This document shows positions 1 through 64,000 of a stretch of 64,000 bases of DNA, one piece after another. Origin of the DNA: a virus; IMG/VR virus record IMGVR_UViG_3300007735_000799, positions 1-64,000 of that record, one strand, 5' to 3'. The notes beneath the pieces are model-generated. The model made no database searches, was not told where the DNA came from, and saw only the letters and a list, made by a program, of their open reading frames with translations. How positions within the stretch are numbered: position 1 is the first letter of the stretch; each line of letters starts with the position of its first letter. The position numbers and the translations under genes are program-made.

Positions 1-265
1 TAACGCCGTTTGTTACCCAAAGATTGTTTGCTGTAATTCCTGCATTCATGGTCTGAAGACCCGTGAATGTGTTGCTGCCTGTTACAGCAATTCCTGTTAC
101 TGCACCACTCAACCCGTTAATAGCAGACACATATCCAGCAATTCCAACCGATGCAGGAGTTACCACCGCATCCCAAGCGTAACCGTTCCATATCCAGGTA
201 TTTCCGGAAAAGGTATAGGTTGTTTCGTTGGCAGTTAATCCTGATGTTGGAAAGTTTAAGGGCAT
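1..265 (-). CDS. Tail fibre/virion structural protein, N-terminal part (runs off the window)
   Basis: Manual translation MPLNFPTSGLTANETTYTFSGNTWIWNGYAWD; this N-terminal motif is typical of T4-like phage fibre proteins. Confidence 0.6.
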   Translation of the reverse strand, partial: MPLNFPTSGLTANETTYTFSGNTWIWNGYAWDAVVTPASVGIAGYVSAINGLSGAVTGIAVTGSNTFTGLQTMNAGITANNLWVTNGV

Positions 266-304
266 TATCTAAACCTTATTGCGGTGAAATATTGATAGGA
301 TTAT

Positions 305-843
305 TTAGGTGACTGAGGCTTGAACCCATTGAGAATTTCCCGATGGGCCCAAATACCCTGTGTATAAAACGCCAGTGTCAGTATTGAACCACAAAGCACC
401 ATCAATTATAGGTGCTGGCGCAAGATTCGTAGCCAAATATGATTGCATTATAACCACAGCATCACCAGAAGCAAACCCGCTGGCTCCTGCGTCTCCGGTG
501 GACGCCAAAGCAACCCAAGACCCTACCGAGGTGGAGCCTGTTGTGGACGGCAAGAATCCGTACTGTAAACGAGTATCTCTTTCAATAAACAGATCGCCGT
601 ATTGAAACCAACTTTCGTTTCCTGCGGTTCCGTATACTCCCGCATTTATATCCGCAACAAAATCTGTGTAAGTGTTATACACATAAGTTTTAGATAGTGG
701 ATAATCTTGAACACCGCCTGTAATTCCACCAACAAACAGAGTTCGGTCAAAGGTATTGATTGCCAACTCACCGAAAGATAGAGCCGATGGAACATTGCCT
801 GCGGTTAATCCACGCTTGATTTTAATTTTAATTGGGTCTGCCA

Positions 844-844
<1 letters not shown>
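305..844 (-). CDS. Fibre-associated protein with Mtd_N-like N-terminus
   Basis: IKIKRG...LSFGELAINTFDRTLFVG motif; C-terminal GALWFNTDTG module. Confidence 0.6.
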
Positions 845-2704
<1,860 letters not shown>

Positions 2705-2718
<14 letters not shown>

Positions 2719-3415
2719 CGCCTGTATTTAGTGGCTGCGCTAAAGCCTTCCAAGCCACAGGAAACAGCGGTTCAATCAATTTAGAAATGGCTGCGGCGTA
2801 TTCCCGCACTTCCCATTGAGCGTGTGGGTCTGCACGGAGCGCGTACACGCGGGCGTAAGCGGCTAGGCTTCCTGTCCACCACCATTCAGTATAAGTGCCT
2901 TGTGGAAGAACAAACCGGGCTTGTTCAGGAGCAACACCCTCTTTCAACAGAAAATTGTAAGTGTCAACAGCATCCATAGACACACGATTGTATACCCTAT
3001 CAAAATCTGAAACCACAGGCTCGTCAATAAAATCATCGCTGCCTTGCTTGGCTCCACCGCTTGGTGCAGATCGCCAATCAGGAACATAGAAGTCAGGTTC
3101 ATCTTTAACATACCGACGACTTACTTCATTTTCCACAAAGCCTTGCTTGTGCTTGAAAAGTTGTGTGCGAATAGAGATAGGAGCCTTGATGTGCAAGGTA
3201 ATTTGTGGATGAGCAAACGGAGTCCAATGCTTATGCTTGGCAAGATAGCCAATCAACTTAGCATCTTTTTCCGTCATCTCGGTTGCCTTTTTATTGAATG
3301 AAACACGGGCGGCATTCACAACCATCAGATCGTTGCCCATGTGAGAAATCAAGGAAACAAATCCCTTGTCTAAAACCTGAATGGTGTTAGCATCATTCAC
3401 GCCTGCCATACTCAT
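2705..3415 (-). CDS. thyX: Flavin-dependent thymidylate synthase
   Basis: NAARVS, HWTPF, RTQLFKH...NEVSRRY ThyX motif, EQARFVLPQ. Confidence 0.95.
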
Positions 3416-3434
3416 AATATACTCCTATTAAGAT

Positions 3435-3956
3435 TTAACCTTGTCGTTTAAAGAATTGAACTTGTCGCTCTCGCTTTACAATGCCTTCTTTAGTTTTAGA
3501 TCTACCAAGAACTTTGCTGCCATCCTTGGAGTACAGAACCCATTCGTCACCTTCTTTGCGAATGACTTCTTCTAATTCTGTTTTACCTTTATCGGGTCGT
3601 TTTACTTTTGCTTTTGCTGCTTTGCCTGAACCACCTGGTTTGGTTAGAGAACCTAAGTCCATTGCAGGTTCAGTTCCGCTGATTTCATTTACAGATTCAA
3701 CGGTTGTTAGAACTTTATCGTCGTGTCCAACAATATCAATCTTATCTACACCAGGCATGGCTGCAAGAATTTTCTTTGCGTCTTTTTGTGCATCAGTTAG
3801 ATCGGCACTTCCCATCTTGCCTGCTTTAACCTGCTTGCCGTTCTTGTAAGCAATCCACACAAATTCCACACCACGATCTTGATAGGTTCCGCCACCCTTC
3901 TTAACGATCTCAATATCGTTAGTTATGGCTTCTAGAAATTTGCGAAATGGCTTCAT
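3435..3956 (-). CDS. Hypothetical late (probable head-internal) protein
   Basis: TATAAATA at 3962-3969 favours a start at 3956 (MKPFRKFLEA); ORF track extends to 4016. Confidence 0.55.
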   Translation of the reverse strand: MKPFRKFLEAITNDIEIVKKGGGTYQDRGVEFVWIAYKNGKQVKAGKMGSADLTDAQKDAKKILAAMPGVDKIDIVGHDDKVLTTVESVNEISGTEPAMDLGSLTKPGGSGKAAKAKVKRPDKGKTELEEVIRKEGDEWVLYSKDGSKVLGRSKTKEGIVKRERQVQFFKRQG

Positions 3957-3969
3957 GCCTGTATTTATA

Positions 3970-4992
3970 CTAGCATCGTTTCCATGTAAGTAGTTTGAGT
4001 TTTGCGGCTGCACCACTACAAGAATTTTTAAGAATAATTGCGTGTGGATCTAACCCGCCAAGAACCATGTCATTGATGTCTTTTTGATGCACCGATGAGG
4101 GCCAAATGCAAACAGTTCTTCCGTTACTAATAAGATCTTCCATAACCTTTACCAGTTCTTTATTTCGTGGTTCATTGTCTAGTGCAAAGATGGGCTTGGC
4201 TCCCAATTCATGGGGCAAAGAAGAACACCGACCCAATCCTGCCATGGCCACTCCGTTTGGAAGAAACAACGAGTCTAGAGGCCCCTCAACCACAATCACG
4301 GGTTGCTTGGGATCAACGCGCTCTAATCCGAACCATAGACGATCTTCAGTTTGCTCTTTACGAAGAGTAATGTACCGGATACTTTTAGGATTAAACGAAC
4401 GACAGTTCGCTCCAATAAGTTTGCCGTTCTGAATGATAGGAATAACTAGACGAGGCTCATCGCCTAACTCTTTGCTAGCATCAATAGTTTTTGCCCACTC
4501 GCCAAAGTTTTCTGCATAGTACAGAAGTTCAAATTTATCTTTGGGAACTTTACGAGACTCTAAAAACTGCCGCGCAGGATGAATCTCCGGAAGCGACGAT
4601 ACGGCGGGAAGCCCGATTCCATAGTCTCCCGTGGATGGTTCAGTAGATACTTCAGATCTTCCAAATCTTGGCTGTTCAAAGATGAAGGTAGGCTCGGCTT
4701 CGTTTCTTCCTGTGAGACCGCCTCGGTATTTTTCAAGAGCGTATTCATCGTGTAATCTCCTGTCAAACTGTTCAAGGAATTTGGAAAGGGTGGTTCCGAA
4801 GTCACAGTTGTGGCACTTTACAAAGAATCCGCCCTTCTTCTCGTAGAAGTAAAAGCGAGTTTTGGACTTGTTTCTCTTGGAATCGCCGCATATCGGACAC
4901 CTACAAACTGCTAGTTGGTTGGTTTTCTTCCAAGCAAAGCGGGCTAGCCGTGCCGCTATCATATTGATGTATTTCACATCTAAGTAACTCAT
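3970..4992 (-). CDS. 61: DNA primase (T4 gp61-like)
   Basis: CRCPICGDS...CHNC zinc finger; TOPRIM motifs VVEGPLDS and DNEPRN, KDINDM. Confidence 0.95.
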   Translation of the reverse strand: MSYLDVKYINMIAARLARFAWKKTNQLAVCRCPICGDSKRNKSKTRFYFYEKKGGFFVKCHNCDFGTTLSKFLEQFDRRLHDEYALEKYRGGLTGRNEAEPTFIFEQPRFGRSEVSTEPSTGDYGIGLPAVSSLPEIHPARQFLESRKVPKDKFELLYYAENFGEWAKTIDASKELGDEPRLVIPIIQNGKLIGANCRSFNPKSIRYITLRKEQTEDRLWFGLERVDPKQPVIVVEGPLDSLFLPNGVAMAGLGRCSSLPHELGAKPIFALDNEPRNKELVKVMEDLISNGRTVCIWPSSVHQKDINDMVLGGLDPHAIILKNSCSGAAAKLKLLTWKRC

Positions 4993-4999
4993 GGTGCAA

Positions 5000-5027
5000 A
5001 GTATACCTAGTATTTAGGGAAAGTCAA
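5000..5027 (-). promoter_or_regulatory. Sigma70-like promoter for primase with an embedded late-promoter motif
   Basis: TTGACT-N16-TATACT; spacer contains CTAAATA (5011-5017). Confidence 0.6.
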
Positions 5028-5183
5028 GCAAAATAGCGAGTGTTCAGCCCAGGCACTTTTCAAACGCACTCACACCAATTTAACTTATATTCAACTTTCA
5101 ACTAAACTACCAAAAATCTTCGTGTTGTAAAAATTTATTTCACGAACCTGTCGTTTTGGCAAAATTACCGACTATATAGACCC

Positions 5184-5900
5184 TTACTTCTTGGGGTCTA
5201 TGATGTTCAGGGTTTGAATATCTTTTTGTATACGATCTTGCTGTCTGCGCTGTATCTTCTTACGCTTCTGCATAGATGTTGAACCCTTTGGCATAGGAGG
5301 CTCTTGACCAGGAGATACGCCTGCCATTTGTCCTCCACCCACATTATTTGCAGGGCCAGCAACGGCTGCTCCATCTTCTCCTAGTTTTTTTGCTTCGGTA
5401 TAGGTGAATACTTGTTTTCCTATTTTATAAACAGGAACTCCAAAAACTTCTCCAATTGGAGTCAGGTGTTTTATACGATACTTTTTATCGTATATTTGGT
5501 ATACACCAGCCTCTAATAGATTATTTTCAATATGAAGTATTGTTTTCAAGCAAGTCTTTTTAGACTTGAAATACTCCATCACTATAGATTCATATTTTTC
5601 AGGATTTAAACCGCTATACTCTGATTTTAAAGACCACAAAGTTTTAACAAGAGCAGAAGATCTGTTTGGAATTGCATCAAATTGTTCTACTATCTTTTTT
5701 ACTGTCCAAGACAAAGCAAAAAATTTATCAGGGTATGCTTGTTTTTCTGAAGACTCTTTTAGTTGTCTACGAGTTTTTAGTATTTTACCGCTCTCGTTTA
5801 CTATACCTAGTTTATAGGCAGACAGTTCTTTCCAAGGAGTATTGATAATTTTTGTAAACTGATACTCCATCAGTATATCTTCTAGTCTCAGGTCTTCCAT
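5184..5900 (-). CDS. Hypothetical protein of T4-like phages
   Basis: 238-aa ORF; TPWKELSAYKLGIVNESGKIL motif recalled from T4-like phage proteins. Confidence 0.55.
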   Translation of the reverse strand: MEDLRLEDILMEYQFTKIINTPWKELSAYKLGIVNESGKILKTRRQLKESSEKQAYPDKFFALSWTVKKIVEQFDAIPNRSSALVKTLWSLKSEYSGLNPEKYESIVMEYFKSKKTCLKTILHIENNLLEAGVYQIYDKKYRIKHLTPIGEVFGVPVYKIGKQVFTYTEAKKLGEDGAAVAGPANNVGGGQMAGVSPGQEPPMPKGSTSMQKRKKIQRRQQDRIQKDIQTLNIIDPKK

Positions 5901-6304
5901 TACAACTCCCTTAATTTTGCTACAACTTTGTCGTCTAGTGGTATTTCAACTATATCTATTCCTTCTATGTTTTTAGTGTCTGGAAGGTAGTGTAAGTACA
6001 CCAAAAAAGTTTTCAGTACAGACAATAAATCTTTATCCATCTTATAAAACAACATTCTAGTTGCGGCGTCTATGCCAAAAACATTATAGAATGTTATCAG
6101 GTGATTTAGTATTAAACGATCTCGCAGTTCTTCAGATCTTTGATATTTTCTAAACAATCGTTTCAGATATACTATACGAGTAATGTCCTCTTCAAATTCT
6201 TGCATGCTATGACATTGTGGGTTGTCATAATTTTTTACCGCAAACAGTTTGAAATTCTCTTCGTTTAATGTTTTAAATACCATTGTGTAATACAATACTT
6301 TCAC
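5900..6304 (-). CDS. Conserved T4-like hypothetical protein
   Basis: LNEENFKLFAVKNYDNPQC...RLILNHLI motif; TATAAATA at 6328-6335. Confidence 0.7.
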   Translation of the reverse strand: MKVLYYTMVFKTLNEENFKLFAVKNYDNPQCHSMQEFEEDITRIVYLKRLFRKYQRSEELRDRLILNHLITFYNVFGIDAATRMLFYKMDKDLLSVLKTFLVYLHYLPDTKNIEGIDIVEIPLDDKVVAKLREL

Positions 6305-6327
6305 TTTTAAGGACTCATTACAACAAG

Positions 6328-6335
6328 TATTTATA
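6328..6335 (-). promoter_or_regulatory. T4-type late promoter
   Basis: Exact TATAAATA 24 nt upstream of the 6304 start. Confidence 0.7.
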
Positions 6336-6337
6336 AT

Positions 6338-6366
6338 AAAAAAGGGAGCCTGTTTAGGCTCCCTTT
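6338..6366 (-). terminator. Rho-independent terminator
   Basis: AAAGGGAGCC-TAAACA-GGCTCCCTTT followed by a T-tract on the minus strand. Confidence 0.8.
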
Positions 6367-6400
6367 CGGGCGGTGAAATGCGGATTTAGGGAACGCGCCC

Positions 6401-6949
6401 TTAACCCTGCACGATGCGGGGTTTGACCGAGAAAGTACCGTCTTCGTTACTGCTAATTTCTACAACAAGTTTCAAAGGAGTTCCTGTCTTGTTTGAGATG
6501 TTATCTGCGTGATAAGGATCGTAGCCTGGATCGGTTGGATATCTTCCGTATGATCCGCCAAGATACTTTAGAGGAAACTCAAACATACCTTCACCAATCT
6601 CATTAACAGGGCCACGCTTGTTATCAATACTTGTTTTAGCGTCATGCTCTAAACCAGTTTTTGCTGGTGGAACACGATACTCAAAGAATAAACCAACTCG
6701 TTCCATTTTGCTCTTAATTTGACTAAGAACATTATAAGGATTAATGTAACTCTTTCTCATTGAAGCACCAAGGAAAGTGTTCAATCTAGCAAGAGCCTCA
6801 TCATTCAACGAAGCGATATTAATTTCAGGAGTATCTACAGCACCATCAGGATTGTGTGGGCCGACGGCAGGGTTAAGATGCCCTGGCCCAACAGCGGGAA
6901 ATGTTCCCCAATTTTCCTGTAGTTTGCTTCGTAATTCCTTGAAACGCAT
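6401..6949 (-). CDS. Hypothetical protein (MRFKELRSKLQE N-terminus)
   Basis: 182-aa ORF in the late block. Confidence 0.55.
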   Translation of the reverse strand: MRFKELRSKLQENWGTFPAVGPGHLNPAVGPHNPDGAVDTPEINIASLNDEALARLNTFLGASMRKSYINPYNVLSQIKSKMERVGLFFEYRVPPAKTGLEHDAKTSIDNKRGPVNEIGEGMFEFPLKYLGGSYGRYPTDPGYDPYHADNISNKTGTPLKLVVEISSNEDGTFSVKPRIVQG

Positions 6950-6961
6950 GATAAACTCCTA

Positions 6962-7939
6962 TTAGCGAACAGTTACTTTGAACGCTGCTGAACCTGTTGC
7001 CGATGGGTTTGCAGCAGTTGTTCCGTCATTCACAAAAGCAGTCATTCCGTACACACCTGTGGTTAGACCAGCAGGAAGAATGATAACTCCAATATCTCCG
7101 TTGTATGCTGAGGTTGGACCGAAGAAAGCCTCATACACATGATTTGGAACGCCTGTTGGGCCTGAATTTACTAGAAGACTCAATCCTGTTGCAAGAACAA
7201 TAGATTTTAATTGAGCATGAGTTTGTGGCCCACCGCCTGTCAACTGACCTGTTAGAGAAAGTGTAAGAGATTGAATGAAGTTTACATCGTTACCCTTAAC
7301 CTTAATGTATCCAGTATGTCCTGCGGGGATAATTGAACCAGTCACACTCCAACCGTAAATTCCATTTCCGTCTGTTCCGCCTGTTAGATTTGCATTTCGT
7401 GAAACAAATCCGTAGCCGCCACCTGGATTATAACCAACATAACCCACACCACTTAAACCAGGCATAGAATCTGTAATACCACGACCACTTATTCCCCAGA
7501 ATAGAGAAGAAACACCAAATTCGTTTAGACCGTAATTTGCTGTGCAAGAGTGACTTAATCCTGTTCCGAATTGACCGCCAGCGGTTGCACCATCTCCTTG
7601 GAAAGGAGTGCTCATATAAGGATTGTCTTGTAAGTTTGCACCAGCGTGAGTGCCGCCAGTCCAACCACCTGTAATACTGATACGATCAGCGTATGCACTG
7701 GCTGTTGAACCTGCCGTTGTTCCAGGATCATTTGGTATAGCAATAAGAAGTTCCATGACTGGATAAGCACCAGTGACGCTCAAATCTCTTGGGCCCTCAA
7801 ACTGACCAGCGAGGTTAGCAATACCGTTCTGAGTTGGTGCTTCCCAACCTGAGTTTGTGCGAACAGTCCAACGCTTTTGAGCGGCGGTTAACCATACTGG
7901 TTTAGATTCTTCTCTATCGTTATTGTTCCAAAATCCCAT
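6962..7939 (-). CDS. Gly-rich virion structural protein
   Basis: MGFW...KPVWL N-terminus; Gly/Thr-rich; CTAAATA at 7963-7969. Confidence 0.55.
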   Translation of the reverse strand: MGFWNNNDREESKPVWLTAAQKRWTVRTNSGWEAPTQNGIANLAGQFEGPRDLSVTGAYPVMELLIAIPNDPGTTAGSTASAYADRISITGGWTGGTHAGANLQDNPYMSTPFQGDGATAGGQFGTGLSHSCTANYGLNEFGVSSLFWGISGRGITDSMPGLSGVGYVGYNPGGGYGFVSRNANLTGGTDGNGIYGWSVTGSIIPAGHTGYIKVKGNDVNFIQSLTLSLTGQLTGGGPQTHAQLKSIVLATGLSLLVNSGPTGVPNHVYEAFFGPTSAYNGDIGVIILPAGLTTGVYGMTAFVNDGTTAANPSATGSAAFKVTVR

Positions 7940-7965
7940 TTTTGGTTTCTCCTTGTGCTACCTAT

Positions 7966-8499
7966 TTAGCGATTTTCGTTGATGATTTTACGAAGGGTTG
8001 ATACTTCTTCTTCGGAAAGTTGAGTTAAAAACTCACGAAGACCTGTTTCAATTTCTGTTGTTTCAGTTTCTTCTTTTTTCATGCCTGCGGTGTTAATACC
8101 AGCAGCCGCCTTTTTAGGAGTAGCCAACTTGCTACCCTCAGCACTTGATGAACCACCCTTTGGAGCAGTCTTGCTCTTTACTTCAGCGGGAGTAGCCAAT
8201 GCAGCCTTTTGAGTAGGCATCTTCACATCAGCCTCAGCAACAACCTCTTCAAAACGAGTAACCATTTCTGGTGTTAGTTGGCAACCGCACTTGGCTACAC
8301 CTTCCTTGAGATGCTTGCGTAGAATGTTACGCTTGGTTTCCGCGACCATAACACCTTCGGTTAAAGTTGCAAATTCTGCCTTAGCAGCCTTTGCCGCTTC
8401 TTTTAGAGACTCAGGAAGTTCAACCTTTATAGTTGTCTTGCCCATGAGAACATTTGAGATGTTATTGTAGAATTCTTTGCTGATTGGTGAGTTGTGCAT
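7966..8499 (-). CDS. Hypothetical Ala/Lys/Glu-rich (core/scaffold-like) protein
   Basis: 177-aa ORF; CTAAATA at 8540-8546. Confidence 0.5.
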   Translation of the reverse strand: MHNSPISKEFYNNISNVLMGKTTIKVELPESLKEAAKAAKAEFATLTEGVMVAETKRNILRKHLKEGVAKCGCQLTPEMVTRFEEVVAEADVKMPTQKAALATPAEVKSKTAPKGGSSSAEGSKLATPKKAAAGINTAGMKKEETETTEIETGLREFLTQLSEEEVSTLRKIINENR

Positions 8500-8552
8500 T
8501 GCTGCTCCTTGTATTTTTTACATTCTTACCGCTAGGTAGTATTTAGTTAAAT

Positions 8553-9182
8553 TTATCTGTTGCGTTTCAGCCAAAGATCACCTTCGGCTGCTCTTCTTTT
8601 AATTAATCCTGGTAAAACTTCACCTTTGGACTTATTATATTTTGCTAGTGCTGCTGGAACTTCTTTCCAATGCTCCGAAGAACTTAAAGCCATAGTTATT
8701 GATTCAAACCCACTTTTACCATAAAAACCAGGCCCTACATTATAGGCAAATGAAATCAACGCACTCTGCTGATTGGAATTCATAAGATTCCAATTTGGTA
8801 TCATTTTTAATTTAGGAATCACTTTTGTATTTACATAGTGTTCCATATACTGATCTGCTTGTTGTTTTGATATTCTGTCGCCTTGTTTAACGGGTCTACC
8901 GTCTGGATGAGTAGTTGATCCTTTACCTATAGTCCAAACTTTTCCCGTTTTATCCCAGTATGCCTCAGTTTTAAATCCTTCATATTTTGAAATTAATAGT
9001 TTCCACGCTGTAGTATTTTGATAGGTTTGCTGTGTGGTTTGGGGGCGAGGAGGGGCAGTTGCTGCCATTGCTGGCGATCCTATCGCTATGCTTGCCGCTA
9101 ACGCTGTGGAAAGTAATCCAGCAGAAAGTTTAACTTCATTTACATGCTGTATAAAAGTTTTCATCCCTTCGCTTTCTTCCAA
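8553..9182 (-). CDS. Lysozyme (GH24, T4 e/P21-like) with hydrophobic N-terminal segment
   Basis: YEGFKTEAYWDKTGKVWTIGKG catalytic E/D/T motif; ALISFAYNVG; GLIKRRAAE. Confidence 0.9.
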   Translation of the reverse strand: MEESEGMKTFIQHVNEVKLSAGLLSTALAASIAIGSPAMAATAPPRPQTTQQTYQNTTAWKLLISKYEGFKTEAYWDKTGKVWTIGKGSTTHPDGRPVKQGDRISKQQADQYMEHYVNTKVIPKLKMIPNWNLMNSNQQSALISFAYNVGPGFYGKSGFESITMALSSSEHWKEVPAALAKYNKSKGEVLPGLIKRRAAEGDLWLKRNR

Positions 9183-9421
9183 AGATCGGCATCCGCAGTA
9201 GTTCGGGTTTTACCGCCTGTCAAAAACGAGTTTACTCTAGCCAACGCCCATTGTTGAGGAGTCACACCTGGACGATGCCCACCCTTCCAAGCAGCCATGC
9301 CTCGGTCGTAAACTTTCTTTAAAATTGCATAAGATATACCAGATTTAGCGGCTTTATTCTTAACCGCTTTAATACTCTCAGTTATCTCTAGTTCAGTTTT
9401 TAAATCTTTAAAACTCTTCAT
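9161..9421 (-). CDS. Small protein resembling DUF5824-type domain
   Basis: KSGISYAILKKVYDRGMAAWKGGHRPG..QQWALARVNSF motif; MKSFKDL..E N-terminus. Confidence 0.55.
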   Translation of the reverse strand: MKSFKDLKTELEITESIKAVKNKAAKSGISYAILKKVYDRGMAAWKGGHRPGVTPQQWALARVNSFLTGGKTRTTADADLWKKAKG

Positions 9422-9422
9422 G

Positions 9423-12422
9423 TCATTTCTCCGGATTGTGTCCCCATATTTTCAGGGCTAGTAGTTTACGAGTCGGTTCGCCTTTATCATCACGAAGTGG
9501 CCCCTTGGCTCCCTTCATGCGACTGATAAACGAGATTTGTTTGTTTGCCCATTTCCAATCGCCTGCTTGCCAATCATCTTTCTTTTTGCCAAGCATTCGC
9601 ACGATAGCACGAGCAGAGTCGCGTCCCGAGGTGATTTTACCACCACCAGTTCCTGCCTTGCCTGCTTCTTTGCGAGACAACCCCGCTTCTTTACCGCCCT
9701 GCGAATCAATAAAGTTCTGAAGTTCTTTGGCTCCCATGTTTACAAGTTTAGACCATTCCTTGTAGATGCTATCCTTTTCTTCATCATCCATATCTTCAGC
9801 GATAGCATTTTGACCAGGAGTATCTTTGGCGTAAGTTTTACGAATCTTGTTTGTACCAATCTCTAAAACTTCTTTGAAAATTTTTCGTGACAAACTAGCA
9901 GCATCAGTATATTCATAAAGCATCCATTCAAACTCTTCATCTAAAGAAGATGTTGTGGTTTGAGTAGCATGACTAGCATACATCTGCTGCTTCTGCTCTT
10001 GAATGTATATGTCCCAAGCGGTTTGTTCTTCATGTGTGGAAACCTTGGACTGTAGTTCTCGTGCTCGTTCAATGCGATCACTGTATTTACGGATATCATC
10101 AAGTTCTACTACTTGATCTAAAATTTCTTGTATTTCAAAGGCTTCTGATTTTGTTCCAAACTTTTTGGCAAATGCTATGGAATATTTGGAGCGTCTAGTA
10201 GTTTTCTCAGGATCACCAGGCAATTTCTTCCAAGCCTTAGGATCAGAATCAGAACGAGCCTTTCTATCAGCAAATTGCTTTACTCTAGCCTTGGCGTCTG
10301 CTTTACTCAAACCAGAAACATATTTCTTGGGAAGTCCTGTTTCCTTATCTTTTGGACTTGCGCGTGCTGCATCTTCACTCACGATAAACTCCTCATTTTT
10401 AGATTCTGGTTTGGCGGCTGACATATCTTTTGGATCTACCTGCATTCCTGTTTGACGCAAGAAGCGAAGACCAATAAGAACTTTGTATTCCATATGACTT
10501 CGGTTAGCCAGAGAAAACTTTACATTCTTGTACTCACGACCACCAAACTCTACATCCATCAAAACTATCGGACGAATTTCTCGTTCTTCTGTTCCGCCGC
10601 GCTTAATCTTAATACGACTAACGATAGTCTTGTTTAAACTCTTACCGTTTATCTTAAACGAAACTGTGTGATTCTTTTCGTTAATCTTTATATCTGTAGC
10701 ATCAATAGAATTGTAACCGCTGTTGCCGGTATCAATCTTTGCGTTGTATTCTACACCATCAACAGTAATACTTTCACTAACAGCCACATTACTGAATAGT
10801 TTCCAGTTTGACTTGTTGCTTACATGCTCAATCAAAGCGTCCATCAAGCCTTGTCCTTCAACTTCTTCGGTTGGCTTGCCGTCTTTGTAAAGTGTATAAA
10901 CATTACCGCTTCCTGGCGAAGCGTTCATTTCAATAATGTAAGGTTTGCCGTCTACAACCACATGGTCAACACCAACATAATAACACTTACTTACCAAAGC
11001 AACCTTTTCCACAAGTTCAATCTCTTCTGGACTTAGTTTAAATGCTCCCCCTGAGGAACCCCTAGCAATATTAGTTCTGAAATCGCCTTTAGCCTTGTCA
11101 CGCTTTGCACAGGCGAATATCTTGCCGTTGAGCACGATTGAACGAACATCGTTCTTGAAACCTGGCAAAAACTCTTGGAGGATAACTTCTGCACCAAACT
11201 TCCATAGAGACTGAAGAACAGAACGCAAAGACTTTTCGCTTTCAATAATTGAAACGCCAATACCTTCTGCGCCTGTAACAGTCTTAACCACAACAGGATA
11301 CTTTCCGCCAATAGCCTTCATAGCATTTGCCACTGAATCTTCATTGGAAACAAATGCAGTTCGTGGGTGTGGCAGGTTATACTTCTGAAGGGCTAGAGCA
11401 GTCTGCAACTTGTTTGCACAAATCTCCATAGCACCCTTTTCGTTAACCATGAACACACCATTGTTCTGTAGAATTGTAGCGAGACCAATACCAAGTTCAG
11501 AATTCATTACACCGCCACGCACAAAACATAGGGTGTTCTGTGGTTTAATCACAATCTTCTTGGTGTCTTCGCCTTCAGTAATTTGAATGGTAACTTTATC
11601 GCCGCTGGCTTCCATTGAATTGATGAGAGCATACTTCATCTTGATTACATGAAATTCTATGCCCTTTTTCTTGCAGGACTTTTCCATCTTCTCAATTGAA
11701 GAGCCTTCTGTGCCACCTTCAGCAGAAGTCAAGCAAAGCAAAGTTACATCAGATGACTTTTCTTCCCATAGCCATTCTTCTTTTAATTGCATGCCCTTCT
11801 TGACTGCCATGAAAATCTTCTTGGCTTCAGCATCCTTCACATGCGCGGGTACGCCTGCGCGGAACGCATCAAAGTCTCCGTCAAATACTGCTTTACGCAT
11901 CTTGGATGCTGACATGCCTTGCACACCTTCTGCATCAGGATCACGAGCACCAGCACTAATAACCTTGAAGTCTGAGAACTTGTAGCCCTCGGTACTCTTG
12001 GGATCAAGATCAATGTATTGCTTAATCTTGTTGTATTCTGCCACATGATCTGCGCCTGTGACAATACGAACTTTAGTGTAGCCAGCATCACTCAACTTCT
12101 GTGCAATAGCATAAGGCCCCGCAACCGTCTTGCCATCCTTGTTTGGGAAAGGTTTTGGCATCAGTTGAAACTTCATCTTGGGAAAGAACTTCTTTAAAGT
12201 CTCAAGTTTAGTTTTTGCGTCTAGCGGATTCTTCTTTGGATCTTGCGAGTAGGAAGCGTAAATGCAAAACTCAGCACCAATCTTTTGGGCTTCTTCCATC
12301 ACCTTGTTTACAAGAACTTCGTGTCCTGTGGTTGGTGGATTGAAGCGTCCAACACCAATAACTATAGATTTCTCTTTCTTAGGTGCTTCGGTAATGATCT
12401 GTGTAATTTTTTTCACTTCCAT
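9423..12422 (-). CDS. 999-aa multidomain protein: HIGH-type cytidylyltransferase-like + RimK ATP-grasp + RimB-like retropepsin protease + DUF3140-like C-terminus
   Basis: GRFNPPTTGH and MSASKMR; NKLQT..ALQKYNLPHPRT, VVKTVTGAEGIGV, ILQEFL, DFRTNIARG, IIEMNASPG; AKIDTG and RSHMEYKVLIG; VNMGAKEL...GRDSAR...LKIWGHNP. Confidence 0.8.
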   Translation of the reverse strand: MEVKKITQIITEAPKKEKSIVIGVGRFNPPTTGHEVLVNKVMEEAQKIGAEFCIYASYSQDPKKNPLDAKTKLETLKKFFPKMKFQLMPKPFPNKDGKTVAGPYAIAQKLSDAGYTKVRIVTGADHVAEYNKIKQYIDLDPKSTEGYKFSDFKVISAGARDPDAEGVQGMSASKMRKAVFDGDFDAFRAGVPAHVKDAEAKKIFMAVKKGMQLKEEWLWEEKSSDVTLLCLTSAEGGTEGSSIEKMEKSCKKKGIEFHVIKMKYALINSMEASGDKVTIQITEGEDTKKIVIKPQNTLCFVRGGVMNSELGIGLATILQNNGVFMVNEKGAMEICANKLQTALALQKYNLPHPRTAFVSNEDSVANAMKAIGGKYPVVVKTVTGAEGIGVSIIESEKSLRSVLQSLWKFGAEVILQEFLPGFKNDVRSIVLNGKIFACAKRDKAKGDFRTNIARGSSGGAFKLSPEEIELVEKVALVSKCYYVGVDHVVVDGKPYIIEMNASPGSGNVYTLYKDGKPTEEVEGQGLMDALIEHVSNKSNWKLFSNVAVSESITVDGVEYNAKIDTGNSGYNSIDATDIKINEKNHTVSFKINGKSLNKTIVSRIKIKRGGTEEREIRPIVLMDVEFGGREYKNVKFSLANRSHMEYKVLIGLRFLRQTGMQVDPKDMSAAKPESKNEEFIVSEDAARASPKDKETGLPKKYVSGLSKADAKARVKQFADRKARSDSDPKAWKKLPGDPEKTTRRSKYSIAFAKKFGTKSEAFEIQEILDQVVELDDIRKYSDRIERARELQSKVSTHEEQTAWDIYIQEQKQQMYASHATQTTTSSLDEEFEWMLYEYTDAASLSRKIFKEVLEIGTNKIRKTYAKDTPGQNAIAEDMDDEEKDSIYKEWSKLVNMGAKELQNFIDSQGGKEAGLSRKEAGKAGTGGGKITSGRDSARAIVRMLGKKKDDWQAGDWKWANKQISFISRMKGAKGPLRDDKGEPTRKLLALKIWGHNPEK

Positions 12423-13642
12423 TCCTTTGCTAGATTAAAGTTGTTCTTGGAGAACTCGTTGCGATCAACAAGTTTCACAATACTACATGTCTTACCACAA
12501 ACTGCTACGAAACCTTCAGGTGCGGTTGGACGATATCCGTCCTTGTCTGCAATAAAGGTTGAGACACTTTGGGTAAGAGAAAGTTTAGAGATAACCAAAC
12601 TCTTAGCCTTGGCTATGAGTGCGTGAAGTGCAAATAGTTTATCAATTTGAGAAGCGTAAGCCTGTAGATACTTGGTGATTCTCGCGCCTTTTTCCTGCTT
12701 CTCTTTCTTCTTAACTTCAGTTTTTAGTGCGTCTGCTTCAGTAGCAAGACGAGCCTGAATGAATGTTGCAAGACCGTTTGTGGTATTGTTTGAAAGTCCT
12801 GCTCGTACTGTGGCGTTGATATACTGCGACACATACTCGGATGCTTCACTCTTGTTGAATGAACCTAAAGCAGACTTCAAGTTCTTGGCTTCCGCCTCAA
12901 TCTGTTTTGTGAGAACAGCAATCTGTTTTTCTTCTGAGGTTTGAAGCAAAAGATTCTTTGGTAGAGTTGGAACCTTGGCATCCACAACCCATACTCCTGT
13001 GGATGTTCCCATTGCAGGAACACCAGGCGACCATGATCCGCGCTCTTTAGGATCGCCACTACCACTCCATTTAGTATGGAACACAATACCAAACTTAGCA
13101 GCGGCTACTTCTATTCCTGTGGGACTATCCGCAGGAACAGCGTATGTAATTGTGTTAGGACGGAAGGTGATGTAACTCTTGCCGTCAATAGTTTCTTTTT
13201 TCTTCTCGCCTTGTGTAAACAGCAAGTCGCCCCAAACCATGCCCTTGATGTTTAGTGGCTTTAGATACTTTAAAGCGTCTATTAGTTTAGCAACCACACC
13301 ACCTTCGTGGTTGGCTTTGATATCTGCTTCTGTATAGTTAACTTTTGAAGTCTTAGAAAAGAAAGACTTGGTAGCCACAAAGAACTTTTTAGTGTCAGGA
13401 TGAATGCCTGCAATAAGAGCAGGAGCCCCGTCCCATTTTGTGGATACATTCAAAGACGGAACAGCCTTTCCTGTTGAGGAAACGCCGCTAACAACATCTT
13501 TTAAAATTTTAATGGATGCTTGTAACCCATCCCAACCCTGCTCAAACATACCGTCTTCAAGGTGGCTAATGTGACCACCTTTGTTTTCTTTAACGGCTTC
13601 TGTTATGGATTCAGGAGTTGAAAATGAAGAAAAGTTTAGCAT
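12413..13642 (-). CDS. Conserved T4-like hypothetical protein (DUF6267-like)
   Basis: GHISHLED...STKWDGAPA...FVATKSFF...PEGFV motifs; ATAAATA at 13649-13655. Confidence 0.65.
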   Translation of the reverse strand: MLNFSSFSTPESITEAVKENKGGHISHLEDGMFEQGWDGLQASIKILKDVVSGVSSTGKAVPSLNVSTKWDGAPALIAGIHPDTKKFFVATKSFFSKTSKVNYTEADIKANHEGGVVAKLIDALKYLKPLNIKGMVWGDLLFTQGEKKKETIDGKSYITFRPNTITYAVPADSPTGIEVAAAKFGIVFHTKWSGSGDPKERGSWSPGVPAMGTSTGVWVVDAKVPTLPKNLLLQTSEEKQIAVLTKQIEAEAKNLKSALGSFNKSEASEYVSQYINATVRAGLSNNTTNGLATFIQARLATEADALKTEVKKKEKQEKGARITKYLQAYASQIDKLFALHALIAKAKSLVISKLSLTQSVSTFIADKDGYRPTAPEGFVAVCGKTCSIVKLVDRNEFSKNNFNLAKEWK

Positions 13643-13663
13643 ATAACATATTTATGCTAATCT

Positions 13664-14173
13664 TCACTCCTCCTCCACCCATCTTGACCAAGTTTTCGGG
13701 CCCATATGGTCAATGATAGTCATTACAATCATCTTCCTGTTGGGAACAATAGGAGGCTTGGCTAGAGGCATCTTGGCTTCCTGTGGGGTTCGGTTAGCCT
13801 TCCTGTAGTTGCATCTACGGCAGGAAGCCACCACATTCTTCCACTCAAACTTACCACCACGGCTAGCAGGCAACACATGGTCAATGGTTCCGTTGGCGGC
13901 ATTCAAGGTGCAACCACAATACTGACATTCAAACTTGTCACGACGAAACACTCCTTTACGAGTTGCTCCCTTGACCCTATACGGCAGGTTCACATACTCC
14001 ACCAACACAATTGCGGTGGGTAGTTCATAGTGCCCTCGGGGTGTGGGAATACGATAGAAGTCATCGTGACCATAAGGCTTGGCGGCTTTTCCTGAACACA
14101 GGAGATTAACCGCCCGCTTCCAATCAATCACATTTAAGACTTCCTCGCTAGCGTTTAGGAGGAGAACCTTCAA
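13664..14173 (-). CDS. HNH endonuclease (McrA-like)
   Basis: VFRRDKFECQYCG...TIDHVLPASRGG..W.NVVASCRRCNYRK. Confidence 0.9.
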   Translation of the reverse strand: MKVLLLNASEEVLNVIDWKRAVNLLCSGKAAKPYGHDDFYRIPTPRGHYELPTAIVLVEYVNLPYRVKGATRKGVFRRDKFECQYCGCTLNAANGTIDHVLPASRGGKFEWKNVVASCRRCNYRKANRTPQEAKMPLAKPPIVPNRKMIVMTIIDHMGPKTWSRWVEEE

Positions 14174-14176
14174 GGT

Positions 14177-14533
14177 TTAGCCCTTCAGAAGTTGAGGGTT
14201 GGTGTCCTGTTCCATCTCTTGATTGAACAGATTGATTTCTTCCTGCTCATCCTTAATGATGGCATACACTTCGCCCTTGAAGCAAATAGCCAGTGCATCA
14301 TCATTCTCTGTCATAAGAGTAATGTATCCACCAACAACTACACGATCACCCTTTTGAATTGGGAAAGGATCGGGCTGACGAGCAAAAGAAAAGTTTCTTC
14401 CATCGCCGCCAACAGGCTGAGGAGCAAATGGTTGCTGTCCTGCGGAATAAACAATTCCTTCAAAAGCCTCACCTGGCTTAATCTTAGTGCGATCAACTTT
14501 TACGATAACATAATCAGTGTTTGGAATAAGCAT
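14177..14533 (-). CDS. GroES-like co-chaperonin (gp31-like, extended loop)
   Basis: LIPNTDYVIVK...GIVYSAG...IQKGDRVVV pattern. Confidence 0.5.
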   Translation of the reverse strand: MLIPNTDYVIVKVDRTKIKPGEAFEGIVYSAGQQPFAPQPVGGDGRNFSFARQPDPFPIQKGDRVVVGGYITLMTENDDALAICFKGEVYAIIKDEQEEINLFNQEMEQDTNPQLLKG

Positions 14534-14558
14534 TGTATTTTCTCCTTTAAGTATCTAG

Positions 14559-14632
14559 TAGGAGTGCCAGGATTCGAACCTGTTCCAACCGGGTATAAAC
14601 CGATCTGGGCCAACCAAAGACCCCCCACTCCC
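14559..14632 (-). tRNA. tRNA-Ile(UAU), atypical D arm
   Basis: Acceptor GGGAGTG/CACTCCT; anticodon arm ATCGG-TTTATAC-CCGGT; TTCGAAT T-loop. Confidence 0.7.
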
Positions 14633-14633
14633 A

Positions 14634-14891
14634 TTATTCTTTCTCAGTATTCTCCATCACAAGAACCACGCGAGACTTCTTGTTTGCAACATGACCCGAT
14701 TCTGTCTTGATGAGATAGTTACTCTTTTGCCGATCATCATCGTGACCAAGACGATAGTTAATTTCTGTCAGAACATTTCCATTAACAACAGGAGTAATAT
14801 TGTCAACAAGCATGGCAACAATAGTCTCCGACAAGGCTGCTGCGGTAGCCTCGTTTGTGTTCAGGGGAATATCAATGTGAAGTCGGAACAT
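14634..14891 (-). CDS. Hypothetical protein
   Basis: 85-aa ORF between the helicase and the tRNA. Confidence 0.5.
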   Translation of the reverse strand: MFRLHIDIPLNTNEATAAALSETIVAMLVDNITPVVNGNVLTEINYRLGHDDDRQKSNYLIKTESGHVANKKSRVVLVMENTEKE

Positions 14892-14921
14892 GTGTCTATT
14901 ATATCTCTTATTACTGATGTG

Positions 14922-16340
14922 TCAAGACCAATCAGCAAAATCTCTCTTTTTAAATTTGTCGGTCATGCGTTCACGAAAACTTTTAAATTCTCCTGTTTCT
15001 TCATCTTCATCGGTCTTTTCAGGCATGTTAATAATTCCGCGTTGAGCAGATTCATCCAAGTCAAAAAGTTTCATTTTGCTGCGATCAATACCAACCACGA
15101 ATCGGCGATTTGCCGCAGGATCAGCATAACGATTCTTAAGTTGCTTAATCATAATTTGACCAAGCCCCTGAAGTTCTTCGGTTGAAACCAAGGCAAACAT
15201 GAAATCGGCGGTTTGTGGTAGACCGAACGATTCGCTGGTATCAGTTAGTTCAACATCCGTGCTAGAGAATCCTGAACGATTGGTTTGTGTTGCAGTAAAG
15301 ATAGGCACACCGGTTTCAACCGCAAGACCGCGCAACTCTTCAGCAATTGCCTTGATAAAGGTGTACGAATTCACCGTGGCACTCTGCTTCATGCGAGCCG
15401 ACGCACAGATATTCAGGTAATCAATAAAGATAATCTCAGGTGTAAAATTACGCTTGAGACGAAGTTCATCTAATAGATGCTTGAAGTGCATGGCACTTGC
15501 TGTCGCGGTAGGATACTCTTTGATAATGAGTTTACCTGTAGTTTGTTCCATGATACGATTCAATTTTCGGTCGTAGATATCCTTGGGCAAAGCCTTCAGA
15601 TCGTCTAGAGCGGTATCCATTAGATTAGCATCAATACGCTCTGCAATTCGCTCTTCTGCCATTTCGCAAGTAATGTACAAAACATTCTTGCCTTGCATCA
15701 GACAGTTAGCCGCATGATGACACAAGAATAGAGACTTACCGACACCAGTGCCTGCGAGACATACATTCAAGGTCTTGTAAGGCGTACCGTTGTTTGTAAT
15801 CTTGTTAAGCAGATCAATATCAAACGGAATACGCTTCTCTACGGTATGATAGAAGTGATATCGCTTGTCTGCATCTTCAATGAAATCGTGACCGATATGA
15901 GTATCAAAACTAACTGCAAGAGCAGTAGAAAGGATACTTGGAATAGCAGTCTTCGTTTTGTCTTTGGACTTTCCATCAATAATTTGAATGGATTCCATGA
16001 TGCCATTATAGAGTGCCTTTTCTTTGCAGAACTCTTCGGTATTGTCTAGCAACCATTGAGTTTCCAACTTATCGTGAGTCTTGAATGACTTGATGATATC
16101 CCGAATAGCCTTGAATTCAGTTTCGCTTAAGTTGTCTCGCTTGCTCAAATCAATAAGAAGACTCTCAACTGTGGGCTGCTTGTTGTACTTGGTATAAAAA
16201 GTACTGATACAATCGTAGATGACTCGCTCATCCCGCTCTGTAAAGTATTCAGGCTTTAAAAACGGAAGAACCTTGCGCCCGTACTCTTCATCGTGGAGTA
16301 GAGTTCGCAGAATGAGAATTTCTGTTCTATCGTTAGTCAT
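14922..16340 (-). CDS. 41: Replicative DNA helicase (T4 gp41-like)
   Basis: Walker A AGTGVGKS; IFIDYLNI; ATQTNRSG; SESFGLPQTADFM; QLKNRY. Confidence 0.97.
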   Translation of the reverse strand: MTNDRTEILILRTLLHDEEYGRKVLPFLKPEYFTERDERVIYDCISTFYTKYNKQPTVESLLIDLSKRDNLSETEFKAIRDIIKSFKTHDKLETQWLLDNTEEFCKEKALYNGIMESIQIIDGKSKDKTKTAIPSILSTALAVSFDTHIGHDFIEDADKRYHFYHTVEKRIPFDIDLLNKITNNGTPYKTLNVCLAGTGVGKSLFLCHHAANCLMQGKNVLYITCEMAEERIAERIDANLMDTALDDLKALPKDIYDRKLNRIMEQTTGKLIIKEYPTATASAMHFKHLLDELRLKRNFTPEIIFIDYLNICASARMKQSATVNSYTFIKAIAEELRGLAVETGVPIFTATQTNRSGFSSTDVELTDTSESFGLPQTADFMFALVSTEELQGLGQIMIKQLKNRYADPAANRRFVVGIDRSKMKLFDLDESAQRGIINMPEKTDEDEETGEFKSFRERMTDKFKKRDFADWS

Positions 16341-16347
16341 TAGTCCT

Positions 16348-16375
16348 AATATACAGCCAAACGGCTGAAAGTCAA
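16348..16375 (-). promoter_or_regulatory. Sigma70-like promoter for the helicase
   Basis: TTGACT-N16-TATATT; spacer holds a CAGCC/GGCTG inverted repeat. Confidence 0.55.
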
Positions 16376-16839
16376 GAGAACTTCTTTACACAATCCAAAA
16401 TAAAATCAGAGCAAACGGCTCCAAAACCAGTATTATTGTAAGACTCTACCGATTCTTTAGAAAGTAGAGGAATGATGCACTTAGAATTCATACGATTTGT
16501 TAAATCGTGTGACCAAATCCAACCATTACTTACAAGTGTGAACCTATCGGATTCGTGGCAAAAATACCGAACAGGTTGCATTAAAGGTCTTTGAAAAATC
16601 CATTGGAGAGCGGCGTATTCCTTGACATGAACCCAAAGGCGTTCACGGCGTTGCCAAAGCCACTCCTCGGTCACAGGATACTGAGCGTAATCGTGACCTA
16701 GATGAGGCTGTTCATTCTTCATACGCAAATCTATCTCTACATCATAACCTGCATCAATGGCTTCTTGAATGTAATCCAATGCGTTTTCACGCTCAGGAAT
16801 AATACCGTCAATGTTTCCTCGGTGAGAAATGTAAATCAC
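16372..16839 (-). CDS. Glycerophosphodiester phosphodiesterase-like protein
   Basis: ISHRGN...EN...GYDVEIDLR...HLGHD. Confidence 0.75.
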   Translation of the reverse strand: MIYISHRGNIDGIIPERENALDYIQEAIDAGYDVEIDLRMKNEQPHLGHDYAQYPVTEEWLWQRRERLWVHVKEYAALQWIFQRPLMQPVRYFCHESDRFTLVSNGWIWSHDLTNRMNSKCIIPLLSKESVESYNNTGFGAVCSDFILDCVKKFS

Positions 16840-17150
16840 GGTAGTTCCTCAATTCTAACGCTTTTGTCTTCAATAAACAAATCGTAATACGGTTTGTCGC
16901 AACGCAGATCGTGATATCTTGCTCCCCAATCCTCTAACTGCTGCTTGGTTAGATCATACCAATCTATTCCACTTCGGCTTCCACGAGCAGTCCAATAGAT
17001 GATAGTATTTCCCTGATCGTAGAGAGCGTTCACCTTCTGAATGTTCTCAATGATAGGCTTTGCTTTCTTATACTCTCGGGGATGATCTGGAGTAATGCAA
17101 ATAGTTTCATCAATATCCACAAATATAATTTTAGTCATTATGATAAGCAT
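16836..17150 (-). CDS. HAD-family phosphatase (capsule-locus type)
   Basis: FVDIDETIC, WTARG, KPYYDLFIEDK. Confidence 0.85.
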   Translation of the reverse strand: MLIIMTKIIFVDIDETICITPDHPREYKKAKPIIENIQKVNALYDQGNTIIYWTARGSRSGIDWYDLTKQQLEDWGARYHDLRCDKPYYDLFIEDKSVRIEELP

Positions 17151-17958
17151 CCCAATAAAAATAACAACTCATCAAATCATCTATGCTCTTTACTTGCTTT
17201 CCCTTTACAATGGTTGCCCACGCTTCAAAGTTCTCTACTTCTTCAGGAGTTCCAAATACAGTAACAAAAGGAGTATCGTAGTATCCAACCTTCAAAGCAT
17301 CTTGAATTAAAAGATTATACACCAAGGTTACATAGAACTCGCCATTGTATTGAATTCCCTTCTCCATAGCAAGATCAAAATACTTCTTGATATACGAACC
17401 CTTCTTGAAGTAATACACTCCTGTGGAGGCGTGTTCATTCATAGGATTATCTGTATAGCAAGCCTTCTCTTTAATTTCTGAAAAGAATGGCGTGTTTGGA
17501 ATATCTTTAACAAAAGCCATCTTAGTTTGTGCTAAAGTGTGTGGGTGGAATCCGCTGTGTGTAAGAACACATCCGTCCATATCATAACGATGCACATGAT
17601 CTTCAAAATGATAACGATCCCAAAGATATGGATTGTCACAATACGAAACAATAACTTCTTCGTCGTCCTTAATGTGTTCGTAAACTGCCTTCACAGTCCA
17701 AACAGGGCCCAACTTGTGTTGAGGCATAGAAACGATAGTTGCATTGGGCTTTAGCGAAAGCAACACATCTCGCATATCAGTTGTAGCAAGATGCGTATCA
17801 TTGCATATGAATACAAATTCGTCATCCTCATCATCAAACATCTCTAGAATGTATTCAATGATGCGCTTTCCATTCACACGAATAAGAGGTTTGGGGTCAG
17901 GATATCCCTTCTCAACAAACCGATTTCCGGTTCCTGCCATCGGCACAATAATCTTCAT
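17131..17958 (-). CDS. Sugar-phosphate nucleotidyltransferase
   Basis: IVPMAGTGNRF..GY..PKPLI; ASTGVYYF; NGEFYV. Confidence 0.85.
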   Translation of the reverse strand: MKIIVPMAGTGNRFVEKGYPDPKPLIRVNGKRIIEYILEMFDDEDDEFVFICNDTHLATTDMRDVLLSLKPNATIVSMPQHKLGPVWTVKAVYEHIKDDEEVIVSYCDNPYLWDRYHFEDHVHRYDMDGCVLTHSGFHPHTLAQTKMAFVKDIPNTPFFSEIKEKACYTDNPMNEHASTGVYYFKKGSYIKKYFDLAMEKGIQYNGEFYVTLVYNLLIQDALKVGYYDTPFVTVFGTPEEVENFEAWATIVKGKQVKSIDDLMSCYFYWDAYHND

Positions 17959-19367
17959 ACTAAAGCCTTTCTAAATTGTTCAGACGACAGGTTGTTTAAT
18001 TTCTGCACTTCTTCGGAACTCAAAAAGTTTGGTGTCAGGCAAGCACCAGTCATCAGATGTAGTATGTAGTTGTTTGTTGATGACATTTCGTTTGGAAAAA
18101 CGGCAGCATCTGGAAAAAGAGGAAGATTTATTTTTGAATCTTCAAAATCCAATAAACTATCCACATGATTTACCAACCATCTTTTGCAACGATTGTTTAT
18201 TTTCTCAGTAATCTCCATAGCATCTTCATGGGTTTCTGCACCAACAATCAATCCATGATTCTGAAGGAACAAAACATTATTACCTGTTTGTTTTGGAATT
18301 ATCCTGTTGACTAATTCATATCCTGGTGTTGTGTATTCCACAAACTCATATGGGATATCCTTAAACAAAGTTTTTAATAATCCTTCTCCTTCAATACTAC
18401 ACAATAGAGCATTTAGATGCACAGGGTGCGTGTGTATCACAACTTTGTTTGGTAGTGAAATATGGAATCCTGTTTCCATAGATGGGCGGGATTCACCAAT
18501 CTTCTTGGAACTATTGATGTAAGTATTGTAATGAATCTCATCTGTGAATGCGGTGATTGCTTGGGAATTTATATCACAAACACAAAACCCGTGATACAAA
18601 TTGATATCTCCCATCTTTGCACCAGAAGATTTTATAATCATACCACCATCAGATTTAACAGATACATTACCTCCCCTCCCCTGAACGAGAGAAGGATCTA
18701 ATCCTAGCCATTTACAGATTTGCAGGAACTGACTAGCAGACTCATAAAAATCTTTCACCAATTTCATAAACGCTTCTCCCTTTCCTGTTACAGAAAAGTA
18801 CAGCAAAGAAATTGCGTAATGTTGATCTTTGGTAAATTTTATAATTACATCAGCATTATGTTTTTGTGGAGTTATGAAATTGTTTTCATCTCCTTGTCGT
18901 CTTTGCAAAGCATCCAAAACTTCGGATTGGCTATATCCTCGTTTCTTTGTATCGCGTTTAAATTTCCATTCAATCTTCAAGTCTTCGTCTGTATCCACAT
19001 AGATGCTCAAATCAGACATCTCTAATGTTGGCTTATGATAAAGAGCATGCAACCCTTCGTAAATAATATTTGATTTTGGTTCTATGGTTACAGCAGAATC
19101 AAATTTTCCCGTGTCGTGATTATAAAAATTTCTTTGAATTGATCTGCCTTGCTTTAATTCAGAAAGATGTGTGTAACCCAATTCTAAATCGTTAGCATCA
19201 GGATTTAAATGCGTAATAGTCTTCCATATGGGATTTCCCCTTTCCCATTTGTGAAGATCATCTCCGCTAAGGCAAAGACAATCCTTTGTTCCAAGAACAC
19301 TTTGAATTATTCTGGATATTGTGGTTTTACCCACACCAGAACTACCTGAAATGCAAATTAGATTCAT
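17955..19367 (-). CDS. Uridine kinase/PRK-like P-loop kinase fused to class II aldolase domain
   Basis: ISGSSGVGKTT, GDDLHKW, YEGLHA; GGNVSVK, PSMETGFH, VIHTHP, LQNHG; ORF track start 19433. Confidence 0.85.
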   Translation of the reverse strand: MNLICISGSSGVGKTTISRIIQSVLGTKDCLCLSGDDLHKWERGNPIWKTITHLNPDANDLELGYTHLSELKQGRSIQRNFYNHDTGKFDSAVTIEPKSNIIYEGLHALYHKPTLEMSDLSIYVDTDEDLKIEWKFKRDTKKRGYSQSEVLDALQRRQGDENNFITPQKHNADVIIKFTKDQHYAISLLYFSVTGKGEAFMKLVKDFYESASQFLQICKWLGLDPSLVQGRGGNVSVKSDGGMIIKSSGAKMGDINLYHGFCVCDINSQAITAFTDEIHYNTYINSSKKIGESRPSMETGFHISLPNKVVIHTHPVHLNALLCSIEGEGLLKTLFKDIPYEFVEYTTPGYELVNRIIPKQTGNNVLFLQNHGLIVGAETHEDAMEITEKINNRCKRWLVNHVDSLLDFEDSKINLPLFPDAAVFPNEMSSTNNYILHLMTGACLTPNFLSSEEVQKLNNLSSEQFRKALV

Positions 19368-20233
19368 ACCATTCTCGCGGTCTCTAGAATCCTCATCATT
19401 GCTTTGAATTGTAGAGCATAAGGTCTCATACAATGTATATCAATATATCCACCATTAGAAAGTTTATCTTTATCGTAAATGTAATCTACACCATTCCATC
19501 CACGACAATCATTAGAGCAGCGAACACTATCTCTATCAATATATCTTTGCTTGGAATCTAAAAGATAATCACGACCATGAAATACTATTTGAGATGCTTT
19601 TGCCGCTTTCCATATTTGCTGACTTGTATATGTTTCCTCTGCACACCAATAGTAATCGTGTATATCACCCATACCTTGAATATTTTCATTTAAGACTTTT
19701 ACTCTTATGCCATAAAGATTTGATTCTGCAATGTATCTAACGGTTTCTCGGAATGATCCCTTAAGAAACAAATTTAAGAATGTACTTCCTTTAGAAACAT
19801 GATAATAGCCAGGCAAATCCCCACCCTTTGTCAGATTGTCCGCTTTACTTCCTGTTTCTAGAAAATCATCGTATGCTCTAAGATGTAAATAATCAGAATC
19901 AGGAATATTCTCTATCTCTTTTGTAAAATATTCTGTTTGAAGTGGTAGTGTATCCACATCTCCTATGAGATAGGTCTTTGAGGAATCCAATTCCTTAACC
20001 AAATCACACGCTAAAAATTTAGCGCAAGTAATCTGAAGAACTGGTGGTAAATCGGAAAAGGGTTGAATTTCATAAACCTTACCGTATGTCTCATCAATAG
20101 ATGAACTTTTCTTATCTCCAAAGAAAAGGCATATCGGTTCAATACCAAATCTAGTCTTCCAAATTTTGGCTTGTATATTCCAAAACGGAACAAATGGAGC
20201 AGAGCAACTAAACAATATAGAATCTATTTTCAT
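19364..20233 (-). CDS. Putative GT-A glycosyltransferase (paralogue 1)
   Basis: GDVDTLPL DxD motif; clearly similar to the next ORF. Confidence 0.55.
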   Translation of the reverse strand: MKIDSILFSCSAPFVPFWNIQAKIWKTRFGIEPICLFFGDKKSSSIDETYGKVYEIQPFSDLPPVLQITCAKFLACDLVKELDSSKTYLIGDVDTLPLQTEYFTKEIENIPDSDYLHLRAYDDFLETGSKADNLTKGGDLPGYYHVSKGSTFLNLFLKGSFRETVRYIAESNLYGIRVKVLNENIQGMGDIHDYYWCAEETYTSQQIWKAAKASQIVFHGRDYLLDSKQRYIDRDSVRCSNDCRGWNGVDYIYDKDKLSNGGYIDIHCMRPYALQFKAMMRILETARMV

Positions 20234-21138
20234 ATCATACCTGCAATCTGCAAAATGTTCATCATAGCCTTTTCCTGCTCATGGTATGGTCTGTGACAAT
20301 GTAAGTCCATGTAACCTTTATTCTTTAAACGGGTTTCGTCATAAAGATAATTAGATCCTGTCCATTGAGGAATCCATTTGCCGTTTGAATCTGTGAGTCT
20401 ACCGACTCTATCAATCTTCTGATTCCAAATATGATATTCTTTGCCGTAAAATTCTTTAATAATGCCTTTCTTCAAGCCATACCAAATGTTTTCCGATGTA
20501 TAACTTTCCTCGGCAACCCAAAACCCTCCGTGAATTTCTTTGTTTAGAGTCTTTTGAGATTCTTCTGTATAGAAACCATATCTCTTTGATTCCATAACAT
20601 ATCGCAAAACATCTTCAAACGATTTCTTATTGAAGAATAGAGATTCAAAATATTTACCTTTAGCCACATGATAGTGACCAGGAAGATCATATCCACCGTT
20701 AACAGCACCGCCCAATTTCAAGAATGCGTCAGAAGCCATGCCAGGAAATCCATCAGGTCTCATTCCTGCACGCATCTGAGCGGTTAGTGTATAGTTTAGA
20801 TGCACATAAGCATCATCGGGGATATTTGGAAGATCACTCAAGAAGTATTCTGTCTGTAGTGGAATCTGATCCATATCTCCAATAATCCAAGTTTTATCAG
20901 GTTCAGTTATAGGATGGTAGAACTTGCCGAATTGTAATTGAATGATATCAGGCAGATCAGGATCAAACTTCTTTTCAACAATCTCCCCATATTCTTCAGA
21001 CATATTGCACTTACTTTTGTCGCCGTACAACAAACAAACAGGGTCTACACCAAACTTGGTCTTCCAAATCTTTGACTGTATGTTCCACCAAGGGCTAAAT
21101 GGTTCCGAGCAACTAAAAACAATCTTATCAATTTTCAT
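20230..21138 (-). CDS. Putative GT-A glycosyltransferase (paralogue 2)
   Basis: GDMDQIPL; shares MKID..FSCS, GGDLPGYYHV and DLHCHRPY-type motifs with the previous ORF. Confidence 0.55.
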   Translation of the reverse strand: MKIDKIVFSCSEPFSPWWNIQSKIWKTKFGVDPVCLLYGDKSKCNMSEEYGEIVEKKFDPDLPDIIQLQFGKFYHPITEPDKTWIIGDMDQIPLQTEYFLSDLPNIPDDAYVHLNYTLTAQMRAGMRPDGFPGMASDAFLKLGGAVNGGYDLPGHYHVAKGKYFESLFFNKKSFEDVLRYVMESKRYGFYTEESQKTLNKEIHGGFWVAEESYTSENIWYGLKKGIIKEFYGKEYHIWNQKIDRVGRLTDSNGKWIPQWTGSNYLYDETRLKNKGYMDLHCHRPYHEQEKAMMNILQIAGMI

Positions 21139-21140
21139 GG

Positions 21141-22310
21141 TTAATCCTTGCTTGCAGTAAAGGTATTTACAATATCGGATACAAACTTTATTTGATCGTC
21201 TGTCATATCAGGGTTGTTTGGTACATACATCCCATAATCGTGTATCTCGTCAGCAAACGGATGCTTCTTGGAACCGTATCTCTCATAGAAGAATGGCTGT
21301 CGGGAAATACTACCTGCGATTAGTGGACGACACTCCACAGAATTTTCGGCTAGTTTCTTAACAATCTCGGCAACTCTTGGATGAATGATGGGATAAGCAA
21401 AGTTTGAAACATACTCAAACTGATCCAAGGAAATCTTCCAATGTGGATTCACAATATACTTGTCGTATAGTTTAAGATTGTTCCATCTCTTATCACAGAA
21501 TGTATCAAGTTTCTTAAGTTGCTGTATGCCGATATACGCTTGAAGATCGGTTGAACGAAGATTGAATCCTGGATAGTAGAAGGTATAGAAGTTACGGAAG
21601 TCATCAATACCATACTTCAGTTGAAGATTGATACGAGATACTTCATCCAAATCTCTAGACCATCCGTGAGAACGAATGCTCTTTAGAATATTATACAGTT
21701 CGTAGTCATCAGTTGAAATTAATCCGCCTTCTATGGTAGAGAAGTGATGACCGTAGTAGGTACTAAAGGATGCAGCAAGACTAAGAGTTCCTGTTTTCTT
21801 GCCATCCACAGTTGTTCCAACACTCTCACACGAATCCTCAAGAAGTATTACTCCATACTTATCGCAGATTTCTTGAATACGCTTCATGTCATTTGGGAAT
21901 CCTAAAGCGTGAACCACCATTAAAGCGGCAGGATTTTCTCTCTTGCAAATCTGCTCAAACTCTTCAACATCAATTCCCAAATTGGATCTGTCTGTTCCAC
22001 AAAGAATCGGCTCTAAACCCAACTGAATTGCAGGAGAAACAGTTGTTACCCAAGACAAACATGGGAATACAATCTTCTTGTTCTTTAGGCGATTGCTCAC
22101 AACCAAAGCATAGAATATTGCCAAGTTTGCAGATGATCCTGAGTTTACAAATACCGAATACTTGCAGCCCAACCAATTGCTCCACTCCTGTTCAAACTCA
22201 ACCGTTCTGGTGGCTTTAGTTAAACGAGGATTGGTGTTGAGCCATGAGATCAAAGATGATATGTCTTTTTGATCTATAGTATCTTGAACTAGATTTATTG
22301 GTTTTTTCAT
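21141..22310 (-). CDS. colD: PLP-dependent DegT-family enzyme, ColD-like GDP-4-keto-6-deoxymannose 3-dehydratase
   Basis: NSGSSANL, LEDSCES, SFSTYYGHHFSTIEGG (His at the usual Schiff-base Lys position), GFNLRSTD. Confidence 0.7.
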   Translation of the reverse strand: MKKPINLVQDTIDQKDISSLISWLNTNPRLTKATRTVEFEQEWSNWLGCKYSVFVNSGSSANLAIFYALVVSNRLKNKKIVFPCLSWVTTVSPAIQLGLEPILCGTDRSNLGIDVEEFEQICKRENPAALMVVHALGFPNDMKRIQEICDKYGVILLEDSCESVGTTVDGKKTGTLSLAASFSTYYGHHFSTIEGGLISTDDYELYNILKSIRSHGWSRDLDEVSRINLQLKYGIDDFRNFYTFYYPGFNLRSTDLQAYIGIQQLKKLDTFCDKRWNNLKLYDKYIVNPHWKISLDQFEYVSNFAYPIIHPRVAEIVKKLAENSVECRPLIAGSISRQPFFYERYGSKKHPFADEIHDYGMYVPNNPDMTDDQIKFVSDIVNTFTASKD

Positions 22311-23116
22311 TATGTTACCGCCGGGGTTGTCAGTTCTTTTAAGGTAAGATCAATTAAACGATCAACATCGTAGTTTTCGTACCTCACGGCAGAGTAGAAA
22401 ATGTTTTTACGATAAATTGATTCTCTGTTATTGTCTTCTGTAACCATATCATTGTAACTCAATCCTGAATACATGTAAAGTAATTCTATGAAATCTTTCA
22501 CATAAACTACTCTACCAGATCCAACAATTTCATCCACTCCTGCGGTGGCGTTTATGCTAGCGTCAACCACCATTTGAGGATGCAATAGTTCTCGGTAATA
22601 GTGAACATCTCCTATAGTGACAGGCTGCTTGGTTACGATAGATTTAAAAATCTTACCAAACAGGTATTGATCGCCTCGGTGGATGCTGTTGAAATTAAAC
22701 GGATACAGAACAGAAACTTTAGGATACTTTTTCTTGTCTCTGAGGATTTGTGTTATATGCCACTTGGAATCTGTATAGTTGTTCTTGTGGAAAGAAACTG
22801 GATCTGTAACATTTACAGGGCCTGAGGTGTTGTTCCACAGTTCTGCTGTAGAGTAATACACAATCTTGTCGGTTACTTCTTGTAGTCTTTCTATAATACC
22901 GAGAGTCTTATCTACATTCGTATTCCAAAACAGATTACGAGTGTTTTCGTCTAGAGCATTTGCCAAATAAGTTCTTTGCTCGGCAAAGCAAATGTATACT
23001 GCGTCCCACCTAGTTTTGGTTAGAGCATCTAAATCCAACTCTCTTGCTGAAACCTTGGCGTAGTTATCAGGAAAATAGCGAGACAGTTGGGATGTACTTC
23101 CTAATACCAAATTCAT
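22310..23116 (-). CDS. NAD-dependent epimerase/dehydratase-like protein (degenerate Rossmann motif)
   Basis: YTDSK catalytic YxxxK; PFNFNS; position in the sugar cluster. Confidence 0.6.
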   Translation of the reverse strand: MNLVLGSTSQLSRYFPDNYAKVSARELDLDALTKTRWDAVYICFAEQRTYLANALDENTRNLFWNTNVDKTLGIIERLQEVTDKIVYYSTAELWNNTSGPVNVTDPVSFHKNNYTDSKWHITQILRDKKKYPKVSVLYPFNFNSIHRGDQYLFGKIFKSIVTKQPVTIGDVHYYRELLHPQMVVDASINATAGVDEIVGSGRVVYVKDFIELLYMYSGLSYNDMVTEDNNRESIYRKNIFYSAVRYENYDVDRLIDLTLKELTTPAVT

Positions 23117-23119
23117 GGG

Positions 23120-24013
23120 TTATCCGTTAACTGCAAGACCGTGAACTCTTTGCTCTAAAGCCTTAACCATTCCGCCCTTAAATGGTTCAGGTTCACGAGC
23201 AACACAATCCATATCAACAAGTTCTATGTTCTTTACATCTCCACCATGCTGATAGCAGAAGTCTCGTAAGCACCAAACTTTCTCGGGATTCATAAACATC
23301 TTGATGCCCAACCAACGAATGCAATGATCTCCCCAACGCTTATAGAAGATGTTGCCTGTCTGTTCAATATGATTGAAATAGTTCTGATAGTTGTTGTCGC
23401 GGAAGAAGTCCATGTCTACAATTTCAAAATTAGTATTATAGACTTCCATGTTCCATTCAAAATTAGAATTCAGAACTTTAGACTTGTTTGCTTCAATAAA
23501 CTTCTTTGTGCTGTCCCACAGTCCTTCACACGCCCAAGGAGCATCATATTCTTCTCGCTCCATGAAAGCGTATTGGTATCCATTAACTCGCATAACCTCA
23601 AACGGATCACGGGTAATTTTGGACATGATAAACGAATCGGAATCCAATCGCATATACCACTTATACTTTGCCAAAGCAGGATGGTTGAAGATTTGACCAC
23701 CATAAAAACGACACATATGGCGATAGCCTATTCTGAACTGGGTAAGTGGAAGAGTATAGTGATCGGGATCTTCAGAGATGCCTTCGGGTAGAGTGAATTC
23801 TAACTTCTCAAACTTAATGTTTGGTAGAAAACCGAATGAAATGCTAAACTCTGTTAGTAGATTTGTAATATCTGCTTTACTCAAATCATCGTAGAAGACA
23901 ACTACAGGATAGTTTGCATCTTTGTTGAAATTAGAGTACAGATAGTTGATGCTGTGCTTAAAAAACCACAGATCATTCTTTCTAGTCATGTATACAATTG
24001 CAGCGTTTTCCAT
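23120..24013 (-). CDS. GT15 (KRE2/Mnt1-like) alpha-mannosyltransferase-like protein 1
   Basis: GYRHMCRFY, YKWYMRLDSD, YNTNFEI, FYKRWGD. Confidence 0.8.
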   Translation of the reverse strand: MENAAIVYMTRKNDLWFFKHSINYLYSNFNKDANYPVVVFYDDLSKADITNLLTEFSISFGFLPNIKFEKLEFTLPEGISEDPDHYTLPLTQFRIGYRHMCRFYGGQIFNHPALAKYKWYMRLDSDSFIMSKITRDPFEVMRVNGYQYAFMEREEYDAPWACEGLWDSTKKFIEANKSKVLNSNFEWNMEVYNTNFEIVDMDFFRDNNYQNYFNHIEQTGNIFYKRWGDHCIRWLGIKMFMNPEKVWCLRDFCYQHGGDVKNIELVDMDCVAREPEPFKGGMVKALEQRVHGLAVNG

Positions 24014-24028
24014 AATATAAATCCTTTT

Positions 24029-24988
24029 TTATTCTCCCCAATTGCAACCATCAAGACCAGTCTTGATGTATCGGTTCATAGCATAAACTAGTCTTCCTCT
24101 TCTTGATTGAGGAACATTATCATCGCCGTCAACCATTTGTAAAATGTGTATTGGAACTTCCTTGTTTGGTATGGCATTAAGATTCTTTATCCACATGTTG
24201 TGCTGATAGGTTATATCCTTTACTGCCCAAACCTTACTTGGATCCATCAACATTCTTACGCCCAACCAATGTATTGGTGCATCGCCCCAACGCTTATAAT
24301 AGAAATTGCCTGTTTTATCTAAATGCTGGAAATAAGCCATGTACTCCTTGCTTCTAAAGAAAGAGAACTTAGCAATCTCAAAATTTGTGTAGAACATATT
24401 GTGATTCCACTTACCATCAACCAAACGACTCTTAAAATAATCAGTCATTGGGATGTTATTCTCTTTCATAAACTTTTCTGTTTCCTCCCAAAGTCCTTCA
24501 ACAACTCTAGGAATATCTCCTTCTTCATCGCACATGTAGGCGTATTCGTATCCATTTGTTCGCATTCTTTCAAAAGGATCGTAATTGATTGGTGAGAACA
24601 AATATGAATCGGAATCCAATCTCCAATAGTAATCATACTTTGAAAGTCTAGGATCCATGTAGATTCCACCAGAGTGGAAACGACACATGTGGCGATATCC
24701 CATCCAAGCCTCAGTTAGAGGTACGGTGTACATAGATGGGTCTGATGAAATACCCTCAGGCATTTCAAATGTTAGAAGTTCAAATTTAATGTTTGGGAAA
24801 TAGCCCAACTGACGGTGGAGTGCTACCATCAGATTTGCAATAGAGGGCTTATCAATATCATCGTGAAATACAACGATTGGATATTCCTGTGCCTTCTTAA
24901 AATTCATGCACAATAGAGAAATACTTCTAAAGAGAAGAGGGATATCCCTCATACGAGACATGTAAATTATCGCTGCATTTTCTGCCAT
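24029..24988 (-). CDS. GT15 (KRE2/Mnt1-like) alpha-mannosyltransferase-like protein 2
   Basis: GYRHMCRFHS, YDYYWRLDSD, FYTNFEIAKFSFFRS, FYYKRWGDAP. Confidence 0.85.
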   Translation of the reverse strand: MAENAAIIYMSRMRDIPLLFRSISLLCMNFKKAQEYPIVVFHDDIDKPSIANLMVALHRQLGYFPNIKFELLTFEMPEGISSDPSMYTVPLTEAWMGYRHMCRFHSGGIYMDPRLSKYDYYWRLDSDSYLFSPINYDPFERMRTNGYEYAYMCDEEGDIPRVVEGLWEETEKFMKENNIPMTDYFKSRLVDGKWNHNMFYTNFEIAKFSFFRSKEYMAYFQHLDKTGNFYYKRWGDAPIHWLGVRMLMDPSKVWAVKDITYQHNMWIKNLNAIPNKEVPIHILQMVDGDDNVPQSRRGRLVYAMNRYIKTGLDGCNWGE

Positions 24989-24989
24989 C

Positions 24990-25775
24990 TTAATTCCTCA
25001 TCATAAAAAGTTTTTGATATGTCAACTGTATACCCGCTTCAATACCAAAAGTATCTATCTCTGACAAATTACTTTCGCCGCAATAAAACTCTAGATTTGA
25101 AGTGTTTTGTACTGTAATAGGAACAGTATACTCACCTAAAGAATTTATTATATTTGCTATATTTTTTAAAGTGTATTTGTTTTCATACGAGCAATTAACT
25201 TCTTTGTTTGGATTGGGGGATGTAATGTAGTGCTTTACAAGAGCGACCAAATCTTTCATGTAAAAGAAGTCCATTATTCTATTTGTATGAATTACAATAG
25301 GTTCCTTATTCATATACCGAGTAATGTTTGCTTTTATAAATCTAGTGTCAATTTCGTTTTCATCAAACACCCCAAAAATTCTTATATTGTAAAAGTTGTC
25401 TGTATTTCTTATAGACTCTGCAATTTCTCTTTTACTTTGACTATAGAAAGTTTGATGAAAGAATTCAGCACCAGAACCAAAATGTATAAGCCTGCCAAAC
25501 TTATCTTTGTTTGACAGTAAGTTTTCATACATTTTTAAATTTTGATCTCGTACAGAAGGATCCTCTGTCTTGAGTCTACTGCCTCCTGCTGCCGCACAAT
25601 GTATTACTGAGTCAAAGACTTTTCCTTTAAACCAAGTATTCAAAGAATCCGTATCACACAAATCAAAATCTGTTCTAGAGATTGTGGTTACAATAAAATT
25701 GTCATCCAAGTCCCGTTTCAGACTTTTTGCAATATATCCATTACTTCCTGTAATCAGAATACTTGGGGTTTTCAT
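24990..25775 (-). CDS. NAD-dependent epimerase/dehydratase
   Basis: ITGSNGYIA, HCAAAGG, YSQSK. Confidence 0.85.
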   Translation of the reverse strand: MKTPSILITGSNGYIAKSLKRDLDDNFIVTTISRTDFDLCDTDSLNTWFKGKVFDSVIHCAAAGGSRLKTEDPSVRDQNLKMYENLLSNKDKFGRLIHFGSGAEFFHQTFYSQSKREIAESIRNTDNFYNIRIFGVFDENEIDTRFIKANITRYMNKEPIVIHTNRIMDFFYMKDLVALVKHYITSPNPNKEVNCSYENKYTLKNIANIINSLGEYTVPITVQNTSNLEFYCGESNLSEIDTFGIEAGIQLTYQKLFMMRN

Positions 25776-26248
25776 TTTCTCAGATTTAAATAAGTTGGAC
25801 TAGGATTCGCAATCATATCGTCAAGCATCTTTTTCATTGATTCTTCGTTTGTTGGGTGAAGAACTGATAAGTTTTCTAGTGTAGTCATTATTTTCTTATC
25901 ATCATCTGCCCAATGCGAAAACCCCAAATATCCATAATCCCGATCTCTACCACCACCAATAATATTCACAGGAATATTTTCGTGACTCAAATAATTACGA
26001 ATCATCTCAAATGGTCTGTAAATAGCAAAAGGAGTTATGGAGTAAACAAAAGGAATTTTGCCTTCCATAGCCAATCCTATAGCCATTCCCATCATAGCCA
26101 TCTCAGAAGATCCAACATTATAAAAGCGATCAGGATACTCATCTCTAATCGTATCCCATAGCCCATAACCCAAATCACCAGTTATGAGGTAAATATCTTT
26201 ATTGTGCTTCATGTGTGCGTGAAGCAAAGCGGCAAATTGCTTTCTCAT
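25772..26248 (-). CDS. Transketolase-like, pyrimidine-binding subunit (short)
   Basis: LITGDLGY, RFYNVGSSEMAMMG.A.GLA, GFSHWA. Confidence 0.85.
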   Translation of the reverse strand: MRKQFAALLHAHMKHNKDIYLITGDLGYGLWDTIRDEYPDRFYNVGSSEMAMMGMAIGLAMEGKIPFVYSITPFAIYRPFEMIRNYLSHENIPVNIIGGGRDRDYGYLGFSHWADDDKKIMTTLENLSVLHPTNEESMKKMLDDMIANPSPTYLNLRK

Positions 26249-26865
26249 CCTAAAATCTCCATAGCCTGCTTGTAATCATAATCTCTCATAACATGATAGT
26301 GGGCATTCAAGCCTTTCAAAAATGGAAACTGTTCCACGGTGGTGTAGTGTATTTTTACATCAGGCAAAAATGCCTTCAGTCTGTTCACCAAATACTCCTT
26401 ATCCACTTCCATGTAAGCAGCATACCCATTCACATTAACATGAACTTCTATGTTCTTTATGTTTTGCTCGTGTATTGTTTTCAACGCTTCCCAAACACTA
26501 CCTTCTGCACATTCTCCATCACTAACAAGAACATAAACTTTTCTATTAGGATTTGCAACTGCTCTACCGAGAGCAACAGTAATTCCTAAACCTAAACTAC
26601 CTGTAGAGCAATAAATCTTATTCTCTTCATCTCTGTGTGGATGCCCGCCATGCTTTAAGAACATCTCTTCAGCATTAATGCCATGATACTTTTCCAAACA
26701 AGCATACAAAGCAAGAGCAGCATGTCCAGATGAAAGAATGAATATGTCGTCTTTACCCATCTGAGAATAAATTTCATCTATCACATCAACAGATGAAAAG
26801 TAACTACCCAAGTGTCCTAGTTTATTCTTATAGGCTATATCTAATATAATTTTTTTAAGATTCAT
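26245..26865 (-). CDS. Transketolase-like, TPP-binding subunit
   Basis: GHLGS, FILSSGH, STGSLGLG, SDGECAEGSVWEA. Confidence 0.9.
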   Translation of the reverse strand: MNLKKIILDIAYKNKLGHLGSYFSSVDVIDEIYSQMGKDDIFILSSGHAALALYACLEKYHGINAEEMFLKHGGHPHRDEENKIYCSTGSLGLGITVALGRAVANPNRKVYVLVSDGECAEGSVWEALKTIHEQNIKNIEVHVNVNGYAAYMEVDKEYLVNRLKAFLPDVKIHYTTVEQFPFLKGLNAHYHVMRDYDYKQAMEILG

Positions 26866-26874
26866 AATTTATCC

Positions 26875-27924
26875 TCAAGGAACAACATACAGAACTGTAT
26901 CGGCAATAGTTCTAGAATGATGTCGCAAGTAATACTTTGAAGTATTCTTTGTGTAAATTTTACTGATCCACAATGGTATCTTCCATATATCACTGGCTAA
27001 ATGATATACAGATATGGCTAACCTTGGACGATATTTCCTTAGTAATTCCTCTGCACCCTTTAGAGCATCAAACTCATATCCTTCAATATCCATCTTTATA
27101 AGGTTGGCTGAAAAATTCGGTATGCAATCATCTATCTTAACGCATTGTATCAAGGAGTTTCCGTTAGGATCTGCAAAAGAACCCATATCTCCTTGATTTT
27201 GGAATCTTATTGTTTCACTTCTTTCTCCTACTCCGCAGGGCCAAGAAATGATACCATCTCTACTTCTACCAACTTCAGATAGTTTTTTGTAGTTTACCAT
27301 ATCAGGTTCAAAAGCATGAACTTCTTCTATATTATACCCTAAAGACACGGCTTGTAAAATGGTATCACCTGTAAATGCTCCACAATCAATCATACGCACA
27401 GGTTCTTCTACAGGAGGTATATTTGTTGGGAAGTATGGGATTGGATTTATAGAAGGAAAAGTATCTTTTCCTGTTTTAACAAATTCTATAAATGCATTAA
27501 AAACCTGTACACTTTCTGAATCTGAAAACAGATCACGAACCATCTGAAATTCTGCATCATAATTTTCCCACTCTTTTGCAGATATGGGTGCTGGACATCT
27601 TTTAGTGTTATTATAGTATTCTTCACACCAATCACCAAAACTGATAACTTTCCCCCATCCATCATTAAGCAATCTTTGTGTTATGGCTGCGGTATCAAAC
27701 ACGGGATTTAAAATAGCCATAACGACAACACTATCTTGTTTAACTTCTTTGGTTATATTTTCTGATTTTGGTGATAGTATAGGGATACCGCTCAATCCCT
27801 TTGTGCCGGAACAATTATCATCAAGTATTCCAGTTATAGAAGCACCTTCTCGTAGTATACCACCAATAAGCCAAGATGCTGCACCACCGCCTCCAAACAA
27901 CCAAGTGTGTGTATATGAATTCAT
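26875..27924 (-). CDS. FkbM-family methyltransferase
   Basis: IDCGAFTGD, AFEPD, IKMDIEGYE, AISVYH. Confidence 0.9.
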   Translation of the reverse strand: MNSYTHTWLFGGGGAASWLIGGILREGASITGILDDNCSGTKGLSGIPILSPKSENITKEVKQDSVVVMAILNPVFDTAAITQRLLNDGWGKVISFGDWCEEYYNNTKRCPAPISAKEWENYDAEFQMVRDLFSDSESVQVFNAFIEFVKTGKDTFPSINPIPYFPTNIPPVEEPVRMIDCGAFTGDTILQAVSLGYNIEEVHAFEPDMVNYKKLSEVGRSRDGIISWPCGVGERSETIRFQNQGDMGSFADPNGNSLIQCVKIDDCIPNFSANLIKMDIEGYEFDALKGAEELLRKYRPRLAISVYHLASDIWKIPLWISKIYTKNTSKYYLRHHSRTIADTVLYVVP

Positions 27925-27930
27925 GTTTTT

Positions 27931-28881
27931 TTACCAAATAAAATTATCTTTATAGTACTTCACTATATTTGTAAGTTCTTCATCAAAGTTTTTGATGGGT
28001 TCCCAACCCAAACTACGAAGTTTTGAATCATCTAAAGCATATCTCACATCTTGTCCGGGTCTGCTATAAGAGAAGTCTATGTAATTAGAAATTTCCTTTT
28101 CACCAACACCACTAACCTTTAAGATTTTATTGATGGTTTCCAAATTTGATTGCTCAAACCCACCACAAATATTGTATATCTCATTGGTTGTTTCAGACTC
28201 AATAATTGTAATTATTGCTCGTGCGGTATCTTCGGCGTGTAACCAATTTCTTACTGGAGTGCCGTTATTGTGTAGGGGTATCTTTCTACCCAAGTGCAAA
28301 TACTTACAAGTTTTTGGTATCAGTTTCTCAACATATTGACCAATACCATAGTTGTTAGTGGGTCTAACAATGACATATGGAATTTTATAAGTTCTAGCCC
28401 AAGCAAGAACTAACATGTCAGCCGCAGCCTTGGTTGCAGAATATGGATTAGATGGCTTCAGTATATCGTGCTCGGTATGTGCGCCTTCTGTAATGTCCCC
28501 ATAAACCTCATCCGTGCTAAAGTGTATTAGTGTTGGTATCGTAATATTTTCTTGTCTGTAATTCTTTATCAATTCCAAGATGTTGTGAACACCATTTACA
28601 TTAGATTTAACAAAATCATCGCTGTTTGCTATGGAATTTCCCACATGAGTTTCGGCAGCAGTGTTAATAATGTAATCACAATCGTATAAAAACTTCAAAT
28701 CATTGATGTCGGATTCAACAAAAGAAAAGTTCTTATGCTTGTTAAATTCATCCAACAAGTTGCTGTTGGCAGCGTATGTTTTCTTGTCTATTCCTTTAAC
28801 ATGCCATCCCTTTTCTAGGCATAAACGAGTAACATAGGAACCAATAAATCCTAAACATCCTGTAACATAAACTACTTTCAT
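27931..28881 (-). CDS. rfbB: dTDP-glucose 4,6-dehydratase-like
   Basis: VTGCLGFIG, AAETHV, STDEVYG, NPYSATKA, RPGQDVRY. Confidence 0.9.
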   Translation of the reverse strand: MKVVYVTGCLGFIGSYVTRLCLEKGWHVKGIDKKTYAANSNLLDEFNKHKNFSFVESDINDLKFLYDCDYIINTAAETHVGNSIANSDDFVKSNVNGVHNILELIKNYRQENITIPTLIHFSTDEVYGDITEGAHTEHDILKPSNPYSATKAAADMLVLAWARTYKIPYVIVRPTNNYGIGQYVEKLIPKTCKYLHLGRKIPLHNNGTPVRNWLHAEDTARAIITIIESETTNEIYNICGGFEQSNLETINKILKVSGVGEKEISNYIDFSYSRPGQDVRYALDDSKLRSLGWEPIKNFDEELTNIVKYYKDNFIW

Positions 28882-28950
28882 TTAACTCCCCAAATCTACT
28901 GTTTCTAACAGTTTTATTTTATCTTGAAACATTTGATAATTCCCTGCTCA

Positions 28951-30297
28951 TCAAACATTCTCGGTAGCCATTATTGGCAAATGAACTCGTCTCTTAGTTA
29001 AGAAATCATTTAGTGTAGTTTCGATATAGTTTAGGTGCTCGTCCGTTATAACAGGACTTGTTCCCAAGAAGAAAGTATCTGTTGTTACCTTTCTAGCATT
29101 AGGGTAGTCTTTGATAACTTTCTCAGAATCCATAAGTCCTTCATATGCTGGCTGCAACATAATATTGCCAGCAAAATAAGGTCTAGTTTGAATCTTGTTT
29201 TCTTCAAAATAATCTACAATATCGTTTCTCTTGAACGGGCAACCATCCTTAAGAGTTACAGCAAAAGCAAACCAAGAAGGATCTGATTTTGGTGTCGCTT
29301 TGGGAATGATGAAATGCTGCTCATATTTGCCAAATATTTCACACAGTCTCTTATGATTGTGCTTCCTTATTTCAATAATTTTTGGAAGTCTTTTCATTTG
29401 AACCAAACCCATAGCAGCCTGTTGATCGGTTGGCTTTAAATTATATCCAATTTCATCATACACATACTTGTGATCGAATATTTCATTTGGTAAAGCAGGA
29501 AGCCAATTTGAGAATCTCTTTTTGCAACTACCGTTCTTTAAGAAATTTGCTTTTTGCCCAACACAATAGCACCCTCTTCCCCATTCTCTGAAACTTCTTG
29601 CAACAATCTCTTGTTCTTTTGTTCTACAAGAAACAAAACCACCTTCTCCCATAGTTATGTGGTGTGCAGGATAGAAAGAGCAAGAAGCCATCTCTCCAAA
29701 ACTTCCTAAAGGCTTTCCGTCGTATGTTGATCGAAGAGCATCGCAACAATCCTCAAGAAGAATCAAACCATACTTCTCAACAATTTGCATCAATCTATCC
29801 ATGTTTGGAGGATTGCCCAACACATGAGCAAAGGTAATTATTTTGCATCCTTCCTTTGCCTTTTCTTCAACCTGATCCAAGTTCAAGTTTAAAGTGTCTA
29901 GATCAATATCAACAAACACAGGTTCAAATCCTACCTGAAAGATGGGATTGATGGTTGTTGGAAATCCTGCAATTGGAGTTATTACCTTTGTTCCTTTGGG
30001 GAAGTTATACAAACGCTTTGATGTCATACACGACATCATTATTAGATTTGAACTGCTACCGCTATTGGTTAGAATGCCGTATTCCTTGCCCATCAGATTT
30101 GGGAACTGATGTTCAAACCTAATACCATTTGTTCCAAGAACGAGCCAACCTTCAAGAAGAGTCTTTACCGATTCGGTGTACTCTTCTGTTCCGAAATATG
30201 GGCCAGCGTATTGAACCCAATCAACACCAGCCTTCCACTTCTTGGAGACTTGCTTTTCCTTTATAAACTCTTCAACTGCTTTAAGTATGTGTTCCAT
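28951..30297 (-). CDS. rfbH: CDP-4-keto-6-deoxyglucose 3-dehydratase (RfbH/DdhC-like)
   Basis: GFPTT.NPI, SFYPAHHITMGEGG, RSFREWGRGCYC, DHKYVY; ORF track start 30339. Confidence 0.9.
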   Translation of the reverse strand: MEHILKAVEEFIKEKQVSKKWKAGVDWVQYAGPYFGTEEYTESVKTLLEGWLVLGTNGIRFEHQFPNLMGKEYGILTNSGSSSNLIMMSCMTSKRLYNFPKGTKVITPIAGFPTTINPIFQVGFEPVFVDIDLDTLNLNLDQVEEKAKEGCKIITFAHVLGNPPNMDRLMQIVEKYGLILLEDCCDALRSTYDGKPLGSFGEMASCSFYPAHHITMGEGGFVSCRTKEQEIVARSFREWGRGCYCVGQKANFLKNGSCKKRFSNWLPALPNEIFDHKYVYDEIGYNLKPTDQQAAMGLVQMKRLPKIIEIRKHNHKRLCEIFGKYEQHFIIPKATPKSDPSWFAFAVTLKDGCPFKRNDIVDYFEENKIQTRPYFAGNIMLQPAYEGLMDSEKVIKDYPNARKVTTDTFFLGTSPVITDEHLNYIETTLNDFLTKRRVHLPIMATENV

Positions 30298-30317
30298 GAT
30301 ATACCATTTCTGTATAC

Positions 30318-31892
30318 TTAGTGTATACCAAATCCCCAATCATTCAAGTTAGGAATGCTATATTTTTTCACATTTTCTTTGATATATCTGTATGCGTTTG
30401 TATTTTCAACATTTTTATCTCGTTCTGCATAAATGTTTTCAGGTACTCGCAATTCAAATGGAAATGGCACACAAGTCCAATTAAAATTATTTACAGAACG
30501 ATCATACTCTACAGGATCTATAATATCAACCTTGTGAAGTAACTTATTGACATAATCCCAAACCTTATAGTGATATTGCTTAATAGCAATTGCTCTTCTA
30601 TCTGCCAACCAACTCAAATGGGATACAAACAAATGAGGAACATCAATAGAACCGTATCTATCTGGTGTAGGCACATGCTCTCCATGAGTTTGCTTGTTCT
30701 TATAAACAGCCCTCTTGCTGTAAGATCCTATTCTATCAACAGGATGCATTTCCCATTTACCGTCAACTCTTATTTCATTCTTTTTGGTGTATTGAATCCA
30801 TTTACAATAGAATAAGGTGTCTTTATTATTTTCAAGAAGTTCGTTTAACTGCTCTTTGGTTACATTGCCATCAAGATACTCATCAGCATCCAAACAAATA
30901 ATCTTACCTGTATATTTGAATGCTTCATCAAACATTCTTTGTCTAGTAGTTGATTCAAAGAAATCAATCTCTCCAGGATTAGTATGTGTTCTTAAAACTG
31001 CGAGGATGTTATACTTTGATGCGTTCTCAATCAAAAATTCGTAACTACCATCAGTTGATTGGTCATCCATGAAAACAAATCCATCAGCATACTTCTTCCA
31101 AATTGGCAACATATGCTTCAACAAATGTAGTTCATTCTTTATCATACTAATTTGAACTATAGATGGATTTGATCCCTGCGACGAATTACTTTGAAAATTA
31201 TTTGCTTTTCTTTTCAAGTAAATATCTCTATCGTGAGAACTACCAACATGCATATTATGCTGCATCAGAGCATCCTGATTTTCTGCCCATCTATGAATTA
31301 TTGGGCGACTATTGATATGCCTCAATACTCCTAGAGATTCAAACACTTCTGTTTGCTCGTTGTCGCACCATTCCGACTTATAATCAGGATGATAGATGTA
31401 ACCAAACTTATCATATAGTTTTCTACCAATAACGGGAAGAGTTATGAGAGTTTTAAATCCATCAACTCCCTTTTGCTCCAAACGAGGATCATTATTGTAA
31501 TTCAATGATCCATCCATATTTGGAAACTCTCTAACCATATCTTGTACTATAATCTCATCCCAACCTGATTCAACAGGTTCCATATCATCTGCGGTGGAAA
31601 CGATTATATCCCAATCAGTTGATGGAACATCTCTATTGATAGCAGCAATTTTTCCTCCGCGCTCTCCATAATGATATTCAACCAAGGTATTTTCGGTCTT
31701 GGGAAGATTCTCTAGAAAATGCTTGATTCTAGAATTGTTTAGCAACAGATCATCAGAATCCATGCTAATCACATAAGTGATTTTATTCTTTCCTGATGCT
31801 TTATCCATGTAGGCACGAAGATTATTCATAAACTTACCTGGACGCTGACGAGTTGGGTACTTTAGAATAAGATGCTTCTTATCGCTTTGCAT
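30318..31892 (-). CDS. Two-domain GT2-like glycosyltransferase
   Basis: KYPTRQRP, ADDMEP; second domain MIKNE, DDQSTDGS, LDADE; ORF track start 31922. Confidence 0.75.
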   Translation of the reverse strand: MQSDKKHLILKYPTRQRPGKFMNNLRAYMDKASGKNKITYVISMDSDDLLLNNSRIKHFLENLPKTENTLVEYHYGERGGKIAAINRDVPSTDWDIIVSTADDMEPVESGWDEIIVQDMVREFPNMDGSLNYNNDPRLEQKGVDGFKTLITLPVIGRKLYDKFGYIYHPDYKSEWCDNEQTEVFESLGVLRHINSRPIIHRWAENQDALMQHNMHVGSSHDRDIYLKRKANNFQSNSSQGSNPSIVQISMIKNELHLLKHMLPIWKKYADGFVFMDDQSTDGSYEFLIENASKYNILAVLRTHTNPGEIDFFESTTRQRMFDEAFKYTGKIICLDADEYLDGNVTKEQLNELLENNKDTLFYCKWIQYTKKNEIRVDGKWEMHPVDRIGSYSKRAVYKNKQTHGEHVPTPDRYGSIDVPHLFVSHLSWLADRRAIAIKQYHYKVWDYVNKLLHKVDIIDPVEYDRSVNNFNWTCVPFPFELRVPENIYAERDKNVENTNAYRYIKENVKKYSIPNLNDWGFGIH

Positions 31893-32493
31893 ATTGTATA
31901 CTTTCCGATGTTCTGTCATCATATTGATAGTAGTGAAGTACTTTATCTAGGTGAGTTTCACTTGTTACAAACGGATACATTCGCATACACCAATCAATAT
32001 CTTCTCCGTATGAAACAGCACGGAATGGAATGTTCTTGGCGATCTTGGTTGCCCACACGCACATGTGATACGGAGGACGCTTAATATCGCCTAGACTACC
32101 ATCAGGATTTTGCTTAAGTCCTTCGTGAGGATTACCCATACGGAAATCAACCTTGAACTCCTTGCCGTTTACCGAGCAATGCTGTTCAAAAGTAATAACA
32201 TCCGCAGGCTTGGTTCTCAAGGTTTCAATCAGGGTTGAGATGTAATCTTCGGATACAGCATCATCGTCATCCAAAAAGGCAATCCACTTGCCTCTAGCCG
32301 ATTGAATCAAAGCCTGACGCTTTTCACCGATGCTCATGCTCTTGTTGTCTACAAGAGTTAGAACCTCAACACAAGTCTCGTTTCCAATCTGCTCCAACAA
32401 ACGATTGTAGGTTGGAATCAAGCACTTCTCAAGACGAGAAGGAATTGAAAGAATCAGAACGCTGAGTAAGATTTCATTAGGAGGCGTTGGCAT
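31879..32493 (-). CDS. GT2 glycosyltransferase
   Basis: LSVLILSIPSR, IGEKRQ.L, AFLDDDD, GED; ORF track start 32595. Confidence 0.8.
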   Translation of the reverse strand: MPTPPNEILLSVLILSIPSRLEKCLIPTYNRLLEQIGNETCVEVLTLVDNKSMSIGEKRQALIQSARGKWIAFLDDDDAVSEDYISTLIETLRTKPADVITFEQHCSVNGKEFKVDFRMGNPHEGLKQNPDGSLGDIKRPPYHMCVWATKIAKNIPFRAVSYGEDIDWCMRMYPFVTSETHLDKVLHYYQYDDRTSESIQYAKR

Positions 32494-33166
32494 GTTGTGG
32501 CAAACCGAAGTTTGCTGCCTTTCTTTGTTGGTATAACGCACCGTCACGGGCGTAGAGTTCGCGGTTCTCGTTACGCATGTATAGAGCATCCACACCGATC
32601 TCTATCCAGAAGTGACGAATAATAACCTTGTCAATGTAAGTTGCTTTGCCTAGAATCCTGCTCACATCGGTAAACTCGTTGTCGGGGAATACGCTGATGT
32701 ATTCAGGATTGTAGATATAACCAAAACGGTCAAAATACTTCTTGCCGAAAATGCAAAGAGTATTCAAACGCTCGCCTTGCTTGCCATCGTTGTAATGAAG
32801 AACACCATCACCATCAGGGTAATAAGTCTGCATATCCTGCATGATGATATCGTCGTATCCCTGCATCTGAGGAATCATATCATCGGATGCAAGTAGCATT
32901 ACATCGTAATCGCCTGCGTGTTCCAAATCAGCATTGATGGCTTGTATCTTGGTTTTAGAGTTGCCCCAAAATGCTTTAACTGAATCACCTTGCTTGGCAA
33001 TCCAGTTACGCATACCGGCGTTATTCATGGTGGCATCGTCAAGATCAAACGAGCATAAGAACTGAACATCGTGCTTGCCTGATGCCATATTCTTGTAGAG
33101 ATTAAACACCTCCATGAACTTGGCAGGACGAGATCTGCTTGGTAACTTAATCAGTAATTTCGCCAT
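32477..33166 (-). CDS. GT2-like glycosyltransferase, paralogue of the N-domain of 30318-31892
   Basis: KLPSRSRPAKF, SFDLDD, KIQAINAD, ASDDMIP, IYNPEY. Confidence 0.75.
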   Translation of the reverse strand: MAKLLIKLPSRSRPAKFMEVFNLYKNMASGKHDVQFLCSFDLDDATMNNAGMRNWIAKQGDSVKAFWGNSKTKIQAINADLEHAGDYDVMLLASDDMIPQMQGYDDIIMQDMQTYYPDGDGVLHYNDGKQGERLNTLCIFGKKYFDRFGYIYNPEYISVFPDNEFTDVSRILGKATYIDKVIIRHFWIEIGVDALYMRNENRELYARDGALYQQRKAANFGLPQHANAS

Positions 33167-33446
33167 GTAGTTCCGCCTCTTCGTTGAATTCTTCTATGGT
33201 ACAGCGATTAACAAGAACAGGAGTTCCTTCTCCAAGATAACCACCTAAAGTATTTACTTCAAGCCACTCATAGGCATCAATCACATCCATGCCCTGCTTA
33301 ACTAGAATATCTAAACACTTCTCGTAATCGTAGACAGCCACAGGAACAATCTGTCCAAACTTGCGAAGACTTCCAAGAAAGGCTTCTTGAAATTCAGGAT
33401 AGACGATTATATCATCCTTCCGCTTCAATGGTTTCCGTGGATTCAT
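33147..33446 (-). CDS. Hypothetical protein
   Basis: VAVYDYEKC...EWLEVN..G.Y.GE.TP motif recalled from phage proteins; ORF track start 33491. Confidence 0.55.
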   Translation of the reverse strand: MNPRKPLKRKDDIIVYPEFQEAFLGSLRKFGQIVPVAVYDYEKCLDILVKQGMDVIDAYEWLEVNTLGGYLGEGTPVLVNRCTIEEFNEEAELHGEITD

Positions 33447-34482
33447 TGGTTGCCTCACTTTCCGTCGTATCAGAACCATACTTGAATTCACGAGCGGCAG
33501 CAGTCTCCAAAGACTTCATCACTTCTTCGGTGAAATACTTGGTTGGATTCTTAACAATCTGACTTTCAAAAGCAGTAGTGCCGTTAGGCAGTTCAATCTT
33601 GGTGGAAACCTTCTTGAACACATTCTGCTTCAAAGCCAAATCCACAAGACCGTAGTACCGGTCAAGTCCCTTGTCAAAGGTGAGAAGAACATCCACCATC
33701 TTGTTTTCACGGGTTAGACGACCCTTGTAGAGTTTGCAATGAATGATGTTGCCTACGATCTCATCATCAACCTTGTGCTTCTTCTTGGAAAGATACACAA
33801 TGGTTGAAGCGGCATACTTGAGACCTGAACCACCACCCATTTCCTTGGTTGGCACATACGCACCCACCACATCGTAGGTATGATTAGTCATAACCATTGG
33901 AATGTTGTAAAGACCCAACTTCATGGTGAGAACTCTGAAGGTTCCCTTGACAACTTGAGCGCGGGTCATGTCTCGCACTTCCTTGCCTTCAAGGGTATCG
34001 TTGGTTTCCTTGGAGGTACTCAACATGCCTAGTGAGTCAAGAACAACAAAGAAAGGCTTACGCTTCTTCTCGTCCAACTTGCCGTAGTTGTCAATGATTT
34101 GCAGCAACTGATGGCGGAAACTCTCAACGGTAGCAACAGGGAATACTGCTACACGATTGGGATCAAGACCGCGTGACTTAATCATGTCACTTGTAACAGC
34201 CTGCTCGGAATCAAAGTAAAGAATTGCACCTTCGGGATTGTCAGCCAAGAACTGTGCTGCGATACCCAAGGCAAAGTAAGTCTTGCCTGTGGCAGACTCG
34301 CCTGCGATACCTAGAATCTTATTGTTGGCGATACCGCCGTTCAGAGAACCTGAAAGCAGAGCATTCAGAGAGTAAGAACCGGTGTTAACAAAACCAGTAA
34401 CATCACCCTCAACTCCGTCCTCTGCAAGTGAGGCGAACTCATTACCCGATGCACGAATCATACCCTTTAAAAAGTCACTCAT
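33412..34482 (-). CDS. uvsX: RecA-like recombinase UvsX
   Basis: NTGSYSLN.LLSG, AGESATGKT, DSEQA, LDSLG, NHTY, GGGSG. Confidence 0.95.
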   Translation of the reverse strand: MSDFLKGMIRASGNEFASLAEDGVEGDVTGFVNTGSYSLNALLSGSLNGGIANNKILGIAGESATGKTYFALGIAAQFLADNPEGAILYFDSEQAVTSDMIKSRGLDPNRVAVFPVATVESFRHQLLQIIDNYGKLDEKKRKPFFVVLDSLGMLSTSKETNDTLEGKEVRDMTRAQVVKGTFRVLTMKLGLYNIPMVMTNHTYDVVGAYVPTKEMGGGSGLKYAASTIVYLSKKKHKVDDEIVGNIIHCKLYKGRLTRENKMVDVLLTFDKGLDRYYGLVDLALKQNVFKKVSTKIELPNGTTAFESQIVKNPTKYFTEEVMKSLETAAAREFKYGSDTTESEATNESTETIEAEG

Positions 34483-34502
34483 TGTGTAATCTCCATTGTA
34501 TT

Positions 34503-34531
34503 ATTATATCACTTTTTTCGCTGCCAGTCAA
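34503..34531 (-). promoter_or_regulatory. Sigma70 consensus promoter for uvsX
   Basis: TTGACT-N17-TATAAT. Confidence 0.8.
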
Positions 34532-34676
34532 GTCTTTTAAGAGTTTCTCTGACTCTTTTTCGCTTCTGTTTTAATTCCTCTTCACGCTGTCGCTTATCCT
34601 TATGGCGTTCAACAGATATGTGAATCACCAAACCTATAGCGAAGCATAAAGAAGTTATTAAAATTATTCCATTCAT
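34509..34676 (-). CDS. Small membrane protein (55 aa), not in the ORF track
   Basis: Manual translation MNGIILITSLCFAIGLVIHIS followed by a basic coiled tail. Confidence 0.5.
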   Translation of the reverse strand: MNGIILITSLCFAIGLVIHISVERHKDKRQREEELKQKRKRVRETLKRLDWQRKK

Positions 34677-37228
34677 GTCCATGTAAACAATCCTTCAAGA
34701 CTACTAACTTCACGCATATGCCAACCAATCACATTTAAAATTGCATTGAGTGGTTCCTCAAATGATTTCTCAAATTGAGTATCATAATCTATGTATTTTG
34801 CTTCAAGCCCAAACTCCTTGGGAATTCCTACAGTAAAAGAAATTACTTTGTCACGAACAGGATTTGGAACACGCAGATACACATATTTAATTTTTTCACC
34901 GTCACCAATCTTTGGATATCGTTTTGAAAGATTTTTCTCACGCAACCAATGATTGTAAAGCAATGCGCCCTTAACATGTAATGGAGTAGACTTGCGATAG
35001 ATTGTTGTGTCGTCCCGATACTCCTTCAATCCGTTGCAGCCTCGCGGGAACGCAATCTCTTCCACCTTACGAGTAAAGAAATCTGTCTTAAAGGCTGCAA
35101 CATAATCTCGGAGTTCAGATTCAGTACCTTCCATGATAATTCCGATGGATTTCTTGAGAGCATCACGAACAATTTCAGGGGTACTACTCTTTGCAGTTTC
35201 AAGACCCATGATTTTAGTTTCAGGCTTACTCAACAGCACATCGTCTTCGCCCATCCAAATACTCAACATGTATCGCTTCTTGGCTGTCCAAATGCCCTTG
35301 CTAGAAATACCTTCTCGCTTCATACGCATCTTTTGAGAGTAAGCGTTCTGTTGCTCTGCAAGAGCAGCGTATTGCTTATCAATGAACGGCTGCAACACTT
35401 CGTTGCAGAACTTGTTCAAGAACTTTGTAATCTTTTGTGGATCGGTTTCTTTTGGAATCACTTGCTTCACAAGGGAACCCAATCTCAAATACACCGAATC
35501 AGTATCCGATGCAATCACATAATCTACCCCGGTTGTCTTTAGGGTTTTGTTCAAGAATTGATTCAATCCATTCTCAATCCAACGAATAGATACCTGCCCT
35601 GAAATCGTAATAGCCTCGGCAATCTCTTGATCGTAGTAACGGAAGTATTGATTGCCGCAAGCACCGAAAGCAGAGTTCAATTGAATCTTACGAACAAGTT
35701 GAAAGTTATGGAACTTGGTGATGTCAAGTTTCAGTTGGGCTTCCTGCTCAGGAGTTGGATTTACCAGTTTCTTTAAAGTGGCTTTGGCTTCCAACATTTT
35801 CTTCTTGAAGGCTTTGCGCTCTTCATACATGGTTTCCATGAGTTGCGGCAGGAAGCCCTGCGTATCCTTACGGAATGCCACACAATTACCCGCTACGCTT
35901 AGATTCTTGGCTCGCATGTTATCAAGATAATCTCTCGCGCCTGCGCCCGTGTCCGTGGGTGCGCTCGCGCCCGCGCCCGCGAGGAAATCATTTACAGAGA
36001 ACTTATTGCGAGTTCCCACATTAGTTTTGGTTTCAGGAGACAGATTGTATTGCATGATAAGATGCGGATACAGCGAGTCCAAGTCAAAACTCACCACCCA
36101 ATCGTGCGCTCCAACAATAGGATCTTTAACATACGCACCTTCAAACTTTGTTTCTTTATCCTCGGCTTCTACCTTCATGGGGATAGCAATTCGCTTCTTG
36201 GTGAGATGATGGTAGATGATGGCATCCCATGTGCGAACCTGCGAGAACACATCGTTCAAATTAACCTTGGCGGAATACGCAAGGGCTAGAGCAAGTTCCA
36301 TCAGTTTCAATTTGTTCTCAAGCATTCCCACAAGCAGGGTATCGTGGTGGTTATACTCCATGAACTTTTGAAAATCATTCTTGTAGAAGTCGGCTAGAGT
36401 TCCATCGTATTGCTTCTTGCGCTCGCCCAACTCAACCCAAACGATATGATCTAGTTTGTAGGTTTCACGGGTCACATAGGTGAACTTACGATACAGATCA
36501 AAGTAGTCTAGGGTGGCAATACCTAACAGATCATAAACCTCATTCTTCTTGTTCATCACTTCCACTTCACGAGAACGAATCTCTCGCCACGGAGAAAGAC
36601 GCATGGCTTCCTTCTCGTCAAACAGACGAGTGATGCGATTCACGATATACGGAATATCAAAGAAGTTGACATTCCATCCTGTCACGATGTCTATATCCAT
36701 TGCTTCCCATGCTGCAAGGAAGTCTCGCAACATATGCTTTTCGTCATCGTATTGAAAGCACTTGGCATCAGGAATATTAAACTCACCCAATCCAAACACC
36801 AACACCTTGTTGCCCACCTTTAAGGTAATAGCGTTTATGCGTTCGGTTGCAGTCTTGATAGACGGAAAGCCTCCCTCGCATTCCGTCTCAATATCAATAT
36901 ACGCCACCTTTAATTTGCTTGGATCGTATTCCACTTCGTTCGGGAACGCCTCACCGATATACTGATACAACCATTCGGTGTTTCCAAATAGTTCAAAGCC
37001 AACCACTCCCTTGTACTCATTGATGAACTCTTTAGCATCACGAATGGAACCAGGCTTGAATGGTTCAACATACTTGCCTTCAAGAGTCTTCCATTCGGTC
37101 TTCTTTCCCTTGGCAGGAACAAACAGAGTGGGCATAAACGGAACCTTTTCGGCTATTCGCTTTCCGTTCTCGTATCCACGATACAGAATGTTAGAACCTC
37201 TAACAGCAACATGTGTGTAGAATTTCAC
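34673..37228 (-). CDS. 43: Family B DNA polymerase (T4 gp43-like)
   Basis: Exonuclease DIETE, GWNVNFFDIPY; polymerase SFDLDSLYP, KIQLNSAFG, ASDTDS, KKRY. Confidence 0.98.
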   Translation of the reverse strand: MKFYTHVAVRGSNILYRGYENGKRIAEKVPFMPTLFVPAKGKKTEWKTLEGKYVEPFKPGSIRDAKEFINEYKGVVGFELFGNTEWLYQYIGEAFPNEVEYDPSKLKVAYIDIETECEGGFPSIKTATERINAITLKVGNKVLVFGLGEFNIPDAKCFQYDDEKHMLRDFLAAWEAMDIDIVTGWNVNFFDIPYIVNRITRLFDEKEAMRLSPWREIRSREVEVMNKKNEVYDLLGIATLDYFDLYRKFTYVTRETYKLDHIVWVELGERKKQYDGTLADFYKNDFQKFMEYNHHDTLLVGMLENKLKLMELALALAYSAKVNLNDVFSQVRTWDAIIYHHLTKKRIAIPMKVEAEDKETKFEGAYVKDPIVGAHDWVVSFDLDSLYPHLIMQYNLSPETKTNVGTRNKFSVNDFLAGAGASAPTDTGAGARDYLDNMRAKNLSVAGNCVAFRKDTQGFLPQLMETMYEERKAFKKKMLEAKATLKKLVNPTPEQEAQLKLDITKFHNFQLVRKIQLNSAFGACGNQYFRYYDQEIAEAITISGQVSIRWIENGLNQFLNKTLKTTGVDYVIASDTDSVYLRLGSLVKQVIPKETDPQKITKFLNKFCNEVLQPFIDKQYAALAEQQNAYSQKMRMKREGISSKGIWTAKKRYMLSIWMGEDDVLLSKPETKIMGLETAKSSTPEIVRDALKKSIGIIMEGTESELRDYVAAFKTDFFTRKVEEIAFPRGCNGLKEYRDDTTIYRKSTPLHVKGALLYNHWLREKNLSKRYPKIGDGEKIKYVYLRVPNPVRDKVISFTVGIPKEFGLEAKYIDYDTQFEKSFEEPLNAILNVIGWHMREVSSLEGLFTWT

Positions 37229-37497
37229 TTGCCCTCTCGGTCAACCATAGCCACCCAATCCTGATGGATAAGATTGTTTCTGCCGTATCCTTGACCACGA
37301 ATCTTGGAGATATCCCACAGTACCTTGTCGCCAATCTTGACATCCTCGGTGAGTTTATCACCAACAGAAATTACCGTGCTCCAAACAAGTTGAGAGTTAA
37401 TCTTCTCGGTGTAGATAATACCTTCGGTAGTTTTCTTCTCGCCACCACCAACAGTTTGCACTTCAATCCACTTGCCAATCGGTCTCAGTTTAGTCAT
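37225..37497 (-). CDS. GroES-like co-chaperonin
   Basis: LRPIGKWIEV...KTTEGII...VISVG...VKIGDKVL. Confidence 0.75.
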   Translation of the reverse strand: MTKLRPIGKWIEVQTVGGGEKKTTEGIIYTEKINSQLVWSTVISVGDKLTEDVKIGDKVLWDISKIRGQGYGRNNLIHQDWVAMVDREGK

Positions 37498-38441
37498 GCT
37501 AAAAATCCTTGTAATGAGTTTGCTACTTCTTCACGAATTCGGTCTTCTGCAATCTTAACATACTCAGGGTTCAGTTCAGTTCCCACATAGTTTCTGCCGT
37601 TGCTCAAAGCCACCACAGCGGTTGTGCCGCTGCCAGTAAACGGATCAAGCACCGTGCCGCCAACAGGAGAACCTGCAAGCACACACGGAGTAATCAGTTC
37701 TTTAGGATACACCGCAAAGTGTGCGCCTTTGTATCCCTTGGTGTTAACCGTCCACACAGATCGCTTGTTCTTCTTGCCGTCGCCACCCCATACTCGCTCA
37801 GGTTCAAGAGCAGGATCTCTTGCTCCCTTGTCTTCAGGCTGAGTTCGGTTCTTGTTGCCTGGTGCGTGAGGAGAACTAACCGCTGCTTCCTTGATTGCTT
37901 CATGGTCATAGAAGTAGTGAGACTTCTTGGAAAACATAAAGATGTATTCGTGAGCACGAGTGCAACGGTCGGTTACGCTTTCAGGCATAGGATTCGGCTT
38001 GTGCCAAATTAGGTCTTGACGCAACCACCATCCGTCTGCTTGCAGAGCAAATGCTACACGCCACGGAATACCAATCAGATCTTTAGTCTTGAGACCCTTT
38101 TGATCTTTTCTGTTACCTGGCACAAAGTCTGACGGCATGCCTCGTTGACCACCGATAGTTTGTGGTGGAGGAGCACAGTTCTTTGCTGCCATGTAAGAAT
38201 CACCAAGATTCAACCATAGCGTTCCATCGTCACGCAAAACTCTACGAACTTCGCGGAACACTTCCACCATCTTCTGCACATACTCGTCTACAGTTTCTTC
38301 TTGACCAATTTCCGCATCGCCACCTTCATAGGAACGCAAACCAAAATACGGCGGGGAAGTTACACAGGTATGCACAGACCCTTCAGGCAGAGTCTTCATA
38401 CCTTCAATGCAATCACCTGTTATGATTTGATGTGTGTTCAC
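37494..38441 (-). CDS. N4-C/N6-A DNA methyltransferase (beta class)
   Basis: TSPPY motif IV, HFAVYP, VLDPFTGSGTT motif I. Confidence 0.93.
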   Translation of the reverse strand: MNTHQIITGDCIEGMKTLPEGSVHTCVTSPPYFGLRSYEGGDAEIGQEETVDEYVQKMVEVFREVRRVLRDDGTLWLNLGDSYMAAKNCAPPPQTIGGQRGMPSDFVPGNRKDQKGLKTKDLIGIPWRVAFALQADGWWLRQDLIWHKPNPMPESVTDRCTRAHEYIFMFSKKSHYFYDHEAIKEAAVSSPHAPGNKNRTQPEDKGARDPALEPERVWGGDGKKNKRSVWTVNTKGYKGAHFAVYPKELITPCVLAGSPVGGTVLDPFTGSGTTAVVALSNGRNYVGTELNPEYVKIAEDRIREEVANSLQGFLA

Positions 38442-38839
38442 ACAATATCTCCATACTTGGTTCCGCGCACAAAGAACTGTTCTTCATGCCACTCAAACCC
38501 AAAGCACTCTCTAGCATACTCTATAATAATACCCTTGTCAAACTTATTGCAAGAGTAAACATCAAGTGTAATGAACCGCTTTGGCTCCATTGAGTGAATC
38601 TGAATTCCGCTCTCAATGAGTGGAACCCAACCGCTTACTCCTGCCTTGTCAGGGTACAGTTCCGTGCCGTTGTTTGTTGGAGCATGTATCACGAACGGTT
38701 GGCTCATGCGGGTCATGCCGATCTTGTCTACAACCCGCTCAAGAAAGCGGTAGTGGAGTTCCAAGTCATCGGCTGCACCGATGCGGCAGTTATACATGTC
38801 CAAATAGTAAGAGTATCCGAATGGTTTAATCTCGCTCAT
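38438..38839 (-). CDS. speD: S-adenosylmethionine decarboxylase proenzyme-like
   Basis: GVSGWVPLIESGIQIH (E-S pyruvoyl site), LDVYSC. Confidence 0.75.
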   Translation of the reverse strand: MSEIKPFGYSYYLDMYNCRIGAADDLELHYRFLERVVDKIGMTRMSQPFVIHAPTNNGTELYPDKAGVSGWVPLIESGIQIHSMEPKRFITLDVYSCNKFDKGIIIEYARECFGFEWHEEQFFVRGTKYGDIV

Positions 38840-39774
38840 TATTTACCTCGTTGCTTTGGATACGGCTTTGGAGGATTTCTATCCTCAAACTCTCGCCGCA
38901 GTTTCTTGGTTTCTGCTTTAGTTCTGCCCAATACAAACGCATACTTGTGCTTGCTTGGCATTTGAATTTTAGTAGCCTGTTGCTGCTTTAGTTTAGACTG
39001 CTCACGCAACTGCTTCTCAACTTCCGCAGGCATGTTTTCCCACAACACCTTTTGGTCGTTGTTCCAATCCCGCTCCCACTTGATTCCCAACTCTTTGGCG
39101 TACTTCTTGTACGCACTACGCACACGAAAGAAACGGTCGCTTACAACTCTGCCTGTGTACGGATTGATGTATCGTGTTGTGGTTCCTGAATCTTGTCCCA
39201 AGTAATAGAAGTTACAAGCCTGATAGATGGTTCCCAACTCTTTAGCGGTTGGATCAGAGTACGCGGTAAACAAGCGGTACTGTGTGTTTTTCACCATCCA
39301 ACCAATAGACCACATAAGAAATGAACTTGCAAGATTCTTTGGACTCCACGACACGCAAGCCCCGCGACTAACCAAGCGTTCAATCTCTTTGGTGTTTTCG
39401 CCAAGAAGTTTAGAGAAAGCATTCGGCAGATTCATAAGAATTACCCCTGCCATGATATCTCGTCCAATCAATCCTTGTTCAGGATCGTGATAGTACGCAC
39501 CAAACCAATGTGTGGTGTACTGCGACAGATTACCTAGCCATTCGTGTCGCTTGATAAACTCGGTGGCTTCTCGCTTCTCGGCTTCGCTTGTAAGCGGCTT
39601 GAAAATGAAATCAGAAACTCGCAGTTCTCCTGCGCGTTCTTTAGACATAAGTGCTTCTTCCAAATCTTTTTCGTAATTGTTTAGCCGTATATCATACTGC
39701 CAACAATGTTCCTTATCGTAAGACTTGGAGCGTTCAACAATGTCTATATGTTCACTTTTGCTTTTAGAGTTCAC
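38839..39774 (-). CDS. Mom-like GNAT DNA-modification protein
   Basis: FIKRHEWLG, KNLASSF, AYSD....GTIYQACNFYYLG, KHKYAF..L, PYPK. Confidence 0.65.
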   Translation of the reverse strand: MNSKSKSEHIDIVERSKSYDKEHCWQYDIRLNNYEKDLEEALMSKERAGELRVSDFIFKPLTSEAEKREATEFIKRHEWLGNLSQYTTHWFGAYYHDPEQGLIGRDIMAGVILMNLPNAFSKLLGENTKEIERLVSRGACVSWSPKNLASSFLMWSIGWMVKNTQYRLFTAYSDPTAKELGTIYQACNFYYLGQDSGTTTRYINPYTGRVVSDRFFRVRSAYKKYAKELGIKWERDWNNDQKVLWENMPAEVEKQLREQSKLKQQQATKIQMPSKHKYAFVLGRTKAETKKLRREFEDRNPPKPYPKQRGK

Positions 39775-39858
39775 ACTTCACCTTAATAATTACCAACAAC
39801 ATTGCTGTTATTTACAACAGCACTACAGGATTCTACTTGGAGAATGGCATCAAGAAAC

Positions 39859-40344
39859 TTACGAGTTTCTTGTGGTATCTTTCCACGGAGAAGAGATGTA
39901 GTAAGTCTTGAGTGGTCTTGTTGGCTCTTCGTTTTTCTTGATTGGAGATTTACAGCATCCATTACCGTTGGTGCTAACAACATCAGAAGGATTGACACCA
40001 GGAACAAATAGAGGACCAGACTGCGTAGATGCTTTCTTGTCATGCAGATAAGCATACATCAAAACTGAGTAGTTGACAATATCAATTATGGTATCTTCGA
40101 AAGATTCATTTTCTACAGCCAATTTTCCAGATTCAACAAAAGATGAAAGACGACTCATCTTATCAGTCATGCGAACCAAGAATCCTTGCTCGGTGGTGCA
40201 AATGCCCATCGCTTCTACTCTTGTGAAATTTGCAAAAGGCTCTAACCCATCGTTGCCTGCGTAATCGGCATTCTTCTTACGCATCAGATTGCGACCCTTT
40301 TCACAAATCATTTCATGCATTTTTAATAAATCTTCGCGTGTCAT
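39859..40344 (-). CDS. DUF1599/Nmad1-like all-alpha nucleotide-modification-associated protein
   Basis: KKNADYA...ANF...VRMTDKMSRL...EDTIIDIVNYSVL; ORF track start 40407. Confidence 0.7.
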   Translation of the reverse strand: MTREDLLKMHEMICEKGRNLMRKKNADYAGNDGLEPFANFTRVEAMGICTTEQGFLVRMTDKMSRLSSFVESGKLAVENESFEDTIIDIVNYSVLMYAYLHDKKASTQSGPLFVPGVNPSDVVSTNGNGCCKSPIKKNEEPTRPLKTYYISSPWKDTTRNS

Positions 40345-40345
40345 T

Positions 40346-40882
40346 TTAAGAAACTCCAGTAGAGCCGAATCCACCTGCTCGGCTAGTCTTGGGCTGAACT
40401 CGCTCATCGGTGGGTTGGAGCGAGTATTTCAAAACAGGAATCATTTCCCCTTGACAAATTCGGTCGCCGTGGGTAATACGAACAGGAAGGTTAGACAAAT
40501 TTGTAACTGCAACCATTAATTGATCCGTATAATCCGAATCAATAACGCCTTCCGAATTGGCTAGAACTATTCCTCCCTTTACAGCCAATCCGCTGCGAGC
40601 GTGAAGGCGCACAGAATATCCCTCGGGAATGTCTAAAACAATTCCAGTAGGAATAAGAACACGAACTCCATCAGGAGGAATTATTAAAAATGGTGGGGCA
40701 TCTGAACGCTCAAATGCGGCTAGCAATCTATGATGAGAATTGTTCTTATCGTAAGCGTCTATAATTCTTGTTTTGTTGCCAAAATAGGCTTTAACATCAA
40801 AGCAAGCAGATTGCTCGGTTGCAAACGATAGGTCAAAAGAATCCAACCATAACTTGTTGTATTTTAGAGTCAAATTGTTCAT
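40346..40882 (-). CDS. dut: dUTPase (trimeric)
   Basis: ACFDV, IPTG, ARSGLA, GVIDSDY, GDRICQG, RAGGFGSTG. Confidence 0.95.
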   Translation of the reverse strand: MNNLTLKYNKLWLDSFDLSFATEQSACFDVKAYFGNKTRIIDAYDKNNSHHRLLAAFERSDAPPFLIIPPDGVRVLIPTGIVLDIPEGYSVRLHARSGLAVKGGIVLANSEGVIDSDYTDQLMVAVTNLSNLPVRITHGDRICQGEMIPVLKYSLQPTDERVQPKTSRAGGFGSTGVS

Positions 40883-40911
40883 AATATAAAAAGTACAAAA
40901 GTATTTATCCG

Positions 40912-41346
40912 TTACCCTTCGGAATCAGGATCATAAGTTTCATAATTTGTTCGTTTTCTTCCGATATTGTATTTTGGAATTAGTTCCCAAGACTTCTTCT
41001 CACCAAACGGCAATATTTTTAAATATGAGATTGGGACTATAGGATCTTTGCTCTTTGACGGATCACACAATTTTAGTAGACCCCATTCTGCTAGAAGATT
41101 GCATATAGTGTTTCTTCTAGCCTTATCCGCATCGGGAAAGTCTGTGGGCAATCCGTCCAACATGAATAGTTCTTTAAAATGAACGACATAATACTTACCC
41201 TTCTTATGCAGAATGTGGCAAGATTGGTACAGTTTTTTCTCGGTTTTTGAGGATATTCCAATCCTCGTTAAAGTTTCTTTTATTTTAAGAAAGTTTTCTG
41301 GATTGGGTAGTTCAACTTCAATAAAAGAATCAATCAAAATACTCAT
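40912..41346 (-). CDS. regA: Translational repressor RegA
   Basis: FLKIKETLTRIGI...LYQSCHILHKKG.YYVVHFKELF.LDG. Confidence 0.95.
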   Translation of the reverse strand: MSILIDSFIEVELPNPENFLKIKETLTRIGISSKTEKKLYQSCHILHKKGKYYVVHFKELFMLDGLPTDFPDADKARRNTICNLLAEWGLLKLCDPSKSKDPIVPISYLKILPFGEKKSWELIPKYNIGRKRTNYETYDPDSEG

Positions 41347-41383
41347 AACAATACTCCTTATTTACCAAAGTATTTAGATTTTT

Positions 41384-41767
41384 TTATTTATTGCTACCGC
41401 CAATATAAGTCATTTTTTTCAAATGAGTTATATCTTCTTCAGTCAATAGGGTTAGATACTCTTTAGCCCTAACTCTACTAACTTTATAATAATTCATAAC
41501 CATCTCTTCCGATTCGTTTTCCTCAATCTTGTGCCACTTAGAAAATCTGTGTTTCTTTTTGACGCAATTATAAAGATAATCGTATTGCATCTTTTTTGAT
41601 AGATGGTGAGACTGATTCATGGTGTTTGCACACAGCACCGTGTCTGCAAAATTAGAAAAAGAACGATTAACAATAAACGGATTATATTGCTTTTCCGTAT
41701 CTTCGTTACCGTCTATCAGATTACCAGTTTTATCGTTTATACTCTTTACAAAATCAAAAGGATTCAC
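41384..41767 (-). CDS. 62: Clamp loader small subunit (gp62)
   Basis: PFDFVKSIN, YNPFIVNRSFS, QYDYL, AKEYL. Confidence 0.9.
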   Translation of the reverse strand: MNPFDFVKSINDKTGNLIDGNEDTEKQYNPFIVNRSFSNFADTVLCANTMNQSHHLSKKMQYDYLYNCVKKKHRFSKWHKIEENESEEMVMNYYKVSRVRAKEYLTLLTEEDITHLKKMTYIGGSNK

Positions 41768-42504
41768 TTTATACTCTCTATCATGCCTATCATATTATCT
41801 TCACAGTTTAATTTTATAATCAATCTTATTGGAATGTAAATCCAATCATTTTTCTTAATATCGTAGTATGAACGAAGTAAAAAAGAATCATATGCATTTA
41901 TTCCATGATAACGATCTATTAAAGGAGCCTCAACATGATCTTTGGTTACGGATGGAATTTTGTGTTTAATTTTTGCAGAAATCTTTTTACCATTCAAATC
42001 TTCGTACACAATATCAATATGGCTTGGTGATATTTTATTCAATGCTTTATCAATAAAATCACCCAAAACAACATCTGCTGCTCCGCTTAAATCAAAAATG
42101 TTTTGTACACCACTTTTAGTTTTTCCCCCGACAGCAACCTTTGAAGCAAAATAACTCTTTCTATCCTTAAGAAAGGCTTCTCTTAGTCCATTACACTCTT
42201 CAAGATATTCTTCATAATTGTATTTTTCGGTTATTGTTTCTGTTGAAGACGCTACCTTTTCTATGTCGTCATCAGAAAGTTTTGAAGAAAGATTTATAAG
42301 TTTTTGAAATGGATTGCTAGTATCGTTTTGATTCAGTTCTTGTATGATATTAAAACTAGAGTTTCCTACAGCGGTTTTATATTCCTCAATGAAATCAGAA
42401 ATTTTATATTTCTTATTCATTTCGTGGAGTGCTATACTCAAATCGTTTAAACTTTTGATCTTGTGATTCATATCATTATTTATCAAAAGAGCAATCCGAG
42501 GCAA
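41764..42504 (-). CDS. Hypothetical protein inserted between gp44 and gp62
   Basis: 246-aa AT-rich ORF. Confidence 0.55.
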   Translation of the reverse strand: MPRIALLINNDMNHKIKSLNDLSIALHEMNKKYKISDFIEEYKTAVGNSSFNIIQELNQNDTSNPFQKLINLSSKLSDDDIEKVASSTETITEKYNYEEYLEECNGLREAFLKDRKSYFASKVAVGGKTKSGVQNIFDLSGAADVVLGDFIDKALNKISPSHIDIVYEDLNGKKISAKIKHKIPSVTKDHVEAPLIDRYHGINAYDSFLLRSYYDIKKNDWIYIPIRLIIKLNCEDNMIGMIESIK

Positions 42505-43408
42505 GCATCAAACAGCAAGCAACAAGGTTTAATTCTTGGTCAGCAACAAATGCCGCCTTGTATTGATACTCACTCAAGATGAGAATCGCTTGTGGGATAG
42601 AGCCAGGATTAACCTTGTCTTGCAGCCCATCATAGATTCTCCTAAATACAGAAGCGGGTTCTGCATCCGAATGTTCAGCAACCCACTTACGAATGTCAGC
42701 AAATGACTTCGCTTTCATCGCCTTTACAAGTTGGTCAATATCGACATCCTTGCCTGTGGCAAGAATGCTAGAATTAATCGCTCCTGTTACAGAGTGACGC
42801 TGTATGGTGTTGATGATTCTACGGAAATCAGGGAAGTAGCGAATGATGAGTTCAGCAACTGCTTTATCTTCATACTGAATCCCCTCAGCATCCATGATGT
42901 GCTTGGCTCGTTCAAGAAACTCGCCAGCCAACTTAGGCTTTTCCTTCACAGGAATCTTAAAGTCCACCACGGTGCAACGAGAGTGCAGCGGCTCAATAAT
43001 TCTAGCCTTGTAGTTGCAGGTCATAATAAATCTGCAATTACCTGCAAACTCTTCAATTGCACCACGCAGAGCAGGCTGAGTGGACTGTGGATTCAGATAG
43101 TCAGCCTCGTCAAGAATGATGACTTTCTTGCCGCCACTAAGTGAAACCGTTGAAGCAAAGTTCCGAACCTTGGTGCGTAGTGTATCAATACCGCCTTCTT
43201 CGCTAGCATTGATAAACATATAGTCCGCACCAAGTTCAGAACACATCGCTCGTGCAACCGTGGTTTTACCACAGCCTGCACCACCTGACAAAATCATGTT
43301 AGGGATTTCGCCAGTTTGAACGATGCCCTCAAAGGTAGACTTAATCGCCTTGGGCAAAACACAATCCGCAATCTTTTGCGGACGATACTTTTCAACCAAC
43401 GGCAACAT
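42476..43408 (-). CDS. 44: Clamp loader large subunit (gp44)
   Basis: LVEKYRP, GGAGCGKTT, INASEE, ILDEADYL, LHSRC; ORF track start 43450. Confidence 0.95.
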   Translation of the reverse strand: MLPLVEKYRPQKIADCVLPKAIKSTFEGIVQTGEIPNMILSGGAGCGKTTVARAMCSELGADYMFINASEEGGIDTLRTKVRNFASTVSLSGGKKVIILDEADYLNPQSTQPALRGAIEEFAGNCRFIMTCNYKARIIEPLHSRCTVVDFKIPVKEKPKLAGEFLERAKHIMDAEGIQYEDKAVAELIIRYFPDFRRIINTIQRHSVTGAINSSILATGKDVDIDQLVKAMKAKSFADIRKWVAEHSDAEPASVFRRIYDGLQDKVNPGSIPQAILILSEYQYKAAFVADQELNLVACCLMLASDCSFDK

Positions 43409-44117
43409 TGGACTTCTTCTTACTCTTTGTGAACTTGCTATCAGTCTCAAGAGAAATCCAATAAGTCATAGTACCATTCTTGTTTCTAAACTCCGATACC
43501 TTCTTATCAGAAACCTTGACTGTGTATGTTCCAGGAACCATTTTGAGATTTTCTGCCTTAAACATAAACTCAAATGAATCTGCACCATCATATTCACCAA
43601 CATCAATTGAATAGGTGTGTCCTGTGCTATCCTTACGATCAAACACATTCATTGTTAGGCGATTATTGTTATTGCGAAGAGCAAGATCAGGAGCAGCAAG
43701 CACAGCCGCAGCCTTCTGCAACTCTGTAAAATCCTTGGCATCAAGAGTAAAATCAACAACAGATTCTGGCATGGTGAAACTCTTTCCTCCACGAATGATT
43801 TCAAGAATCTGTCCGTCTAGCATTTCTGAGTTTGAATAATAATACCGAACCTTTGCTCGGCTACCATCAGAACTAATAATAACATAATTGTCTTCAAACT
43901 GAAAATGCGGATCCTTGAACATGCTCACCGTTGCCAGGAACTTGCTCAAATCCCATATACAAAACTCAATTGGAAAATCTTCGGCAACTTCAGCCTCAAC
44001 CATAATATTCTTGGTTGGGCTAATAGTCTTGATTGTGCTCCCCGACAGAACAATCAGGTTGCTGTTAATGGTACTGAAGTTCTTCAGAACTGTCAAAGTG
44101 TCTTGTGAAATCTTCAT
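43392..44117 (-). CDS. 45: Sliding clamp (gp45)
   Basis: MKISQDTLTVLKNFSTINSN, FCIWDLSKFL, YWISLE. Confidence 0.93.
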   Translation of the reverse strand: MKISQDTLTVLKNFSTINSNLIVLSGSTIKTISPTKNIMVEAEVAEDFPIEFCIWDLSKFLATVSMFKDPHFQFEDNYVIISSDGSRAKVRYYYSNSEMLDGQILEIIRGGKSFTMPESVVDFTLDAKDFTELQKAAAVLAAPDLALRNNNNRLTMNVFDRKDSTGHTYSIDVGEYDGADSFEFMFKAENLKMVPGTYTVKVSDKKVSEFRNKNGTMTYWISLETDSKFTKSKKKSNVAVG

Positions 44118-44143
44118 AATATATCTCCTTCAAAGATTGTGGT

Positions 44144-44171
44144 ATCATACCACGAAACATAGTAAAGTCAA
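44144..44171 (-). promoter_or_regulatory. Sigma70-like promoter for gp45-44-62-regA
   Basis: TTGACT-N16-TATGAT. Confidence 0.65.
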
Positions 44172-45034
44172 GCACTAGGAGGAAGTAATTCGGAATGATT
44201 GTGTCTCACAAGAGTCTCTAGTAAAAATGCTGTTGGTACACAATAGATTTGCATGTTTCTGCAATTTAAAATTACCACCACACCAATACACTCTCCTGTA
44301 TCTGCACGATACATTCCACCGCCTGAGGAGCCGGGTGCACCATCAGCATCTGTCTGATAGAAGAATGGCAGATGACTTGACAGCGAACTCCGACTCCTGT
44401 TGTTGTTTCCGATTATGCCCCGAGTAATAGTCATGGTATCCATTGAAGGATTTCCCATCAGATAAACAGGTGTTCCAAGTTTCGGGGTGTTGTAATTGAA
44501 TATACATCCTTTCACTAATGGTGTCAAGGGTTTTGTATTTTCAACTTCTAGAATTGCTAAATCGTATTCAGGGTCAACGAATGCCAATTTGCACTTTTCA
44601 GTTGTAATGGGAGACTCTAATTCTCCATCAAAGAGTGTAACCGCAATCTCTTTTGTTCCCCAAGTTTTATCCACAGGTTTTGTAGGTTCAATTGGGCATA
44701 AAGAGTCTTGAGCATTAGGAATAAAATCTATCTCTACAAAGTTGCGTGGTGTAAACCACGGCTTATGCTCTTTGATTGTGTTTTCGTCTTCAACCACATG
44801 TGCTGCTGTTAGCACATACAACTTACCGTTCTTGCGATATGCAATGCCAGAACCAAGAGGTGTGCCGTCGTAGTGTACGACAGCATTTGCACCAACGACC
44901 CCTTCAACCACCTGTTGGTTGTAACCGTTGCAATCGCAATTTGCTGATGACTGACAGGAAACTGTTCCTGCGGTAAGCACGCCTGCGAGCGTGAGTAGCA
45001 CGCCCGCCATGACCAAATTACTCGGTCTACGCAT
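44168..45034 (-). CDS. Trypsin-like serine protease with N-terminal signal/anchor
   Basis: LTAAHVV (His), DLAIL (Asp), GSSGGG (Ser); hydrophobic N-terminus; GGAG RBS before ATG 45034. Confidence 0.85.
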   Translation of the reverse strand: MRRPSNLVMAGVLLTLAGVLTAGTVSCQSSANCDCNGYNQQVVEGVVGANAVVHYDGTPLGSGIAYRKNGKLYVLTAAHVVEDENTIKEHKPWFTPRNFVEIDFIPNAQDSLCPIEPTKPVDKTWGTKEIAVTLFDGELESPITTEKCKLAFVDPEYDLAILEVENTKPLTPLVKGCIFNYNTPKLGTPVYLMGNPSMDTMTITRGIIGNNNRSRSSLSSHLPFFYQTDADGAPGSSGGGMYRADTGECIGVVVILNCRNMQIYCVPTAFLLETLVRHNHSELLPPSA

Positions 45035-45104
45035 ACGCGGCTCCAATCTGTCCTTGTAGGACGGACAGTTTTACCCAAATCTATCCTTCTGAGAAGGACA
45101 GATA

Positions 45105-45112
45105 TATTTATA
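45105..45112 (-). promoter_or_regulatory. T4-type late promoter for the protease
   Basis: Exact TATAAATA. Confidence 0.65.
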
Positions 45113-45115
45113 AAA

Positions 45116-45745
45116 TCAATGCTTTTGATTTTTTAAATCGTAGTAGTAACTGTCATCATCGCAGTCAATAACCCAACGGTCGCTGCTTCCCTCGCATCGG
45201 AAAATCTTGTCATCAACCTTGTAGTCAGGCTTCTCGGGGAACGGCTTGGTTACAAACGACATGTGCTTCCAATAGATTCTATTGTTTGGCTGTAGAGCAA
45301 AACACCCGTTATCCAAACGAATCATATGCAAGCACTTGTATTGCGTTGGCTCATCGCTGTATGCGTTGTTATACCAATCAAAAGTCATCATGTAATCCCC
45401 CCAATAGCCTTTACCGTCTTTCAAGATAACCTTGCAACGAGATCCACGAAGAGTTTCGTATGTGGTTACAGTTGAATTGACGGAGAAGCAATCCCACAAC
45501 TGAAGATGGTCTAGTGGGATCTCGGGCGCGTCTTCACGGTGGCAAAGCATGTGAACAGGAACGCGACTGCGAACCAATCCGTTATCGGTTAACACATGAA
45601 ACAGAATTGCTCGCTCAGGATTGGATTGAGCACCAAACACCATAACTTTATCAAACTCGCCTTTGTGAGTTTTATGCTGGTACATATGCTCGCGGCGAAG
45701 CAAGCAAAAAAAGTTTGGTATGTTTAGGTTTAGCATTAAAGCCAT
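45116..45745 (-). CDS. Conserved phage hypothetical protein
   Basis: LNLNIP...QLWDCFS...HKCLH-type motif...GCFALQPNNRI. Confidence 0.65.
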   Translation of the reverse strand: MALMLNLNIPNFFCLLRREHMYQHKTHKGEFDKVMVFGAQSNPERAILFHVLTDNGLVRSRVPVHMLCHREDAPEIPLDHLQLWDCFSVNSTVTTYETLRGSRCKVILKDGKGYWGDYMMTFDWYNNAYSDEPTQYKCLHMIRLDNGCFALQPNNRIYWKHMSFVTKPFPEKPDYKVDDKIFRCEGSSDRWVIDCDDDSYYYDLKNQKH

Positions 45746-45811
45746 CTGTGGGATTCGAACCCACGACCTCCAGATTACAAATCAGGTGCACTACCACTGT
45801 GCTAAGATGGC
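45740..45811 (-). tRNA. tRNA-Thr(UGU)
   Basis: Cloverleaf; CCTGA-TTTGTAA-TCTGG. Confidence 0.9.
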
Positions 45812-45816
45812 GAAAG

Positions 45817-45889
45817 TAGTCCCTATAGGATTCGAACCTACAACTTCTTCCGTGTAAAGGAAGCACTCTAGCCGTTGAGTTAAGGGACT
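45817..45889 (-). tRNA. tRNA-Val(UAC)
   Basis: CTTCC-TTTACAC-GGAAG. Confidence 0.92.
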
Positions 45890-45894
45890 ATTAG

Positions 45895-45976
45895 TGTCGG
45901 TGGAGGGAGTCGAACCCACACGCCTTGCGGCAAAAGAACCTAAATCTTTCGTGTATGCCAATTTCACCACACCGAC
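45895..45976 (-). tRNA. tRNA-Leu(UAG)
   Basis: AAAGA-TTTAGGT-TCTTT; long variable arm. Confidence 0.92.
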
Positions 45977-45982
45977 TATTTG

Positions 45983-46585
45983 TTACTTCTTGACCTTGGT
46001 TTTCTTTGCCTTCTTTGCTAAAGACTTCTTAACCTTGGCAACCATTTCCTTTAGTTCCGGCGGAGACATGGCATTAGTTTCCAAGAGAGCGGCTACACGA
46101 GCATCTTCCTCTTTCTCTGCCTGTGTCTCTAGGGTCTTTTCTTCGCCATCAAGTTCCTTGCAGTATTCCACAAGTGCGGCTTGACACGCTGCTTCGCTAA
46201 CAAAAGGCCCATGAAACTTTGCCCATGTTTCATCCCAAAAAATCCAACCGCCGTGCTTGGGAGAATACTCTACAGGATCGTGGCGACCAATAGCAATAAA
46301 GTTTTTCTCGGCTGCTTTAGGCTTGCCCCATTCGCACATCACCTTCTCGTTGTTCTTTATCCACATCTCAACATCAAAGTCAAACGGATAGTGCTTCAGC
46401 AAATCACGAGCAGTCTTGCGAATTGCGTCCTTGCCCATCTTGGTGTTGCTCATAAGTTCCTTCAGAAACTCTGAAGTCTTCACAACAGCCCGATAAGATT
46501 CATATGGTAGCGTCATTGTATAGTTTCTCCTTCCTACGAGACTGTCGCTCGTAGGCTTTGAATAGTCCTTCACTAAATCCTGCAT
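45983..46585 (-). CDS. Hypothetical protein
   Basis: 200-aa ORF; true start may be at MTLPYE. Confidence 0.55.
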   Translation of the reverse strand: MQDLVKDYSKPTSDSLVGRRNYTMTLPYESYRAVVKTSEFLKELMSNTKMGKDAIRKTARDLLKHYPFDFDVEMWIKNNEKVMCEWGKPKAAEKNFIAIGRHDPVEYSPKHGGWIFWDETWAKFHGPFVSEAACQAALVEYCKELDGEEKTLETQAEKEEDARVAALLETNAMSPPELKEMVAKVKKSLAKKAKKTKVKK

Positions 46586-46697
46586 GCTTGCCGTGACCGT
46601 ATCCTTGAGAATACGCCCAAGTATATAACTTTATTTGTGAAGCGGCGAGAGCAGAAATTCCCGAAATGATGAAAAAGATTGTTGCTATGGTTTCCAT
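46500..46697 (-). CDS. Small membrane protein (65 aa)
   Basis: METIATIFFIISGISALAA; the upstream part of the track ORF overlaps tRNAs. Confidence 0.5.
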   Translation of the reverse strand: METIATIFFIISGISALAASQIKLYTWAYSQGYGHGKHAGFSEGLFKAYERQSRRKEKLYNDATI

Positions 46698-46733
46698 ATC
46701 AGTAATTAGTTTAAAACACAATCTGAACAAAAG

Positions 46734-46819
46734 TGCGAGAGGTGGGATTCGAACCCACACGCCTTTAGAGGGCAGCGGATTTTGAATCCGCCGTGTATGC
46801 CAATTCCAGCCACTCTCGC
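46734..46819 (-). tRNA. tRNA-Leu(CAA)
   Basis: GCGGA-TTCAAAA-TCCGC; long variable arm. Confidence 0.92.
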
Positions 46820-46825
46820 AAACAG

Positions 46826-46898
46826 TAGGATCGGTGGGATTCGAACCCACACTTTACGGATTTTAAATCCGTTGACTCTGCCGTTGGTCTACGATCCC
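46826..46898 (-). tRNA. tRNA with UAA anticodon (Leu), short variable loop
   Basis: ACGGA-TTTAAAA-TCCGT; variable loop AAAGT only; 73 nt. Confidence 0.8.
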
Positions 46899-46899
46899 A

Positions 46900-47805
46900 T
46901 TACTTTCGGACATTCGGATATTTTGTTAAAAAGTCCTCAATAGTTTTCTTTAGACCAGTCTTCAAGTCAGTAAATTTAAAATCAGGGAAGTAAGTAGTGA
47001 ACAAGGTATTGTTTGTTGGCTTTCTTATTATACCTTCAGGCTTGGTTTTGTCAAACACTAATTCGCCAGAAAAGCCAAGTTCAGAAATTATAATTTCAAC
47101 CGCTTCACGAATGCTCCACTCTTTACCTGGAGAAACAATCATCATATCAGGAGTTGAGCGTTCATCAACATGAATCATTTGTAAAATTCTACCAAGGTCT
47201 TGGGAAAATACAAATTCACGAAGAGCCTTGCCTTCACCCCAAACGGTAAAAGGTTGATTATTAATCTTTGAAAGATAGCAACGATGAATAAGACTTGGAA
47301 GAACATGACCGTTTTCCATATCGTAATTATCATTTACTCCGTAAAGATTGCAGGGAATAATACACTTTGCATTAACCATGTATTGTTCTCGCAAACTTCT
47401 TGCTCCCACTTCTAAAATTCGCTTTGCGTAAGCGTATCCGTAATTTGTGGGATGTGGTTCGCCGTTGTGAATCTGATCTTCGGTTAGTGGATAATGAGCA
47501 AACTCAGGAAAGATACAAGTAGACAACAAAAAGGTTGCTCGGTTAACTTCTCTACAAGCCTTGATGATGTTTGCATTGATAGTTAGATTCTCAACAAGAA
47601 AATCGTTGATGAACTGCTTGTTGGATTTAACTCCACCAACTTTTCCTGCACAATGAACAACATCTGTAATCTTGTGGTCACGAATGTAACTAATCAGTTG
47701 TTCATAGTTGGTTAGATTAACTTCTTTGCGAGTCGGCTTAAGACCAAAAGGAACTGAGGTTCCTACAAGTCCTGCTCCACCTGTGATTAGATAACGCTTT
47801 TCCAT
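46900..47805 (-). CDS. fcl: GDP-L-fucose synthase / ColC-like epimerase-reductase
   Basis: ITGGAGLVG, AGKVGG, LSTCIFP, YGYAYAKR, PCNLYG, HVLPSLI, REF. Confidence 0.92.
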   Translation of the reverse strand: MEKRYLITGGAGLVGTSVPFGLKPTRKEVNLTNYEQLISYIRDHKITDVVHCAGKVGGVKSNKQFINDFLVENLTINANIIKACREVNRATFLLSTCIFPEFAHYPLTEDQIHNGEPHPTNYGYAYAKRILEVGARSLREQYMVNAKCIIPCNLYGVNDNYDMENGHVLPSLIHRCYLSKINNQPFTVWGEGKALREFVFSQDLGRILQMIHVDERSTPDMMIVSPGKEWSIREAVEIIISELGFSGELVFDKTKPEGIIRKPTNNTLFTTYFPDFKFTDLKTGLKKTIEDFLTKYPNVRK

Positions 47806-47812
47806 ATTTAAA

Positions 47813-47884
47813 CTGGCTCGGCTGGATTCGAACCAGCAACCTATCCGTTAACAGCGGATCGCACTACCGTTGTGCTACGAGCCA
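47813..47884 (-). tRNA. tRNA-Asn(GUU)
   Basis: ATCCG-CTGTTAA-CGGAT; G73. Confidence 0.92.
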
Positions 47885-47889
47885 CCTTT

Positions 47890-48054
47890 TTAGATTTGCT
47901 TTTCCCGCTTAATCCAAAGCGGAAGAATGCCACGATCTTCTAGTTTACGAAGAGTTTCCTTCTTCGCATTCAGCAGAAGTTCCTGACGACGAATCCTACG
48001 AGATTCATAACGACGCTTACGGCGTCTGCGAAGTTCTCTCATCTTGTCTATCAT
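47890..48054 (-). CDS. Small Arg-rich basic protein (54 aa), not in the ORF track
   Basis: Manual translation MIDKMRELRRRRKRRYESRRIRRQELLLNAKKETLRKLEDRGILPLWIKREKQI. Confidence 0.55.
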   Translation of the reverse strand: MIDKMRELRRRRKRRYESRRIRRQELLLNAKKETLRKLEDRGILPLWIKREKQI

Positions 48055-48652
48055 TGTTTAAACCTTTCTTCTTCATAAGATGCTTCACCCAAATTTCAGT
48101 CACAGTCATTGGATGATGAAATTCCTCAAACTTGAAACCGCTAATTGGTTCCTTGTTCTTGGTCTTGAGTGCAGTATAGATGCCGTTCAATCGGTTAGGC
48201 TTGAATTCACCAACAGGTTCTTCCTTGCCGAGACCAGGCCATGCTTCTGCTTTGGTTCCAATTACTAAACCTTGTGGTGATGCGGGCGACTTGAAGAATA
48301 TGGCATCCTGCTCATACTTCGCACCCATCTTCTTGGCAAAGCCCTTGATGGCTCCGCTCTTTGTAGCACTATCATCATCACCTATAATCATAAACGACTC
48401 TTCGGTAACACGACGCTTCTTGCCGTCACCAAGATCTTCTTCGTAAGTGCCAATCACTTTCTCAAAACCAAAACCTGCCGCACGAATATCGTTTTCCAAC
48501 TTCTTGTTGAGTCCACGATTCACCGACAGCGAATTGCTACCACGGAATGCGGTAAGCAAAGCAAACGGTCGCTTCTCAACATGTGAGAACACGCGAGACA
48601 GCGAGATTTCTGTAATCAATTCTTTGCGATAGGTTTCAATTTCTTCAGACAT
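48017..48652 (-). CDS. Conserved phage hypothetical protein
   Basis: ISLSRV...LLTAFRG...G.Y.E...EESF...KY.QDAI motif. Confidence 0.65.
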   Translation of the reverse strand: MSEEIETYRKELITEISLSRVFSHVEKRPFALLTAFRGSNSLSVNRGLNKKLENDIRAAGFGFEKVIGTYEEDLGDGKKRRVTEESFMIIGDDDSATKSGAIKGFAKKMGAKYEQDAIFFKSPASPQGLVIGTKAEAWPGLGKEEPVGEFKPNRLNGIYTALKTKNKEPISGFKFEEFHHPMTVTEIWVKHLMKKKGLNNDRQDERTSQTP

Positions 48653-48959
48653 TTGTGGCTCCCCTGATTTCTTCTGTGGACTGCTTTAACTCCAAGTAAA
48701 CTTTTCGTATCTCTTCAAACGCTTGCCCTGCCGTAAACTTTCCGTTCAGTTCCCATTCAACAATACGAGCAGCGCGTCTAGCAAATTCTCCAATGTTCGC
48801 ATGTGCTGCGAAGTCTTCAATATCCATCATCTTTCTCCGAATGCGACCCGTCAAACAACACGACGGCTCTGGTAAGTAAGGTATAGTGTTTAGTATACCG
48901 TCACTTTCCCTTCGGTGCAATTTTTTTATTTGCTTTCTTCTTTTTCTTAAAAATTGCAT
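48645..48959 (-). CDS. Hypothetical protein
   Basis: 104-aa ORF; true start may be at MMDIED. Confidence 0.4.
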   Translation of the reverse strand: MQFLRKRRKQIKKLHRRESDGILNTIPYLPEPSCCLTGRIRRKMMDIEDFAAHANIGEFARRAARIVEWELNGKFTAGQAFEEIRKVYLELKQSTEEIRGATNV

Positions 48960-49031
48960 CCCAATTCTTTGACCATAGATCGTAATCTACCTTACGGTAT
49001 CTATCTCCCTTACCTGCTGCGTGCTTGCCGC

Positions 49032-50033
49032 TCATAACGCCTCCTGGTGGGCTGAGAAGGTTATGCTGTGGATGTTTGACCCATCATCTTGGGCTTCTCC
49101 CATAGCATCAATTATAAAAACCTTCATCTCTCCCAAATCTTTAAAATTGTGTAGAGTTCCCTTGTGATAAACTTTAAAAAATCCCACCTTTTCCAAAACA
49201 TCGCACTTGTTGATAATAAGTTCTGTGCAACCAGACAGAGTTATAGATTGAATCAGTTTATCAAGATTCAACCAATTTACCAAACGCTTTCTGCCGGTTG
49301 TGGTTCCGAACTCACCGCCTGCTTGCAGTACAGCATCAAGTTCCTTGTCATCCCACAGCGATGATGGAAACAGGGGATCGGTTCCACTCTTGGTATCGTA
49401 AATCTTAGCCACACCAATCAGTCTACTAATCTTATGTGGTGAGAAGCCAAGAGAACAAGCACCGTAAGGCATGGTTGTGCTGCTTGTGACATACGGATAA
49501 TCTCCGTGGTCAATATCTAACCAAACGCTCTGTGCTCCTTCGCACAAAATCTTTCCGCGCAACTCATCCTTCAGCAACCATTGCGAATCAAAAACATCCT
49601 TGGCTTGTTTGCCACGACGCAACATCTTGTCGGAATAGCATGGAGCAATGCCTTGCTTGGTTGTGCCAAGATAACCAAGATGCTTGGTATCGTATTCAAT
49701 ATGCTCAGGTGTAATAATATGAGCGTTCGGATGAATCTTAATGAGCGAAGTGTTAAAGCCTTCGCTGCGAAGATACCGAATCTCTTCAAAGAACTTATCA
49801 GGATTGATTACACAACCTGGCCCAATCACACATTGCTTGTCAGCAAAGATGCCAGACGGAACAAGATGAGTCTTGTATCGCTTGCCGTTTCGGTAAACAG
49901 TATGCCCCGCGTTTGGGCCACCGTTCCAACGACACACGCAATCATACTTTTCGGCAAGAGCATTGGCAATCTTGCCTTTGCCTTCGTCGCCCCAAGCAAG
50001 ACCGTAAATCACATCCGCATAATCAATCATCAT
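49032..50033 (-). CDS. purA: Adenylosuccinate synthetase (short form)
   Basis: WGDEGKG, GGPNAGHT, GTTKQGI, EGAQ, DHGDYPYVTSS, EFGTTTGRKR, NKCD; track start 50171 runs through tRNAs. Confidence 0.93.
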   Translation of the reverse strand: MMIDYADVIYGLAWGDEGKGKIANALAEKYDCVCRWNGGPNAGHTVYRNGKRYKTHLVPSGIFADKQCVIGPGCVINPDKFFEEIRYLRSEGFNTSLIKIHPNAHIITPEHIEYDTKHLGYLGTTKQGIAPCYSDKMLRRGKQAKDVFDSQWLLKDELRGKILCEGAQSVWLDIDHGDYPYVTSSTTMPYGACSLGFSPHKISRLIGVAKIYDTKSGTDPLFPSSLWDDKELDAVLQAGGEFGTTTGRKRLVNWLNLDKLIQSITLSGCTELIINKCDVLEKVGFFKVYHKGTLHNFKDLGEMKVFIIDAMGEAQDDGSNIHSITFSAHQEAL

Positions 50034-50043
50034 AAATCTCCAG

Positions 50044-50117
50044 TCGGAGAAACAGGATTTGAACCTGCAACCTCTTGCACCCAAAGCAAGCGCACTACCA
50101 AGTTGTGCTACTCTCCG
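50044..50117 (-). tRNA. tRNA-Pro(UGG)
   Basis: CTTGC-TTTGGGT-GCAAG. Confidence 0.92.
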
Positions 50118-50121
50118 AGAA

Positions 50122-50193
50122 AGCGGGTAGAGGGATTCGAACCCTCGGCAATTGGTTTGGAAAACCAACACTCTACCACTGAGTTATACCCGC
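50122..50193 (-). tRNA. tRNA-Gly(UCC)
   Basis: TTGGT-TTTCCAA-ACCAA; U73. Confidence 0.92.
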
Positions 50194-50214
50194 GAAAAGT
50201 CCGAGCCATTATAG

Positions 50215-51273
50215 TTAGGTGAAAATATTATTGAGTTGACGGTTAACTCGGACAAATGTTGTACATTTTGGCAAGTCCTTCAGACGAGCAGCACCAACAT
50301 AAGTGCAAGCCGAACGAACTCCACCAAGAATCTGTTGAATCACTCCTGAAACAGGCCCAACAGGCTTGACAAGTACTCGCTTGCCTTCTGCTGCACGATA
50401 GGTTGCCACGCCGCCTGAATGCTTTTCCATTGCTGTAGCGGAACTCATGCCGTAGAACTCCTTGCCGTCCTCGGTTTCTTCGCCTGCGGCTTCATCGGTT
50501 CCTGCAAACATACCACCAATCATTACAAAGTCTGCGCCCGCGCCGAACGCCTTGGCTACATCACCGGGGCAGGTGCATCCGCCGTCAGACAGCACATAGC
50601 CGCCTAGCCCGTGTGCAGCATCAGCACACTCCATGATGCATGACAACTGCGGGTAGCCCACACCAGCAACCTTGCGTGTCGTGCAGACTGATCCTGGCCC
50701 AATTCCAATCTTGACAATGTTTGCACCTGCAATAATCAGGGCTTCAGTCATTTCTCGCGTCACCACATTGCCTGCAATTAGAATGTGATCGGGAAACAAC
50801 CCACGAATGGTACGAACATAATTCACAAACTTTTCCGTGTACCCGTTAGCCACATCAATACAGATAAACTTGATGGACTTGTGGCGGTTGAGAATTCGTT
50901 CAGCCTTTTGAATCTCTTGCATACTAGAATTAGCATCGCCCATGCCCAAGGTGTACACCACATTAGGCGACCAATTAACATGAGAGGTTAACCAGTCGGT
51001 CATAAAGGTATCCCATTCGGCTTCGGTGTAATACTTATGAACACCGCATAGAGCATTGAATTCTGCTAGACTCTTAGCCATCTCAAATGTGCCAACTGTA
51101 TCCATGTTGGCAGCAACAACAGGAACGCCTGTCCACTCTTGTTCCATGTTGTCTGGAAGTTTAAATTTAAATGTTCGTTCAACATCAACCTTGCTACGAC
51201 TATCCAAATTGCTTCGCTTTGGACGAATAAGAACATCTGCAAAATCAAGTTTCACATCATCTTCAATTTTCAT
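50215..51273 (-). CDS. guaC: GMP reductase
   Basis: [54 protein letters not shown]. Confidence 0.95.
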
Positions 51274-51279
51274 GGGTTT

Positions 51280-52269
51280 TCACTTTATGAAAGGTGCGTA
51301 ATCCGAATCAAACATCATGCGAGCAAGAGTAGGCATATCACACTTTGGTTCCCAACTCAATACTCGCTTTGCTTTGGCGGGATTGCCCAACAGATACGGA
51401 ACTTCGTTTGGTCGGAACAGTCTTGGATCAATCTCCACATACTTATTGTAGTCTCCAAGTCCTGCGTAGTCAAATACAACTTCCAAGAATTCACGAACAG
51501 TATGAGTTCGGTTGGTGGCAATCACATAATCATCAGGGATGCTTTGCTGAAGCATCAACCACATGGCTTCCACATAATCTCCAGCAAATCCCCAGTCTCG
51601 CTTAGAGTCAAGATTTCCAAGGAACAGTTTGTTTTGCAAACCTGCCTTGATCTTGGCTGCTGCCATAGTGATCTTTCTAGTCACAAAAGTTTCTCCACGA
51701 CGAGGACTTTCGTGATTGAACAGAATACCTGATGAAGCGTGAAGTTCGTATGCGTTACGATACACTCGGGTCATGTGATGAGCGTGAAGTTTAGCAACAG
51801 CATACGGAGATACCGGCATCATTCGGCTAGTTTCAGTATAACCATGCTTATCGTAATCATCACTATCACCGTACATCTCGGACGAAGACGCCTGATAGTA
51901 ACGAGTAGCAGGACTCACAGTTCGTATCGCTTCAAGAATCTTAAGACTGCCTTGAGCAATACCATCTGAAGTATACTCAGGCACATCAAACGAAACTGCA
52001 ACATGTGACTGAGCAGCGATATTGTAAAACTCGTTCGGCTGATACTTGTCCAACAGATGCACAATCGCCGCTCCGTCTGAGAGGTCATAGTAGTGCATCT
52101 TGAATTGTGAGTTTGAGATTGGATTGTCGTAGATGTGATCTACTCGTCCAGTATTGATAGACGAAGTTCTACGCTTCAAGCCTACCACATAGTAACCTTT
52201 GGAAATTAAAAGGTCAGCAAGGTAAGAACCGTCCTGACCGTTAACACCAGTTATCATCGCTGTCTTCAT
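51280..52269 (-). CDS. gmd: GDP-mannose 4,6-dehydratase
   Basis: ITGVNGQDGSYL, AAQSHV..SF, YQASSSE, SPYAVAK, NHESPRRGETFVTRK, RDWG. Confidence 0.97.
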   Translation of the reverse strand: MKTAMITGVNGQDGSYLADLLISKGYYVVGLKRRTSSINTGRVDHIYDNPISNSQFKMHYYDLSDGAAIVHLLDKYQPNEFYNIAAQSHVAVSFDVPEYTSDGIAQGSLKILEAIRTVSPATRYYQASSSEMYGDSDDYDKHGYTETSRMMPVSPYAVAKLHAHHMTRVYRNAYELHASSGILFNHESPRRGETFVTRKITMAAAKIKAGLQNKLFLGNLDSKRDWGFAGDYVEAMWLMLQQSIPDDYVIATNRTHTVREFLEVVFDYAGLGDYNKYVEIDPRLFRPNEVPYLLGNPAKAKRVLSWEPKCDMPTLARMMFDSDYAPFIK

Positions 52270-52314
52270 AGTTTCCTCATGGTTAAAAGATCATTTAGTG
52301 ACGAGTTTATTTAG

Positions 52315-52418
52315 ACGGGGATGCGGGAATCGAACCCGCCGCTAGTGAATTATCTATAATCATTTCATCAGCGATTCTACCGATGGCTGTTACTCCTTCA
52401 ACCAAAGAACTCTCCCCG
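52315..52418 (-). ncRNA. Enlarged tRNA-like RNA without a canonical anticodon arm
   Basis: Acceptor-like CGGGGA/TCCCCG; perfect T-arm GCGGG-TTCGATT-CCCGC; about 30 extra nt. Confidence 0.55.
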
Positions 52419-52554
52419 TAAAGAAAGGCGGTAGACCTGTGGCTTTGCTAGTCGCGCCTAACAAAGCCTGTAACTACGCCTCCAGACTGAACCACATATG
52501 TGCGGGCAGTTCGTGGTTTTTGGTGAGATTAACGGTCGCCACCAAGGTTTTAAG

Positions 52555-52626
52555 TGACCCCAACGGGACTCGAACCCGTGTCAGAAGAGTGAAAGTCTTC
52601 GATCCTTGCCGCTAGACGATGGGGCC
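52555..52626 (-). tRNA. tRNA-Glu(UUC)
   Basis: GAAGA-CTTTCAC-TCTTC. Confidence 0.92.
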
Positions 52627-52645
52627 AAGTAACTTCAACTAGAGT

Positions 52646-52673
52646 ATTATATCGTGCAAACCATCCCTGTCAA
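52646..52673 (-). promoter_or_regulatory. Sigma70 consensus promoter for tRNA-Glu and the downstream RNAs
   Basis: TTGACA-N16-TATAAT. Confidence 0.75.
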
Positions 52674-52677
52674 GGGA

Positions 52678-53040
52678 TTAAGACAAACGAAGCAGATATT
52701 TTGTCTGATTCAGAGCAGCAAGCATCTCGTCACGAATATTCAAAAGATCGGTGTCAGCCGTCTGATCCAACTTTGTTGGTAGTTCGTGAGTCAAGTAGTA
52801 GATGGCAGCGTTAATCACACCCAAGGAGTTTGAATCCTTGTAGTTGTTAACATTGAAACTAAAACTTGGGTTGCCTAAAGTGTTGCCGTATTTGCCTGTG
52901 TGAACTTCCACAAACTGGTCAACCAATCCATCAAGATCTTCATAAGCCTTTCCTAAAGCCTTATGCTCGGCATAAGACCTGGTTTGCCAGTGAAGAACTC
53001 GTAATTGAGATTGAAGTTGTAGAAAGAATGTTACGCACAT
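52678..53040 (-). CDS. Ferritin/Dps-like four-helix protein (DUF5856-like)
   Basis: LHWQT.SYAEHKAL...YE.L..LVD.FVE; NIRDEM. Confidence 0.7.
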   Translation of the reverse strand: MCVTFFLQLQSQLRVLHWQTRSYAEHKALGKAYEDLDGLVDQFVEVHTGKYGNTLGNPSFSFNVNNYKDSNSLGVINAAIYYLTHELPTKLDQTADTDLLNIRDEMLAALNQTKYLLRLS

Positions 53041-53064
53041 GGTCTAGTATATAGCATTCCGAAG

Positions 53065-53149
53065 CGGGCAGAGAAGGATTCGAACCCTCGGAGGCATTCA
53101 CCTCGGCGGTTTAGTAAACCGCTGCATTAGACCACTCTGCCATCTGCCC
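53065..53149 (-). tRNA. tRNA-Ser(ACU)
   Basis: GCGGT-TTACTAA-ACCGC; long variable arm and G73 (Ser body). Confidence 0.85.
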
Positions 53150-53154
53150 AAAAG

Positions 53155-53227
53155 TGACGAAGATTGGAATTGAACCAATGACTTATTCCGTATGAAAGAA
53201 TTGTTCTACCATCTGAACTACTTCGTC
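53155..53227 (-). tRNA. tRNA-CAU (elongator Met or Ile2)
   Basis: ATTCT-TTCATAC-GGAAT; G1-C72 paired, so not an initiator. Confidence 0.85.
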
Positions 53228-53256
53228 AAAGCGTAGTGTGGGAATTACCCAAAAAG

Positions 53257-53337
53257 TGCGTCGTGTAGGACTCGAACCTACGAAGTCAAAGACAACAGAT
53301 TTACAGTCTGTCCCAGTTGCCGCTTTGGTAACGACGC
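53257..53337 (-). tRNA. tRNA-Tyr(GUA)
   Basis: ACAGA-CTGTAAA-TCTGT; extended variable arm. Confidence 0.92.
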
Positions 53338-53341
53338 TTAA

Positions 53342-53429
53342 CGGGCAGGGAGGGATTCGAACCCCCGGTAGGCTATTCACCTACTGATGCTTTCAAGGCA
53401 ACCGCGATAGACCACTCTGCCACCTGCCC
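53342..53429 (-). tRNA. tRNA-Ser(UGA)
   Basis: GTTGC-CTTGAAA-GCATC; long variable arm; G73. Confidence 0.9.
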
Positions 53430-53440
53430 AAATTTTAAAA

Positions 53441-53656
53441 TTACTTAGTGTCTTCCGTCAAAAAAATCTTGCTTTCATTCATGCCTTGTGCAGCATTGAA
53501 AACAATCTTCTTTTCTGCTTCTGCATATCCTTGACGATACTCTGACCAATACGGTTGAGATTGGGCTTGAGTTACAGATTTGTCTGCTCGCCCTGCCATA
53601 CGATCCGAGTATCCGTCTTTGAATCCTTGTCCAGGAATATAATTGATTGTATTCAT
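53441..53656 (-). CDS. Hypothetical protein
   Basis: MNTINYIPGQGFKDGY..; the track start overlaps tRNA-Ala. Confidence 0.55.
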   Translation of the reverse strand: MNTINYIPGQGFKDGYSDRMAGRADKSVTQAQSQPYWSEYRQGYAEAEKKIVFNAAQGMNESKIFLTEDTK

Positions 53657-53672
53657 TGTGATCTCCGTAAAA

Positions 53673-53745
53673 TGGATCGAAGAGGACTCGAACCTCCAAC
53701 CCATGCCTTGCAAAGGCATTGTTCTCCCAATTGAACTATCGACCC
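53673..53745 (-). tRNA. tRNA-Ala(UGC)
   Basis: ATGCC-TTTGCAA-GGCAT; G3:U70. Confidence 0.93.
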
Positions 53746-53945
53746 GTAAAATCTATCCCGTCAATCTTTGTGAAAGAGGCTGCGTAATCATTGGCTCGCT
53801 TCCAAAGATCGCCGTCAATCTCTTTCACATACTCAGCAAACTTCAATCCAAACAACATGATAGCCTGATGATATCGCTTAACCGTTTCAGGATCACGAAT
53901 CTCATTGCCGTCATCGTCTGTAGGATAGAAGTTGTACTTTTCCAT
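53736..53945 (-). CDS. Hypothetical protein
   Basis: MEKYNFYPTDD.. with GGAG RBS. Confidence 0.55.
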   Translation of the reverse strand: MEKYNFYPTDDDGNEIRDPETVKRYHQAIMLFGLKFAEYVKEIDGDLWKRANDYAASFTKIDGIDFTGR

Positions 53946-53959
53946 ATTTGTCTCCAAAA

Positions 53960-54030
53960 TTGCCCGACCTAGATTCGAACTAGGACAAAGAGAACCAAAG
54001 TCTCTCGTGCTACCGTTACACTATCGGGCA
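53960..54030 (-). tRNA. tRNA-Gln(UUG)
   Basis: AGAGA-CTTTGGT-TCTCT; U1-A72. Confidence 0.92.
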
Positions 54031-54058
54031 GGTGCATTCCTGCACTAGACGCTCGCTA

Positions 54059-54271
54059 TTAGCAAGCGGCGTTGTTACCGCCGAACAGTCCCATCACCAC
54101 ATTGGCGACAACGACCACGGCATTCTTCAGCCATACTGCACCGTTCCAAGCGAACGGAAGCAGAGCGAGGGTAATCAACATGCTACGATTGATGTAAACC
54201 TTTGAGAGAAGGCAAGACAACTTATCACAGCCACCAGTAACAGGGCATGAGCCCGATTCAAACTTAGCCAT
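54059..54271 (-). CDS. Small membrane protein
   Basis: 70 aa with two hydrophobic segments; AGGAGA RBS. Confidence 0.55.
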   Translation of the reverse strand: MAKFESGSCPVTGGCDKLSCLLSKVYINRSMLITLALLPFAWNGAVWLKNAVVVVANVVMGLFGGNNAAC

Positions 54272-54319
54272 TTTTTTCTCCTTATGTAAAAGTTAATTGG
54301 GGATGGCGATCCCCTGCAA

Positions 54320-54694
54320 TCAGTTACGCTTCTTGCTCTTACGAGAAACCTTGGTCTTACCCTTGGTTCCTGTGTAATTCTCAAGATCGTAATCCTGACT
54401 TTCATAGACCTTATCAGTAAGGTCTTCAATCATGGTTGAAAGCATGTCAATGTTATCGTTGAATTCTCTTCGCACATCGTTAATCTGCGAATGCATTTCA
54501 AAACGAAGACTGGAAATTTCCGAATCAATCTTTTTGTTCATCTCTTCGTAAACACCACTAATGGTCTTCTGATTCTCATCGTCACGCTTCTTGGAAGAAG
54601 TAACAAGACTTCCAATGAAACTAAATGCGTTAGCGGCGAGAGAAACACCAAGCAATCCATAAAGGTAAGTATCCATACTGTATTCTCCTTTCAA
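54320..54694 (-). CDS. Membrane-anchored coiled-coil protein
   Basis: N-terminal TM segment followed by a heptad-rich region. Confidence 0.55.
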   Translation of the reverse strand: MKGEYSMDTYLYGLLGVSLAANAFSFIGSLVTSSKKRDDENQKTISGVYEEMNKKIDSEISSLRFEMHSQINDVRREFNDNIDMLSTMIEDLTDKVYESQDYDLENYTGTKGKTKVSRKSKKRN

Positions 54695-54726
54695 GAGAAG
54701 GTGAGTTTATTTAGACCCGCTATCCA

Positions 54727-55086
54727 TTATAGCAGACCAAAACTTTTAATCAAGTCTGTATTTGAGTGTTCTATTTGATGACAGTTAGCACACAACAATT
54801 CGCATTTTGAAAGTTCGTTATATCTTTCTTTTGTCAACAAACCGTTTCCATTTAATTCGTGGGATTTTTGTGATGGGTCTTTGTGATGAAAATGAAATAC
54901 ACCCGGATGACCTTTAAACCCACATCTTTGACATTTACCACCCAACAATTCAACAAACTCAATTTTTGTCTTCCATCTTCTTTTAGAAACTGCACAAGAA
55001 CCACATATAGTTCTTCTGCTTTTTTTCTTTGATTGTTTAGATGGATGAGATTTAAATTCCTTGTTACAGTGTTTGCATTTGTTCAT
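54727..55086 (-). CDS. Free-standing HNH endonuclease
   Basis: CKHC...CGSC zinc ribbon; GGKCQRCG, FHFHHKDP...K, KCELLCANCHQIEH; GAGGAG RBS. Confidence 0.85.
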   Translation of the reverse strand: MNKCKHCNKEFKSHPSKQSKKKSRRTICGSCAVSKRRWKTKIEFVELLGGKCQRCGFKGHPGVFHFHHKDPSQKSHELNGNGLLTKERYNELSKCELLCANCHQIEHSNTDLIKSFGLL

Positions 55087-55125
55087 AGATTAGCACACTC
55101 CTCTAATCTATTTAGTATCCTAAAG

Positions 55126-55383
55126 TGCTCCGGGTGGGACTCGAACCCACAACCTACCGATTAACTTACCACTTCGGCTTACGCCGCCCTTGCGGTTTGT
55201 GGTCTGGACTTTGCCTTCATCCGTTCTGGATGCCCGCCGTCAAGTCTCTACACCTTCCCTTTCGGGCTTGGCTCGGCGTTGGGTCTTTCAACCGTCCACC
55301 GAATTTGACGAGTTTCATGTTTTGTATTCCTACAAAACTGCTCCTATTGAAGTCGGCTACTCTACCAATTGAGTTACCAGAGC
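55126..55383 (-). tRNA. tRNA-Lys(UUU) interrupted by a group I intron (exons 55350-55383 and 55126-55164)
   Basis: Joined exons give a 73-nt cloverleaf with GCCGA-CTT|TTAA-TCGGT and acceptor GCTCTGG/CCGGAGC. Confidence 0.92.
55165..55349 (-). ncRNA. Group I intron, IC3-like, 185 nt, no ORF
   Basis: P1 CUUC-AAUA-GGAG with U.G at the splice site; P AAATTCGGTGG, Q AACGCCGAGCCAAG, R GTGTAGAGACTTGACGG, S AAAGTCCA; terminal G. Confidence 0.92.
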
Positions 55384-55398
55384 ATATTAACTTGTAAG

Positions 55399-55473
55399 CG
55401 TTCCTGATAGGATTTGAACCTATGACCTGATGCTTAGAAGGCATCTGCACTATCCGGGCTGTGCTACAGGAAC
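55399..55473 (-). tRNA. tRNA-Arg(UCU)
   Basis: GATGC-CTTCTAA-GCATC. Confidence 0.92.
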
Positions 55474-55481
55474 TTAGTTTT

Positions 55482-55754
55482 TTAAGATTCCTGTTTTATA
55501 CTTTTAACAGAATCCAATGTGAAACTGCGCCAAGCACTCTTATCCAAATCCCAAACGGAAATGGTGGTATCGCTCTTCTTTCTAGGAGTCTTCGCTGTTG
55601 TGGATTCAACAACAGGAAGAACAGGAAGATGCTCGGTCTTCAAGGTGCAGCGCATCACTCGTTCAGAACCATCACGCTTGGTGAAGGTAACAACACAAAT
55701 GTTGTTGTGCAAAATTGCGCTGTATTCGTTTCGCTTATCTTCGGTGGTAATCAT
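55482..55754 (-). CDS. WYL_2/SH3 beta-barrel protein (DUF2693-like)
   Basis: VTFTKRDGSER.MRCTL...VWDLDK.AWRSF. Confidence 0.8.
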   Translation of the reverse strand: MITTEDKRNEYSAILHNNICVVTFTKRDGSERVMRCTLKTEHLPVLPVVESTTAKTPRKKSDTTISVWDLDKSAWRSFTLDSVKSIKQES

Positions 55755-55851
55755 CGTCGCGTTTCCTTGTCGTCAGTATACTTCATATAAGCCGACCATG
55801 CAAGAGTAATTGCTACAAAAACCAAAAGAAAAAATGTAACTGCGGAATCCA

Positions 55852-56082
55852 TTATTGATCCAACTTGTTATCGCTCAACCCACGAAACAATCCACTAAAG
55901 AATGCGTGTGTAAAGAAAAACGCTAGTGGAATCCATAGTGGAGAAAGAGTCCATCGCCAAGACCAATCCAATTGATCCATAACCTTCAGCACCACCAAAG
56001 TAATGGTGGAAGCGGCGGCGGCTGTTGCAACACTATTAAATGTATTGTTGGTTTGTTCCATGTGGTATATCTTACCACACAA
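55852..56082 (-). CDS. Small two-TM membrane protein
   Basis: LVVLK...LDWSW.W.LSPLWIP motif. Confidence 0.6.
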   Translation of the reverse strand: MCGKIYHMEQTNNTFNSVATAAAASTITLVVLKVMDQLDWSWRWTLSPLWIPLAFFFTHAFFSGLFRGLSDNKLDQ

Positions 56083-56097
56083 ATCAGGTTAAGTCAA
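56069..56097 (-). promoter_or_regulatory. Sigma70-like promoter
   Basis: TTGACT-N17-TAAGAT. Confidence 0.6.
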
Positions 56098-56508
56098 GGC
56101 TCTTCTGATTGCATTTCCTCTAGCAAGCAAAGGTAATTTTAAATCAGTAGAACCCTTCATTTTTGAAATTGATTTATAAACTTTACGAAGTGCTTTCAAT
56201 GAATTTTTACTTTCGTGAATCTCTACCGCTTGCTTATCACCGTCTGTGGCTAAAGCAACCCATCCACCGCTTCTACGCTTTTTTAAAGTTCCGTAGAAAC
56301 GACGCATGGCTCCTGTGGGTTCACGAAGTGCCCAATCGTAAGATTCTTTACCTACGCGATAATCTCGGTGTTTTTTAACCATAACAGTAATGCAAGGTTT
56401 TTCGTGACGCATATCTGTGGGACGAATAACAATTGTGCCTGATGGTTCCACAGGTTTGTCTTCATCTGCTCCAGTTAATCTGTCCCACAAATCTCTAAAA
56501 CTTGCCAT
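56089..56508 (-). CDS. Hypothetical protein
   Basis: 139-aa ORF. Confidence 0.5.
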   Translation of the reverse strand: MASFRDLWDRLTGADEDKPVEPSGTIVIRPTDMRHEKPCITVMVKKHRDYRVGKESYDWALREPTGAMRRFYGTLKKRRSGGWVALATDGDKQAVEIHESKNSLKALRKVYKSISKMKGSTDLKLPLLARGNAIRRALT

Positions 56509-56513
56509 TTGAT

Positions 56514-56708
56514 TTATTTACCGTAGTTTGGTTTTTTACGAGAATAAGGAGAAACTTCTATTGCTACAGAAACTTTTTCATCGTTTATTGGAGAAGCAGC
56601 AACAACTTTAAGAAGAGGCAATCCTGGTCTGTCTATAACAGTTCCAAAAAGTAAAAAATTATTGTATATTTCATTTGGAATAGAAACATTGACTACTTTT
56701 TTAGGCAT
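56514..56708 (-). CDS. Hypothetical protein
   Basis: 64-aa ORF with AGGAGA RBS. Confidence 0.5.
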   Translation of the reverse strand: MPKKVVNVSIPNEIYNNFLLFGTVIDRPGLPLLKVVAASPINDEKVSVAIEVSPYSRKKPNYGK

Positions 56709-56735
56709 AGAATATCTCCTTTAAGTATATTGCTA

Positions 56736-57542
56736 TCATAGTGTTTCCACTAATTGCTTAAGTTTCATGTAAACTCTAGATTGAACCATGACACTATTCT
56801 TAGCATTTTGTATATGAACATATCCTTTTTTGATGGCATCGTTGTCTAGTTTTATGTTACTAATTCTATCAGAATCATCACCATCCAAATATGTTGTTAC
56901 AGTAATTCCATATTTTTTTGCTAAAAACCATAAGTAATATTGCTCGGATATTGTGGCTGGCATCCATGTTTTTTCTTTATACATCACTTCAAATACATCT
57001 TTATTTTTTGCGTCTAAACTGAAATCCAAAGCACTCTTTGCATATTTTTTTATAAACTCATAATTTGTTCCACCAAAAATTCCCATGTTGTATGCTTTAT
57101 GTGTCTTATCTGGCAATTCAAATTCATATTTCTCACCTATGTTAGCATAAAATTTTTCAAGTTTATAATTATTGTATGCGTAAACTTCTGTACTCTGAAC
57201 CACAATATCATTTTGTATAAACTCTTCAGGAATAGGTTTCATTAAAAGAACATCGTAATCTATATGTAAAAATGGTTCTTCTTTTTCTGCCAATAGTTTA
57301 TAAGCATACAGTTTACCTAATGCCCAGTTACGATTTTCAACTCCATCAAAAACATCCAAATCTGTTGTTATGTTTGTGAATGGAGCATCTCGGAATAGAT
57401 CTTTACTTTTACTATCCGTAATAAGTGTTATTTCTTTATAGTGTTTCACGGCATAACTTGCGGATAGTTTATGCAACCCCAAAACATATTCGTTGGGTGT
57501 TTTTTGATATCCACCAGACCAATAAGACATATAAACCTTCAT
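56736..57542 (-). CDS. Putative GT-A glycosyltransferase-like protein (DUF6734-like)
   Basis: WALGKLYAY, PFLHIDYDV, YNMGIFGG, ISEQY. Confidence 0.65.
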   Translation of the reverse strand: MKVYMSYWSGGYQKTPNEYVLGLHKLSASYAVKHYKEITLITDSKSKDLFRDAPFTNITTDLDVFDGVENRNWALGKLYAYKLLAEKEEPFLHIDYDVLLMKPIPEEFIQNDIVVQSTEVYAYNNYKLEKFYANIGEKYEFELPDKTHKAYNMGIFGGTNYEFIKKYAKSALDFSLDAKNKDVFEVMYKEKTWMPATISEQYYLWFLAKKYGITVTTYLDGDDSDRISNIKLDNDAIKKGYVHIQNAKNSVMVQSRVYMKLKQLVETL

Positions 57543-57562
57543 AATTATAACTCCTATTTGTT

Positions 57563-57877
57563 TTATCGTTTGGCTGTTTGCCAGTCTGGAACTTGCGGGA
57601 GTGATTGGTCAGCAACTGCTTCTTTAGCATTTGCTCCTGCGGCTTTTAGCCACTTTGCAACTGTTTCTCTGCGTCGTTCCGCATGTAAAGCATTCTCAAC
57701 TTCCCAAGCAAATTTCTTGTGACGAATTTTCTTTTTGTCTATATCGTCTGTGCCTTCAAAATCTTCCACATCAAAATCAGCGGGAATCACATCAGCAAAA
57801 AATCCAAGACCATAATTGAAAATGGCTGTACTATTGCCTGCGCCTTCTTCCTTGATGTAATTCTTAAAAGACTTCAT
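57563..57877 (-). CDS. Hypothetical protein with MKSFKNYIKEE N-terminus
   Basis: Resembles the T4 capsid-targeting sequence. Confidence 0.6.
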   Translation of the reverse strand: MKSFKNYIKEEGAGNSTAIFNYGLGFFADVIPADFDVEDFEGTDDIDKKKIRHKKFAWEVENALHAERRRETVAKWLKAAGANAKEAVADQSLPQVPDWQTAKR

Positions 57878-58149
57878 TACTCAGATTTAGGAGTTTTAAT
57901 TTCTTCTGTTTCTTCTTCTTTGCAAGGTGTCTTAAAATATTGATTATAAGCCCACACCACAACCAAGAACACAACAGGCAGATACCATAGAATCCATCCC
58001 CAATTAGTTGTTAGATGGGCGTTGTTTGTAATTTCCCATTGAAGTTTCTTCATCACCACATTGTCTTTCGTGGTATCAGGAACAATAACTGGTGCTGTGC
58101 TGCAAGCCGTTAAAACGAGTGAAGCGATTAGTCCGATTAGGTATTTCAT
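57877..58149 (-). CDS. Putative lipoprotein with a C-terminal TM segment
   Basis: MKYLIGLIASLVLTAC lipobox. Confidence 0.6.
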   Translation of the reverse strand: MKYLIGLIASLVLTACSTAPVIVPDTTKDNVVMKKLQWEITNNAHLTTNWGWILWYLPVVFLVVVWAYNQYFKTPCKEEETEEIKTPKSE

Positions 58150-58159
58150 GTTTACTCCT

Positions 58160-58588
58160 TTACGACTTGTTTGCTGCTGCTGCTGAACCAAAGTAGAATC
58201 CTACAATGCTCAACAAGATTTGACGATTCTCTGATGTGAACAAGAACCCGTTGATTTCCACGAAGTACTTTCTCAGAACATCAGGCCCCAAGAAATTGGT
58301 TTGAGTTGCATCCACTTCAACGAATGTAGGAACACCAAAGAAGGGCAACACAAACGGAGCCAAGAAAGTTGCAAACAAGGTTGACAGAACTATAATCTGA
58401 CGCACTCCCTTACCCATATCTAACGGAACACGCTCAACTGCTTTTTGTTGATTATCGGTGGTCTGCTTGTTTGCAGCCATCATCTGCTGAAACATTTCTT
58501 TTTGATCTTGAGACTTCTGTGCTATAAAGCGAAACAGAAAGCCTACCGCTGAACCACCAAGCATTGACAATAGTTCTATCATAGGCAT
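58160..58588 (-). CDS. Multi-pass membrane protein (holin-like candidate)
   Basis: Three hydrophobic segments; ends ..IVGFYFGS; CTAAATA upstream. Confidence 0.45.
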   Translation of the reverse strand: MPMIELLSMLGGSAVGFLFRFIAQKSQDQKEMFQQMMAANKQTTDNQQKAVERVPLDMGKGVRQIIVLSTLFATFLAPFVLPFFGVPTFVEVDATQTNFLGPDVLRKYFVEINGFLFTSENRQILLSIVGFYFGSAAAANKS

Positions 58589-58632
58589 ACCAGCCCCTTT
58601 CTAAAAATACTAAAGTATTTAGGCGGCAAATG

Positions 58633-58658
58633 AAAAGGGGAGGAGTCTCCTCCTCCCC
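58633..58658 (-). terminator. Rho-independent terminator after the OMP gene
   Basis: GGGGAGGAG-GAGA-CTCCTCCCC-TTTT. Confidence 0.8.
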
Positions 58659-58681
58659 TCTCAAAGAATCTATTTTATAAA

Positions 58682-59452
58682 TCAGAACTTGATGCCGATA
58701 CCAGCAGTCACATTCCACGAGTTCTCGTTGGCAGCATTCATTTCCTGCCATACAGGAACGCCGAAGCCTGCGTTTAGGTCAACATTGTTGGAGACCTTCC
58801 ACTCAGCCTTTGGGCCAAGGAAAGCCACATTGCTGCCCTCGGTGTACCACTGGTTCAAGTCTACGCCGACCTGTAGACTGCTCCACTTGTAGGCAACAAA
58901 CGACTCAGCATTGAGACCGTAGTTGTTGAAGTTACCAAACACAGGAGTGTAAGCGTATGAGCCAACCCACAGAACATCAAAGGTCTGTGTGTAAGCAACC
59001 GAACCCCAAGTCATATCGTAATTAAAACCAACATGTGGGTTCACATTGTCGGTGTTGTAACCAGCAGAACCGGTTGGCATCCATGCGCCACCTTCAACAG
59101 CGAAGTTGGTGTTTGCACCAAGGAACTTTGCGTCCTTGACCAAACCGTATTCAACGCCGATGTCAATAGCACCGTAGCCTGTTACATCTTGCGAGTAAAC
59201 AGGAACAGTAATGTGCCATCCAAGCAAGTCATACAACTTGCCGCTGATGGTGGAATCCAACTCAGTTACAGTACTAACATTCGTCTTTCCCCAAAAGGTC
59301 AAGGTTTCATCAACCGAGATACTGTTGAAGAGAGAAGCCGATGCCTGCGGAGCAGGAGCGGTAGTAGTTGCAGCAGCCTGTTGAGCAACTGCATTGCTGT
59401 TTGCCAAAACTACTACGGCTACAGCAGCGAGGTATCTAAAGAATCGTGTCAT
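58682..59452 (-). CDS. Outer-membrane beta-barrel (porin-like) protein
   Basis: Signal peptide ending AVA-Q; alternating amphipathic strands; C-terminal GIGIKF. Confidence 0.75.
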   Translation of the reverse strand: MTRFFRYLAAVAVVVLANSNAVAQQAAATTTAPAPQASASLFNSISVDETLTFWGKTNVSTVTELDSTISGKLYDLLGWHITVPVYSQDVTGYGAIDIGVEYGLVKDAKFLGANTNFAVEGGAWMPTGSAGYNTDNVNPHVGFNYDMTWGSVAYTQTFDVLWVGSYAYTPVFGNFNNYGLNAESFVAYKWSSLQVGVDLNQWYTEGSNVAFLGPKAEWKVSNNVDLNAGFGVPVWQEMNAANENSWNVTAGIGIKF

Positions 59453-59544
59453 TACATTTCTCCTTATATAAGTTAAACCCCTCAACTCCGAGGGGTCTAG
59501 TATATTGGCCTGAAATGTGTTTAGGATACCATTTATAAAATGGT

Positions 59545-59694
59545 TTAGATTTTAACTTTTTCAGCACGAAGCGTCATGTTGATGTGTGCTGGATAAGTTT
59601 TAGGCAATCCTGAACGAGAAACGCCACTTGGACGATTTCTAGTTTTGTATCCGCCTTTTTTAAAAGCCTTACTCGTGTCCTTGTTCTTTGCCAT
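59545..59694 (-). CDS. Small basic protein (49 aa), not in the ORF track
   Basis: Manual translation MAKNKDTSKAFKKGGYKTRNRPSG... Confidence 0.4.
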   Translation of the reverse strand: MAKNKDTSKAFKKGGYKTRNRPSGVSRSGLPKTYPAHINMTLRAEKVKI

Positions 59695-59857
59695 CTGTTT
59701 TGCCTTTCACTTTCACTTCTTTCTTTACATCTTCAAGTTCTTCTTGCGCCTTTAACTCTTCTTTAGTTTCTGATGGTAGAGAAATTTCATTAACTGGTTT
59801 TATCTTACCAATCTCTACTCTTTCTCTAAAATTTGGCCCAAGAAAAAAATTACCCAT
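59669..59857 (-). CDS. Hypothetical protein
   Basis: 62-aa ORF. Confidence 0.45.
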   Translation of the reverse strand: MGNFFLGPNFRERVEIGKIKPVNEISLPSETKEELKAQEELEDVKKEVKVKGKTDGKEQGHE

Positions 59858-60753
59858 TAAGCGTATCCCTTCATCACCAAGTTGTGTGCTTGTGTGAAGC
59901 CTTTAACGATTTCGTTCCAATCACGAAGATTGATGAATGCTCTGTGTACAGTTTCTTCATCGCCAGAATCTCCACCTGAGCAGACATTTGCTTTCTTGCA
60001 AAGTGCATCAGGAATGAAACTCAGATCGCCGTAGACCGACCAAGTTTGACGGTATCCACCAAAAGTCTTCTTGATACCACCCTCAGAGTAAATCACCATG
60101 ATGGTTCCAATTCCAGGAATGATCTTTTCAATTGCGGGAATACCAGGACCTGTTGGATCGTCTAGCGTTGTTGCCTTCCATCCTTGTGGTGGACGGTTAT
60201 AAAAATCTGGAATCTTTGGTGCAGTTTTCTTACCACCGAATCCAAAAATCTTCTCTTGTAGAGAACGCTTTGCTTCTTCAAATATCTTACGCTGATAGTG
60301 TGGTGCACTGCCGCTAAGTTCAGCAGACTCCACCTTGGAGAAGTTATACTTCTGAGCCAAACCAGGAATAATCTCTGAGGCTAGGCGAGAAATCAAATCT
60401 CTTTCCTTCTGTGTGCATTCAGTATTGAGAATTTTTAGAACCTTTTCAGGACTGTTTGCATTGCTATTGATCTTTGCAGCCAATCGTGGAAGAACCACAG
60501 AAGAGAAACTTGTAAGAAGTAGTTGCTCTGCTGGAGTAGCCTTGGTCTTGAACCATCCAAAGAATTCATTTACAGGAATAACTATGTGTGGTGTCTTGTC
60601 TGAAAGTACGCGAAGCATCTCGTCAAGAGTAACTTCACGATCTTCGTTCACAGACTGATTTTCAACTTTTGGAGCGGCGATTTCGTTGGAAACAACCGAC
60701 TTGGGTTGAAACTTGGCGGCTTCTTCCTGTAATTTCTTATTGTAATGGTACAT
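59857..60753 (-). CDS. Hypothetical late protein
   Basis: 298-aa ORF with GGGAG RBS. Confidence 0.55.
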   Translation of the reverse strand: MYHYNKKLQEEAAKFQPKSVVSNEIAAPKVENQSVNEDREVTLDEMLRVLSDKTPHIVIPVNEFFGWFKTKATPAEQLLLTSFSSVVLPRLAAKINSNANSPEKVLKILNTECTQKERDLISRLASEIIPGLAQKYNFSKVESAELSGSAPHYQRKIFEEAKRSLQEKIFGFGGKKTAPKIPDFYNRPPQGWKATTLDDPTGPGIPAIEKIIPGIGTIMVIYSEGGIKKTFGGYRQTWSVYGDLSFIPDALCKKANVCSGGDSGDEETVHRAFINLRDWNEIVKGFTQAHNLVMKGYA

Positions 60754-60829
60754 TGTCTCTCCCTGAAAATAGGTTCTAGTTTATTTATGTTGCAAAATAC
60801 GGCGGTTAAAATTACATAAATACTCAAAA

Positions 60830-61462
60830 ATGCCTCTAAAGGAGCGTACCATGAACTCGGATTTTAACTTTCGTACCCCACTAAAAGCAAAGAACAATAT
60901 CCTATCGGAAGCGTTCAAGCGTATCGGCAAGATTGCCGCAGATAACTTTAGCCCACTCAAGGGTAAGGGTTCTGAAAACTTGGTGGAGGCGGTTACTCTA
61001 GACCCAACAGAACGAGAGATTTTTCTGTATACCGTGAACCATCATGGCATCTATCGCAGTCGCATCACCCCAATTATTGACAACTATAAAAAGAAGATCA
61101 GCGGTGGTAAGTTTGATCGTAACCTTGCAACCAAAGGATTCACCTACGCTGTTGAAGACGGCATCAAGGAATACAACAAAGAGAACGGAACCACAATCAA
61201 AATGAATCCTGCCTCGCGCATGCGCGTGGCTGAAAAGATGCTTGAGTATTACGGCGAAGAGATTGGCATGTCTGCTCGTAATGTATCGGTACACAAAGAA
61301 GAAGTGGCAGACGAAATTAAACTATCAGAAGTGTCGCCACCAGCAGGTGCTGCTCGCAGATTCTCCAAGAAGCCAGAAGTTAAAGCCTCTTTCAAGAAGC
61401 GTTACGGAGATCGTTGGAAGGAAGTAATGTACGCCACCGCTTGGAAAATGCACAATAAATGA
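60830..61462 (+). CDS. Hypothetical late protein
   Basis: ATAAATA at 60816-60822; C-terminal FKKRYG.RW.EVMYATAWK motif. Confidence 0.6.
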   Translation: MPLKERTMNSDFNFRTPLKAKNNILSEAFKRIGKIAADNFSPLKGKGSENLVEAVTLDPTEREIFLYTVNHHGIYRSRITPIIDNYKKKISGGKFDRNLATKGFTYAVEDGIKEYNKENGTTIKMNPASRMRVAEKMLEYYGEEIGMSARNVSVHKEEVADEIKLSEVSPPAGAARRFSKKPEVKASFKKRYGDRWKEVMYATAWKMHNK

Positions 61463-62031
61463 AATCGTTTCGCTCATTCCTAACCGAAGCACCTGATTGC
61501 GCCGAACAATCCAAATTTATTTGGAAGGGTGCGGTTAAATCTGTTGCTGTATGCAATTTCAAGGATGGGGTTGTATGGAAGGGAGCAACACAATCGGTTC
61601 CTCTTTTTAACATCAAGGGTGGTGTAATGTGGGAGGGTGTGCTGCAAGCCAAGGCTATCGGCAACTTCAAAGAAGGAATTCTTTGGGAAGGCATGGTTCA
61701 AGAAAAAGCCTTGTGCAACATTCGTGAAAATACCGTATGGCAAGGTATGCTTCAAGCCAAGGCAATTTGTAATTTTGGAACTGCTGATGTTCCTGATGCC
61801 AAACCGGTATGCAATCAAGAAACCGTATTCGTATGGCGAGAGATGGTTAAGAGTGAAGCCATTCTTAACTTTAATATGAAAATGAGTAATCACACTAAAC
61901 TTGCGATTGCATACACCTTTGTTATGAAGAATTCTTCTCCTAAAGTAAATAAAAAAACAGCCTCGGGGGATAAGCCCAAGGCTGTTAAAATCACACCAAA
62001 ACCAAATAAGGTTCAGGCGTCCAAAGCGTAA
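61459..62031 (+). CDS. 18-aa Trp-Gly repeat protein with MKSFRSFLTE N-terminus
   Basis: Five tandem xW(K/E/Q)GxxxxxxxxN(F/I) repeats; overlaps the stop of the previous gene. Confidence 0.65.
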   Translation: MKSFRSFLTEAPDCAEQSKFIWKGAVKSVAVCNFKDGVVWKGATQSVPLFNIKGGVMWEGVLQAKAIGNFKEGILWEGMVQEKALCNIRENTVWQGMLQAKAICNFGTADVPDAKPVCNQETVFVWREMVKSEAILNFNMKMSNHTKLAIAYTFVMKNSSPKVNKKTASGDKPKAVKITPKPNKVQASKA

Positions 62032-62831
62032 TTTTGCGCTTGCGATTTAGGGTTGTTGATGAAGTCTTCCATAGCCTTCATTATTTCCTCATACTGCTCG
62101 TACTGAACTTGATCCCGACCGTTCTTGTCTACGCATTTGGTAGCAACACGCGGTGAACGGAAATCGGGTTGACAATCCGCTAACACACCAGGATGATTGG
62201 CAATGTATTCCCGAGCCGTAGCAACACGATCAAGGTTGGTGGCAAGTACTGCTTCCACATCTAGTTTGCTCGTCAATCGTTCCCACACCTCATTGGATTC
62301 TACCATCGTGGTAAGTGTGCCGTTGCTGCGAACACACATGTTGGGAAGTGTGGTATTTCCCCAAGCGTACAATTTCTCCCACAGAAGTTTAGCAAGCGGC
62401 TGACGCATCAGAAGAAAATCTGAACCGCAAGCATCCAAACGAGTAGACAATCGGGGAAACACTTTATGCTTGCGATTCCAACAATTTGCATCTGTAATGC
62501 AAGTTTTCCAAGAATCTCTAACACACTCAAGTTCTGAGGAATGCAGGAAGATTGGATCTCTATCTTCCACGCGATCTAAAAAAAGAAAATGTTGAATATC
62601 CGTGATGCTGTACGGACACCACGCTCGCAGGAGATTCTTACCGATGCCGCGAGGAGACTCACCCACCCACTCGCGCATGAGAAAAGCAATTCTTGTATCC
62701 TCTTTGGTATCCAACTCCCAAAAGTGAGCCTCCACCACATTGTGGTAGTTTACACCGTACATGCCGATGCTGTGCTTGCCCAACACAGGAACGCCACACA
62801 GATTCTGAATTTCCAACAGATCGTCAGTCAT
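62013..62831 (-). CDS. Hypothetical protein
   Basis: 272-aa ORF with GAGG RBS. Confidence 0.55.
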   Translation of the reverse strand: MTDDLLEIQNLCGVPVLGKHSIGMYGVNYHNVVEAHFWELDTKEDTRIAFLMREWVGESPRGIGKNLLRAWCPYSITDIQHFLFLDRVEDRDPIFLHSSELECVRDSWKTCITDANCWNRKHKVFPRLSTRLDACGSDFLLMRQPLAKLLWEKLYAWGNTTLPNMCVRSNGTLTTMVESNEVWERLTSKLDVEAVLATNLDRVATAREYIANHPGVLADCQPDFRSPRVATKCVDKNGRDQVQYEQYEEIMKAMEDFINNPKSQAQNYALDA

Positions 62832-63060
62832 TTGTTTCCTCTTCTAAGATAAGAATTGCTCCGCGAGCCATGACATAATCCCAATACCCACGAGCGGTTT
62901 CAAGGTTTGTGGTGTAGACCTTTGGAGAGGCTGTCTCTCCTTTAACCCAATGCTTGAAAATCACAAATGTTGGATCAACACTATCGGCTTCAAACTGATA
63001 GATGTCGCATCTGTGTGCAGTTTGGTTCACGAGTTGCCACTTTCTTCGTGTGCGAATCAT
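62824..63060 (-). CDS. Hypothetical protein
   Basis: 78-aa ORF, ATGA-coupled. Confidence 0.5.
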   Translation of the reverse strand: MIRTRRKWQLVNQTAHRCDIYQFEADSVDPTFVIFKHWVKGETASPKVYTTNLETARGYWDYVMARGAILILEEETND

Positions 63061-63311
63061 TGCAGTTCACTCAGCCACTTGTGCCGAGCAATCAATCCAA
63101 ATTCTTTTCTGATAGGCTTGCCTTCACGAAACGCTTGCATCATGTCCATCAGGAACATGGTCATATGCTCGTCGCCTGCAATCAGAGTCTCGTCAAACAG
63201 AGTCTCAAACATTTCAATCAGGGCGTTGAGAGTAACAGGATACTTCTCTTCGCCGTGACGGTAAATCCACACCGGCTTCTGCTTGGTGTTTTTACGAACA
63301 GGCTTCTTCAC
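63057..63311 (-). CDS. Hypothetical protein
   Basis: 84-aa ORF, coupled. Confidence 0.5.
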   Translation of the reverse strand: MKKPVRKNTKQKPVWIYRHGEEKYPVTLNALIEMFETLFDETLIAGDEHMTMFLMDMMQAFREGKPIRKEFGLIARHKWLSELQ

Positions 63312-63568
63312 GCTCCACCCGTTTCCATCATCATTTTGCCGGTTTTGTAAAGTTCCGAAAGACGAAGAACAGGATGAGCCATTGCATCCCGAAACAGATT
63401 CAAGGTTCCGTGCAAGCCGTCAACCGTATCGCTCAACACGCTTGCAAAGTGCGGAGACACCAGAACGAGAGCGTCATCCTCATACGCTGCTTCGTGAATT
63501 GCGAAGAACTCGTTTCCTTCTTCATCAGTATCGTGGTGAACCACGCGATGATTCCATGTGAATGCCAT
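63308..63568 (-). CDS. Hypothetical protein
   Basis: WNHRVV...FAIHEA.Y motif recalled from small phage proteins. Confidence 0.55.
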   Translation of the reverse strand: MAFTWNHRVVHHDTDEEGNEFFAIHEAAYEDDALVLVSPHFASVLSDTVDGLHGTLNLFRDAMAHPVLRLSELYKTGKMMMETGGA

Positions 63569-63581
63569 TTTCTGTTTTCCT

Positions 63582-63935
63582 TTACTTGATGGGGTATGTG
63601 AACGGAACGGTCTGACCAGGCGTGAAAGACTGGTCGTTGCGAATCTCGGTCATCTCGGAACGATACTCACCACACTGCTTGGTGACATAGTGTTGCCACA
63701 GTTTGCGACCCTCTTCTAAACTACCTTTCCAATTGCTGAGAATCTTGCCAGGCTTGCCGTTGGCATCGTTGTGACGCACCAACACGCGGCACGGAACAAC
63801 TAATTTGTTGAATTGAGTTTTCTTGTGAATCACGAACTGCACCCACTCATGCTTGGCAACGCCGTTGTAGTTGTCTTGGATAAGCAACCAATAATGAATA
63901 ACTTCCCATCCCATTAGACGGTCTCCTCCAACCAT
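63582..63935 (-). CDS. Hypothetical protein
   Basis: 117-aa ORF. Confidence 0.5.
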   Translation of the reverse strand: MVGGDRLMGWEVIHYWLLIQDNYNGVAKHEWVQFVIHKKTQFNKLVVPCRVLVRHNDANGKPGKILSNWKGSLEEGRKLWQHYVTKQCGEYRSEMTEIRNDQSFTPGQTVPFTYPIK

Positions 63936-64000
63936 TCTGCGGCAGCGATAAGCCCCGCAGCAAGTTCACGAATCTTGGCAGGGTCATTCATTTCCACGCC

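Follow-up and report, generated by a model that had tools for sequence, protein, structure and literature searches.

A compact group I intron splits the anticodon loop of a tRNA-Lys(UUU) gene in an uncultured freshwater phage

The window analysed in this work is the first 64 kb of the IMG/VR virus record IMGVR_UViG_3300007735_000799 (G000), which comprises 119,266 bases, is estimated to be ~52% complete and includes genes encoding a DNA polymerase, a UvsX-like recombinase, a DnaB-like helicase and tail fibres. The metagenome runs that contain this stretch come from river, lake and wetland; the phage is a freshwater one. A 20-kb portion of the window, compared by megablast with the phages in GenBank, had no match. 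ARAGORN with default settings detected 17 tRNA genes clustered on the minus strand; run without introns, it did not call a tRNA-Lys. With introns allowed, a tRNA-Lys gene was called as c[55125,55383] (ttt) i(35,185), its intron of 185 nt following position 34 of the gene, and this split gene is the sole tRNA-Lys of the whole record. The joined exons render a normal cloverleaf of 74 nt, tRNA-Lys(ttt), with the loop CUUUUAA. The ARAGORN call, the joined exons and the sequence itself confirm that the tRNA-Lys(UUU) gene is split between U34 and U35, where the preliminary description of this DNA had placed it. The features of the locus are the following:

55398 to 55473, minus strand: tRNA-Arg(UCU), upstream neighbour in the cluster and synteny marker (ARAGORN, blastn of loci).
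55350 to 55383, minus strand: 5' exon of tRNA-Lys(UUU), with acceptor, D arm, 5' anticodon stem GCCGA, and C32, U33 and U34 (55350) (ARAGORN, sequence).
55165 to 55349, minus strand: group I intron of 185 nt, ORF-less and IC3-like, from C1 to omega-G (RF00028, covariation in 12 relatives, exact absence in L052).
55125 to 55164, minus strand: 3' exon of tRNA-Lys(UUU), with U35, U36, A37 and A38, 3' anticodon stem UCGGU, variable loop, T arm and acceptor (ARAGORN, sequence).
54715 to 55123, minus strand: HNH cassette of 409 bp, present or absent as a unit and flanked by repeated CTAAATA (blastn of syntenic loci).
54727 to 55086, minus strand: free-standing HNH endonuclease gene, 119 aa, starting ~40 nt past the tRNA 3' end (phrog_2255, E 1.3e-19).

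A search of Rfam at the gathering threshold does not report the intron. The group I model RF00028 nevertheless matches positions 55359-55183 on the minus strand over its full length (1-253), with E-values of 1.7e-11 in a search of 401 bases and 1.2e-12 in the whole record, and with a score of 48.5 bits that narrowly misses the gathering score of 50, by 1.5 bits. No second match to this model was found in the 119-kb record. According to the excerpts of Williams 2020 (bioRxiv 10.1101/2020.01.27.920355), there is no bacterial sequence among the seeds of RF00028.

The structure of the intron, comprising P1 to P9 with the P3/P7 pseudoknot, was written from the window sequence and counted on an alignment of 12 relatives, five of them from tRNA-Lys, four from tRNA-Leu(UAA) and three from phage capsid genes. 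Among the 52 pairs, 90.8% of the cells were paired versus 76.4% in shuffled alignments, and changes on both sides were found in 32 pairs versus 16.2 in the shuffles, none of the 500 shuffles equalling these values. As a control, sliding the 3' partners by 1-3 columns made pairing fall to 31-42%. The helices that covary are P2, P3, P5, P6a, P7, P8, P9 and the inner P9 hairpin, so that a conserved P3-P9 core with the P3/P7 pseudoknot is upheld by compensatory changes among relatives that are up to ~25% different. MAFFT misaligned the P1 columns, and P1 was read by eye. The elements, all on the minus strand, are:

55341 to 55352: P1, in which C32, U33 and U34 plus C1 (55352-55349) pair with the guide GGAG (55344-55341), U34.G being the 5' splice site (read from sequence).
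55344 to 55346: possible P10, in which UAG can pair with UUA of the 3' exon (read from sequence).
55319 to 55338: P2 hairpin, GUUUUGUA-GGAA-UACAAAAC, with 8 of 8 pairs changed on both sides among relatives.
55233 to 55312: P3, 55312-55307 with 55241-55233 and a CGG bulge, enclosing a domain with P4, P5, P6, P6a and the P7 5' strand (covariation).
55273 to 55302: P4, 55302-55297/55278-55273.
55282 to 55293: P5, 55293-55290/55285-55282, with a GAAA loop.
55252 to 55272: P6, 55272-55271/55253-55252.
55257 to 55266: P6a, with a GAAA loop.
55242 to 55246: P7 5' strand (GACUU).
55207 to 55232: P8 hairpin CAUCC-AGAAC-GGAUG (55232-55218), J8/7, and P7 3' strand AAGUC (55211-55207) (covariation).
55168 to 55203: P9 domain, with the outer stem ACCAC/GUGGU, a variable small hairpin CC-GCAA-GG and the conserved CGGC-GUAA-GCCG, followed by AAG up to omega-G at 55165 (covariation).

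The inner stem of P3 is paired in 100% of the cells and covaries in 4 of 4 pairs; P7, the 3' strand of which closes the P3/P7 pseudoknot, is likewise paired in 100% and covaries in 3 of 5 pairs, and P8 is also 100% paired. Taken together, the RF00028 match at E 1.7e-11 and the covariation across the 12 relatives support a compact, ORF-less group I intron. The helices that had been listed earlier, namely P1 with its U.G, P2, the GAAA loops of P5 and P6, P7, P8, CGGC-GUAA-GCCG and the terminal G, reappear in this structure. The register of P3 has to be changed: it had been given as CGUCA/UGACG, but covariation favours CUCG plus UC paired with GA, the CGG bulge and CGGG, and the copy in phage HTVC120P (L001) breaks the former version. 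Similarly, the hairpin that had been named P9 is present, but it constitutes only the inner hairpin of P9, whose outer stem is ACCAC/GUGGU. The length of 185 nt, below the ~205 nt of the Azoarcus ribozyme, was correct; it is not a minimum, since relatives of 181, 183 and 184 nt are found at the tRNA-Lys site.

In every tRNA copy, the final CUU of the exon is paired to the GAG of the guide, the U.G falling at the junction. No cut other than U34|C1 with omega-G|U35 provides at once the U.G wobble, a G at the intron's 3' end and a loop of 7 nt; the 3' exon starts with UUAA, and omega-G (55165) is the only boundary that restores that loop. One relative, at positions 2545-2735 (+) of locus L012, has the junction of its tRNA-Lys(UUU) one base later, CUUU|UAA, between positions 35 and 36, and its guide is GGAA instead of GGAG, which makes U35.G the wobble. 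The splice site is thus naturally shifted with a compensating change in the guide, and this copy matches the Lys.4Ug type. In addition, the syntenic intron-less locus L052 aligns in blastn exactly up to U34 and picks up again past the HNH cassette. The assignment of the splice sites agrees therefore with the shift in L012, with the end of the L052 allele and with the breaks of RNA contigs at 55165 that are described below.

Two pattern scans, as the preliminary description had envisaged for phage tRNA-Lys(UUU) genes, detected 13 further IMG/VR contigs with this insertion, 12 of them with the intron at 34/35 (L005, L007, L011, L013, L014, L015 and L019-L024) and one, L012, at 35/36. These 13 viral introns range from 181 to 233 nt and are hosted by diverged tRNA bodies. 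Two metagenome contigs carry the insertion as well. The same anticodon arm was found uninterrupted in 69 viral contigs, versus 14 with the intron. The Bacteroidetes MAG ADurb.Bin174 (L101:7650-7982, MWCX01000004.1) has an intron of larger size whose P7-P9 tail is the same, followed by the same tRNA-Lys 3' exon, |TTAATC, at the end of an 8-kb stretch.

Outside tRNA-Lys, the nearest relatives lie at 34/35 of phage tRNA-Leu(UAA) genes. Five phage tRNA-Leu introns (L006, L009, L010, L017 and L003) have a P9 tail identical to that of the present intron. In length, the present intron (185 nt) differs both from the Leu relatives (196-225 nt) and from that of Azoarcus (~205 nt), and it is shorter because its P5, P6a, P8 and P9a are minimal hairpins. 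In introns of 181-185 nt, a complete core is packed into a very compact natural ribozyme, which could find use as a minimal scaffold. The classical tRNA-Leu(UAA) introns of cyanobacteria and plastids (Leu.3Ug) share the 34/35 site and the CUU 5' exon, in a different tRNA, and the J3/4-P4, P6, P7 and J8/7 sequences of classical IC3 tRNA introns are near-identical to those of the present intron, whose core also presumably resembles that of the Azoarcus tRNA-Ile intron. More distant are the capsid gene introns of Pelagibacter phage HTVC120P and Chosvirus KM23C739, of ~180-190 nt, which have the same core and 73-80% identity over parts, but interrupt a gene for a protein, have no inner P9 hairpin and fall into a clade of their own. 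In the tree of introns, those of tRNA genes stand apart from those of capsid genes with a support of 99/100, whereas Lys and Leu introns are not resolved from each other, most forks having a support below 80; therefore, no direction of transfer between Lys and Leu can be given. RF00028 scores 77-78 bits on both KM23C739 introns and finds no match at E 0.01 in HTVC120P.

Some further observations were made at these loci. HTVC120P has one capsid intron (L001:1474-1664) and KM23C739 has two (L002:1447-1627 and 2156-2336); the capsid is annotated as two CDS, between which these introns lie unannotated. In LR756511.1, a 595-kb uncultured phage, a tRNA-Leu(UAA) gene is split at 34/35 by a 700-nt relative (L003:854-1553, +), which encodes a 189-aa HNH ORF that extends from the 5' part of the intron to just before the R/P7 core sequence; this split tRNA-Leu was not called by ARAGORN, and the record is unannotated. 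In L018/L102, at a contig end, the 3' exon is CUAAGC and the tRNA may be a tRNA-Arg(UCU).

The insertion site had been put forward as new, which does not hold. Besides the 13 further viral contigs, the seeds given in excerpts of Williams 2020 (bioRxiv 10.1101/2020.01.27.920355) include Mle24.Lys.3Ug, Mpe6.Lys.4Ug and Dba165.Lys.2Ug, from bacterial assemblies, 3Ug denoting in those excerpts an insertion after the third base of the anticodon loop. The present intron lies after loop position 3 of a tRNA-Lys, is preceded by U at -1 and ends in omega-G. In the excerpted sequences, the Lys.3Ug seed Mle24 shares with it the tRNA-Lys, the CUU| site, the U at -1, omega-G and the P1 CUUC...GGAG, but comes from a bacterial assembly and differs in its P3-P4 sequence and in a long P5 insert. 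Judged from the same sequence excerpts rather than from a direct alignment, the core of the phage intron is nearer to the Leu.3Ug seeds, which have its P9-tail 3' motif, than to Mle24. As far as those excerpts extend, the Lys.3Ug types occur in bacterial genome assemblies, whereas the present intron is located in a phage tRNA cluster. On the basis of these comparisons, it is a new phage case of an intron type already listed for bacteria, not a new kind. The phage-tRNA setting seems to be unpublished: Hausner et al. 2014 (PMC3984707) stated that every phage intron known at the time lay in a gene for a protein, although phages have many tRNA genes, and full-text literature searches returned no paper describing a group I intron in a phage tRNA.

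The HNH gene downstream of the split tRNA was assigned through phrog_2255, the Pfam HNH match to the 119-aa protein (18.8 bits) being under the cut-off of 21.4. Comparison by blastn of the window (54000-56000) with the fetched loci showed that the cassette block is exactly missing in L007, L095 and L052. The two CTAAATA copies, at 55115-55109 and about 54713-54707 of the minus strand, resemble a T4-type late promoter; in the relatives without HNH, one copy alone occupies that place, so that the cassette appears to bring or duplicate its own promoter. The loci have in common the order tRNA-Arg(UCU), tRNA-Lys and a conserved small gene, with three allelic states by blastn synteny:

L052: no intron and no HNH.
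L007, L094 and L095: intron only.
Window and L011/L105: intron plus HNH.

The loci L005 and L015/L103 also carry the intron and a downstream HNH gene, the alignment being confined to the tRNA-intron-HNH block. Altogether, HNH homologues with 48-64% full-length identity adjoin five of the 14 intron-bearing viral tRNA-Lys genes, downstream in four, including L005, L011 and L015, and directly upstream in L022, while no HNH homologue above 38% identity was found at the intron-less loci (n=69). The L011 HNH has 52% full-length identity, with a stretch of 77% in a second frame, and may be frameshifted. In L105:1290-1560 (G002, IMGVR_UViG_3300045125_000034), where intron and HNH have ~90% identity, the split tRNA-Lys was not called by ARAGORN; its 5' acceptor strand contains one additional G and its 3' acceptor strand is altered, so that this tRNA may be decaying.

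Collaborative homing is the spread of an ORF-less intron by means of a free-standing endonuclease aimed at its insertion site (PMC3984707). The elements of such a pair are found here, namely an ORF-less intron, an adjacent free-standing endonuclease gene, and alleles without one or both of them, and we infer that the three-state pattern fits collaborative homing. The psbA gene of cyanophage S-PM2, with F-CphI, and a second phage system (PMC3984707) likewise combine an ORF-less intron and an adjacent free-standing endonuclease gene; those systems target a protein gene, whereas the putative target here is a tRNA gene. It is probable, to judge from this arrangement, that the HNH gene helps the intron to spread.

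It can also be the case that the intron splices and the HNH is an unrelated, intron-less homing cassette of phage tRNA clusters, as T4 SegB is. The link between HNH and intron could be positional, since nine of the 14 intron-bearing genes are without an HNH homologue in the DNA examined and phage tRNA clusters often contain HNH genes. A CTAAATA motif and a ribosome-binding site belong to the cassette itself, it is absent from the closest relative, L007, which keeps the intron, and weaker HNH matches lie 1.6-2 kb from the intron-less tRNA-Lys in four loci. Close homologues, however, are found only at intron-bearing alleles (5/14 versus 0/69), and they abut the split gene, on either side of it. 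We regard an unrelated HNH as rather doubtful on these grounds.

The explanation that we hold with good confidence is that of a self-splicing IC3-type intron, an optional selfish insert that has spread with the HNH gene by collaborative homing. According to the fold, the split tRNA-Lys gene would be transcribed as a 259-nt precursor, in which the guide GGAG would pair with C32-U33-U34 and C1, so that U34.G marks the 5' splice site. After U34, the precursor would then be cut by an external guanosine, omega-G (55165) would occupy the G site in P7, and the 3'-OH of U34 would join U35, giving a tRNA-Lys with the loop CUUUUAA and a free intron. The HNH endonuclease most likely would cut the intron-less tRNA-Lys alleles in mixed infections, and repair would then copy in both the intron and the endonuclease gene. 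The three natural allelic states provide a clean system for the study of collaborative homing at a tRNA gene; the occurrence of the HNH gene on either side of the split tRNA-Lys, and that of an HNH ORF inside the tRNA-Leu intron, could be likewise useful for homing tests.

An alternative that had been advanced for this locus is that the intron is a functional device, which would gate the supply of tRNA-Lys through splicing or shield the precursor from anticodon nucleases of the PrrC type. It is true that tRNA-Lys(UUU) is the substrate of PrrC and that the split gene is the only tRNA-Lys of the record. But the close syntenic relatives L052 and L077 have no intron, so that it is dispensable, and uninterrupted anticodon arms exceed interrupted ones among the viral contigs (69 versus 14). 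The spliced product has an ordinary CUUUUAA loop, which would be as cleavable as that of any tRNA-Lys, and the same family occurs at CUU| of tRNA-Leu(UAA), which is no PrrC target. In addition, the 119 kb, about half of the genome, showed no match to RNA ligase families: PF09414 had no match in G000 (~52% complete), nor had PF09511, for which the control was likewise without match. Neither gating nor shielding is supported by any of these observations, and a device of either kind is highly improbable. The insertion at 34/35 could instead be explained by the CUU that every C32-U33-U34 tRNA offers to the guide, which is a simpler reason for the site than nuclease shielding.

RNA was searched for in four libraries, all of them consisting of assembled contigs, from which neither the ends of molecules nor their levels can be read. 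Three of them contain contigs that cover only the intron:

X15: 55178-55340.
X16: 55165-55341.
X18: 55165-55281.

Both exons, the flanks and the HNH gene are uncovered; since these are assembled contigs, that lack of cover proves nothing. Neither the exon-exon joint nor the circle joint was found in the contigs of the four libraries. The contigs of two studies end at 55340 and 55341, with no loose end, and the cover as a whole hints, though weakly, at an intron present as an RNA of its own, excised in vivo.

Two of these contigs, X16 record 2 and X18 record 13, from two lake metatranscriptome studies, continue past omega-G not into the tRNA but into CACTGTGCAGCGAGCC. This 30-mer corresponds to G000:79912-79883 (minus strand, outside the window; L097 584-613), directly after ...GGCGAACTT, and falls in an ORF of 103 aa (G000 80112-79801) of no family. 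The join is located after AACUU and before C, and CUU|C is the exact complement of the guide GGAG. No sequence similarity able to cause a k-mer chimera was found between the intron and the target sites. The pattern of the 3' junction had 0 matches in viral_contigs and 0 in metagenome_contigs, the near-identical intron copies that were fetched are all in tRNA-Lys, and the 103-aa ORF is continuous in G000 and in its relative G001. Among the 29 clusters found for the target protein there are full-length forms and a frameshifted one (P0024), with no read-through product. An ectopic DNA allele is therefore less likely, since the junction is not in contigs and the target gene is uninterrupted.

It is possible, and this is the reading to which we tentatively lean with somewhat less than even confidence, that the junction results from attack at the RNA level by the excised intron, in what would be the initial step of reverse splicing. 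A rare DNA copy of the intron at an ectopic site is also a possibility to be taken seriously, though a doubtful one, and an artefact of the libraries is unlikely. If either reverse splicing or a DNA copy were the cause, the junction would also support the 3' splice site and the specificity of the guide. Reverse splicing has been proposed as a route of group I introns to new sites, with no direct experimental evidence according to PMC3984707 (2014), and a junction arising at the RNA level would be a direct natural sighting of it.

That the intron is splicing-dead and the tRNA-Lys gene a decaying pseudogene, as might be suggested by the Rfam score under the gathering cut-off and by the relative G002 (L105), whose split tRNA-Lys goes unrecognised by ARAGORN and whose acceptor stem seems disturbed, is very improbable, because all core helices are intact, with compensatory changes in relatives up to ~25% different, the exons fold to a normal tRNA, intron-only contigs are present in three RNA libraries, and the intron's 3' end occurs fused to a different RNA, precisely at omega-G and following a CUU, the product expected of ribozyme chemistry.

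The annotation of phage tRNAs overlooks genes, as illustrated by the split tRNA-Lys that default ARAGORN missed, and, according to a pattern search, uncultured phages have at least 14 tRNA-Lys genes and 6 tRNA-Leu genes with a member of the family. In the present phage, ARAGORN also called a tRNA-Ser with the unusual anticodon ACU (window 53064-53149, minus strand), which scores 54.5 bits with the Rfam tRNA model.
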